NCBI GenBank assembly: GCA_034439715.1
Contig: JAWXAY010000065.1
Span: forward strand, 1 to 53,024
DNA length: 53,024 bases
Direction: 5' to 3'
DNA from: Pseudomonadota bacterium
GTDB lineage: Bacteria; Bdellovibrionota; Bdellovibrionia; Bdellovibrionales; SG-bin7
The position numbers and the translations under genes were made by a program. Below the pieces are notes generated by a model. The model saw only the letters and a program-made list of their open reading frames with translations. It searched no databases and was not told where the DNA came from. Below are positions 1 through 53,024 of this stretch, piece by piece (the first letter of the stretch is position 1; the number at the start of each line of letters is the position of its first letter).

Positions 1-622
1 CTCAAAAACCTCAATACGGGCCAGCGGTTACCGGGAGATTGGCCACACAGAGCTCATCCAAATGGTTGCTAAAACACGTGCGCCTTTTATGACTTTTTTA
101 GGAGAGAAATTTAATGTACTTTTAGTCACGGGCCATGTTTCGCTAAGCAAGGTTAGACTGACGAGAGTCCGCCTTTATCGTGCGGGGCTTGCTGCCATTG
201 AACTGCGAAAACTTTTGACCCCTAAGTGTCGCAAGCTCCCTCTGGCTATTGTGGGCCTAAATCCCCATGCAGGAGAAAATAACATCATTGGGCGAGAGGA
301 ATCAGAGATTTTTAGACCAGTGATTAAGCGGCTTTCAAAAATAGTTGCCTTGGCGGGTCCCTTAGTACCAGACGCTGCTTTTCTGCCTCAAAACTGGCAG
401 AAATATTCAGTTTATATTTGCCCTTACCATGATCAGGGATTAATTCCATTTAAAGCATTAAATGGCACTGCTGGCGTGCATCTTACTCTTGGGATTCCTT
501 TTGTGCGCACCAGCGTCGACCACGGTACTGCAAAAGACCTCTACGCCAAAGACAAAGCAGATGCAACTTCGATGAAAAGTGCGATAGAGTTGGCGATTAA
601 ATTAATACGAAAAAAAGGATAA
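1..622 (+). CDS. pdxA: 4-hydroxythreonine-4-phosphate dehydrogenase PdxA (5'-truncated by window)
   Basis: Frame is open from position 2 (SKTSIRASGYREIGHTELIQM) and contains the GHTE, GLNPHAGE, YHDQG and RTSVDHGTA motifs of PdxA. Confidence 0.93.
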   Translation, partial: SKTSIRASGYREIGHTELIQMVAKTRAPFMTFLGEKFNVLLVTGHVSLSKVRLTRVRLYRAGLAAIELRKLLTPKCRKLPLAIVGLNPHAGENNIIGREESEIFRPVIKRLSKIVALAGPLVPDAAFLPQNWQKYSVYICPYHDQGLIPFKALNGTAGVHLTLGIPFVRTSVDHGTAKDLYAKDKADATSMKSAIELAIKLIRKKG

Positions 623-626
623 AACT

Positions 627-2009
627 ATGGCTCTTATAATGAATCCGAGTATTTTTAGAGAATATGATATTCGCGGAGTTTATGAAAAGGATTTTAACAC
701 TGAGTTTGCAGAACATCTTGGTCGTGCCCATGTTAGTTTTATCAAGAAGCACACTGGCAATCACCGGCCAAAAATTACCGTCGGCTATGATGCTCGTGTT
801 TCTAGCCCCGCTATCGCTGACGCTCTTGTAAAAGGAATGTTGGCATCAGGTGCTGACGTGGTACGCCTTGGTCTCATCGCCACTCCAATTTCTTATTTTT
901 CGACTTGGACCATGGAAGGCGTATCGGGCGCCATTATGGTAACTGGAAGTCACAATCCGCCAGAGTATAATGGCTTTAAAATATCTGTCGGCAATCAAAC
1001 AATATATGGCGAAAAAATTCAGGAACTTTTAAAAATTATTTCAATAAAGGCCTACCTTCAGGGAAGCGGCAAAGAAACCCAACACGACATATTAACTCCC
1101 TATGTAGAATATTATAAACCGCAATTTAAGTTTTCGGATAACTTTAACGTCGTAGTTGATAGCGCCAATGGCGCTGCCGGTTGTGTCTTGCGAAGGCTTT
1201 ACGAATCTTGCGGCTTAAAGCCCACCATTCTTTTTGAACAGCCCGACGGAATGTTTCCAAATCATCACCCCGACCCTACGGTCGAAGAAAACATGCGCGA
1301 CCTACAACTGAAAGTAAAAGAGCTTGGTGCACGCCTTGGAATTGGCTTTGATGGAGACTCAGATCGCATTGGTCTGGTAGATCACGAGGGCCGCATGATT
1401 TATGGTGACGAGATCATGGCTATTATATGTCGAGATATTTTAGTCACGCACAAGGGTGCGACTATCATTGGTGATGTAAAATGCTCTGACCGACTTTATG
1501 CCGATATTCGCCGAAGAGGCGGCAAAGGGATAATGTGGAAAACCGGACACAGCTTAATTAAATCTAAAATCAAAGAAGAAAAGTCGCCATTTGGCGGAGA
1601 ATTCAGCGGTCATATCTTTTTTTCTGATAGAAATTTTGGATACGACGACGCGATGTACGCGGGCCTTCGCATTATTGAAATTATGGACAAAACAGGAAAA
1701 ACTATCCCGCAATTACTTGAAGGTTTTGGCGAAGCCTACAATACTCCAGAAATTCGAGTCGACACTTCTGATGATAAAAAAATATATGTAGTAAAACAAA
1801 TGATTCGACTTTTCTCGTCGACTTCACCAGATTATAAGGTCAACCTCACTGACGGCTTACGACTGAGTTTTAGCGATGGGTGGGCATTAGTGCGCCCCTC
1901 AAACACTCAGCCAGTCATTGTCTTACGGTTTGAAGCAAATACGAAATCAAGTTTAGATAGAATTCGTGGAGACATAGAGGGAAAGGTTTACAAGTTATTG
2001 AATGCCTGA
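627..2009 (+). CDS. Phosphomannomutase/phosphoglucomutase (alpha-D-phosphohexomutase)
   Basis: IFREYDIRG N-terminus, TGSHNP phosphoserine loop, FDGDSDR metal loop, GEFSGH sugar loop, RPSNTQP; start may be ATG 639. Confidence 0.93.
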   Translation: MALIMNPSIFREYDIRGVYEKDFNTEFAEHLGRAHVSFIKKHTGNHRPKITVGYDARVSSPAIADALVKGMLASGADVVRLGLIATPISYFSTWTMEGVSGAIMVTGSHNPPEYNGFKISVGNQTIYGEKIQELLKIISIKAYLQGSGKETQHDILTPYVEYYKPQFKFSDNFNVVVDSANGAAGCVLRRLYESCGLKPTILFEQPDGMFPNHHPDPTVEENMRDLQLKVKELGARLGIGFDGDSDRIGLVDHEGRMIYGDEIMAIICRDILVTHKGATIIGDVKCSDRLYADIRRRGGKGIMWKTGHSLIKSKIKEEKSPFGGEFSGHIFFSDRNFGYDDAMYAGLRIIEIMDKTGKTIPQLLEGFGEAYNTPEIRVDTSDDKKIYVVKQMIRLFSSTSPDYKVNLTDGLRLSFSDGWALVRPSNTQPVIVLRFEANTKSSLDRIRGDIEGKVYKLLNA

Positions 2010-4527
2010 GCAAGTCTACGATGGAATTCGAATTCGCGGTGCCCGCGAGCACAACTTAAAGAATGTAAATCTCGACATTCCGAGGAATCAAATTACGGTT
2101 TTAACCGGTCTCAGCGGCAGTGGGAAATCAAGTCTCGCTTTTGATACCGTGTACGCTGAGGGCCAACGCCGTTACGTAGAAAGTCTTTCTTCTTATGCAA
2201 AGAATTTTTTGCAGCAATTAAAGAAACCAGAGGTAGACTCAATTGTAGGACTTTCTCCTGCCGTAGCGATCGACCAAAAGACAATTTCCTATAATCCCCG
2301 CTCCACAGTTGGAACAGTTACAGAAATTTATGACTATCTGAGACTTTTATTTGCCAAAGTAGCTGTGCCTCATTGTCCAAACTGCAAAACGCCAGTCTCT
2401 AGTCAGACTCCAAAACAAATTTTTGAGGACATAATAGGATTGCCAAAAGACACAAAGTTTTTTCTTTTGGCACCAGTCGCTCAAGGAAAAAAAGGAGAGT
2501 TCCTAAAAGAATTCCGCAAGTGGGTCTCGCTGGGGTTTACCAAGGCAAAGGTGGATGGTGAAATTGTAGACCTCGCTTCTAGTGACCGCCTGGCTAAGAA
2601 AAAAGCCCACGATATAGATCTTATTGTTGATCGATTGATATTAAAGCCTGAGCTCTTCGATCGCCTTAAAGAAAGTCTAAATACGGCGCTGTCTTTGTCG
2701 GGTGGCTACTGTTCTATTGATGTGGTTGGTGGAGCAAAAAAATCTTACTCGCTCCACAAAGCTTGTCACAGTTGTGGATTCAGCTTTCCCGAAATCGACC
2801 AAAGATTTTTTAGTTTCAATAATCCCCGTGGCGCCTGTCCCGATTGCAATGGTCTCGGATATTACGAAGAAGAGATTTCAGCTGACGATATGAATTTGGA
2901 TGACGACTCAACGGAGGCAGAACTCCGCACTACCGCCTGCGCTCTCTGTGGGGGCACACGGTTAAAAAAAGAGGCGCTGAGTTTTATTTTAAATGATAAA
3001 AACATTCATCAGTTGGGTGATTTGGATTGTGAATCCTTGGCGGATTTTCTTTATTCTATTCCGAGCAGTGGAAGAGAAAAACTAATTTCAGAAAAAATTG
3101 TTAATGAGCTTCGCTCGCGTTTAAGTTATCTCGCTCGCGTCGGAGTCGGCTACCTTAGTATGAACAGAATGACCAAAACTCTTTCTGGTGGTGAGGCGCA
3201 AAGAATTCGACTAGCTTCCCAGCTTGGCTCTGCACTAGTTGGAATATTGTATGTTCTTGATGAACCCAGCATTGGGTTGCATGCAAAAGATCATGACTCC
3301 TTGCTTGGCATAATTCGCGATATTCGCGACCGCGGAAACACGATCCTGATGGTGGAACACGATAGAGCGTCAATCGAACAAGCGGATTTGGTCGTGGATC
3401 TTGGTCCCCGCGCGGGTGTGCTTGGTGGTGAGATTATCGCCAAAGGCACACCGAAAGAGTTAAGCCTTTCAAAAAAAAGCGTAACGGGTAAGTACTTGTT
3501 TAATAGCAATCCAATTTTTTCTAAAAAGTCTTCCCGAAAAATTTCTAGTCAAAAATTGACCATTACAGGTGCTTCCGGAAACAATTTAAAAAATATTACT
3601 GTCGATATACCTTTGGGCGCTTTTATCTCTGTCACTGGCGTTTCTGGAAGCGGAAAAAGTACTCTCATCATCGATACACTTTACCGCGCGCTAGCCAATC
3701 ATTTTAACAAATCCAATAACACCGTCGCTCCCTACAAAAATCTCATAGGAGTTGAAAACCTGGACAAAGTGGTGGAAATCAATCAACGGCCTATTGGTCG
3801 AACGCCTAGATCAAATCCCGCTACCTATATTGGTGCCCTTCCCCTTATCAGAGATTTATTCTCGGTCCACCCCGAGGCGAAAATTCGCGGTTATGCTCCC
3901 GGCCGCTTTAGTTTTAATGTTAAGGGCGGCCGCTGCGAGGAATGCCAGGGAGCGGGCATGGTTCGTGTTGAGATGCACTTTTTAGCGGATGTTTTCGTGC
4001 AGTGTGACCGCTGTATGGGATCAAGGTATAATCGTGAAACGTTAAATATTAAATATCGAGAAAAATCTATCGCCGATGTTTTGAACATGAGTGTTGAAGA
4101 AGCTGTGGGTTTCTTTAAAAACCATTCCCATATTCACAGAAAATTGGAAACGCTTCACCGCGTAGGCCTTGATTACCTAACTCTGGGTCAGAGCTCGACT
4201 ACCTTGTCGGGCGGAGAAGCACAGCGAGTAAAATTAAGTCGGGAGCTATCTAAGAGAAGCACGGGCCGCACCCTCTACATTCTTGACGAACCAACGACCG
4301 GCCTTCACTTTCAAGATATTACAAACTTATTAGAATTGCTGCATGAGCTTGTCGATCAAGGTAATACAGTAATCGTTATTGAACATCAGACTGACGTAAT
4401 AAATTCCTCTGACTATATTATCGATTTAGGTCCGGGCGGAGGCAAAAGCGGTGGATATATTATAGCGAGTGGGGGAGTCTCTGATATTATTAAAAACGAA
4501 AAAAGTGTTACCGGAAAATTTCTTTAA
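2002..4527 (+). CDS. uvrA: Excinuclease ABC subunit A, short form (841 aa)
   Basis: GAREHNLKN, two Walker A motifs ([16 protein letters not shown]), two LSGGEAQR signatures, CxxC zinc sites. Confidence 0.96.
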
Positions 4528-4593
4528 GGAATTTTTTTTATCATACAAGAGGCCCTCGCGAACCACCCCATCTATTCATTCTATTAATGACCG

Positions 4594-4616
4594 GGGCCAG
4601 ACGCGAGGTCTGACCC
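4594..4616. terminator. GC-rich hairpin between convergent uvrA and atpE
   Basis: Minus-strand RNA GGGUCAGA-CCUCGCG-UCUGGCCC (8-bp stem with one G-U) about 10 nt after the atpE stop; no clear U-tract. Confidence 0.45.
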
Positions 4617-4625
4617 AATTTGCTG

Positions 4626-4928
4626 CTACAGTTTGTAGATCGTAAAGGCAATGATTAGTGCCAGCAACACTAGCGACTCTATAAGCGCTAAACCCAAAAC
4701 CAAGTTGTTCTTAATTTTGGATTCCGCAGAAGGATTTCGCGAAATTCCCTCAAGAGCCGCCGCAACTGCTTTGCCTTGTCCCAAAGCACCGCCTAGAGCT
4801 GCAATTGCAATCGCCAAGCCAGCAGCTAAGGATCCAAACTTAACCCCACTTGAAACAGCTTCTTCGGCCAATGCCGGTGAGGCTGCGAAAATAGCCGTTA
4901 AAGCACAAAAGTATCTAAAGTTTATCAT
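4626..4928 (-). CDS. atpE: F0F1 ATP synthase subunit c with N-terminal extension
   Basis: GxGxG-rich helix 1, RNP loop, LALIES acidic residue in helix 2; follows atpB. Confidence 0.95.
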
Positions 4929-4949
4929 GAGAAATATCCCCCTATAAAA

Positions 4950-5645
4950 TTAATGTTCTTCATGTTCGGTAGCCATAGAAACGTAAATCATCGACAATAA
5001 AACAAAGACATAGGCTTGAATCAAACAAACAAATAAGCCAAACCCATAAAAAATAACAGATACTGGAATATATCCCGTCATCTCTAAAAAAGTAGACACA
5101 ACTTTGTGGTCACCAATCATGTTTGCACCCAACCGAATACCTAAGGTAAGTGGTCTAAAAAGATGTGACAGTAGTTCGATCACCACCATTAATGGAGCTA
5201 GCCACCAAATCGGTCCTAAAAAATGTTTTAAGTAGGACAGTCCGTTCGCCTTGAGACCCAAAAAATTATAAAGACAAAATGAAAAAATGCCTAAGGCGAT
5301 AGTCGTATTAAAGTTATCAGTTGCGGGAGTCATTCCTGGAAGAAGGCCCACCATATTATTTATGACGATAAAAACAAAAACTGCGCCGTATAGTGGGACA
5401 AGAGTGCGGCCCTTTTTACCCAGAATAGCATCCGCCTGATCAACTATAAATTCTGTTATTAGCTCACACATTCCCTTTAGTGAGAATCGCCCCGCCGGCT
5501 CAATCGATTTTTCGCCGTTTCCAAGGGTTATTCGAGCTGCGACAGACAGCAATATTATAAAAATGGATACACACACTAGCGTTGCCACATGGATATACTC
5601 ATGACTAACGCCAGGAATCAATTGTGTCCAATTAAAGTGTTCCAT
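4950..5645 (-). CDS. atpB: F0F1 ATP synthase subunit a
   Basis: Polytopic; NNMVGLLPG, RPLTLGIRLGANMIGDH (conserved Arg), IQAYVF. Confidence 0.95.
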   Translation of the reverse strand: MEHFNWTQLIPGVSHEYIHVATLVCVSIFIILLSVAARITLGNGEKSIEPAGRFSLKGMCELITEFIVDQADAILGKKGRTLVPLYGAVFVFIVINNMVGLLPGMTPATDNFNTTIALGIFSFCLYNFLGLKANGLSYLKHFLGPIWWLAPLMVVIELLSHLFRPLTLGIRLGANMIGDHKVVSTFLEMTGYIPVSVIFYGFGLFVCLIQAYVFVLLSMIYVSMATEHEEH

Positions 5646-5675
5646 TAGGCCCTTTGGAAAAATAGTTGAGAAATC

Positions 5676-5703
5676 AATATATTACTGGTTGTTTTTCTGT
5701 CCA
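5676..5703 (-). promoter_or_regulatory. Putative sigma70-type internal promoter for atpB-atpE
   Basis: Minus strand TGGACA-N16-TATATT in the 86-bp atpZ-atpB gap. Confidence 0.4.
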
Positions 5704-5731
5704 TGAAATTATTTGAAAACCTCTATATTTT

Positions 5732-5974
5732 TTATTGCTGGCTATTGGCGTCACTGTTGTCTCTACCAGTGTCTTCTTCTGTGCCGCTTGTTTTTTTAAG
5801 AATTTGCATCAGGTGGAAAAACCAAATTATAAAGCCCGCAACTATTCCTAATAATCGAAATACATTGTCAGTGCCTAGCTTTTCATCAGCCAAGCCGCCC
5901 AAGTACATCATGAGTAAAATAATGGCGACCAACTCAAAACCGATCCCCATAAACTGTGCATACGAATTTTTCAA
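5732..5974 (-). CDS. AtpZ/AtpQ-family ATP synthase-associated membrane protein
   Basis: 80 aa, two TM helices, G(F)EL...YLGGLADEKLGT pattern, directly upstream of atpB. Confidence 0.8.
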   Translation of the reverse strand: MKNSYAQFMGIGFELVAIILLMMYLGGLADEKLGTDNVFRLLGIVAGFIIWFFHLMQILKKTSGTEEDTGRDNSDANSQQ

Positions 5975-5984
5975 ATGTACCGCT

Positions 5985-6812
5985 TTACTTTTTTAAGCCA
6001 TGGGAGCCGGGCTGTTGCGCCCGACGATCCCTCAGACGTTTAATTCTCAGCTCTATGAATTCGGGATGACTATACGCTTTTTTCATTCCTTCAAGGACCT
6101 CAATCGACTTCGAATAGTTCCCCTGATCCTCATAACAAACCGCCAAACTAAGCGCCATGTCGTCCTTTTTGGCCTCTTGAGGAAAAGCAACTAGAAGGTC
6201 CTGATATGTTTCAACTGCCTTATCTAATTCTTTAGCCGACAAGTAGATGTCAGCCTTTAGTTTTTTTAGTTCATATTTTTTGTTTTTGTCTTTAAGTGAT
6301 TCAAGTAGCGTATCTATTTCTGTTTGCGCCTGAAAAAAATTATTGAGTCGGTAATAAGACTTAGCGAGGCTAAGCCTCATTTCAAATTTTTCCTCTTCCG
6401 ATAGAGATAAGGACAAGAGTTTCGAAAACTCATTTATGGCTTTCTCATAATCCGGAATGGGCAAATAAGAAAAATAAATGTTCGCGAGATTTTTTTGGGC
6501 CTCTACCCGCTCTTCTTGCTTGGAGGACTTCAGCACGACGAGTCGGAAAAAACCAATGGCCTGAGCAAAATCTTTGGCCTTCACTAGAGCAATTTGCCCG
6601 GCGGCTTTCGCATAATCGACAACTAACTGATTGTTTTTGGTGCGCTGAATTAGCTCTTGATAGTTTTTAAGTGCCTTTTGATAGTCGCCCCCTTGCTCAT
6701 TAACCAGAGCCTCTTCCTTAATGGATTTTTCTGAACCCTTGGTGCAGCCGACCAAAAATAGCGCGCCTATTAATAGGGTCTTTGCGATACTAGTGAATTT
6801 CGCTTGAGCCAT
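5985..6812 (-). CDS. Tetratricopeptide-repeat lipoprotein
   Basis: Likely start ATG 6812 ([23 protein letters not shown], lipobox LVGC), followed by repeated TPR-like helical units. Confidence 0.8.
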
Positions 6813-9258
6813 TTTGTTGGTCATCGGCTTTTTCAAGTTTAATGACGGCAAATCCGGTAACAATCTCGCCGTCTGGAACATCAAGCACGCGAACACCTTG
6901 GGTGTTTCTGCCAATAATTGAAATCTGCCGGCCTTCCATTCGAATGGCCTGTCCTTTGTTTGTGGTGATGATTATCTCGTTATCTTCTTCAACGAGAGAA
7001 GCACTTACCACCGACCCCACCTTATCCGTTACTTTTTGGGTAATGATTCCTACGCCGGCGCGGCTTTGGCAACGATACTCTTCGGCGAGGGTGCGCTTCC
7101 CAAAGCCTTTCTCCGTGACCATTAATATAGTTGCTTTAAAGTCTGGAGAAATAACTTCTGATGCTACAACTTCGTCGTCTTTACCTAAGGCTATAGCTTT
7201 TACACCGCGCGCAGCGCGGCCCATCGCCCTAACATCATTCTCAGAAAATCGAATGGACATCCCTTCTTTTGTGGCGATAAAGATGTCTGATTTTCCGTCA
7301 CTGAGCTTCACATCAATTACTCGATCATTGAGATCTGTAGTCAGCGCAATAAGCCCCGACGGCCTTGGATTCGAAAATGCTTCTAGTGGCGTCTTCTTAA
7401 TGATTCCTGCCTTAGTTACCATGACGACATATTTGTCAGGCGAAAACTCTTGGACAGGCAAAATAGCTCTCACTTTCTCGGTGGCAGATATATTTACCAA
7501 GTTAACAATTGCTTTGCCCTTGGCCGTGCGGCTTCCTTCGGGGACCTTATATACCTTCAGCCAATATAATTTACCCTTGTCGGTAAAAACCAATAAGGTA
7601 GTTTTCGTATTTGCTACGAAAATATTTGCCACAAAATCGTTTTCACGAGTTTCTGCACCCTTGAGGCCGCGACCTCCGCGATTTTGGGTGCGATATTCAT
7701 TCATAGCTATTCGTTTGATGTAGCCTGTGTCTGTAACTGTGACTACTACGTCTTCGCTCACAATTAAATCTTCGTCTTCCATCACGCTGCCCATGCCTTC
7801 GCTCTGGGTGCGGCGCTTGTCGGCGTGTTTTGCTTTAACATCTAATAGTTCGTCTCGAATAATCTTATAGATTTGACTAGCGTCGCCGAGAACCATTTCG
7901 AGCCATTTTATTTCTTTTAAAAGTTCTTCGATTTCATCTTTTATTTTCTGACGCTCTAGCCCGGTTAAACGCTGTAGACGCATTTCCAGAATTGCCTGGG
8001 CCTGTTTTTCTGAAAAACTAAATTTTTCACAAAGGGCCTCGCGCGCAATTGAAGCCTCTTTACTAGCGCGAATTGTTGCAATCACAGCATCAATTTGATC
8101 CAGAGCTTTTTGTAAGCCATCTAAAATATGAAGCCGGGCCTGAGCCTTCTTTAAATCAAAAATACATCGCTTTGTGACAATATCTTTTCGGTGATCAAGA
8201 AAAGCATGAAGCATGTTTTTAAGATTGAATGTCACGGGTTGATTTCGAGAGTCTAGCGCAAGCATGATAATACCAAAGCTCACTTGCATCTGGGTAAACT
8301 TGTAGAGACGATTTAAAATTACGCTCGCATTTTCATTACGCTTAATATTGATAACAATGCGCATGCCCTCTTTAGAGGACTCGTCACGAATATCTGAAAT
8401 TCCTTCAACTTTTTTATCCCTAACTAGGTCTGCTATGCTCTCAATAAGTTTAGCTTTGTTAACCATGTACGGAATTTCAGAAATTATTATTTCTTCACGG
8501 TCTTTAACTGTCACAATTTCGGAAACTGCCTTAATCGAAATAATTCCCCGCCCCTTTTTATAGGCCTCGATAATGCCTTGGGTTCCCGCTATCACGCCCG
8601 CTGTTGGAAAGTCAGGGCCAGGAATAATTTTAATAAGTTCATCTAGGCCTGTTTCCGGTGAATCAATAAGTTTTATACAACCATCAATAACTTCGCCTAA
8701 ATTGTGCGGAGGAATGTTAGTAGCCATTCCAACCGCTATTCCGCTGCTGCCATTAACTAATAAGTTTGGAAATTTTGCGGGCATCACAAGAGGCACCAGC
8801 AATGAGTCATCGTAGTTCGGACCGAAAGGAATCGTCTCTTTATCAATATCCGACAAAATTTCTTCGGCGAGTTTTGTCATCCTGACTTCGGTATATCGTT
8901 GGGCGGCCGGACTATCTCCATCTATTGATCCAAAATTGCCCTGACCGTCGATAAGTGGGTACCGCAAAGAAAAGTCTTGGGCCATTCTCACCATGGTGTC
9001 ATAAACTGCTACATCGCCATGTGGGTGATATTTACCAATTACGTCTCCGACGACTCGAGCCGATTTTTTATATGGTTTATCGTGGGTGTTTCCTAAGTCT
9101 TTCATCGCATATAAAATACGACGATGAACTGGCTTTAACCCATCGCGAACATCCGGAAGCGCGCGACCAACAATGACGCTCATCGAGTATTGTAAATACG
9201 ACTCGCGCATTTCGTGGTTAATATCTACGTTGGTGACGCCCTTTTCGTTGGTTTCCAT
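6790..9258 (-). CDS. gyrA: DNA gyrase subunit A
   Basis: [21 protein letters not shown], catalytic AAQRYTE, GyrA-box QNRGGRG, C-terminal beta-pinwheel repeats. Confidence 0.98.
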
Positions 9259-9268
9259 AACTCCCTAT

Positions 9269-12833
<3,565 letters not shown>

Positions 12834-12837
<4 letters not shown>

Positions 12838-13952
12838 ATACGCATGGGCATAACAACACAGGTATAACTGTTGTCATTATGTGGTCTAACTAATCCTGGC
12901 GAAAGTTGATCGTTTAAACTTATGTCGACACTTTCTTTGTCACAGGCGTTGAGCACGTCAAGAATATATTTAGCATTAAAAGAAATCTTCATTCCTACGC
13001 CGTCGTAATCGACATCTAACTCTTCTTTTGCATTTCCTAGCTCGGGATCATTTGAGGCTATTTCCATTTTACCTTTAGAGATAGACAATACTACTCCTCG
13101 AGATTTCTGGTTAGCTAATAAAGAGACTCGCTTTAATGAAGTAATTAATGACTCTCGCTTAATAGAAATTTTCTTGGGTAGTTTTTCTGGAATTAGCTGT
13201 TGGTAATTGGGATACTTACCTTCTACAAGTCTAACCATCAAAACAGTATTTTTATTTTTTAGTATAAACTGGGCGCCTTCTATAGCTATTTCAAAATTAC
13301 CGTCTATCGCCTCTAAAAGTTTTCGGATTTCATTAACACCTTTTCGGGGGATGATCACCCCGTGATCTACCTTAAATGAACCTATGCCTGTTGCTTCTCT
13401 ATCTACCAAACTCATACGATGACCATCAGTAGCGACCATTCTAAAAGCAGGTATTTTTTGTTTATTTTTTGCTTCAAAAAAAACGCCATTTAAGTGGTAT
13501 CTTGTTAGATCATTAGAAACACTATAAACAGTCTTATCGATCATATCTAAGAAGAGTTTACGTTCTATCGCAATAAAATCATTGGTGGCGTACGTAGGAA
13601 ACACGGGGTATTCTTCAGAAGCAACCCCGAGTAGATTAAACTCAGACCTCTTTTGTGAAATGATCAGGCTGTTATTTTCTTTTTTAGATATAAGCATGGC
13701 TCCGCTATCAAGCTCTTTAATTATATCAAAAAGATTCTTGGCACTTACCGCCAATCCGCCGTCGGTTTTACCCCCCACTTGAATCTCATCGACTAAACTC
13801 ACTTCTAAGTCGGTAGCAAAGATCTTAAGCGTATTTTTATCGACTTTTAGTAGAATGTTTTGAAGTATGGGCATTGTGCTTCGTTTTTCGACAATGCTTT
13901 GAACTCTAGACAAAGCTGCTAATAAATCTTCTTGTTGTGTCTTAAACTCCAT
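12834..13952 (-). CDS. dnaN: DNA polymerase III beta sliding clamp
   Basis: ATDLEV, VATDGHR, GKYPNY, C-terminal VVMPMRI. Confidence 0.97.
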
Positions 13953-14175
13953 GAATGATCCCTTTCTATAACTCTTTTTGTATATAAATAAATCTAGTAG
14001 TAGTAGTAGTAGTCAGTAAAATCGCCAAACACACATAACCCATCGTTTTATCGTAGATTTCTCCGTGGATAACTTTCTTTAAAAAAACCACGATTTTTAT
14101 TAATAATCGGGACAAATAAATCTCCACAAAATTGTACACATCTTTCCACATAATAATGCACATATCTAATTCACA
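13953..14175. other. Replication origin oriC (dnaA-dnaN intergenic region)
   Basis: (TAG)6 DnaA-trio run at 13995-14012 next to an AT-rich tract at 13974-13993; DnaA-box-like 9-mers at 14064-72 (TTATCCACG on -), 14120-28, 14132-40, 14142-50, 14154-62 and 14167-75; the major operons diverge nearby. Confidence 0.88.
13995..14012 (+). repeat. (TAG)6 trinucleotide repeat = DnaA-trio element
   Basis: TAGTAGTAGTAGTAGTAG, same orientation relative to dnaN and the AT-rich tract as the B. subtilis trios. Confidence 0.85.
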
Positions 14176-15568
14176 CCCCGGTGATATTCTGGATAATTCT
14201 TTCTAACTCTTCGATATCATTTCTTAATTCTGGATTAGTTTGTTGTTGATCTTCGATCCTCTGCAAGGCGTGTATGACGGTGGTATGGTCTTTGCCGCCA
14301 AAAACTCTTCCAATTTCGGTCAGAGACTTATTTAAATACTTTTTTATTAAGTACATGCAAACATGTCTGGCAGTTACAATTGGTCGGGCGCGGGACTTCG
14401 ACTTGAGATCAACTAAGCGAATTCTAAAGTGTTCTGCAGTTAATCTCTGAATCTCGTCAGTAGTTAAATCTGTGCGCTCCTCGTTAGGCCCCAAAACCTC
14501 TTTAGCTAGAGCAGGATTTATTTCGAGACCACGAAGTTCGGCATACATCTTTACTCGCGTTAGGTTTCCTTCGAGCTCCCTGATGGAACGCTTTGAAACC
14601 CGAGATATATAAGAAATAACATCTTCAGGAACCTTTATCGATCTTCTCTCGGCCTTATATCTAAGAATAGCAACGCGGGTTTCTAGGTCAGGCATCTGTA
14701 TGTCGGCAATTAATCCCCACTCTAGGCGTGTGCGAATACGATCCTCAAGGCCTTTAATTTCCCGAGGCATTTTATCACTGGCCACAATAACTTGACGCTT
14801 TCTTTCAAAAAGGTCATTGAGTGTGTGAAAAAACTCTTCTTGAACAGCCTCAGTTTTTCCTAAGATATGGATATCGTCGACAAGGAGAATGTCGCACCGA
14901 TCTCTATATTTGAGACGGAATTTATCCATTTCATTTCGACGAATACTTGAAATACATTCGTTTAAAAATCGCTCTGCGGATACATAGCATATTCTGAGGT
15001 TAGGAAAAGTACCCCGAATATGATTTCCGACAGCATTGAGTAGGTGAGTTTTCCCCATGCCAGTGGGACCACATATAAATAGAGGATTGTAGCCATCTGT
15101 TCCCGGATTTTGCGCTATATTAAATGAAGAAGCGTGGGCAAACTCGCTATTTCTACCAACTACAAAAGTTGAAAATGTATAATCGCGATTTAATGAATCA
15201 GTAAAACTAGAGTTATTGCTGATCAAGGGCTTTTTAGCCAAAGCCTCTTGGGTGTCGGGCATTTCCTTAAAGGCAAGCTCCAGCTGCGCGGACTCGCTGT
15301 CGGAAGAGGTTTTTCCGGTAATAACAAACTCTATGTAAAATGGATTTTTATGCTGCGCCGATATTTCTGAACAAAGGCGATCAAAAAAATTCTCTGTAAT
15401 CCAGTACTTATGAAGGTCTGAGGGCACCCCAAGACGAAACTTGCTGCCCTTGTCTGTGGGCTCTATGGATAGAAGCTCCATGGGATCAAACCATGTTTGA
15501 ATTAATTTATTGCCAGAGTTTTTGGCTTTTAGGTTACCCTTGACACTTTCCCACAGAGAACTATTCAA
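14171..15568 (-). CDS. dnaA: Chromosomal replication initiator DnaA
   Basis: YTFSTFVVG, NPLFICGPTGMGKTHL, QEEFFHTLN, RELEG, FGGKDHTTV; probable TTG start at 15568 (or 15574) behind GGGGG rather than 15646. Confidence 0.97.
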   Translation of the reverse strand: MNSSLWESVKGNLKAKNSGNKLIQTWFDPMELLSIEPTDKGSKFRLGVPSDLHKYWITENFFDRLCSEISAQHKNPFYIEFVITGKTSSDSESAQLELAFKEMPDTQEALAKKPLISNNSSFTDSLNRDYTFSTFVVGRNSEFAHASSFNIAQNPGTDGYNPLFICGPTGMGKTHLLNAVGNHIRGTFPNLRICYVSAERFLNECISSIRRNEMDKFRLKYRDRCDILLVDDIHILGKTEAVQEEFFHTLNDLFERKRQVIVASDKMPREIKGLEDRIRTRLEWGLIADIQMPDLETRVAILRYKAERRSIKVPEDVISYISRVSKRSIRELEGNLTRVKMYAELRGLEINPALAKEVLGPNEERTDLTTDEIQRLTAEHFRIRLVDLKSKSRARPIVTARHVCMYLIKKYLNKSLTEIGRVFGGKDHTTVIHALQRIEDQQQTNPELRNDIEELERIIQNITGV

Positions 15569-15627
15569 GCTCAAAACCCCCAAGAAACTATATAGTATTT
15601 TCGAAAGATGGGGTTGTGTACCACCCC

Positions 15628-15636
15628 TGTGGAAAA
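15628..15636 (-). promoter_or_regulatory. DnaA box upstream of dnaA
   Basis: TTTTCCACA on the minus strand is an exact TTWTNCACA match in the dnaA-rpmH intergenic region. Confidence 0.7.
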
Positions 15637-15763
15637 CTTTCAACACCTTGACACAATATAGATTAATGTGGTCATATGCCGATTCGTTTTTAAAGCCGAT
15701 TTGTCATCCTATTTTCCAACTGTTAACGCATTTTGGAATTAAAAATCTGAAGGGGGATCCTAA

Positions 15764-15913
15764 GTGAAACGCACCTACCAACCAAGCAAGAAGCGAAGAA
15801 AAAAAACGCATGGTTTTCGAGCACGTATGGCTACTAGCGGAGGCCGAAAAGCATTAGCTCGCCGTCGGGCTAAAGGTCGCAAAAGACTTGTTGTTGCCAG
15901 CAGTGGAAAATAA
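15764..15913 (+). CDS. rpmH: 50S ribosomal protein L34 (not in ORF track)
   Basis: GTG start behind [55 protein letters not shown], 49 aa. Confidence 0.98.
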
Positions 15914-16258
15914 CAGGCTGTTAGCATTAAAAAAAAATCTGATTTTGAAAAACTTAAGCGCTTTGGCAAAAGAATTTTTTTAACTCCCTGGCTCATTCTC
16001 AATGTGGCGAAAAACTCTGAAAAATCTATGCGAGTGGGATACACAATATCTGGAAAAGTCGGCGGGGCAGTTATCAGAAACAAACTTAAGCGATGGAGCC
16101 GCGAAATCATTAGGCAATGGGCTAAAGAAAACGCCCTAGGAGTAGATGTAAATGTTGTGTTTAAACCAAAAGAAGTCGGTTTTTATAAAAAGCTTCAATT
16201 CTCGGAAGTGCTCGGAGCCTGGTCTAACAATTGGCAAAAAATTAGCACAATTGGCTAA
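15903..16258 (+). CDS. rnpA: Ribonuclease P protein component (frame break in A9 run 15929-15937)
   Basis: [15 protein letters not shown]...[22 protein letters not shown] (RNR-type motif); the natural GTG start at 15903 is out of frame by one base. Confidence 0.88.
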
Positions 16259-16493
16259 TTATTTTTTGTTTTTATTGGTTGGTGCATATCGGACTATTGG
16301 CACCACTTATTTGGGAGGCTCTTGCAAATTTCATCCAAGCTGCTCACAGTTAGCGCTAGACGCCATAGAGCTTAAAAATCCAACCCAGGCTGTCGGAATA
16401 ATTTTTAAGAGGCTTTTAAAGTGCCATCCATTTTCAAACTCGTCTGGCTTTGACCCAATTTCTAAGTATTTAAAGGTGGCTAATGCAAAATAA
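16251..16493 (+). CDS. yidD: Membrane protein insertion efficiency factor YidD
   Basis: CKFHPSCS...RLLKCHPF...GFDP three-Cys pattern between rnpA and yidC; start uncertain (TTG 16251; frame open from 16152). Confidence 0.85.
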   Translation: MANYFLFLLVGAYRTIGTTYLGGSCKFHPSCSQLALDAIELKNPTQAVGIIFKRLLKCHPFSNSSGFDPISKYLKVANAK

Positions 16494-18114
16494 TCAAGAG
16501 CGACATACTTTTTTCGACGGCAAAACCCTTATCGCTATAGTGCTGGTGGGCTTTTTTTGGTTTGCGTGGGAGCGCCACTTACAGCAAAAATATCCTGAGG
16601 CCTATCAGCCCATCGTTCCACCTTCACAAGAATTAGCCGAGCCACCTAAAACTGCAGCCAATGCTTTAGATGCCGATAAGGAAAAACCGAAACCCCCGCC
16701 CGCGCAGGTTTTGAATTTGGCCCGCGAAGAGTTTACCCACTTTGAAGACGCAAATCTAAAATTTGATTTTACGTCAATTGGAATGGGCCTGAAAAACATA
16801 GTCGTCAAATCCTATGTCCAGCGCGATGGCTCTGAAGTAAAGCTAGGTCTTGAAGGGGGGCCGGGTATTTTTGAAACTTCATTGGTAGGAGTCGATGAGC
16901 CGCTTTATTTTAAAGTGGAAAAAAAGTCTGAGTATTCTTATTTGGGTTTAGCTAACCACAACAACATGATTCTGCGTAAAGAAATGACGATTAATCCCAA
17001 CGATTATTCGGTAAAAGTCGATATTAAGATAGAGGGCATCGCGAACGATCTTCGTGGGGTTAAAACCCTGATTTCTGACTTGGTGAGGTCGGTAGAGAGT
17101 CATGGATTTTGGTCATCAATGACTAACCCAAACTATGACTATCAGCACTTTTATGCCGCTTACGAAAACACCTCTACAGATGCGTATTTAATGTCTGGTT
17201 TTGAATTTAAGACCCAGACTCTTAATGCCCTGAGAATTCTGTCGTTCGGTTCACAGTATTTTGCAATGGCGATAGTGGATAAGTCAGGAGTTATGCCAAA
17301 GGGTGAAATATCATGGAAGGATAGTTCAAAATTTTACGGAACTGTAACACATGAAATGGTTAACAAAGAATCAGCCTTTGAGATTTCTTATTTGGGATAT
17401 TTAGGTCCAAAAGATTTGGATGTCGTGTCTCGAGTGGAGCCCAGTTTGACAGCCATAATTGATTTCGGAATGTTTTCAATAATAGGCCGCCCCCTTTTAA
17501 TGATAATGAAGTTCTTCTATGGCTTGTTTCATAACTATGGCCTAGCAATTATACTGCTGACGCTATTTGTCCGGCTCTTGATTTTACCGCTGAATATGAT
17601 GGGCTTTAAATCCATGAAAAAAATGCAGATCATACAGCCACAGCTAAAAAGCATTAATGAAAAATTTAAAGATAATGCTCAGGCAAAAAACCTGGCTACA
17701 ATGGCGCTTTTTAAAGAGCATAAGGTTAATCCCATGGGTGGCTGTTTGCCTATGCTCCTGCAGTTGCCGATATTTTTTGCGCTTTATCAAGTTTTCGCCC
17801 AAAGCATTGAGTTATACAGAGCGCCCTTTGGACTTTGGATCCATGACTTAAGTTTTAAGGATCCCTATTATGTCTTGCCGGTAGCAATGGCAGTGGTGAT
17901 GTTTTTTCAGCAATGGGTTACTCCAACCACCATGGATCCCCAACAGAAAAAAGTAATGATGTTTATGCCGCTCATGTTTTCTGTTTTCATGTTAAATCTG
18001 CCCAGTGGGCTAAGTTTATATATGTTTGTCAGCGGACTATTTGGTGTGTTGCAACAGCTTTATTTTATGAGAGATACCTCGGCAGTAACCGTTACAAAAC
18101 TTGAAATCGTATAA
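16483..18114 (+). CDS. yidC: Membrane protein insertase YidC
   Basis: N-terminal TM, periplasmic domain, IDFG, NYGLAIILLT, NPMGGCLPMLLQLPIF, WIHDLS, PSGLSLY. Confidence 0.96.
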   Translation: MQNNQERHTFFDGKTLIAIVLVGFFWFAWERHLQQKYPEAYQPIVPPSQELAEPPKTAANALDADKEKPKPPPAQVLNLAREEFTHFEDANLKFDFTSIGMGLKNIVVKSYVQRDGSEVKLGLEGGPGIFETSLVGVDEPLYFKVEKKSEYSYLGLANHNNMILRKEMTINPNDYSVKVDIKIEGIANDLRGVKTLISDLVRSVESHGFWSSMTNPNYDYQHFYAAYENTSTDAYLMSGFEFKTQTLNALRILSFGSQYFAMAIVDKSGVMPKGEISWKDSSKFYGTVTHEMVNKESAFEISYLGYLGPKDLDVVSRVEPSLTAIIDFGMFSIIGRPLLMIMKFFYGLFHNYGLAIILLTLFVRLLILPLNMMGFKSMKKMQIIQPQLKSINEKFKDNAQAKNLATMALFKEHKVNPMGGCLPMLLQLPIFFALYQVFAQSIELYRAPFGLWIHDLSFKDPYYVLPVAMAVVMFFQQWVTPTTMDPQQKKVMMFMPLMFSVFMLNLPSGLSLYMFVSGLFGVLQQLYFMRDTSAVTVTKLEIV

Positions 18115-18143
18115 TATTTTTTATGAATACTAGGAGGAATTAA

Positions 18144-18671
18144 ATGGCAGGCTTTTTAAGTAGACTTTTCGGAGGCAAAAAAACAAATGGCTCAGGTCAA
18201 GCTGAGGATGTTGTTAAAGAAACGCTGGACGGAATAATAGCGCGGGCGGACCTTGAGCTCAGCTATGAAGTTTCTTCTGATGATGAAAAAAACATTCACG
18301 TAGAGCTTAGCGGCGCCGACGAAGGATTGGTACTTGAGCGAAACGCCCAGATGATGGATGCGCTTCAACTCCTTTTGCTTCGGGTGCTTCAGCACCGCTT
18401 TCAAGAAGAAAGAGTCGATGTCACCATGGATTGCGGCAACTTTCAAAAACAAGCGAATGATGCACTTATTGAAATGGCAGAAAAGCTAAGAGACAAGGCC
18501 CTCAATAGCAACAAGACAGTTTATTTTCGCGCGCTTCCGCCGAAAGAGCGAAAAATTGTTCACCAATTTTTAGCGAGTGACGGACGAGTGAAAAGTCGCT
18601 CAGTTGGTGATGGCATGTTTAAAAGGATAAAAGTTTTTCCGATTAAAACCGCGGAGGCGGACAACCAATAA
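18144..18671 (+). CDS. jag: Jag/KhpB(EloR)-like RNA-binding protein (KH-like + R3H, no Jag_N domain)
   Basis: DALQ in the KH-like region, ERKIVH R3H motif, SRSVGDG; canonical position between yidC and mnmE. Confidence 0.85.
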   Translation: MAGFLSRLFGGKKTNGSGQAEDVVKETLDGIIARADLELSYEVSSDDEKNIHVELSGADEGLVLERNAQMMDALQLLLLRVLQHRFQEERVDVTMDCGNFQKQANDALIEMAEKLRDKALNSNKTVYFRALPPKERKIVHQFLASDGRVKSRSVGDGMFKRIKVFPIKTAEADNQ

Positions 18672-18674
18672 TGT

Positions 18675-20054
18675 ATGTCGTATATTCTAGGGGACAAAGA
18701 AACTATTTGTGCACTATCAACCCCTGAGGGTCAGGGCGGGATAGCCGTGATTCGCGTTAGTGGAAGTCAGGCGCTAAGTATTACCCAAAAGCTTTGTCCA
18801 GCTTTACCCAAGACCGCCGAAAGTCATCGGGCATATTTTGCAAAATTCATATCACTTAAGAGCCAGCAAATAATAGACGAAGTCCTGGTTACTTATTTTG
18901 AAGATGGGCGCTCATTTACCGGCGAAGAGACGATAGAAATCTCTTGTCATGGAAGCCAGTACCTGGTGCTCGCTATCACCTCTGAACTAGTGGGCGCCGG
19001 ATGTCGAGTGGCCGATCGTGGCGAATTTACCTTTAGGGCCTTTATGAATGGACGCCTGGACTTGGCACAGGCCGAGGGAATATTGGGCTTAATAAAAAGC
19101 CACAATAAAGCTGCCGCAGGAGTAGCGCTTAATCAAATGCGCGGATCCCTTTCAAAAACATATCGAGAAATTGAAAATAAAATAGTATTAGTTTTGAGCC
19201 ATCTTGAAGCAAGCATCGATTTTACTCATGAAGACATTGATCCAATGGAAAACAAGTCTCTAAATAATGAATTGAAAACCATCGAGGCAGCCTGCGAAAA
19301 GCTTTTAATGAGTTATACTCAGGGGCGCATTCTGAGCGAAGGTTGCCGAGTGGCCATTGTCGGGGCTCCAAACGTAGGTAAATCCAGCCTGTTAAATCAA
19401 ATGGTTCAAGAAGAAAAATCAATTGTTACCCCCTTGCCGGGAACTACTCGAGACTTGATAGAAGGCTGTTTTGTGGGCGACGGCTTCAAAATACAACTTG
19501 TTGATTCAGCGGGAATTCGTGAGAGTGAAGACGCCATAGAACGTCTAGGCGTGAAAAAAGCGCTTGAAAGCTTAAGCGAGAGCACGCACGTTTTAATAGT
19601 GCTTGATGGCACCGAGGATTTGCAGCGACAGATGGAGCTCTTCCGGGGCAGGCTTGACGGAAAAATCACAGCCGTCGTCGTGAACAAAATCGATCTGATT
19701 GGTAAAGATAATCTGATGGAATATAAAGTAAGTCAGATAAATCAAAACTGGATTTTTGTAAGCGCATTGACAGGTGAAGGGCTAGCCCTTGTGGGGGATG
19801 TGCTTGCCAAGTGGTCCCGCGAGGTCTCAGATTTTTCTTCGGCCATAATTACTCAATCGCGCCACTTTGAGCTGCTTGGAAAAACCAAAAAAGGCGTGGC
19901 CAAGGCCCATGAGCTTTTAAATGACTGTACATCACCAGAAATTATAGTTTTTGAGTTGCAAGAGGCCGTGCGCGGAATTCATGAAATTTTAGGAAAAGAA
20001 TATTCTGATCAAGTGCTGGACCGGGTATTCAAAGAATTTTGTATTGGAAAATAA
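18675..20054 (+). CDS. mnmE: tRNA modification GTPase MnmE
   Basis: SFTGE, GEFTFRAFMNGR, GAPNVGKSSL, GTTRD, DSAG, NKID, C-terminal FCIGK. Confidence 0.97.
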   Translation: MSYILGDKETICALSTPEGQGGIAVIRVSGSQALSITQKLCPALPKTAESHRAYFAKFISLKSQQIIDEVLVTYFEDGRSFTGEETIEISCHGSQYLVLAITSELVGAGCRVADRGEFTFRAFMNGRLDLAQAEGILGLIKSHNKAAAGVALNQMRGSLSKTYREIENKIVLVLSHLEASIDFTHEDIDPMENKSLNNELKTIEAACEKLLMSYTQGRILSEGCRVAIVGAPNVGKSSLLNQMVQEEKSIVTPLPGTTRDLIEGCFVGDGFKIQLVDSAGIRESEDAIERLGVKKALESLSESTHVLIVLDGTEDLQRQMELFRGRLDGKITAVVVNKIDLIGKDNLMEYKVSQINQNWIFVSALTGEGLALVGDVLAKWSREVSDFSSAIITQSRHFELLGKTKKGVAKAHELLNDCTSPEIIVFELQEAVRGIHEILGKEYSDQVLDRVFKEFCIGK

Positions 20055-20065
20055 AAAAGGTGTTG

Positions 20066-21961
20066 ATGACAAAGCAAGGAAGTCATTTTGATGTAATTGT
20101 AGTTGGAGCGGGGCACGCAGGAATCGAAGCTTGTCTTGCAACCTCACGCTCAGGGCTAAAAACTCTTATGGTTACTTCGAATTTAAATCGAATTGGCTTT
20201 ATGAGCTGCAATCCCTCTATTGGGGGATTAGCTAAGGGCCACATGGTGCGAGAACTTGATGTTTTGGGTGGAGAAATGGGCGCTGCTGCTGATGCCACTT
20301 GTATCCAATTTAAAAGGCTAAACGCAGGAAAAGGCCCGGCGGTGAGGGGCTCACGAGCCCAGTGTGATAAAGATCTTTATAGTTCGCACATGACTGACAG
20401 ACTGAAGACGCAAGAAAATTTAGAAGTTTTTGGTGGCGAGGTTAAAAGTCTTATTTTAGAAAAAGATAATTGTGTCGGAATTATTTTAGGCGACAAAAGC
20501 GAAATTCGAGCGAAGGCAGTAATAATAACAACCGGCACATTTATGAATGGAATCATGCATGTTGGCCAGCAAAGTGTCGCTGGCGGTAGAGTTGGTGATT
20601 CGGCGACGAGCGGACTTTCTGATCAGCTTGCGAGTTTTGGCTTTACGGTCCATCGTCTAAAGACAGGGACGCCCCCCCGGTTAGCAGCCGGAAGTATCGA
20701 TTGGTCAAAAACCGCGCCCCAATGCGGAGATAAAGTATTTTGGCCGTTTTCGTTAAGAAGCGAGAGGAATTTAAGGCTACCCCAGGTCACCTGCTATTTG
20801 GGCTATACAAATGCGAAAACACACGAAATTATTCAAAAAAATCTTAATCTTTCCCCCATGTATAGTGGATTAATAGAGGGCGTTGGTCCCCGATATTGTC
20901 CAAGTATCGAGGACAAAGTTACAAGATTTGCTGATCGCGATCGCCATCAAACTTTTTTGGAGCCCGAGGGGCTTTTAACAGATTCGATTTATCTTCAGGG
21001 AATTTCCACCAGCCTACCCACTAGCGTACAAGACGAGTTTCTAAAAACAATTGATGGACTTGAGAATGTAAAAGTAATTCGCTACGGGTATGCAGTTGAA
21101 TATGATTTTATTGAGCCCACTCAAATATGGCACAGCCTTGAAACCCGTGGAATAAAAAATCTCTTTTTAGCGGGACAAATAAATGGCACAAGTGGGTATG
21201 AAGAGGCGGCTGTTCAAGGATTTATAGCAGGCATAAATGCAGTTAAGAAAATTCGGGCCGAAGAGCCACTGATATTGGGCCGCGATCAGGCATACATTGG
21301 TGTTTTGATAGACGACCTGGTGACGAAGGGAACTCGAGAGCCCTACAGGATGTTCACCTCGCGCGCCGAACACCGACTCATGCTTCGTGAGGACAATACG
21401 GTCGAGAGGCTCTTTGACCTGGGCCGACGTCTGCACATATCAGACGATAAAAATCTTTTACGAGTCGACAGACTAAAGAATGAACGCGAAGAACTTTGGG
21501 ACATGCTGAAGACCAAGAAGGTTGTCCCAAACGCCGAAACTCAGGAGAAATTGAAAAAAATTGATTCGCCTGTTTTGACAAAGCCCCTTACTTTAGAGTG
21601 CTTACTGCGTCGCAGCGAACTGTCGTTTTTGGACCTCAGTGAGTTTACAGATATTAGTAAGTTTAAAGATCCTGAGATTCATGAGGCTGTTGAAATTCAA
21701 GTTAAATATTCAGGCTATATTTTTAGGCAACAAGAGTTAATAGTCCAAGCGCGTCGATTGGAGGGTCTCAGACTCGAGCCAGATATTAAATATGAGGAAA
21801 TTCGTGGACTTTCGACGGAAGAAGTTGAAAAGCTTAAAGATCGCAAGCCAATAAGCATCGGTCATGCACAGAGAATTAGTGGTGTTAATCCATCCGCTAT
21901 ACAGGCGATTTTGGTTTATATAAAGGGTCGCAAAAAATTTAAGGAGTTGACGGTTGATTAA
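20066..21961 (+). CDS. mnmG: tRNA uridine-5-carboxymethylaminomethyl(34) synthesis enzyme MnmG (GidA)
   Basis: GAGHAG, MSCNPSIGG, KTGTPPR, GPRYCPSIEDK, AGQINGTSGYEEAA; ATG 20066 behind AAGGTG. Confidence 0.97.
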   Translation: MTKQGSHFDVIVVGAGHAGIEACLATSRSGLKTLMVTSNLNRIGFMSCNPSIGGLAKGHMVRELDVLGGEMGAAADATCIQFKRLNAGKGPAVRGSRAQCDKDLYSSHMTDRLKTQENLEVFGGEVKSLILEKDNCVGIILGDKSEIRAKAVIITTGTFMNGIMHVGQQSVAGGRVGDSATSGLSDQLASFGFTVHRLKTGTPPRLAAGSIDWSKTAPQCGDKVFWPFSLRSERNLRLPQVTCYLGYTNAKTHEIIQKNLNLSPMYSGLIEGVGPRYCPSIEDKVTRFADRDRHQTFLEPEGLLTDSIYLQGISTSLPTSVQDEFLKTIDGLENVKVIRYGYAVEYDFIEPTQIWHSLETRGIKNLFLAGQINGTSGYEEAAVQGFIAGINAVKKIRAEEPLILGRDQAYIGVLIDDLVTKGTREPYRMFTSRAEHRLMLREDNTVERLFDLGRRLHISDDKNLLRVDRLKNEREELWDMLKTKKVVPNAETQEKLKKIDSPVLTKPLTLECLLRRSELSFLDLSEFTDISKFKDPEIHEAVEIQVKYSGYIFRQQELIVQARRLEGLRLEPDIKYEEIRGLSTEEVEKLKDRKPISIGHAQRISGVNPSAIQAILVYIKGRKKFKELTVD

Positions 21962-22571
21962 CGAATGGTTTGAGTGGCTAGATTCAGAAAAACTTGGAAA
22001 GATTAATCAGTTTCGCGAAATACTAATTAAGTTTAATGACTCTATAAACTTGATTTCTCCAAATACCGTTAAGGTGATTGATAATGTACACTTGGCCGAC
22101 TGTATTCTTGCCTCGAAATATATTCTGGAAAATTTGAATTCAGATACTCTTTTTGACTTAGGCAGCGGCAATGGCATGCCCGGCATAGTCTTGGCAGTTC
22201 TTAGCCTTGATCGGAAGATCGTACTAATAGATCGTGATCAAAAAAAGCTGGAGTTCCTAAAGCATGTGATTAGTGAGCTAAAGCTTACCAATGTCTCCTG
22301 CGCGACTGTAAACCTTGGGCAAGACAAGAGTTTAGCCATTGGCCAATCGGTTACTCGGGCGATGGCTCCCCTTGGAAGGTTTTTGAGCTCAATGAAGGAT
22401 CAATTTATTAGCGGTGGAAAGTGTTATTTAATGAAAACTCCCAAGTGGGAGTCCGAGCTTGCTCCTGATCATGGTTATCTTTTAAGAACTTGGTCGTGGC
22501 GTGTGGTTAACGAGTATGTTTTGCCATTGGACAGCCAGAAGCGAGTTATTATAGAGCTCATTCGAAAGTAG
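21954..22571 (+). CDS. rsmG: 16S rRNA m7G527 methyltransferase RsmG (GidB)
   Basis: NLIS...HLADC, DLGSGNGMPG SAM motif, VTRA; follows mnmG. Confidence 0.9.
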   Translation: MINEWFEWLDSEKLGKINQFREILIKFNDSINLISPNTVKVIDNVHLADCILASKYILENLNSDTLFDLGSGNGMPGIVLAVLSLDRKIVLIDRDQKKLEFLKHVISELKLTNVSCATVNLGQDKSLAIGQSVTRAMAPLGRFLSSMKDQFISGGKCYLMKTPKWESELAPDHGYLLRTWSWRVVNEYVLPLDSQKRVIIELIRK

Positions 22572-22578
22572 ACACGAG

Positions 22579-22594
22579 TGTTCCACGTGGAACA
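22579..22594. promoter_or_regulatory. parS centromere site 1
   Basis: TGTTCCACGTGGAACA perfect palindrome (extends to 22 bp, 22576-22597) matching the bacterial parS consensus. Confidence 0.93.
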
Positions 22595-22596
22595 CT

Positions 22597-23133
22597 CTAG
22601 TGCCCAGCCCCTGCCGCAGCTTCCGCCTTCTTGTCTTCAGAGTCAGACGCTTTAGATTGCTTTTTTAATCGCTGATTCCATTTTGGGACGCGAGAGTCCC
22701 AGGTTCTGCTGCTGTTTTTCAGTCGATTTTCAGCCAGAAAGCTTTGATACTCATCCGGCGGTGGCCAGGGCTGGTCTTTATTAAATGCTATGAGGTAGGC
22801 TTTTCGTGCCTCCTGCTTTCGCGTGTTGGCTCTAAGTTTATAGAATTTCGAAGTTTGAAGGGCCTTTTCTGCTTCTTCTTCTGTGGCGAAGTACCGGGCC
22901 TTCGCTGTTTTTTTTCTTCCCGAAAGCGCTTCAGAGGACTGCCAATCCTTTTTTATCACCTCTAACTCTGAAAGTTTCGTTTTATAGACAGCATAATGGT
23001 CTTTCTCAAACTTCAAAAGATCTGTATAAATAGGATCTAAATTTTCTGGATTTGAGAGCGGTTTCTTGCATCCTAGAAGAAACAAAACAAAAGTAGCCAT
23101 GACTATTCTTAAAGTGACTATACCCATACGCAT
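22597..23133 (-). CDS. Uncharacterised helical lipoprotein between the two parS sites
   Basis: Signal peptide with lipobox FLLGC, followed by a charged helical region; start probably ATG 23133 or 23127 (track start 23148). Confidence 0.75.
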   Translation of the reverse strand: MRMGIVTLRIVMATFVLFLLGCKKPLSNPENLDPIYTDLLKFEKDHYAVYKTKLSELEVIKKDWQSSEALSGRKKTAKARYFATEEEAEKALQTSKFYKLRANTRKQEARKAYLIAFNKDQPWPPPDEYQSFLAENRLKNSSRTWDSRVPKWNQRLKKQSKASDSEDKKAEAAAGAGH

Positions 23134-23138
23134 TAATA

Positions 23139-23165
23139 ATATCGGCATTTTTTTGTGGATTCTTA
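23139..23165 (-). promoter_or_regulatory. Putative sigma28 (FliA)-type promoter of the lipoprotein gene
   Basis: Minus strand TAAG-N15-GCCGATAT versus consensus TAAA-N15-GCCGATAA. Confidence 0.62.
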
Positions 23166-23166
23166 A

Positions 23167-23182
23167 TGTTCCACGTGGAACA
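23167..23182. promoter_or_regulatory. parS centromere site 2
   Basis: TGTTCCACGTGGAACA, identical to site 1, 26 bp upstream of parA. Confidence 0.93.
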
Positions 23183-23208
23183 ATACTCTCAAAGTTTGGA
23201 GGAATTAG

Positions 23209-24030
23209 ATGGGGAAAATTATTTGCGTAGCCAATCAGAAGGGTGGGGTAGGCAAAACAACCACTTCGGTTAACCTCTCGTCCTCCCTGGCTAATCGAAA
23301 TCGCAGGGTTCTTATATTAGACATGGACCCACAGGGCAACGCGTCAAGTGGTCTTGGCATAAAGCGTCATAGCATTGTAGAAAATAATATCTATCACGCT
23401 CTTATCGGAAAGAAGGAACTTAAAGAAATTATCATTGAGACTACAAATCCTTATCTGTCTATCGCTCCTGCTACTCCAGATTTAGTGGGCGCAGAAATAG
23501 AATTAGTCGATTTCGAAAGGCGCGAGTACCAACTTCAAGAAGCAATCGCACCAGTTAAAGAAAGCTACGACTATATTATTATAGATTGCCCACCATCGCT
23601 GGGACTTTTAACTCTAAATTCATTAACTGCAGCAAATTCATTTTTAGTTCCCTTGCAGTGCGAGTACTACGCGCTAGAGGGACTAAGTCAGTTGTTAAAC
23701 ACGGCCGGGTTGATCAAAAATAGTTTTAACCCCCAGCTGGTTATTGAAGGAATTGTATTAACGATGTTTGATACCAGAAACAATTTGAGTCACCAGGTTG
23801 TCCAAGAAATTCGTAGTCACTTTGGTGAAAAGGTATTTCAGGCTGTAATACCGAGAAACGTTCGATTGAGCGAAGCTCCTAGTCATGGAAAAACAATCAT
23901 AGATTATGATCCGAAATCAATTGGTGCTCAGAGATATGTAGAATTAGCAGCGGAAATCGATACAAAAAACTACCGAGCATCGGTAATGGCGATTAACAAG
24001 CCCGCTCCACAAGGAGAGATCCATGTCTAA
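23209..24030 (+). CDS. parA: Chromosome partitioning ATPase ParA/Soj
   Basis: NQKGGVGKTT deviant Walker A, DMDPQGNAS, DCPPSLG, QCEYYALEG, RLSEAPSHG. Confidence 0.96.
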   Translation: MGKIICVANQKGGVGKTTTSVNLSSSLANRNRRVLILDMDPQGNASSGLGIKRHSIVENNIYHALIGKKELKEIIIETTNPYLSIAPATPDLVGAEIELVDFERREYQLQEAIAPVKESYDYIIIDCPPSLGLLTLNSLTAANSFLVPLQCEYYALEGLSQLLNTAGLIKNSFNPQLVIEGIVLTMFDTRNNLSHQVVQEIRSHFGEKVFQAVIPRNVRLSEAPSHGKTIIDYDPKSIGAQRYVELAAEIDTKNYRASVMAINKPAPQGEIHV

Positions 24031-24937
24031 TGTTTTGTTTGAGGGTGTTGATAAGAAAAGGGGCTTGGGTCGGGGCCTTGGAAGTTTATTCGGCGACACC
24101 GAAGCGCCTCGTCCAGTCGGTGCCGCAACAAAAGAAAAAAACTCGCCGTACCAAATGATAGCACTCGATAAAATATTTCCTAATCCCCAACAACCGAGAA
24201 AACATTTTGCGGAAGAAAAACTTGCTGAACTCTCGTTGTCTATTAGATCACACGGCATTATTCAGCCGATCGTTGTGGCTCCCGAAAAGGAGGGCAGGTT
24301 TCAAATTATCGCCGGCGAACGGCGCTGGCGAGCCAGTCAACTTGCTGGCTTAAAACAGATACCAGTAATTATTAAAGAGGTTAACGAAAGCAAAACACTT
24401 GAGCTCGCCATAATCGAAAATATTCAACGCCAAGATTTGAATCCCATCGAAGAAGCTAAGGCTTACCTTTATCTCATTAAGAAATTTGGTCATACTCAAA
24501 ATGAAGTGGCAGAAAAAGTAGGAAAAGATCGTGCTACAATAGCGAACACGCTTAGAATTTTGACACTAGATGCGGAAATTATTGAGCTAGTCACAACGGG
24601 AAAGTTGTCCATGGGACACGCCAAAGCACTGCTTAGTGTCGAAAATAAAATGAGACAACGAGCGCTCGCAAGACAAGCCGTCGAAGAGGCACTTTCAGTT
24701 AGAGCCCTTGAGCGACTGACTAGCCACCCCTTGGTTGGCGAGGATATTCAGACTACTCAGGTGGCGCCAGTAAAAAGTAAAGAACAGTTACATTGTGGCG
24801 TCCTTGCCGGAGAGCTAGAAAAAAGACTGGGTACAAAAATCAAAATAGACTACCATAATGGAAAGGGCACCATCATGATTAGTTTTTATTCAAAAGACCA
24901 ACTCAATGAAATCGCAGAAAGACTAAAAAGCCTATGA
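24023..24937 (+). CDS. parB: Chromosome partitioning CTPase ParB/Spo0J
   Basis: KRGLGRGL ParA-activating motif, GERRWRA, IENIQRQDL, HTH GKDRATIANTLR. Confidence 0.96.
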   Translation: MSNVLFEGVDKKRGLGRGLGSLFGDTEAPRPVGAATKEKNSPYQMIALDKIFPNPQQPRKHFAEEKLAELSLSIRSHGIIQPIVVAPEKEGRFQIIAGERRWRASQLAGLKQIPVIIKEVNESKTLELAIIENIQRQDLNPIEEAKAYLYLIKKFGHTQNEVAEKVGKDRATIANTLRILTLDAEIIELVTTGKLSMGHAKALLSVENKMRQRALARQAVEEALSVRALERLTSHPLVGEDIQTTQVAPVKSKEQLHCGVLAGELEKRLGTKIKIDYHNGKGTIMISFYSKDQLNEIAERLKSL

Positions 24938-25314
24938 ATATGAGCTCAGATTTACTGCCGACCCTAGATTCGAACAAAAACGAAATTCCATCGGGTCAGA
25001 TTACCGCACTTCTTGATAAAGGAGCCTGTTTTGAGGGCCGCCTCACGTTTGAAGGCACCGTTCGCATTGGCGGAGTTTTTAAGGGAGAAATTTTCACTCG
25101 TGATACGCTTGTGATCGATCCCGGAGCCAGCGTTGAAGCACAGGTAGAGGCCGACTCAGTGATTATATGTGGCTCCGTAAAAGGAAATATTTTTGCGAGA
25201 CAAAGCGTAGTTATGCATCCCCCCGCCCGCTTTACAGGCACGGTTACTACCCCCAGTTTGAGGATTGATGAGGGTGTGGTTTTCGAGGGCGCTTCTTACA
25301 TGCCGAAAAACTAA
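24934..25314 (+). CDS. Bactofilin (polymer-forming cytoskeletal protein)
   Basis: Beta-helix repeats FEGRLTFEGTVRIGGVFKGEI...VIICGSVKGNI...IDEGVVFEG; ATGA overlap with parB. Confidence 0.9.
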   Translation: MNMSSDLLPTLDSNKNEIPSGQITALLDKGACFEGRLTFEGTVRIGGVFKGEIFTRDTLVIDPGASVEAQVEADSVIICGSVKGNIFARQSVVMHPPARFTGTVTTPSLRIDEGVVFEGASYMPKN

Positions 25315-25381
25315 AATCGCTTGACCCTTTAAGTTTCAGAATGCTAACTAAAAATCCAATTAAATCAAAGGCTTCAATTTA

Positions 25382-25840
25382 ATGGATATTCTTTTAGGTG
25401 TTTTGGATCAATTAAAAATTAACAATACTATTTGGATCCAATTAATTTGTTTTTTGGTCACATATTTTTTTATTAGTAATCTTTTTATTAAGCCGTACTA
25501 TCGAGCCTATATAAGCCGACAAGACCGCACAGTCGGAAATCAAGCACAAGCCATTAAGACCTCTGAAGACGCCGAGGCCCAATATTTAAAATATCAAGAT
25601 CAGGCCCGCGCTATTAATCTAGAAATAAAAAACATTTTTGATAAATCCCGCAAAGACGCAATTCGCGAACAAGACCACCTAATAGCAGGCGCCCGCGCGG
25701 AAGGACAAAAAAAAATCGAGTTGGGAAGAACTCAAATTGCGACCGAATCTACCCGGGCCCTACAAGAGGCTCAAAAAGAAGTCTCCGATATTAGCCATAT
25801 AATTCGTGCTAAAATGCTGGGAAAGGAAACGACAAATTGA
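25382..25840 (+). CDS. F0F1 ATP synthase subunit b'
   Basis: N-terminal TM (IWIQLICFLV...LFIKP) followed by coiled coil; first gene of the atp block. Confidence 0.85.
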   Translation: MDILLGVLDQLKINNTIWIQLICFLVTYFFISNLFIKPYYRAYISRQDRTVGNQAQAIKTSEDAEAQYLKYQDQARAINLEIKNIFDKSRKDAIREQDHLIAGARAEGQKKIELGRTQIATESTRALQEAQKEVSDISHIIRAKMLGKETTN

Positions 25841-26400
25841 CTGGAAAAGCAGGCTTTTTTTTAATTGCGCTAACTAGTGTTGCGTTAGCTAGCGAGGGAG
25901 AGCACGGAACAGCGCCGACACTTACTTTGGGTGAAATTATAAAACACCTGGGCCCAGCCATCTTCAACTTTTCTTTATTTATTGGTTTGTTGATTTACGC
26001 TCTCAGAAAGCCGATTTCTAACCTTTTCGCGGAACGGATTAATAATTATCGTGGGGCTCTGAAGTCTGCCGATGCGGCTTTGGCAGAGGCTCAAGCCAAA
26101 AGGAATGAGATCATTAAAAATATAAAGACTCTTGAAAGCACGCGTGCCGAGACGGTTTCTAAGGCCCAGAGGGATGCAGAGACTATTGGATTGGCAATTA
26201 TTAAGGAAGCTAAAACCAGTGCGAGTAAATTTAACGAAGAGGCCGAGCGCACTATTAAAGTAGAAGTAGAAAAAGCAAAAATAGATATTAGAAATCATCT
26301 GCTGCAGCAGGCGAGTTCCTCGGCCGAAAAAAGCCTGAGAGAACAGTTAGATGCCAGCGAGCAAAAACGTTTACAAAAAGAATTTGCCTCGAAAATATAG
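25837..26400 (+). CDS. atpF: F0F1 ATP synthase subunit b
   Basis: Signal-like N-terminus, NF..F...L....RKP motif, coiled coil. Confidence 0.88.
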   Translation: MTGKAGFFLIALTSVALASEGEHGTAPTLTLGEIIKHLGPAIFNFSLFIGLLIYALRKPISNLFAERINNYRGALKSADAALAEAQAKRNEIIKNIKTLESTRAETVSKAQRDAETIGLAIIKEAKTSASKFNEEAERTIKVEVEKAKIDIRNHLLQQASSSAEKSLREQLDASEQKRLQKEFASKI

Positions 26401-26407
26401 GTGAGAT

Positions 26408-26953
26408 GTGAAGCGAGCGAATATAGCAAGAAGATATGTTAAAGCAATGTTCGAGCTGGTGACGGACGGCCGACAGCTCGAATTAACATTAAACGAACTT
26501 CGACAAATTTTGGTGGTTTTTGAGGACAAAGAAATCTCAAGATTTATTGTTTCTCCTGTGGTAGCTGCCACGCAAAAGCTCGAGGCGATTTCGGCGGCGC
26601 TTGAGGCCAAGGGGCTAACTGAACTGACCAAAAACCTCCTTTTGCTTCTTGCTAAGAGAAATAGACTTATGCTTCTTTCTAAAGTTGTAGAGGCGTTTCA
26701 GGCAGAGCTCGACAGATCCAACGGAGTGGTTCGAGGCAGTGTTAAATCAACAGTAAATCTTGATCCTGAGGAACGAAAGCAAATAGAAAACAAGGTGGGC
26801 GCTTTTTTCAAAAAGGATGTTATTTTGAAATTCTCTACTGAACCAAAGCTTGTTGGCGGCCTAGTCGCTACTGTCGGCAGCTTTACTTTTGATGACAGCA
26901 TTAGCTCTTACTTAAAAAGGTTAAACGATAATCTTAACAGAGGTACAAACTAA
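26408..26953 (+). CDS. atpH: ATP synthase subunit delta
   Basis: [24 protein letters not shown]...DDSI. Confidence 0.93.
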
Positions 26954-26954
26954 A

Positions 26955-28472
26955 ATGGAAATGGGAATTAAAGTAGACGAAATCAGCCGTGTATTAAAAG
27001 ATCAGATCAAAAATTTCAAAAAGAATATTGAGGTCACGGAGACTGGTACGGTTCTCCAGGTGGGTGACGGAGTAGCCAGAATATATGGGATGGAAAGTGT
27101 TCAGGCAGGAGAACTTGTTGAGTTTAACGGCGGAATCAAGGGCATGGTTTTAAACCTCGAGGCCGACTCAGTGGGCGTAGTAATTTTTGGCGAAGATAAA
27201 GAAATCAAAGAAGGCGATACAGTAAAAAGAACAAAAAAAATTGTGGAAGTACCAGTAGGCGAAGCACTTCTAGGTCGCGTCGTAGACGCCCTAGGGAATG
27301 CGATTGATGGTCACGGCGCAATTAAAAGCGAGCACACTCGTCGCGTAGAAATTAAAGCGCCAGGTATCGTAACAAGAAAGACAGTACACGAGCCACTTCA
27401 AACGGGCATTAAGGCCATCGACTCTTTGATACCAATTGGCCGTGGTCAGCGGGAGCTTATCATTGGTGATCGGCAAACGGGAAAAACAGCGATAGCGATT
27501 GATGCGATCATTAATCAAAAGGGCCAAAACGTTTATTGTTTTTATGTAGCTATCGGGCAAAAAAGATCGACGGTGGCTCAGGTTGTTGAAAAATTGAAGG
27601 CTGCCGGCGCTATGGAATATACGACCGTTATCGCAGCGACAGCCTCAGACCCCGCGCCCCTTCAGTTCTTATCGGCCTATTCAGGTTGTACCATGGCAGA
27701 ATATTTTAGAGATTCTGGTCGGCATGCACTCATCGTTTATGACGATTTAACAAAACAGGCGCAAGCTTATCGCCAGATGTCGCTTCTTCTTCGACGCCCA
27801 CCAGGTCGCGAAGCTTTTCCTGGCGATGTTTTTTATCTACACTCGCGACTTCTTGAGCGTGCCGCTAAATTAAATGAAAAATTTGGTAGCGGATCTCTGA
27901 CCGCCCTCCCCATTATTGAAACTCAGGCGGGTGATATAGCGGCTTATATTCCGACCAACGTTATTTCGATTACTGACGGACAAATATTTTTGGAGGCCGA
28001 CTTATTTTACAGAGGCATACGGCCGGCAATTGATGTGGGAAAATCAGTTTCGCGCGTGGGCGGAGCGGCACAAATTAAAGCCATGAAACAGGTGGCGGGC
28101 TCTCTGAAACTAGAGTTGGCGCAGTTCCGGGAGCTAGAAGCCTTTTCGGCCTTTGGTTCAGACTTAGACAAGGCCACAATGGCTCAACTTCAGCGCGGCC
28201 GCCGTTTGGTCGAAGTTTTAAAACAAGCACAATTTAGTCCTTATACAGTAACAGATCAGGTTTTGGCAATTTTTGCGGCCACTCAAGGTTACTTGGATGA
28301 CGTTAAAGAAACCGAAGTAAGGCGCTTCGAAACAGAGCTCTTACAATTTATGAAACAAAAACATTCGGGCATAATTGCTAAAATTGCTGAACATAAACAA
28401 ATTAAAGATGAGGTCAGGCCCGAGTTAGTGTCGGCCGTAAAAGAGTTTAAAGCGGTCTTTCAGCCAGCTTAA
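26955..28472 (+). CDS. atpA: ATP synthase subunit alpha
   Basis: [37 protein letters not shown]. Confidence 0.98.
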
Positions 28473-28481
28473 GGAAAAGGA

Positions 28482-30780
<2,299 letters not shown>

Positions 30781-30783
30781 AAA

Positions 30784-31206
30784 ATGAATACATTGATGCT
30801 AACACTTGTTACACCAGTTAAAAAATTTTTAGAGGACGTTGAAGTCAGTGAGGTTTTAATTCCCGGCTATGTGGGAGAGCTAAACATACTCCCAGGTCAC
30901 GCGCCACTTATGACCACGCTTAATCCCGGAATTTTAAAATACAAGCCAAGCAACAGTAGCGAATATAAATCCGTTTCTATTAGTTGGGGCTACTGTGAAG
31001 TGGGCCCCAAAGGCGTTACAATTTTGGCTGAAACGGCTGAACTGCCCGAAGAAATAAATATTAAACGTGCCGAAGATACCAAAGTAAAATCAGAGCGCGC
31101 ACTTTTGACTCATGAAATCAGCCTTGACGACATTTATAAACATCAAATGAAAATCCGCAGGTCCTTGGTGCGCATGGAAGTCGCTAAATCAAAAGTGACT
31201 GACTAA
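30784..31206 (+). CDS. atpC: ATP synthase subunit epsilon
   Basis: LVTP, GELNILPGHAPL, C-terminal helices. Confidence 0.95.
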   Translation: MNTLMLTLVTPVKKFLEDVEVSEVLIPGYVGELNILPGHAPLMTTLNPGILKYKPSNSSEYKSVSISWGYCEVGPKGVTILAETAELPEEINIKRAEDTKVKSERALLTHEISLDDIYKHQMKIRRSLVRMEVAKSKVTD

Positions 31207-32582
31207 TGTCAATGAAAACTACGCACCAGCCAATCAGTGCGGTTTTGGTCGGAGTTCAACTTCCCGAAATGAAAGTCGAAGAGCTTGAGGATTCTCTAAG
31301 AGAACTTTCTCGTTTGGTTCATACGTTAGGTTACAAGGTCGTTGGTCAGATGAGCCAAAAAAGAGAATCACAAAGAGCCGGAAATGTTTTGGGCGAGGGT
31401 AAGCTTGTAGAGTTGGCTGGCTGGACCGGAGGCACGGGTAAAGTTGCTTCAGCGGTGAGGCATAAAAAAAGTAAGGCGGCGGTAAAAAGAGAGACTGAAG
31501 CTACAGGCGAAGAAACTCCTGAATCGGAAATTGAGCCAGAACCTGAGACAGAAAAAATCAAGGCGCAAGTCATTATATTTGACTGTGACCTTACTCCTTC
31601 ACAACTTAGAAATGTTGAAAGCGCAACGGGCGCGAGCGTGCTCGATCGCACGGGTGTGATCATAGAAATTTTTAGTCGTCATGCACGTACAAAAGCTGCG
31701 AAGCTTCAGGTCGAAATTGCAAAACTAAATTATGTGGCTCCCCGCCTCAGAGAAACGGGCGGCAGCGAAATTCAAGAGGGCGGCGGTGGCAAGGGCAGTG
31801 GAGAAAAATCTATTGAACTTGATAAACGAAGAATTCGTGATCGTCTTAAAGAACTAAGAGATGAACTTGTTACGATAGGTAGCGAACACGATGTCAGGCG
31901 GGCGCGGCGGCACAAAGAAAATAAAGTGGCACTTGTGGGTTACACCAACGCCGGAAAGTCGTCACTAATGCGTGCCTTAACAGGCAGTGAAGTTTTGATC
32001 GCAGATAAACTTTTCGCTACGCTGGATACTACGGTGCGGCCTATGCACCCGGAGACTCAACCCAAAATACTTGTATCAGACACGGTTGGTTTTATTAAAA
32101 AGCTTCCGCATGATTTGGTCGCATCATTTAAGTCGACCCTCGATGAGGCTGCGGACGCAGCACTTTTGCTGTTTGTGGTTGATTCCTCAGACGCGTCCTT
32201 TCGCTCGCAGTTGGAAGTTACGCAGAAGGTACTGTCAGAAGTAGGGGCCGATGATGTGCCCCGACTTATGGTCTTTAATAAAAGAGACCTTTTGTCTGAG
32301 AGTGACCTAGAAGCACTAAAAATTGAATTTCCAGAAGGTGTTTTTATTTCAACGAGAGCGGTCGAAGATATTAAAAATATCAGAAATAGAGTCCTGGGGC
32401 ACTTTGAAAAAGACATGGTAGAAGAAGACCTATTTATTGACTATGCAGTTAAGGGTGCTATTGGTGAAATTCGTTCGCGCATGCGGGTATTGACTGAGTC
32501 CTTTAATGAGAGGGGCGTCGTATTGCGGGTTAAAGGGACGCCTCAAGAAATCGCTGACCTAAAAAGAAGAGTTTTGCCGTGA
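31206..32582 (+). CDS. hflX: HflX-family ribosome-associated GTPase
   Basis: [43 protein letters not shown]. Confidence 0.92.
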
Positions 32583-34069
32583 GCGAGGAGGCGGTCTCCT
32601 CACAAGAAATTTTAAAATGTATAGAAGTGATGGAGCGCATGGTAAAAGACGGCGCTCGCTTGGCAGAATTAACAAATGAGCAACGTGTGGCGCTACTTTC
32701 TGCCGCCGGAAGGCTATCCCGACCTGCGAGAGATGAAATTCGAGTTAGAAATAAAACAATAAAAAAAGCGCGCCGCAAAGAAATTGTAAAAAATGATCGA
32801 GGAGCTCGGGCCCTAGCTGGAATTCGTACGGCCAGACTTAGTTCGACCTATGTGGCGCCCGAAGAGATTACTTCGACCTCTAATGAGGAGCGTGTTTTAA
32901 AATCACCTCGCAACTGTTATGTGTGCAAGGCTGAATATATGCGGCTCCATTTTTTTTATGATTCGATGTGTGCGAGTTGCGCAGAGCTTAATTATAAAAA
33001 AAGATTTCAATCAGTTAGACTTGATGGTCAGGTAGCACTAATTACTGGCGCGCGCCTTAAAATTGGTTATCATGCGGCCCTCATGATGTTGCGGGCTGGC
33101 GCGAAGGTAATTGTCACAACCCGTTTTCCGGTTGATGCGGCAACTCGTTTTTCGAAAGAAGAAGACTTCGCTCTCTGGGGTTCTCGTCTAGAAGTTTTTG
33201 GTCTCGATTTACGCCACACTCCGAGCGTGGAGCTTTTTACTCAGTTTATTTCACAAAATGCCAAGAGACTGGATATTTTAATTAATAATGCGGCACAAAC
33301 CGTTCGCCGCCCACCAGGGTTTTATTCACATTTAATGCAAAATGAATTGAAGCCTATTGGGGAAACGACCAAAGAGATTCAAGGAATTTTAAAATCCTTT
33401 GATGCCTGTAAATTAAGACTTAGTGAATTTAGTGGTTCAGCGACGGACGCTCCTGGAATCGGACTTCGCAAGTCAGCAGAATTGTCTTTGGTGCCCTACG
33501 CCTATGACAGCTCATTGACATCGGAAGAGATTTTCCCAAAGGGTCAATTAGATGCGGACCTTCAACAAGTGGATTTAAGAAAAACTAATAGCTGGCGAAT
33601 GCGTCTCGCAGATGTGCCTACACCGGAAATGTTAGAGGTTCAGTTAGTAAATTCGGTAGCGCCGTTTGTGCTGTGCAGTCGGTTGGCGCCGTTAATGAGA
33701 AAAGATCAAACCTTTCAAAAACACATTGTGAATGTCACAGCAATGGAAGGAAAGTTCTATCGATTTACCAAGACCGATCGTCATCCGCATACCAACATGG
33801 CCAAGGCAGCGCTTAACATGTTAACTCATACTTCAGCCGGCGATTTGGCTAAAGATGGAATATATATGAACGCGGTAGATACTGGTTGGGTTACAGACGA
33901 AGACCCGGTGGCATTGGCGCAGTTAAAACAAGAGATTCATGATTTTCAGCCGCCACTTGATATTGTTGATGGAGCAGCTAGAGTTTGTGATCCGTTTTTT
34001 GATGGAATCCTTACAGGAAAACATTGGTCTGGAAAGTTTTTAAAAGATTATTTTCCAACAGACTGGTAA
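32579..34069 (+). CDS. Atypical SDR-family oxidoreductase with an N-terminal CxxC...CxxC motif
   Basis: [52 protein letters not shown]...CASC upstream. Confidence 0.85.
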
Positions 34070-34779
34070 TTTCGTAAATGGCGGCTTGAATTAAATTGCC
34101 TCTGACACAGCAACTGTTTTTCTACCATTTGATCAAAAACGTGAATAAGCCCGTCATGTTTGCGCGATTTAATGTCGAAGCCTTGCGATTCGCCGAGCAG
34201 TTCAATCACCTCATGTATCGCCTCAATAGTCGAATAACAATTAGCTTTAGGCTGTTTGCGTACGCGAAAGTTAGAAGCTTTCGGCGGAGTAAAACAAATT
34301 TGGGGAAGAGCCATGAGGTTATCACTCCGGCGCACCATTTTACTGGCGGTAGACCAGGTGCCATCGATCACAAAAACCACCAATTTTTTAGCTTGTTTTT
34401 TATCTGAAGGAAATAAATGGTTTTTTGCCTCACAATCGATAGAACTTATATTAATCGACCCAGAGCCTGGGTAAAGAACGACAGAATAATTTAGGGGATC
34501 ACTCAGAATTTTATTCACAGGCTTGCTTTCAGAATAGGAGTAGCCCTGAATAAGCCGTGAGTTTTCTAAACAGAGATGGGACATTCTGCCAGTAGCGATC
34601 CGTCGCCGCCACTCGAGCGGATGAATTAAAATCACAAAGTTAATTTTAGAATCAAATTTTTTTATGTGCCGACAATAGCAACTAAAGACAGGCTGGAGGC
34701 AAGATACACACAGAGTGCGCACCGAAGGTTCATTTTGAGTTCTTATATTTCGGCGCTGAATAAAGTCATCTAAGGTCAC
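34048..34779 (-). CDS. DTW-domain protein (tRNA-uridine aminocarboxypropyltransferase family)
   Basis: CxxC...CxC N-terminus, HPLE....ATG, VLYP, VIDGTW, R.QP...CYSTIEA. Confidence 0.88.
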
Positions 34780-34826
34780 CTAGATATCTTACCGGCCCTA
34801 ACAATTGTATAAAAGTGGAGGGGCGC

Positions 34827-34988
34827 CTATTTCTTCTGATCTGGAGTTAAGTCTAGTGATGCCACCCACGGCTGTAGCGTTGCTTGGGGATTTTTTTTGA
34901 TCTGCGGAAAATAAAAAAGCGCAAGCATTGCGAATGCAACCAACAAGAGTGACACAATAGAAAAAACTTTCTCTCTTACAGCGACCAT
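34827..34988 (-). CDS. Unannotated 53-aa single-pass membrane protein
   Basis: ATG behind GGGGGG; MVAVREKVFSIVSLLLVAFAMLALFYFPQIKKNPQATLQPWVASLDLTPDQKK*; absent from the ORF track. Confidence 0.7.
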   Translation of the reverse strand: MVAVREKVFSIVSLLLVAFAMLALFYFPQIKKNPQATLQPWVASLDLTPDQKK

Positions 34989-35014
34989 ATTTCCCCCCAA
35001 TATAGGCGATTGAT

Positions 35015-35030
35015 ATCAAGTTTTGTGCCA
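35015..35030 (-). promoter_or_regulatory. Putative sigma54 (-24/-12) promoter
   Basis: TGGCAC-AAAAC-TTGAT versus TGGCAC-N5-TTGCW (one mismatch); predicted +1 near 35004, just upstream of the RBS. Confidence 0.6.
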
Positions 35031-35168
35031 GGGAATTTTCCTAAAAATTAACCGCGGGAAAGAGATAAAAAGACTTAGCGAATAACGCGAAATGTTAAGT
35101 GGACAAAGAATGTCTGTCGAATTGTAATTTCGTTACAGGATTAATTTTAAGAGCAGGCGTTTGTGCAG

Positions 35169-36833
35169 CTACTCTAACTGAGCAGCAGGTAAGCGAAACT
35201 CCAGTGGTTTAGTCTGCAGCTTATTGGATAGCCACTCTGCCAATACAAATCCGATGCGGGCGTCAGAAGTATAAATATTGTGAACTGACATAAAACTATT
35301 AGGCTGATTGAGTACTCCAGGACCAAAACCATTAATAACCATAAGGCGTTTTTTTGTCGCAGGAGAGAGCACATTTACAACATTCGCAAGCTGCTGACTG
35401 GCGATATAAACCACGCCGAAAGATTTATGGTGAATCTTAAACTGCCGGTCTATGTTCTGCCGAGACATTTCGGAAAGACCAAAGTGCAGAGTCCGATGAG
35501 AGTACTTTTGCTTAAAATAATTATGAAATGCATTTCTAGAAGAAAAAAGTAGGTAGGGATAACTACCAGCGCCAGAAATATCATGGCTAAAGGACTCAGT
35601 GGACTGTGTAAAAACATCTTTAATAATTTTATAAGAAAGATCAGAAACAGAACGACTTAAAATCAACGAGCGATAAGTTTTGAGCTTAGGTACTTGAATA
35701 TCTTCAAGCAGCCCCAACTCGTTTTTTGCTAAAAGAATTCGTTCTAGAGACTGATTTAGGCGGGACTCTGAAATATCCCCAGAATTTACAGCTTTTATCA
35801 TGGTCTTTACAGCGCTTTTTTGTGCCGACCGATTCCAGGCGATCATAATCATGTCCGCCCCAGCCAAAAAAGATTGAACGGCGCGTTCCCCAAGTGGCGA
35901 AGAGTCGTTAGCGCCCCTCATTTCGATGTCATCGGTTATGATTATTCCCTCAAAACCTAATTTATCCCGCAAAATATCTTTTAGTAAGACAGAGGAAAAT
36001 GTTGCAGGCAACCGCGACGAATCAACACTCGGGAAAGAAATATGTGCGGCCATTATGGCGACGGGATTGTATTGATTGATATTTCGATAGGGAGCCCAGT
36101 CGTTTTTATCGAGCTGCTCTATAGAATCCATTCGTACAGGCATTGCAAGATGGGAGTCAGTGTAGCCGCCCCCGTGCCCAGGAAAATGTTTAAAAGTCGG
36201 AACAATCTTGGCCATTGTTAAACCATGAGCAAACGCGTGGGCCATTTGTGCGGTTTGAGCAGCGCCGAAGCCAAAGGCGCGATTGCCAATAAAAGATTTT
36301 TCATCATTATGAATTGTGTCCAACACCGGAGCCAAATTCATGTTGAATCCCAGTGAACTGAGCAACAACCCAGTGTAATATCCCATGCGGTCCACGAGGT
36401 CGGTATCATTGGATAAGGCAATGCTGAGGGCGCTTGGCAGCGGCGGATTCAAGCGGATGCGACTGACAAAGCCACCCTCTTGATCGACAGCCACAAACAT
36501 GGGGACTCTCGCCTGAGTCTGAGCATAAACCTGAGATCTAAAAATGAGCTTGGACGTCTGTCGGGCTGACTTTATATTTCGACTAAAAAACAAAATCCCG
36601 CCGGGCTTTACATCACGAATAATAGATCTTAGGCCATCTTCGGGGGTGAGCCCAGAGAAGCCCACAAGAAAAAGTTGACCCACCCTTTGTTCGATTGTCA
36701 TTTCTTGTATTAACTTCTTTACCCGCAAAACTTTCGTCGAGGTATCATCTTGGCCGAAGGCACTGAAGTTTATTAAATTCACAATTATAATGCTCCCAAC
36801 AAAGAGCAAGACGAAAGACAAAAATTTTTTCAT
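35169..36833 (-). CDS. Secreted glycoside hydrolase family 3, beta-N-acetylhexosaminidase (NagZ-like)
   Basis: Signal peptide, AVDQEGG, NLAPV, KHFPGHG....DSH, ITDDIEMRG, extra C-terminal domain. Confidence 0.88.
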   Translation of the reverse strand: MKKFLSFVLLFVGSIIIVNLINFSAFGQDDTSTKVLRVKKLIQEMTIEQRVGQLFLVGFSGLTPEDGLRSIIRDVKPGGILFFSRNIKSARQTSKLIFRSQVYAQTQARVPMFVAVDQEGGFVSRIRLNPPLPSALSIALSNDTDLVDRMGYYTGLLLSSLGFNMNLAPVLDTIHNDEKSFIGNRAFGFGAAQTAQMAHAFAHGLTMAKIVPTFKHFPGHGGGYTDSHLAMPVRMDSIEQLDKNDWAPYRNINQYNPVAIMAAHISFPSVDSSRLPATFSSVLLKDILRDKLGFEGIIITDDIEMRGANDSSPLGERAVQSFLAGADMIMIAWNRSAQKSAVKTMIKAVNSGDISESRLNQSLERILLAKNELGLLEDIQVPKLKTYRSLILSRSVSDLSYKIIKDVFTQSTESFSHDISGAGSYPYLLFSSRNAFHNYFKQKYSHRTLHFGLSEMSRQNIDRQFKIHHKSFGVVYIASQQLANVVNVLSPATKKRLMVINGFGPGVLNQPNSFMSVHNIYTSDARIGFVLAEWLSNKLQTKPLEFRLPAAQLE

Positions 36834-36903
36834 AGAGGAACTAAATAAATAATATCACAGCCGTTGAAATAATTATCTAGTATACTGGTTGTTGATGATA
36901 AAA

Positions 36904-37677
36904 ATGAAACTAAGGTCCCGTTTTGTAGCGCTAGCACTGTTAGCATTCCTACCGGAATTGGCATTCGGAGAAGAGCTAGAAGAAAAATCGGTAGAACCAA
37001 ATAGCGGCTATGTCGCCGAAGAATTTATCAATTACAAAATTGCAGAAAACCCACTGGATAGGATTCCACCTTATCGTGACAGAAGAGAAAGCTCGGGCGC
37101 AATGCTGTCGGTGGGATACGGGCAGTTTCAGCCAACCGAATACCAGCCACAATTCGTGGTCGAGAGTTATGATGAAGTATATTCAACCGATGAGACTGGT
37201 CTCTATGATATATCGCTGGCCTATAAGCTCAATTTTTTTCTTGGCTCGCTTTCGCTCGGTATAGGAGTGGGAGTGGCTTCTTCGCTATCCGCAGATATAG
37301 CACTGTTTGGAGATAGCGAAGTGAAATTCATTCCCTATCGCATTGAGGTTACCTTTGCTCTGGATACGCTTTTTCCGCAGCCAATACTAGTTCCTTATGG
37401 AATGCTGGGCGCATATGCGGTTTACTACTCTGAGACAGAAGGATCAAAATCGGCAAGTGGTACAACGGAAGCCGCGTTATTTTTTGCTGGTGGCGCGAGT
37501 TTACAAATGGACTGGTTGTTTCCTGAGGAAGCGCTTGCGGCCTATAAAGAAAACGGACAAGAAAGCACCTTTCTTTATGTCGAAGGTCGAAAATATCTGG
37601 CTTCGTCGCAAACGCCTTCGGACCCTGATTTTGAAACAGATATTATGTGGAATGTCGGGGTCAAGCTAGAGTTTTAA
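36904..37677 (+). CDS. Outer-membrane beta-barrel protein, resembles the myxobacterial MXAN_2562 family
   Basis: Signal peptide, amphipathic strands, IP......F.LD.....LVPY...G and LQMDWL.PE.......G...TFLYVE patterns, terminal-Phe beta-signal VGVKLEF; start 36889-36904. Confidence 0.65.
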   Translation: MKLRSRFVALALLAFLPELAFGEELEEKSVEPNSGYVAEEFINYKIAENPLDRIPPYRDRRESSGAMLSVGYGQFQPTEYQPQFVVESYDEVYSTDETGLYDISLAYKLNFFLGSLSLGIGVGVASSLSADIALFGDSEVKFIPYRIEVTFALDTLFPQPILVPYGMLGAYAVYYSETEGSKSASGTTEAALFFAGGASLQMDWLFPEEALAAYKENGQESTFLYVEGRKYLASSQTPSDPDFETDIMWNVGVKLEF

Positions 37678-40600
37678 GTGTCGGACAAAGCTTTGTTAAA
37701 TAGGTAAGTTCTTCAAAAATATTTGGCCAGGTGATTTCGTTCATGCGGATATTAAGGCGATTATCTTTTGTTAGCGAAAACTTTTTATTTGGAAGGCTCG
37801 CGAGGCGAACGATTTCATTGCTGGGCATAGGAGTTTTGTCGGTAAAGGCCAAGGAGATTGATTTCAATCCAGAGCTCAAGTCGCGTAGGCGTAGAACTTT
37901 TGCAATGCTTCGAACCAACATTAATCCCATGAGATTGGCAGTCACCTCTGGGACAGCGCCAAACTGATCGCGCAGTTCGTCTTCAAGATGATCAATGTCT
38001 TCGTGGGTTTTAATTCGACTGAGTGATTTATAATAGGCCAAGCGGATACGTATATCCGAAATGTAGGTATCCGGAATGAGGGCAGGAATTTTAATATTAA
38101 TGTCTGGCTCTGGCGCTAAGTCTATTGGCGGCTCGCCGCGTGCTGTGTGGAGAGCCTCCTCTAGGAGTTCATAATAGAGCTCGAAACCAACTGAAGAAAT
38201 ATGGCCGGACTGATCTTCTCCTAATATATTACCTGCGCCACGGAGTTCTAGATCGTAATGAGCAACTTTAAATCCGCTGCCCAGAGCAGTATTTTCTTGA
38301 ATTACTTTTAAACGCTCTTGGGCTTCCTTTTCAAGGCGTCCGGAGTCGGGAAGCAAGAGATAACAGTAGGCGCGCTTTTTTGAACGACCAATTCGTCCGC
38401 GAAGTTGGTAAAGCTGACTCAACCCAAAAGTTTCAGCGCGATCAATGAACATAGTGTTTGCATTTGGAATGTCCATTCCTGACTCGATAATTGTTGTGCA
38501 CAAAAGGATATCGATTTCTTTTTTAAAAAATGCCACAATAATATCTTCGAGTTGCTTGGCCTCCATTTGACCGTGAGCTACAGAAATTTTAACGTCTGGC
38601 AAAAACTCCTTAAGCCGATCATGAACGCCAAAAATGCTCTCGATGCGATTGTGAACAAAAAATATTTGGCCGCCGCGAGCGAGTTCAGCACGCACGGCTT
38701 TCTTGACGGTTTCTTCGTCAAACTTACAAATAAAGGTTCTCACCGGAAGGCGATCAACTGGAGCAGTGGATATAAGGCTGATGTCTCGAATACCTACGAG
38801 GCTCATATTTAAAGTCCTGGGTATTGGTGTCGCCGACATTGCAAGGGTATCAATGTGCGAACACATCTGGCGAATTTTCTCTTTGTGAATGACGCCAAAC
38901 TTATGTTCTTCATCAACGACCATTAGTCCTAAATTAGAAAGGCTGACGTCTTTACTGAGGACACGGTGAGTACCAATTAAAATATCTACTTTTCCCGCGG
39001 CCAGCTCCTTTAGAGTTTTATTAACATCCGTGCGTGAAACAAAGCGATTTAGTAGACGGATTTCAACAGGCCATCCTGCGAATCGTCGCTTAAAAGTCTC
39101 AAAGTGTTGATAGGTAAGAACAGTGGTAGGCGCTAAATTAACAGCGAGTTTTTTATTTTGCACACAGACAAAGGCAGCGCGCATGGCAACCTCTGTTTTT
39201 CCAAAACCAACGTCGCCACAAATAAGACGATCCATTGGCGTTTTTTTCGAGAAATCTTTCAAGATATCGCGAATGGTTTTTTCTTGATCGGCAGTTTCGT
39301 CGTAGGGAAAGGCAGCTTCAAACTGAAAGTATTCCTGCTCAATGGGCACCATAGGAGGGCGCCCAATCAGCTGGCGGGCGGCATAGAGCTTTAAAAGATC
39401 AGCGGCTACATCTCGCAGCTTACTTCTGACTTTAATTTTTGTTTGCTCAAAGCTACCGCTGCCGAGCCGGTCTATTAAAAATTGTGAAGAGGGGCCTGAG
39501 AATTTTTGAATTTGTTCAATGCGATAAACGGGGAGGTAAAGCTTATCATTATCCTTATAGCGGAGAGCGATGAACTCGGAATCAACGCCCTGAATGCTCA
39601 ATTTCTTAAGGCCATCAAAAAAACCGATGCCGTGCTCTATGTGGACAATGAGGTCGCCCACTTTTAAATCAGCAAAGCTGAGTGAGCGGACTTTATCAAG
39701 TGCTGACTGGCTCTTACTTTCTTTGGATCGGGACTTTTTAGTTCCGAGCAAAAAGGACTCATCAAGAATAACGATTTTTTCTTCTTGAAAGTGATAGTTC
39801 TGCGAAATAGGTCTTGGTAAAACATGAACGAGACCTAATTTTTCCGTTTGCTCTTGTCCCCAAAGTTGCCATTGAAAGTCAGAGTCTTCTAGCAAGCGCA
39901 AATTAATGTCTGAGTCTTGAAACAGGCTCTTTAGGCGCTGCCTTTTTACGGGACTCGGTGCCGAAATATAAACCTGGTAACCCTGAGTCTTCCAATCATG
40001 GATCATTTGCGTGACTACCTTGGCATTATTTTGTTCCGAGCCCTTGGGGCCAGGAAGTACCGGCTGACTTTTATAAACTACATTAGCTAAGGCATCCTCC
40101 TCTTCGTCAATCCCCGCGGCCAGCGAAACTTTAATTTTAGATAGCCGTATTAAAGTATGTCCCTCAAGCGTGGACATATGCGGGGCGTAGAGCTCCGAGG
40201 GCTCAGGAAAAATGGGCTCCGAAAAGGCGAGTTTGGCTTCGGATTTCAATTTGGTCTGGAAGTCATCAGTTGCCCGCATCAAACCCATTGAATCCAAAAG
40301 CCACACGCACAATGGGCGTTCAAAATAGGAAATGGGCAAAGCCAGCGATTCGTAAAATCCCGAAAGTAAATAATCGACACCATTGAAAAACTCGCCTCGA
40401 GCTAATTGTTGCAGGGCGCTCTCGTATTGCTTTTTGGGAACTCCGCGAAGCTCGCAATTTTTCTTCATAGCAGTAGCTGCGCGTTGGCGTGTGTCGCTGT
40501 TAAAAATAATTTCCCGCGCAGGAATAATATCGACAGCCTCGCAGGGGCCAATAGTGCGCTGGGTTTCGGGATCAAAAAATCTCAATGAGTCGACCACGTC

Positions 40601-41197
40601 ACCAAAGAGTTCTATGCGAACGGGCCGTTCATGAGCAGGCGAGAAGACGTCTAAAATACCCCCCCGAATCGAAAAATGGCCCACATCTTCGACTAGAGGG
40701 GTAGAGAAATAACCAATGTTACCTAGCGCCTCAGTCAGACTAGGTGGAAGAGCAACGCCCACAGTAATTTTTAAAATATTTTTTAAGAAAACGTTTTTGG
40801 GCAGAGTTTTTTGAAAAAGGGAATCAATGGGCGAAACAAAAACAGATCCAGCGGTAGATTTTAAGGCGGCGTTGAGCCAAGAAAGTCTTTCTGATATCGT
40901 CCGACTATTGGGGAAAAGTCCTGAGTAGGGAGAAACATCAAATGTTGGCAAAATCGGGCAGGCAACATCGGGAGCAAAAAAAGAAATATCTTCTTTAAAT
41001 TTTTGCGCAGTCTCATTGTCTGCGACAACAACCAAATGAGAAAAATAATCCTCTTGAGAAAGATGGATGCTTGCCAAAAAGGCAGCAAGTCCTGTCACAT
41101 CCGAAGTACCAACAATCTCCAAATTTTTTCTTCTGCCCTCCACGGCCCGACGAAAAAGAGATTCAATACCTGAATGAAAAGGATCTACCGAGTTCAT
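37661..41197 (-). CDS. mfd: Transcription-repair coupling factor
   Basis: RGGILD, HIEHGIG, GDVGFGKTEVA, DEEH, SATPIPRT, QLRGRIGR, RGAGNILG. Confidence 0.97.
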   Translation of the reverse strand: MNSVDPFHSGIESLFRRAVEGRRKNLEIVGTSDVTGLAAFLASIHLSQEDYFSHLVVVADNETAQKFKEDISFFAPDVACPILPTFDVSPYSGLFPNSRTISERLSWLNAALKSTAGSVFVSPIDSLFQKTLPKNVFLKNILKITVGVALPPSLTEALGNIGYFSTPLVEDVGHFSIRGGILDVFSPAHERPVRIELFGDVVDSLRFFDPETQRTIGPCEAVDIIPAREIIFNSDTRQRAATAMKKNCELRGVPKKQYESALQQLARGEFFNGVDYLLSGFYESLALPISYFERPLCVWLLDSMGLMRATDDFQTKLKSEAKLAFSEPIFPEPSELYAPHMSTLEGHTLIRLSKIKVSLAAGIDEEEDALANVVYKSQPVLPGPKGSEQNNAKVVTQMIHDWKTQGYQVYISAPSPVKRQRLKSLFQDSDINLRLLEDSDFQWQLWGQEQTEKLGLVHVLPRPISQNYHFQEEKIVILDESFLLGTKKSRSKESKSQSALDKVRSLSFADLKVGDLIVHIEHGIGFFDGLKKLSIQGVDSEFIALRYKDNDKLYLPVYRIEQIQKFSGPSSQFLIDRLGSGSFEQTKIKVRSKLRDVAADLLKLYAARQLIGRPPMVPIEQEYFQFEAAFPYDETADQEKTIRDILKDFSKKTPMDRLICGDVGFGKTEVAMRAAFVCVQNKKLAVNLAPTTVLTYQHFETFKRRFAGWPVEIRLLNRFVSRTDVNKTLKELAAGKVDILIGTHRVLSKDVSLSNLGLMVVDEEHKFGVIHKEKIRQMCSHIDTLAMSATPIPRTLNMSLVGIRDISLISTAPVDRLPVRTFICKFDEETVKKAVRAELARGGQIFFVHNRIESIFGVHDRLKEFLPDVKISVAHGQMEAKQLEDIIVAFFKKEIDILLCTTIIESGMDIPNANTMFIDRAETFGLSQLYQLRGRIGRSKKRAYCYLLLPDSGRLEKEAQERLKVIQENTALGSGFKVAHYDLELRGAGNILGEDQSGHISSVGFELYYELLEEALHTARGEPPIDLAPEPDINIKIPALIPDTYISDIRIRLAYYKSLSRIKTHEDIDHLEDELRDQFGAVPEVTANLMGLMLVRSIAKVLRLRDLSSGLKSISLAFTDKTPMPSNEIVRLASLPNKKFSLTKDNRLNIRMNEITWPNIFEELTYLTKLCPTLKTLA

Positions 41198-41288
41198 GAG
41201 CTCCCGCGCCGCCTCGCGCCAATTGCCGAAACTATATTTGGATTTATCATTATTCCCTCGGTATAACTAAAGGAAACTTATTGTGTAG

Positions 41289-41321
41289 TCATCCTGTTTT
41301 ATCATCTTGTTTTATCATCTT
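41289..41321 (+). repeat. 13-bp tandem repeat (2.5 copies) immediately before the nuoA RBS
   Basis: TCATCCTGTTTTA TCATCTTGTTTTA TCATCTT. Confidence 0.8.
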
Positions 41322-41329
41322 AGAGGCAT

Positions 41330-41695
41330 ATGAGTGTAGTGTTGCCGGTTTTGATTTTGGGTGCCCTCGTAATTTTGTTCGGCGGCGGTCTCATATTTCT
41401 TGTTTCTTTTCTTGGTCCCAGCAAACCCTCAGCAGAAAAAAGCATGCCCTATGAGTGCGGACTTGTGGGGGTCGAAAAGCGGGACACAAAGGTATCTGTT
41501 AAATATTATCTTGTGGCAATTTTATTTATTCTATTTGATATCGAAGTTATTTTTATGTACCCGTGGGCCATAATATATAAGTCCAACCTCGCCGAAGCGG
41601 GAACCTTTCTATTTATTGAGATGATGTTTTTTATGGCCATATTAATATTTGGGCTTTTCTATATTTGGAAGGCCGGCGCACTTGATTGGGAATAG
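41330..41695 (+). CDS. nuoA: NADH-quinone oxidoreductase subunit A
   Basis: PYECG, LFILFDIE, GALDW. Confidence 0.95.
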   Translation: MSVVLPVLILGALVILFGGGLIFLVSFLGPSKPSAEKSMPYECGLVGVEKRDTKVSVKYYLVAILFILFDIEVIFMYPWAIIYKSNLAEAGTFLFIEMMFFMAILIFGLFYIWKAGALDWE

Positions 41696-41698
41696 CTG

Positions 41699-42805
41699 AT
41701 GGGCGGCGATGCTTTTGAAGTCACAGTCAATCTAGTTAAAATGGCAGTCATTTTTTTGATGATGGTACAGATGGTGCCAATCCTTGTGTGGGCCGAAAGA
41801 CGTGGCTCTGCTTTTATTCAAAATCGTTTCGGACCTAACCGTGTTGGACCACTTGGTCTGACCCAGCTACTTGCCGATGCCGTAAAATTTATAATGAAAG
41901 AAGAATTTGTTCCTGGAAAAGCTACAGCACTTCTTTTTTATGCGGCACCGGTGGTGGCGCTAATTCCCGCGGCGTTATCCTTGGCGGCAATCCCCTACTC
42001 AGTTCCAGTTCACGTTGAGGCTTTTGGCGAATATGGTCCCTATGTATTTAACATTCAGGGATATGAGGCCGGACTTGGCATTTTATTTATTCTTTCAGTA
42101 TCTTCTTTGGGCGCCTATTCAATTCTCATGGCGGGTTACGGATCGGCCAATAAATATTCTTTGATGGGAGCACTTCGAGCAAGCGCCCAGATGGTATCCT
42201 ACGAGCTAGCATTGTCTCTGTCTGTCATCGGTGTAGTCTTGATATATGGCACGCTAAATCTTTCCGAAATAATAAAATTGCAAGAGGGCGTAAAGTTTGG
42301 ACTGCCAAACTGGGGTATTCTTTATCAGCCCCTAGGGTTTGTTTTATTTTTTTCTTGTGCCTTTGCTGAATGTAATAGGCTTCCGTTTGATCTTTCAGAG
42401 GCCGAAGGGGAATTAGTCGCTGGATTTCACACCGAGTACGGCGGTTTTAAAATGCTTTTATTTTTTATGGGAGAATATGGTCACATGATGGTGGCCTCAT
42501 GTCTTGCAACCATTTTCTATTTTGGCGGATATAATATTCCCTACTGCACTCCCACTGAAGTCCTGCAGATTTTGGAAACTAAATTTGCCTCGAGTACAGT
42601 GGCTAGCCTCCTTACTTCGTTGGTTTTCTTGATATCTTTTTTAATAAAGGTAGGTTTTTTTCTTTGGCTATTTATTTGGGTTCGCTGGACGCTCCCGCGA
42701 TTTCGCTACGACCAATTAATGAATTTGGGATGGAAGAAAATGTTGCCCTGGTCGCTCTTCAATCTTATTTTGACTGCGGCAGCAATGTTGATTTTGAAGG
42801 GATGA
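41699..42805 (+). CDS. nuoH: NADH-quinone oxidoreductase subunit H
   Basis: ERR....QNRFGPNRVG, ADAVK, SYE, RLPFDLSEAEGELVAGFHTEY, PRFRYDQL. Confidence 0.96.
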   Translation: MGGDAFEVTVNLVKMAVIFLMMVQMVPILVWAERRGSAFIQNRFGPNRVGPLGLTQLLADAVKFIMKEEFVPGKATALLFYAAPVVALIPAALSLAAIPYSVPVHVEAFGEYGPYVFNIQGYEAGLGILFILSVSSLGAYSILMAGYGSANKYSLMGALRASAQMVSYELALSLSVIGVVLIYGTLNLSEIIKLQEGVKFGLPNWGILYQPLGFVLFFSCAFAECNRLPFDLSEAEGELVAGFHTEYGGFKMLLFFMGEYGHMMVASCLATIFYFGGYNIPYCTPTEVLQILETKFASSTVASLLTSLVFLISFLIKVGFFLWLFIWVRWTLPRFRYDQLMNLGWKKMLPWSLFNLILTAAAMLILKG

Positions 42806-42808
42806 TAA

Positions 42809-43336
42809 ATGTTTAGCTCTTATGACATAGTATTTTATTTGTTAGCGCTCTTCGCGCTTTTTTCGGCTTTTGGTGTAGTGACATCGGCCAGCCCTATTTA
42901 TTCAGCCTTCTTTCTTGTTTTGGCGATGATGGATATAGCTTGCCTATTTGTAATGTTGGGAGCTTTTTTTATTGCAGGAGTTCAGCTCATTGTTTATGCG
43001 GGAGCAGTCGTTGTTTTATTTGTAATGGTACTTATGCTGTTTAATCTCCATCAAGAGACCGAAGCCTTTAGCCGCGGAACCATTTCAGGGATGGCAAAAC
43101 TAGGAGTGACCGGGCTCCTTTGCGGAATATTAGCTACTACGCTTTTTCATTTTGCTTCGACAGCAAAGACTATTGCCGCTGAAATTGGACCAGAAGAATC
43201 TACCGAAAAACTAGCGAAGCTATTATTTTCAGATTATCTTTTTGGTTTTGAAGCCATTAGTATTTTAATTTTAGTGGTCGCGGTCGGCGCCGTGGCGCTG
43301 TCTCAGTTAAAGGGAGGCACGCATGCCAAATCTTAG
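42809..43336 (+). CDS. nuoJ: NADH-quinone oxidoreductase subunit J
   Basis: QLIVYAGAVVVLFVMV, FEAISIL. Confidence 0.94.
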   Translation: MFSSYDIVFYLLALFALFSAFGVVTSASPIYSAFFLVLAMMDIACLFVMLGAFFIAGVQLIVYAGAVVVLFVMVLMLFNLHQETEAFSRGTISGMAKLGVTGLLCGILATTLFHFASTAKTIAAEIGPEESTEKLAKLLFSDYLFGFEAISILILVVAVGAVALSQLKGGTHAKS

Positions 43337-43649
43337 TGTGATTGCAAACGTGGGCCTAGGCCACTACTTGGTCTTGGCAGCGATTATTTTTTGCATCGGA
43401 ATCATTGGAGTACTTCTCAGAAAAAATATTATAGTGATGATGATGTCAATTGAGCTCATGCTAAACGCTGTTAATTTGACCTTTGTATCATTGAGCCATT
43501 TTATGGGGTCGGCGGCAGGTCAGATCGCAGTGTTTTTTATTATGACCATTGCTGCAGCAGAGGCAGCCGTAGGCTTGGCTTTAGTGGTATTGATTTTTAA
43601 AAAATATGGTGAAGTTAATATAAAAATTTTCGAGCGTTTAAAAGGCTAA
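43323..43649 (+). CDS. nuoK: NADH-quinone oxidoreductase subunit K
   Basis: IELMLNAVN, AAAEAAVGLA. Confidence 0.96.
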   Translation: MPNLSVIANVGLGHYLVLAAIIFCIGIIGVLLRKNIIVMMMSIELMLNAVNLTFVSLSHFMGSAAGQIAVFFIMTIAAAEAAVGLALVVLIFKKYGEVNIKIFERLKG

Positions 43650-43661
43650 GGGGGAGATAGG

Positions 43662-45611
43662 GTGGATTTAAACGTTCTTGTCTGTACACTGGTTGCTGCG
43701 CCTCTTTTGGGGTTTCTCATAAATGGTTTTCGCTTTAGAAGCGAAAACGGAATCATTGCTGGTGTAATTGGTACCGCAAGCGTTATTACTTCATTTGTAT
43801 GTTCTGTTTTAGTTTGGCTATCTTTAGCTCAGCGGCCTGAGGCAGCGCGCTTTTTGCGTCTTCACCTGTTTAAGTGGGTTGAGGCCGGCGACTTTGTCGC
43901 CAATATCGGTTTTATCATTGATCCACTCAGTGTAATTATGCTTTTGGTTATCACCGGTGTGGGTTCACTGATTCATTTATTCAGCATAGGTTATATGTCT
44001 CACGATCATCGGCCGGCCAAATATTTTGCCTACTTAAATCTTTTTATCTTCAATATGTTGTTGTTGGTGCTGGGAGATAATTTGTTGTTGATGTTTGTGG
44101 GCTGGGAGGGCGTGGGCTTGTGTTCATACCTGCTGATTGGCTTTTGGTTTACTGATCAGGAGAAGGCGGCAGCCGGAATGAAGGCCTTCATAACAAATAG
44201 AATTGGAGACGCCGGATTCCTATTGGGAATTTTCATGCTTTTTATCGCCTCAGGTTCTGTAGATTTTTTTGAATTATGGCAATGGGCACCTTCGGTTACC
44301 GAAAGTGCTTGGCTCAGCCCCGTTACTCTAGCTTGTATATTTTTATTTATTGGCGCCATCGGAAAGTCGGCACAAATCCCGCTATATGTTTGGTTACCAG
44401 ACGCGATGGCTGGTCCAACTCCCGTTTCGGCACTTATCCATGCGGCTACAATGGTTACCGCTGGAGTTTATATGATCGTCAGATTAAACCCCGTTTTTAT
44501 AGTGGCTCCCAATGCCATGCTAATAGTAGCTTGGGTGGGCGCACTTACTGCATTTTTTGCAGCTACAATAGCCCTTACTCAAAATGATATTAAAAAAGTT
44601 TTGGCGTATTCTACGGTTTCTCAGCTGGGCTATATGTTTTTAGGCGCAGGAGTCGGCGCCTTTGGCGCAGCGATGTTTCATTTAGTAACGCATGCGTTTT
44701 TTAAGGCCCTAATGTTTTTAGGTGCGGGTAGCGTTATTCATGCCATGGCCGGCGAACAGGATATTCGTAAGATGGGGGGACTAAAGAAAAAAATGCCGAT
44801 CACCCATCTCACATTTTTTCTGGGTTGGCTCGCGATTATCGGCGTACCACCATTTGCCGGATTTTTTAGTAAAGATGAAATTTTGTGGTTGACCCTACAA
44901 TCTCCGCTGGGAAGCAAAATGCTATGGTTAATTGGTGGCGCGACTGCAGGTCTCACTGCTTTTTATATGACTCGACTTATGCTATTAACTTTTTGGGGCA
45001 AGAGTCGCGTACCTAAAGAAGTTCATCCCCATGAATCTCCAATGGTTATGACTTTTCCACTTATGATTTTAGGACTCCTATCCGTAATTGGTGGATGGAT
45101 AGGCGTGCCCCATGTGTTTGCAGAGTTGCCCGGCATTGGCGGACTATTTCACCACATTCCAAATATTTTAGAACATTGGCTCGATAAAAGTTTGTCTCCT
45201 ATACCTGGTATAGCAGAGGCCTCCGCCGCCCTTGAGTTTTCTGCAATGGCAAGTACGCTGCTTGTTGTGGGCGCGTCAGTTATAGCGGCGGTACTTTGCT
45301 ACTCGCCCAAAAACAATCTGAGCGAGAGAATATCGCTAAAATTTTCGGGCCTTCATCGTTTGCTGTTGAATAAATATTGGGTGGATGAGTTTTATTTTTC
45401 TCGCATAATTAATCCATTAATAGAATGCTCTCGCGGCCTGTGGCTTTATATTGACGTAAACTTTATAGATAGAATGACGTTTGTAGCCGGAGACATAGCA
45501 CGAGGTGCTGGAAGTTTCATGCGGGGTCTACAAAATGGAAACGTACAGTATTACGCGTTTTACATAGTAGCTGGTGTCGTGGGCGTAATTATGATGTGCA
45601 GTCAGTGGTGA
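43662..45611 (+). CDS. nuoL: NADH-quinone oxidoreductase subunit L
   Basis: GWEGVGLCSYLLIGFW, GKSAQIPL.VWLPDAMAGPTPVSALIHAATMV, HAFFKA. Confidence 0.97.
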   Translation: MDLNVLVCTLVAAPLLGFLINGFRFRSENGIIAGVIGTASVITSFVCSVLVWLSLAQRPEAARFLRLHLFKWVEAGDFVANIGFIIDPLSVIMLLVITGVGSLIHLFSIGYMSHDHRPAKYFAYLNLFIFNMLLLVLGDNLLLMFVGWEGVGLCSYLLIGFWFTDQEKAAAGMKAFITNRIGDAGFLLGIFMLFIASGSVDFFELWQWAPSVTESAWLSPVTLACIFLFIGAIGKSAQIPLYVWLPDAMAGPTPVSALIHAATMVTAGVYMIVRLNPVFIVAPNAMLIVAWVGALTAFFAATIALTQNDIKKVLAYSTVSQLGYMFLGAGVGAFGAAMFHLVTHAFFKALMFLGAGSVIHAMAGEQDIRKMGGLKKKMPITHLTFFLGWLAIIGVPPFAGFFSKDEILWLTLQSPLGSKMLWLIGGATAGLTAFYMTRLMLLTFWGKSRVPKEVHPHESPMVMTFPLMILGLLSVIGGWIGVPHVFAELPGIGGLFHHIPNILEHWLDKSLSPIPGIAEASAALEFSAMASTLLVVGASVIAAVLCYSPKNNLSERISLKFSGLHRLLLNKYWVDEFYFSRIINPLIECSRGLWLYIDVNFIDRMTFVAGDIARGAGSFMRGLQNGNVQYYAFYIVAGVVGVIMMCSQW

Positions 45612-45618
45612 GGTTGTA

Positions 45619-47145
45619 ATGTTATTGAGTTTAGTTGTTTTCCTTCCTATGGTTTTTGCGCTGCTATTAGCATTTGCCCGCGGAAAAGCAACCATCCGTA
45701 TGGCAGCATTAGTACTATCGATCGTTGAATTTTTAGTGAGTCTCCTTATTCTAAAACATTTCGATATTCGCTCTGCCGAGCTGCAGTTGGTCGAAAATGT
45801 ACCTTGGGTATCCCGCTTTGGAATTAATTACTTCTTAGGAATAGACGGCATTTCTTTGTGGCTGGTAATTCTTACGACCTTTTTGTTGCCCATCACTGTT
45901 CTTGCCAGCTGGAAGTCCATCGACGAAAAAGTGGGTGGCTTTCATATTTGTCTCTTTGCTCTTCAAACTGCAATGCTTGGTACTTTTTTGTCTATGGATT
46001 CCATTTTATTTTATGTATTTTGGGAGCTTTCTCTTATCCCCATGTACTTCATCATCGGAATTTGGGGCGGCCCTCGCCGCATTTACGCTACCGTAAAATT
46101 TTTCTTATATACAATGCTCGGCTCTGTTTTAATGTTAATAGGAATCATTTATATGATTCATCTCACCGGAAAAGTTAATGGTGTATTTAGTGCGAGTTTT
46201 TTGGATTTTTATAAGCTTGAGATCCCCTTCGTTGGCGGCTCACTTTTAAGCCCACAGGCGTTGCTATTTTTTGCATTTGCCTTGGCCTTTGCCATTAAAG
46301 TTCCGCTATTTCCTTTTCACACTTGGTTGCCCGACGCGCACGTCGAAGCTCCTACTCCAGGCTCAGTTATTTTAGCGGGAGTCATGCTCAAAATGGGTAC
46401 CTATGGTTTCATGCGGCTGGCGATTCCTCTTTTTCCTGAGGCATCTGTATATTGGAGTTGGCTATTTTGTCTCCTGGCAGTTGCGGGGATCATCTACGGT
46501 GCATTGGTGGCCATGGTTCAAACGGACATTAAAAAACTTGTGGCGTATTCATCAGTTTCGCACATGGGCTATGTCATTTTAGGACTTTTTGCTTTGAATT
46601 CCTATGGTGCCACCGGCGCGCTATATCAAATGCTAAGTCACGGCATTAGCACGGGCGCGCTATTCTTGTTGGTCGGAATGATTTATGAAAGAACTCACTC
46701 CCGAGAAATTTCAAAATATGGTGGCTTAGCAATCGCGCTGCCGATTTACTCGATCGTCTTTTTTATCGTTACCTTGTCGAGTATTGCCGTGCCAATCACT
46801 AACGGATTTATTGGAGAGTTTTTTATTCTACTAGGGGCCTTTGCAAAAGACAAAACCTTTGCAATACCAGCGACACTAGGAGTGGTGCTCGGTGCTACTT
46901 ATATGCTTTGGATGTTTAAAAAGGTATTTTTTGGTGTCGAAGGAGAAATCGTTAGGCAAATGGACAAACAACCGCACCGTGATCTTTCAAAAAGAGAGCT
47001 GGGCCTTATGCTCCCACTTTTAATAGTTATATTTTGGATGGGAATATTTCCGGATCACTTTTTAAGATGGTCAAAATCGAGCCTAGATCACTATGTAAAT
47101 AACTTTTCGAACTATGAGTTAACGATTACCCCCGGGGCGAAATAA
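45619..47145 (+). CDS. nuoM: NADH-quinone oxidoreductase subunit M
   Basis: FYVFWE, KVPLFPFHTWLPDAHVEAPT, LKMGTYG, AYSSVSHMG. Confidence 0.97.
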   Translation: MLLSLVVFLPMVFALLLAFARGKATIRMAALVLSIVEFLVSLLILKHFDIRSAELQLVENVPWVSRFGINYFLGIDGISLWLVILTTFLLPITVLASWKSIDEKVGGFHICLFALQTAMLGTFLSMDSILFYVFWELSLIPMYFIIGIWGGPRRIYATVKFFLYTMLGSVLMLIGIIYMIHLTGKVNGVFSASFLDFYKLEIPFVGGSLLSPQALLFFAFALAFAIKVPLFPFHTWLPDAHVEAPTPGSVILAGVMLKMGTYGFMRLAIPLFPEASVYWSWLFCLLAVAGIIYGALVAMVQTDIKKLVAYSSVSHMGYVILGLFALNSYGATGALYQMLSHGISTGALFLLVGMIYERTHSREISKYGGLAIALPIYSIVFFIVTLSSIAVPITNGFIGEFFILLGAFAKDKTFAIPATLGVVLGATYMLWMFKKVFFGVEGEIVRQMDKQPHRDLSKRELGLMLPLLIVIFWMGIFPDHFLRWSKSSLDHYVNNFSNYELTITPGAK

Positions 47146-48647
47146 TGTTCAAAATTTCTGATTTAGATTTAGCGATTTCTTCTCCATTTCTAATCCTTTT
47201 TCTCTTTAGTTTAATTCCAATCACACAGCGAGTTTTTAGAAAATCTGGCGAACAAAGCATGAACCTATCCGTAGGCTACGGAATCCTGGGGTTTTTATCG
47301 GCAATGGGCGCAGTCTTGGCAAATAAGGGAATTTACTCTTACGCCTTTAAGCGGGCGGGCCTACAAGAGGGTTCTCTGATTCATGATGGCATTTATAATG
47401 TGGCAGCGATGCTGGTATTAATTTTGGGAATAGCCACGTTACTTTTTCTACGCGAAAACATAGCAACTGCGACAGAGCGATTTGCAGAAAAAGTTTTTCT
47501 GGTAATGAACGCAGCAGTTGGAATGTTAATAGTTCTTTCTGCCAATGACCTCATAGTTATGTTTATTGGTATAGAGACCATGTCACTCGCAATCTATATT
47601 TTGATCGCCCTTAGCCGGGAGGAGTTTCTGGCCAAAGAGGCAGCCTTTAAATATTTTATCTTGGGTAGCTTTGCGACTGCGATTTTTCTTTTAGGTGTCG
47701 CCTATGTTTTCGGCGCCGCCAAAACGACGATGCTTTCACAAATTATGGAGGTCAGCTCCGAACTTTTTAAGACGAACGGCCTCTTTTTTATCGGCGTTAT
47801 TCTCGTTATTCTTGGTCTTTGTTTTAAGATTTCTGTGTTTCCGTTTCACGCCTGGACACCGGATGTATATCAAGGAGCTCCAACACCGATCACAACTTTT
47901 ATGGCTGCGGGTGTAAAGCTAGTTGGGTTTGTTGCGCTGCTTCGCTTTATACTTTGTCTCACGGGCATTGAGAAAGTGCCGCAGCTGTTAAATCTACTTC
48001 AGTGGCTTGCTGTATTTACTATGTTGGCTGGCAATGTGGCAGCCATTGTCCAAGACAATTTGAAAAGAATGTTGGCTTATTCGAGCGTGGCCCATACCGG
48101 TTACCTACTGATTGGAATAGTCGCGATAGCTATGGGCCGCTTTCCCATAGACAGCACTACAGGATTTTTGTTTTACCTGTACTCTTATTTCTTTATGACA
48201 ATTGGATCTTTTGCGATCATTGGTATATTTGAAAGTCACGAGGGAAAGTCCGTCACAATCGAGGACCTTAAGGGCTTGGCGACACGTCATCCGTACACCT
48301 CACTAATATTTTCGGTGTTTTTACTCAGCCTTGCCGGGATACCGCCCCTTCTAGGGTTTTTCGGTAAATTTTATTTATTAAGTGTCGCGGTTCAAAGCGA
48401 CCTTTATTGGTTGGCTTTTTGGGGAGTGATTAGCTCTGTGATTGGAGCCTACTACTATTTGCGACCAATAGTTTATATGTACATGGTTGACGGAAACTCG
48501 ATTGTTTTGCCGAAACAATATATGACCAAACTGATTCTTTGGCTTAGCGCTTTTTCAATTGCCTTACTGGGACTTACTTCGGCGCCATTGTATAGAGGCG
48601 TCGAACGGTCGATCAAGAAAATATTTTCTGAACAATCTCTCAATTAA
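47145..48647 (+). CDS. nuoN: NADH-quinone oxidoreductase subunit N
   Basis: EAAFKYF, FKISVFPFHAWTPDVYQGAP, KRMLAYSS, SLAGIPP..GF.GK. Confidence 0.96.
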   Translation: MFKISDLDLAISSPFLILFLFSLIPITQRVFRKSGEQSMNLSVGYGILGFLSAMGAVLANKGIYSYAFKRAGLQEGSLIHDGIYNVAAMLVLILGIATLLFLRENIATATERFAEKVFLVMNAAVGMLIVLSANDLIVMFIGIETMSLAIYILIALSREEFLAKEAAFKYFILGSFATAIFLLGVAYVFGAAKTTMLSQIMEVSSELFKTNGLFFIGVILVILGLCFKISVFPFHAWTPDVYQGAPTPITTFMAAGVKLVGFVALLRFILCLTGIEKVPQLLNLLQWLAVFTMLAGNVAAIVQDNLKRMLAYSSVAHTGYLLIGIVAIAMGRFPIDSTTGFLFYLYSYFFMTIGSFAIIGIFESHEGKSVTIEDLKGLATRHPYTSLIFSVFLLSLAGIPPLLGFFGKFYLLSVAVQSDLYWLAFWGVISSVIGAYYYLRPIVYMYMVDGNSIVLPKQYMTKLILWLSAFSIALLGLTSAPLYRGVERSIKKIFSEQSLN

Positions 48648-49843
48648 ATATTGTGTTTTCTCAGAGTGCTGATAGCAGCCTTAAACCCTGAGCGCACAAT
48701 CATAGCAAGCGTCTTCGCGTTAAGACTAAAGTGGTCAGCAAAAAACATCTGATGGTCACTTTCTTTTGGATGAATATATATATAGTCAACGTTCGGTTTA
48801 AAGCTGGTTTTATCTAGAATAATTTGGATCAGTCTTTCTCGATGTTCATCGGCAATTCCCACCTCTTTGCAGTAGCCGTCAATGGTCTTAAGCACCGCGC
48901 TCATGCTCTGCTTGTGGGCGATCGCGGACTGAATTTTTTGCTCTACCACTTGATACAGAGCCTGATTGATAATTATAGGAATTCCATATTGGTGAAGGCT
49001 GCCGATTTCAGGAGTAAAATGGTAGGGCTGAATAGAATAACTGGCGATGACAAGATCTGCATCATGGTCAGAAGCCACGTGGGTTGAGAGTGTATCGCGT
49101 ATCTCCCCATCAAAATAGTAGAGTGTCGTACCCTTTTGATCTTTGATACCGTAAGGAGCAAAAACGGGCGGCAATGCCGCAGAGGCAGCAATGGCTTCGC
49201 TAATAGTTGCATAGTTGGCATATTTAATTGCCCTCACCTTTTTGGTTTCTTTAAAGTTTCCAAAAACCACCTTACGACTGTGATTCAGTTGAGTTGCAAC
49301 AATATAAAGATTTGGACCCAATGACTCGAAGCGGTTTTCGGTCAAAACGTACTTTCGAAAATAGCGCTCGAGACCACCGGTGGTAAATAGACCATTAATC
49401 TTGAAGCCATTTTTTATCAGAGCCTCGAGGCCACCCGTGATAAGCGGCTTCATTTTAAAAATTCCAGGTAGAAATCCGAGTATGTTTCCGCCGTTTAGAG
49501 AAAAAAGATGAAAGTAACTTAACGGCTTTAATGCGCCAGGTTGTGAATGTGTTTTTTTGGCATCCTGAAAGCCCGCGCCCAGCTGGAAAGATTCAAGAAC
49601 GTCATTAATAGAGTAGCCGGCCGCAAGAAAAGTAGATATCACGGCGCCCGCACTTGATCCCACGTAAGTTTTAAAAGTCATTTCATCTTTAGGGTACTTC
49701 TGAGCCATCTCTTGAGGAGAGCCACCAGCAAAATTAAAACCTTTTTCTTTTAAAGCTAAACAAACCCCAACGTGAAAGGCTGCGGCTTTAATGCCGCCAC
49801 CGCTCAACACTAGGGCCAACCTCTTTTTTTCGCTAATTCGCAT
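48644..49843 (-). CDS. Patatin-like phospholipase
   Basis: LSGGG oxyanion loop, GSSAG nucleophile motif, ASAALP, DGE catalytic Asp. Confidence 0.9.
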   Translation of the reverse strand: MRISEKKRLALVLSGGGIKAAAFHVGVCLALKEKGFNFAGGSPQEMAQKYPKDEMTFKTYVGSSAGAVISTFLAAGYSINDVLESFQLGAGFQDAKKTHSQPGALKPLSYFHLFSLNGGNILGFLPGIFKMKPLITGGLEALIKNGFKINGLFTTGGLERYFRKYVLTENRFESLGPNLYIVATQLNHSRKVVFGNFKETKKVRAIKYANYATISEAIAASAALPPVFAPYGIKDQKGTTLYYFDGEIRDTLSTHVASDHDADLVIASYSIQPYHFTPEIGSLHQYGIPIIINQALYQVVEQKIQSAIAHKQSMSAVLKTIDGYCKEVGIADEHRERLIQIILDKTSFKPNVDYIYIHPKESDHQMFFADHFSLNAKTLAMIVRSGFKAAISTLRKHNI

Positions 49844-49870
49844 ATTTATCTATTCTAAAGACACATAATC

Positions 49871-49899
49871 AGTTTAAAAAGCCTAATCGCAGTCTGCAA
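49871..49899 (-). promoter_or_regulatory. Putative sigma70 promoter of the patatin gene
   Basis: Minus strand TTGCAG-N17-TAAACT, 27 bp upstream of the ATG. Confidence 0.4.
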
Positions 49900-49973
49900 A
49901 TGCTGTTGCGCAACGTATAAAACTATATCAATACAGCACAAAGTTTAGTTAAAATGGGATTTGGATTAGGGGG

Positions 49974-50342
49974 ATGAATATGCAAGAAGCGAACTGGATA
50001 TCCTTAATGGATTACTCAAATAAATACCATGTAAGCATGTCAACGCTAAGGCGCAGGATAAAAAATCGCGAGCTTAAATATCATTTAAAAACCGGTAAAT
50101 ATTATTTGTCTGATGAACCCATGACTAATCAGCAAGAAGAAGACCTGGATAACCAAGTTGTTTTTGAAAAAACACCAGACAATTCAGATGTTTACCTTCA
50201 GGAGCTTAAAAAAGCCTACACTATGATTCTTCATGAGAAAGAAGAACAAATTCAAATATTGAAAGAAGAAATTGCCGATCTCAAAACACTAGTTAGTGTT
50301 CTTGAAAGTGAAAATCAACGCGTGAATAGTCAATTGCGGTAA
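49974..50342 (+). CDS. Small protein with N-terminal MerR/excisionase-like HTH and C-terminal coiled coil
   Basis: WISLMDYSNKYHVSMSTLRRRIK HTH pattern; heptads LHEKEEQIQILKEEIADLKTLVSVLE. Confidence 0.75.
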   Translation: MNMQEANWISLMDYSNKYHVSMSTLRRRIKNRELKYHLKTGKYYLSDEPMTNQQEEDLDNQVVFEKTPDNSDVYLQELKKAYTMILHEKEEQIQILKEEIADLKTLVSVLESENQRVNSQLR

Positions 50343-50387
50343 AACTGAGTATTTAGGGCCCTGGGCTGACTCGGGCAAACCGCACTG

Positions 50388-50828
50388 TTAATGCGGTTCT
50401 CTCACTATACATTGAAATTCTATTAGGGTGCCGTTTGGACGAGTGAGCCAGGAGGTGCCGCCATTATCACGAAAACTTATTTCATATCCCTTAATCTCCG
50501 CTAGTGCACGAGTTCCCGACTTCGAACAGCTGTCCCACTCAGTTTTGGTTGTTAAGAAGGCCTTTCCCTTGCGGTAGACCTGAAACCTTCCCGTTCCTCG
50601 CTCGCACCAGCTGTTCGCTGGTTCAGAAGTCAGTTTAGAGAAATTTAATTCATAACCATTGGTTGAGATACTTTTACAATGCGCATAGGTCACGCCTTCC
50701 GCGGCATTTAAAGATAGATTTTCTATCTGTAAACTCAAATCTAATTCACTATTAATGTTTTGATCTGCCTGTGCGTTCAGTGCAAAAAACAAATTAACAC
50801 TCATTAAACTCATAATTATTTGTTTCAT
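50388..50828 (-). CDS. Hypothetical secreted protein (4 Cys)
   Basis: Sec signal ending AQA, GAAGGA RBS, beta-rich mature part. Confidence 0.7.
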   Translation of the reverse strand: MKQIIMSLMSVNLFFALNAQADQNINSELDLSLQIENLSLNAAEGVTYAHCKSISTNGYELNFSKLTSEPANSWCERGTGRFQVYRKGKAFLTTKTEWDSCSKSGTRALAEIKGYEISFRDNGGTSWLTRPNGTLIEFQCIVREPH

Positions 50829-50851
50829 ACTTGGGTCCTTCTAAAATGGTT

Positions 50852-51328
50852 TTAAAAGCAATTGTGTATTGGTGCGCAACACTTGGGGCGCTGATCATCC
50901 TTGGCGCATTGAAAACTAAGAGTACCTAGCTCTTCAAAATAAATTATTTTAAATTTTTCTTTAGTAATAGTGATATTTGGAATCACGACATGTCGAGCCC
51001 CTTGAGTATTCTCATATAAAATATCACCACTAATTGAACTAGCTGTAGCAATCTCATTAATGTCCATAGAATCAAGCAGAAAGATGAAGAGTTCTGCAGG
51101 GTGCCTGGCCTTGAGTTTACGATATTCCGCACGTGTGTCGTCATCTAAGTTAAGCTCCAAAATCACTTGGTAATTATGAGGTTTTTTATAAACAATATGA
51201 GAGGCAAAAACTGGCCCCTCTCCTAAAAGAATCATATTGTGTTTTGGATGTTGATGAGGCTCTCCATGGGCTATTGTTTCCGTGCAACTCAAACATAAAG
51301 TACACATTATTTTTAAAATTAGTTTCAT
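50852..51328 (-). CDS. Hypothetical exported His-containing protein
   Basis: Probable start MKLILK (ATG 51328); HGEPHQHPKHNMIL, ASHI, PHNYQVILE; Cys-rich tail. Confidence 0.65.
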   Translation of the reverse strand: MKLILKIMCTLCLSCTETIAHGEPHQHPKHNMILLGEGPVFASHIVYKKPHNYQVILELNLDDDTRAEYRKLKARHPAELFIFLLDSMDINEIATASSISGDILYENTQGARHVVIPNITITKEKFKIIYFEELGTLSFQCAKDDQRPKCCAPIHNCF

Positions 51329-51399
51329 ACCCTTAATCCTCTCGTCACATTCCAAAAGGGAATGTGCCATAACCACTAAAACTTGTAAAATTCATAATA

Positions 51400-51415
51400 T
51401 TGATGTATCCATCAA
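51400..51415. promoter_or_regulatory. Inverted repeat, probable LysR operator
   Basis: TTGATG-TATC-CATCAA, 5 bp before the LysR ATG, in the divergent intergenic region. Confidence 0.5.
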
Positions 51416-51420
51416 AATAA

Positions 51421-52284
51421 ATGAGTTTACTAAGCGCCAACCTACAAGCCTTTTTAGCTGTTTACGAAAAATCTACCGTTAGTGGTGCGACCGAGAAGCT
51501 TGGCATCGGGCAAACAGCTGTTACACAAAGAATTAGATCTCTAGAAAATGAACTGGGAGTGACGCTTTTTACTCGAAGTCGCAAAGGCATGATATTAACT
51601 TCCGAAGGAAAGTCCCTATTAAAATACTGTTTACGCGCTAGAGAACTCGAGGGAGAGACTATTGGAGACCTAAAAGAAGGCGGACGCAAAAGTGACATTG
51701 AAATAAGATTTGCGGGCCCTACGAGCTTTCTTTCAGGACGAGCCGCCGGTCAATGTAAAGAGATTTTCAAAAAATGGCCGCGACTGAATCTTCACTTTAT
51801 AATCGACGACAGTGAAAATAGACTCGATCTTATAAAGCAAGGCTTAGCAGATATCGTCGTGTTACACCCACATCAAGTACCGCTTGAGCTCGACAGCAAA
51901 ATTATCAAGCCAGATGAGTACTTATTAGTAGGACATCCCGAGTGGAAGGGTAGGGATTTAAAAGACATTCTGGAGAACGAAAGACTTTTCGCATTTCATT
52001 CTGAAGATCAGACGAGTATAAACTATCTTAAGGTATACGATTTTTTGAAATATTTAAAAAGACCACGTTTATTTGTGAACGAAAATTTAGCGCTGTTAAC
52101 ATTTCTTCAGCAGGGAGTTGGCTTTGGCCTCTTGTCTCGGGAAATTGCCAGACCCTTTCTCGAAGATAAGACCTTAATAAAACTTAATCAAGGTCGCACT
52201 ATGAAAGATCCTTTGGCACTGGCCTGGTATCCGAGATCAGAAATGCCAAATTACTTCTCTGAAATAATCCAGTCTATAAAGTAA
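51421..52284 (+). CDS. LysR-family transcriptional regulator (ArgP/LysG-like N-terminus)
   Basis: LQAFLAVYE..TVSGA...LGIGQTAVTQRIRSLENELGVTLFTR; 287 aa. Confidence 0.93.
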   Translation: MSLLSANLQAFLAVYEKSTVSGATEKLGIGQTAVTQRIRSLENELGVTLFTRSRKGMILTSEGKSLLKYCLRARELEGETIGDLKEGGRKSDIEIRFAGPTSFLSGRAAGQCKEIFKKWPRLNLHFIIDDSENRLDLIKQGLADIVVLHPHQVPLELDSKIIKPDEYLLVGHPEWKGRDLKDILENERLFAFHSEDQTSINYLKVYDFLKYLKRPRLFVNENLALLTFLQQGVGFGLLSREIARPFLEDKTLIKLNQGRTMKDPLALAWYPRSEMPNYFSEIIQSIK

Positions 52285-52300
52285 GGTCAATTTAATCCGA

Positions 52301-53024
52301 TTATTCGCCGCGCAGAAATTTTATTACGCGTTGTTTTTGACCCTTAGCATTGCTTTCATTCTCGCGATGCTCACCCATAATATGCCGAACGCAGCTTACA
52401 TCGCCAGCGCATGCCAATGGGTTCATTGTCAAAAGTATTTGTTTTCCGATATTACTGTTATCTTTCATCTTGTAGTCGTCACTAAAAGTGTTGTTTGACC
52501 GATCGTATTTTACTTCTCCAAGCCAAAACGTCTTTTCGCATTCGACCGTTGCCAATTTTCCATATTGTTCGCCAAACAAACCCTTCATAGCGGCAACATC
52601 AAGCGCGCTAAGATGCTCATCATCTTTAGAAGTCAAATAAATTGCGGTTAGAAAATAGGTTATAGGGGATTTGTCACAGCCAAAGTTGTGTTCTACGCCA
52701 AATGATCTTCCTTTAAGATTAAGGCCAATAACCTTGTTCTCAGAAAACAAGAAATCATTTAGAAAAACAGGCAAGGTGGAATTATAAATAGCGGCTAATT
52801 CTTTCATACCATCCCTTTGAATCCAGGCATAGCTAGCAAGCGCACGGAAGTACTCCTTACAAGTTGTCATTTCTGCCGTGTTTTTGGTAGCATCAACATA
52901 CGTTGTATACATTCCTTCTACATGGGCTGTGCATTCAGGAGCAAAGGCTCCCTCGGCCACTTGCGCAGCAATATCGGATCGCAGAAATTTATCGAGAAGA
53001 CCCATTAGACTCGAGGTTTCGGAA
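52301..53024 (-). CDS. Hypothetical protein, possibly 5'-truncated by window
   Basis: At least 234 aa; the frame stays open upstream of ATG 53005 to the window edge; no recognised motif. Confidence 0.6.
   Translation of the reverse strand, partial: SETSSLMGLLDKFLRSDIAAQVAEGAFAPECTAHVEGMYTTYVDATKNTAEMTTCKEYFRALASYAWIQRDGMKELAAIYNSTLPVFLNDFLFSENKVIGLNLKGRSFGVEHNFGCDKSPITYFLTAIYLTSKDDEHLSALDVAAMKGLFGEQYGKLATVECEKTFWLGEVKYDRSNNTFSDDYKMKDNSNIGKQILLTMNPLACAGDVSCVRHIMGEHRENESNAKGQKQRVIKFLRGE

Follow-up and report, generated by a model that had tools for sequence, protein, structure and literature searches.

In our study, a predicted sigma-28 (FliA) promoter was found to be built directly against the upstream parS site of a lipoprotein gene that is specific to its bacterial order. 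What is shown is the layout of the locus, the promoter motif, the two registers in which it keeps a fixed offset from parS, and the disappearance of the motif where the gene is missing. From this arrangement we infer an AND gate, in which ParB likely blocks the promoter and the gene would be read only if FliA is present and ParB is off the upstream parS; this reading is given an even chance.

The par locus and its two parS sites

The window, i.e., the whole analysed stretch of 53,024 nucleotides (contig JAWXAY010000065.1), contained two identical copies of TGTTCCACGTGGAACA, at positions 22579-22594 and 23167-23182, and both coordinates were confirmed on re-checking. Each copy is a 16-bp palindrome of perfect symmetry that fits the parS consensus, with one mismatch to TGTTNCACGTGAAACA, which we take to be the general form of that consensus. 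The two copies were the only sites within one mismatch of the parS consensus in the whole genome (3,256,255 bases), and two further parS-like sites, each with two mismatches, were found on other contigs. Binding of the cognate ParB to parS has been shown on a plasmid for Bdellovibrio bacteriovorus, which is another organism than that of the window (PMC10547168).

Both palindromes fall between rsmG and the parA-parB-bactofilin genes. The rsmG (gidB) gene (21954-22571, plus strand; Pfam GidB, E 4e-31) converges with the lipoprotein gene (22597-23133, minus strand; 178 aa with a predicted leaderless start), and the downstream parS lies between them, 7 bp past the rsmG stop codon and 2 bp past the lipoprotein stop codon. 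The upstream parS is located 26 bp ahead of the parA start and 7.5 kb from the start of dnaA, i.e., close to parAB and the origin. parA (23209-24030, plus strand; Pfam AAA_31, E 8e-68) is divergent from the lipoprotein gene and is followed by parB (24023-24937, plus strand; Pfam ParB_N, HTH_ParB and ParB_C). Directly 3' of parB, region 24934-31206 was found to contain bactofilin and then the genes for ATP synthase (F0 b/b' and F1), the latter named from their translations.

The initial annotation had described two identical parS sites around one antisense gene, and all of its coordinates held. Read from the first ATG, the minus-strand open reading frame spans 22597-23148 and is the only one of at least 60 aa on that strand between the two sites; a plus-strand open reading frame of 73 aa overlaps it. 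The ATG at 23148 overlaps the -10 box of the promoter described below, and the ATG at 23133, which gives the protein of 178 aa, is the likelier start codon.

A gene between two parS sites is already in print (PMC10547168, Figures 1B and 5), where the par locus of strain HD100 is given as bd3908-parS-bd3907-parS-parAB-bd3904 (Kaljevic, 2023). The window resembles that locus in its gene order, in the two parS sites around one oppositely oriented gene and in the bactofilin gene after parB, and the named Bdellovibrio records were found to carry the same lipoprotein family and the identical 16-mer. They differ in that the Bdellovibrio parS lies over the end of the -10 box and the predicted start site, whereas the parS of the window abuts the -35 box. 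The 'bd3907-parS1' primer of that study falls within the family gene, and named Bdellovibrio records have the family in this position; the gene of the window is therefore the orthologue of bd3907 of B. bacteriovorus. In the accessible part of that paper bd3907 is termed an unknown protein and no promoter is named (PMC10547168).

The lipoprotein and its family

The encoded protein contains a basic-hydrophobic signal peptide followed by the lipobox LLG/C (Cys22; 23068-23079, minus strand). The lipobox Cys was invariant among 122 aligned proteins, as were one Asp and one Trp. The lipobox was located in 110 of 117 loci, and the residue before the Cys was G, A or S in all 110, followed after the Cys by a variable residue (N, K, D, E, S or R). 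A signal peptide that ends in a lipobox with an invariant Cys is the mark of a bacterial lipoprotein, and lipidation is predicted for this family; the proposed lipobox lipoprotein was thus upheld by the conservation of its Cys. The C-terminal part is predicted to be short and helical, and is rich in Trp, Pro and Arg. The AlphaFold model (pLDDT 96) consisted of a long two-helix hairpin and short C-terminal helices.

The lipoprotein had no Pfam or NCBIfam match in the family searches, nothing below E 0.3 among PDB sequences and nothing at E 0.001 in a Foldseek search with the predicted structure. Structure comparison of the whole protein gave generic helical-hairpin or coiled-coil matches only (best Z 9.7, rmsd 2.3, 90 aligned residues), and the Atlas matches were all under 0.9. 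A function by homology was therefore set aside, with no family, PDB or Foldseek match and only generic coiled coils. The product would most likely not be an enzyme but a coiled-coil scaffold that is anchored to the membrane in the envelope of the swimming cell.

The family profile was built on 122 aligned proteins (the window protein, one search match and 120 of the 150 listed proteins). Within the order it matched 233 of 301 genomes, almost always in single copy, whereas none of 120 genomes taken from the phylum's other families gave a match; the lipoprotein family is order-specific. From the 233 positive genomes, 117 distinct loci were examined, comprising the best matches and 60 loci hand-picked for genus spread, after removal of three duplicates; the named genome collection was queried with a single protein and gave 30 loci. 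parA was divergent from the lipoprotein gene in 116 of the 117 loci, the remaining locus being interrupted by a contig end. With up to two mismatches allowed, 109 of the 117 loci had an upstream parS and 112 a downstream one, and 106 had both. The downstream parS was usually within a few bases of the lipoprotein stop codon, and no conserved flank motif or promoter was found beside it in 59 genera. Among 23 genomes with no or only a marginal family match, parA was located in 15, one of which (L129) actually held the gene.

A few loci showed other arrangements of parS. In L041, L077, L092, L016 and L020, three to five parS copies were arrayed 3' of the lipoprotein gene, with a spacing of about 38 bp in L041. 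In loci L026, L027, L108, L109 and L110, and in L005, L008, L015 and L017, the downstream parS was inside a coding sequence, either the 3' end of the lipoprotein gene (genus g12) or rsmG. Several of the gene-less genomes (L124-L138) are small (1.6-2.4 Mb) and retain FliA and parS, and some of them were also devoid of rsmG beside parA.

The predicted sigma-28 promoter of the window

On the minus strand, the upstream parS (23167-23182) is directly adjoined by the -35 box TTAAG (23166-23162), followed by 16 nucleotides and the -10 box CCGATA (23140-23145), with a predicted start site at 23131-23134. The motif matched the published attack-phase FliA consensus at 11 of 11 positions (PMC3627812). 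The octamer GCCGATAT occupies 23146-23139 of the minus strand, and the whole span from this element to the far end of parS (23139-23182) is 44 bp. Exact TTAAG-N16-CCGATA was found in nine copies in the genome, against one to four copies at six other spacer lengths. FliA is encoded in the genome (TIGR02479, 265.6 bits, above the cut-off), and a FliA match was found in 52 of the 55 relatives' genomes tested. The suggestion of a sigma-28-type promoter beside parS was therefore supported by the exact consensus, the strand-specific conservation described below and the FliA gene in the genome.

In all 12 loci with the promoter-parS spacing of the window, the first in-frame start was 12-16 nt past CCGA, and mapped FliA start sites are 11-14 nt past CCGA in eight rows of Table S2, counted by eye (PMC3627812). 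The transcript of the window gene is therefore predicted to be leaderless and to begin at about 23133. The promoter resembles the mapped FliA attack-phase promoters (Karunker, 2013; PMC3627812) in its exact TTAAG-N16-CCGATA and in a start codon that coincides with the predicted start site, a feature shared with many of the leaderless transcripts listed there. Unlike them, this promoter is not among the 140 mapped promoters, and no FliA promoter joined to parS is described in the accessible part of that paper. No description of a sigma-28/parS overlap was found in the literature searched on Bdellovibrio parS and ParB, bd3907, FliA and parS-promoter overlap, a scope that covers few subscription papers.

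The spacer of the promoter contained GAATCCACA (23154-23162, minus strand), which is DnaA-box-like in this genome only; the conserved part of the site is GAATC(C/T)A. The initial annotation had correctly placed a DnaA-box-like motif here, and it fits the DnaA box of B. bacteriovorus, NN(A/T)TCCACA (PMC5124646). The motif was present in only 1 of 116 loci, against 3.2 expected by chance, and the three closest relatives keep GAATC but not CACA. Its seven fixed bases turn up once every 4.4 kb of the genome, so that a single copy is not beyond chance. The further idea that DnaA bound in the spacer adds control by the replication state is thus highly improbable. The GAATC of the spacer also led us to CcrM/GANTC methylation, which was rejected with a genome-wide observed/expected ratio of 1.0 and only partial PF01555 matches; the sole paper found with both terms concerns Caulobacter.

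The promoter-parS offset across the order

A fixed published sigma-28 consensus of 11 positions was used to score 116 loci. A score of at least 8 was found in 106 of the 116 loci on the gene's strand and in 3 on the other strand, with mean scores of 8.6 and 6.6, respectively, against 7.0 in shuffles. The best -10 motif fell into two main positions relative to the start of the upstream parS. In 90 loci, including Bdellovibrio, it was found at -7 to -4 (the main register), where the last bases of the -10 box belong to parS, which also extends over the predicted start site. In 12 loci, including the window, it was found at +37/+38 (the window register), with parS against the -35 box. In the remaining 14 loci, the best motif was 17-38 bp before parS or 51-57 bp after it, or the upstream parS was absent.

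Exact CCGA at -7 to -4 or at +37/+38 of the upstream parS was present in 103 of 115 loci and 55 of 62 genera, counts for which the slots were picked after viewing the loci and in which relatives are not independent. The same slots contained CCGA in 2 of 115 loci on the other strand and in 0 and 5 of 112 loci at the downstream parS, with a background of 1.9% for six slots. In the main register, the gap from parA to parS ranged from 35 to 361 bp, while the distance from parS to CCGA varied within 4 bp. Homologues of the parS, promoter and lipoprotein arrangement thus support the tie between the promoter and the upstream parS, and the DnaA-like motif drops out of it. The downstream parS was also considered for a sigma-28 promoter of its own; this was rejected, as the scores there track the last rsmG codons (mostly ACA and not ACC) and CCGA was in the slots in only 5 of 112 loci.

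Among the 14 gene-less parA loci, parS was kept in 13 and CCGA was found in the tested slots in none, with FliA present in nearly all of the relatives' genomes; therefore the promoter goes with the gene and not with parS. In L129, the gene-bearing false negative, the CCGA/parS overlap was present. The window register was found in nine genera of six families, and required four changes on the tree, at least two of them forced by well-supported branches. The tree is a quick tree of 65 rows with weak deep branches, and from these sequences the main register could be a single inherited arrangement.

Expression and ParB data from B. bacteriovorus

FliA promoters mark the attack phase, and FliA itself is attack-phase specific (PMC3627812). 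In Table S1 of the same study, Bd3907 has 57 RPKM in the attack phase and 17 in the growth phase (102 and 9 reads; Bonferroni 0.71), and it was flagged as attack-specific by threshold, though it is not significant after Bonferroni correction. Bd3907 appears in the expression table and is absent from the table of transcription start sites. The proposed attack-phase expression is thus seen as a bias of the orthologue in the right direction, but the bias is weak. The neighbouring genes behave in the opposite way, with attack and growth values of 3.5 and 1434 RPKM for parA, 3.6 and 736 for parB, and 28 and 886 for bd3908 (PMC3627812).

The initial annotation had also suggested that the antisense transcript interferes with read-through into parAB. 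In the growth phase, 9 reads fall on bd3907, compared with 583 and 1220 on the genes to either side (PMC3627812), and the RNA library appears to be unstranded. With so few growth-phase reads over bd3907 in such a library, parA probably has its own promoter, and the read-through idea is undercut.

ParB is on parS in the growth phase only, and parAB mRNA is mainly of the growth phase, its control being stated as an open question (PMC10547168). When it carries its flanks (fragments of 242 and 330 bp), each of the two parS sites prevents ParB foci in the attack phase, an effect reported in Bdellovibrio only and ascribed to an unknown factor (PMC10547168). By the published primers, the 242-bp fragment was mapped to 1363-1604 of the B. 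bacteriovorus locus L143 (exactly 242 bp) and contained the whole promoter and the overlapped parS, whereas the other published fragment maps over the downstream parS and is devoid of the conserved promoter. As the promoter-less fragment also blocks ParB, promoter occlusion explains at most one of the two fragments, and the promoter alone cannot account for the published block. In late growth, the flagellin genes are reported to be switched on and the ParB signal falls.

Possible regulation at the promoter-parS overlap

ParB loaded on the upstream parS would likely block the sigma-28 polymerase by steric exclusion, at the edge of the -35 box in the genome of the window and, in most relatives, by covering the start site and the end of the -10 box. 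The AND gate would likely be used late in growth, when flagellar genes are on and ParB may still be bound, and an envelope protein of the progeny would then wait for the end of segregation. There is a precedent in Pseudomonas aeruginosa, where ParB at parS3/parS4 represses PA0011 and PA0013 (Kawalek, 2017, as given in the review PMC7022226). The two systems are alike in that a chromosomal parS upstream of a gene permits repression by ParB; they differ in that repression is shown there and is our proposal here, and in that the present case has a developmental sigma-28 promoter, an order-wide offset and ParB on parS in one phase only. Chromosomal ParB often hardly affects nearby genes (PMC7022226), and the repression may be redundant because FliA itself is restricted to the attack phase.

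An ordinary FliA-driven gene may also have landed in the gidB-parA gap, the usual place of parS sites, the bases shared by promoter and parS being ancestral packing with no coupling. The gap is short (parS lies at a median distance of about 93 bp from parA), the main register may go back to one ancestral state, parS persists without the gene or the promoter, and in some lineages promoter and parS stand 14-20 bp apart or the upstream parS is lost. Crowding of this kind fits poorly, however, with an offset that stays fixed while the adjacent gap varies tenfold, and with the lineages of rearranged element order, which have mostly regained direct contact, as the repeated and in part forced changes to the window register illustrate. 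We regard it as possible, if somewhat doubtful. It is also conceivable that parAB is the main target, the attack-phase sigma-28 polymerase occluding an overlapping growth-phase parA promoter and so making parAB biphasic, with ParB at parS perhaps autoregulating as well. The restriction of parAB mRNA to the growth phase (PMC10547168) agrees with this, and the scarce read-through over bd3907 calls for a local parA promoter, with only 26 bp from parS to parA in the window. The putative -10 box of such a promoter is TGGATT (23156-23161, plus strand), a sequence candidate that is the conserved part of the GAATCCACA site read on the parA strand. On the parA strand, the motif T(A/G)GA(C/T)T stops 5 nt short of parS in 13 of 63 rows, while none of 59 rows has it at the downstream parS. 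It was present in all four loci of the window's family and in nine other genera; in family f12, TTGAAA recurs within the sigma-28 spacer. Yet the motif was absent from all 14 genera of family f10, and in family f5 it overlaps the lipoprotein's own ribosome-binding site. The sigma-70 score of the parA strand barely exceeds that of shuffles (11.5 and 11.0), a consensus scan of the window does not pick up such a promoter here, and parAB is retained by lineages without the lipoprotein gene. Control of parAB as the main role is therefore unlikely.

The FliA polymerase on or beside parS might itself be the factor that keeps ParB away in the attack phase. The published block by the parS flanks, which is confined to Bdellovibrio (PMC10547168), would suit such a role, and the 242-bp fragment includes the entire promoter with the overlapped parS; but the second fragment, over the downstream parS, blocks ParB without the conserved promoter, and the sigma-28-like scores at the end of rsmG reflect the codons there, which are mostly ACA in place of ACC. 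The transcription is also weak (57 RPKM), and the promoter disappears with the gene while parS stays. We consider this role very unlikely as the explanation of the overlap. Occlusion of the parA promoter and such an effect on the centromere can both coexist with the AND gate. Taken together with it, they would make the centromere a life-cycle switch, in which ParB and the sigma-28 polymerase exclude each other on one parS, an envelope protein of the attack phase is licensed once segregation ends, and transcription in that phase helps to shut the parA promoter and to keep ParB off that site; we offer this wider scheme tentatively and think it rather unlikely to hold in full.

The on/off switching of ParB at the predator centromere and the growth-only parAB expression are stated as open questions (PMC10547168), and a part of the question becomes testable because the 242-bp fragment reported to block ParB contains a conserved FliA promoter. 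The AND gate, if true, would be a developmental promoter that reads centromere occupancy. Even without coupling, an order-specific lipoprotein family gains a predicted regulator and phase.

A gapped palindrome near the par loci

The gapped palindrome TGANTANTCA was found to recur around the par locus at non-homologous places (L011, L017, L021, L049, L070, L104 and others). The two intergenic regions contained 15 matches to it, whereas none of 47 control palindromes had more than 4, and it is a candidate protein-binding site near the centromere. No exact copy was present at the par locus of the window or of genome G039, and the palindrome is therefore lineage-specific. In genome G007, six of its 70 genome copies were located within 1.5 kb (C1:963476-964952). 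Elsewhere in the window, region 49975-51924 contained nine matches with at most one mismatch, two of them exact, inside 2 kb.
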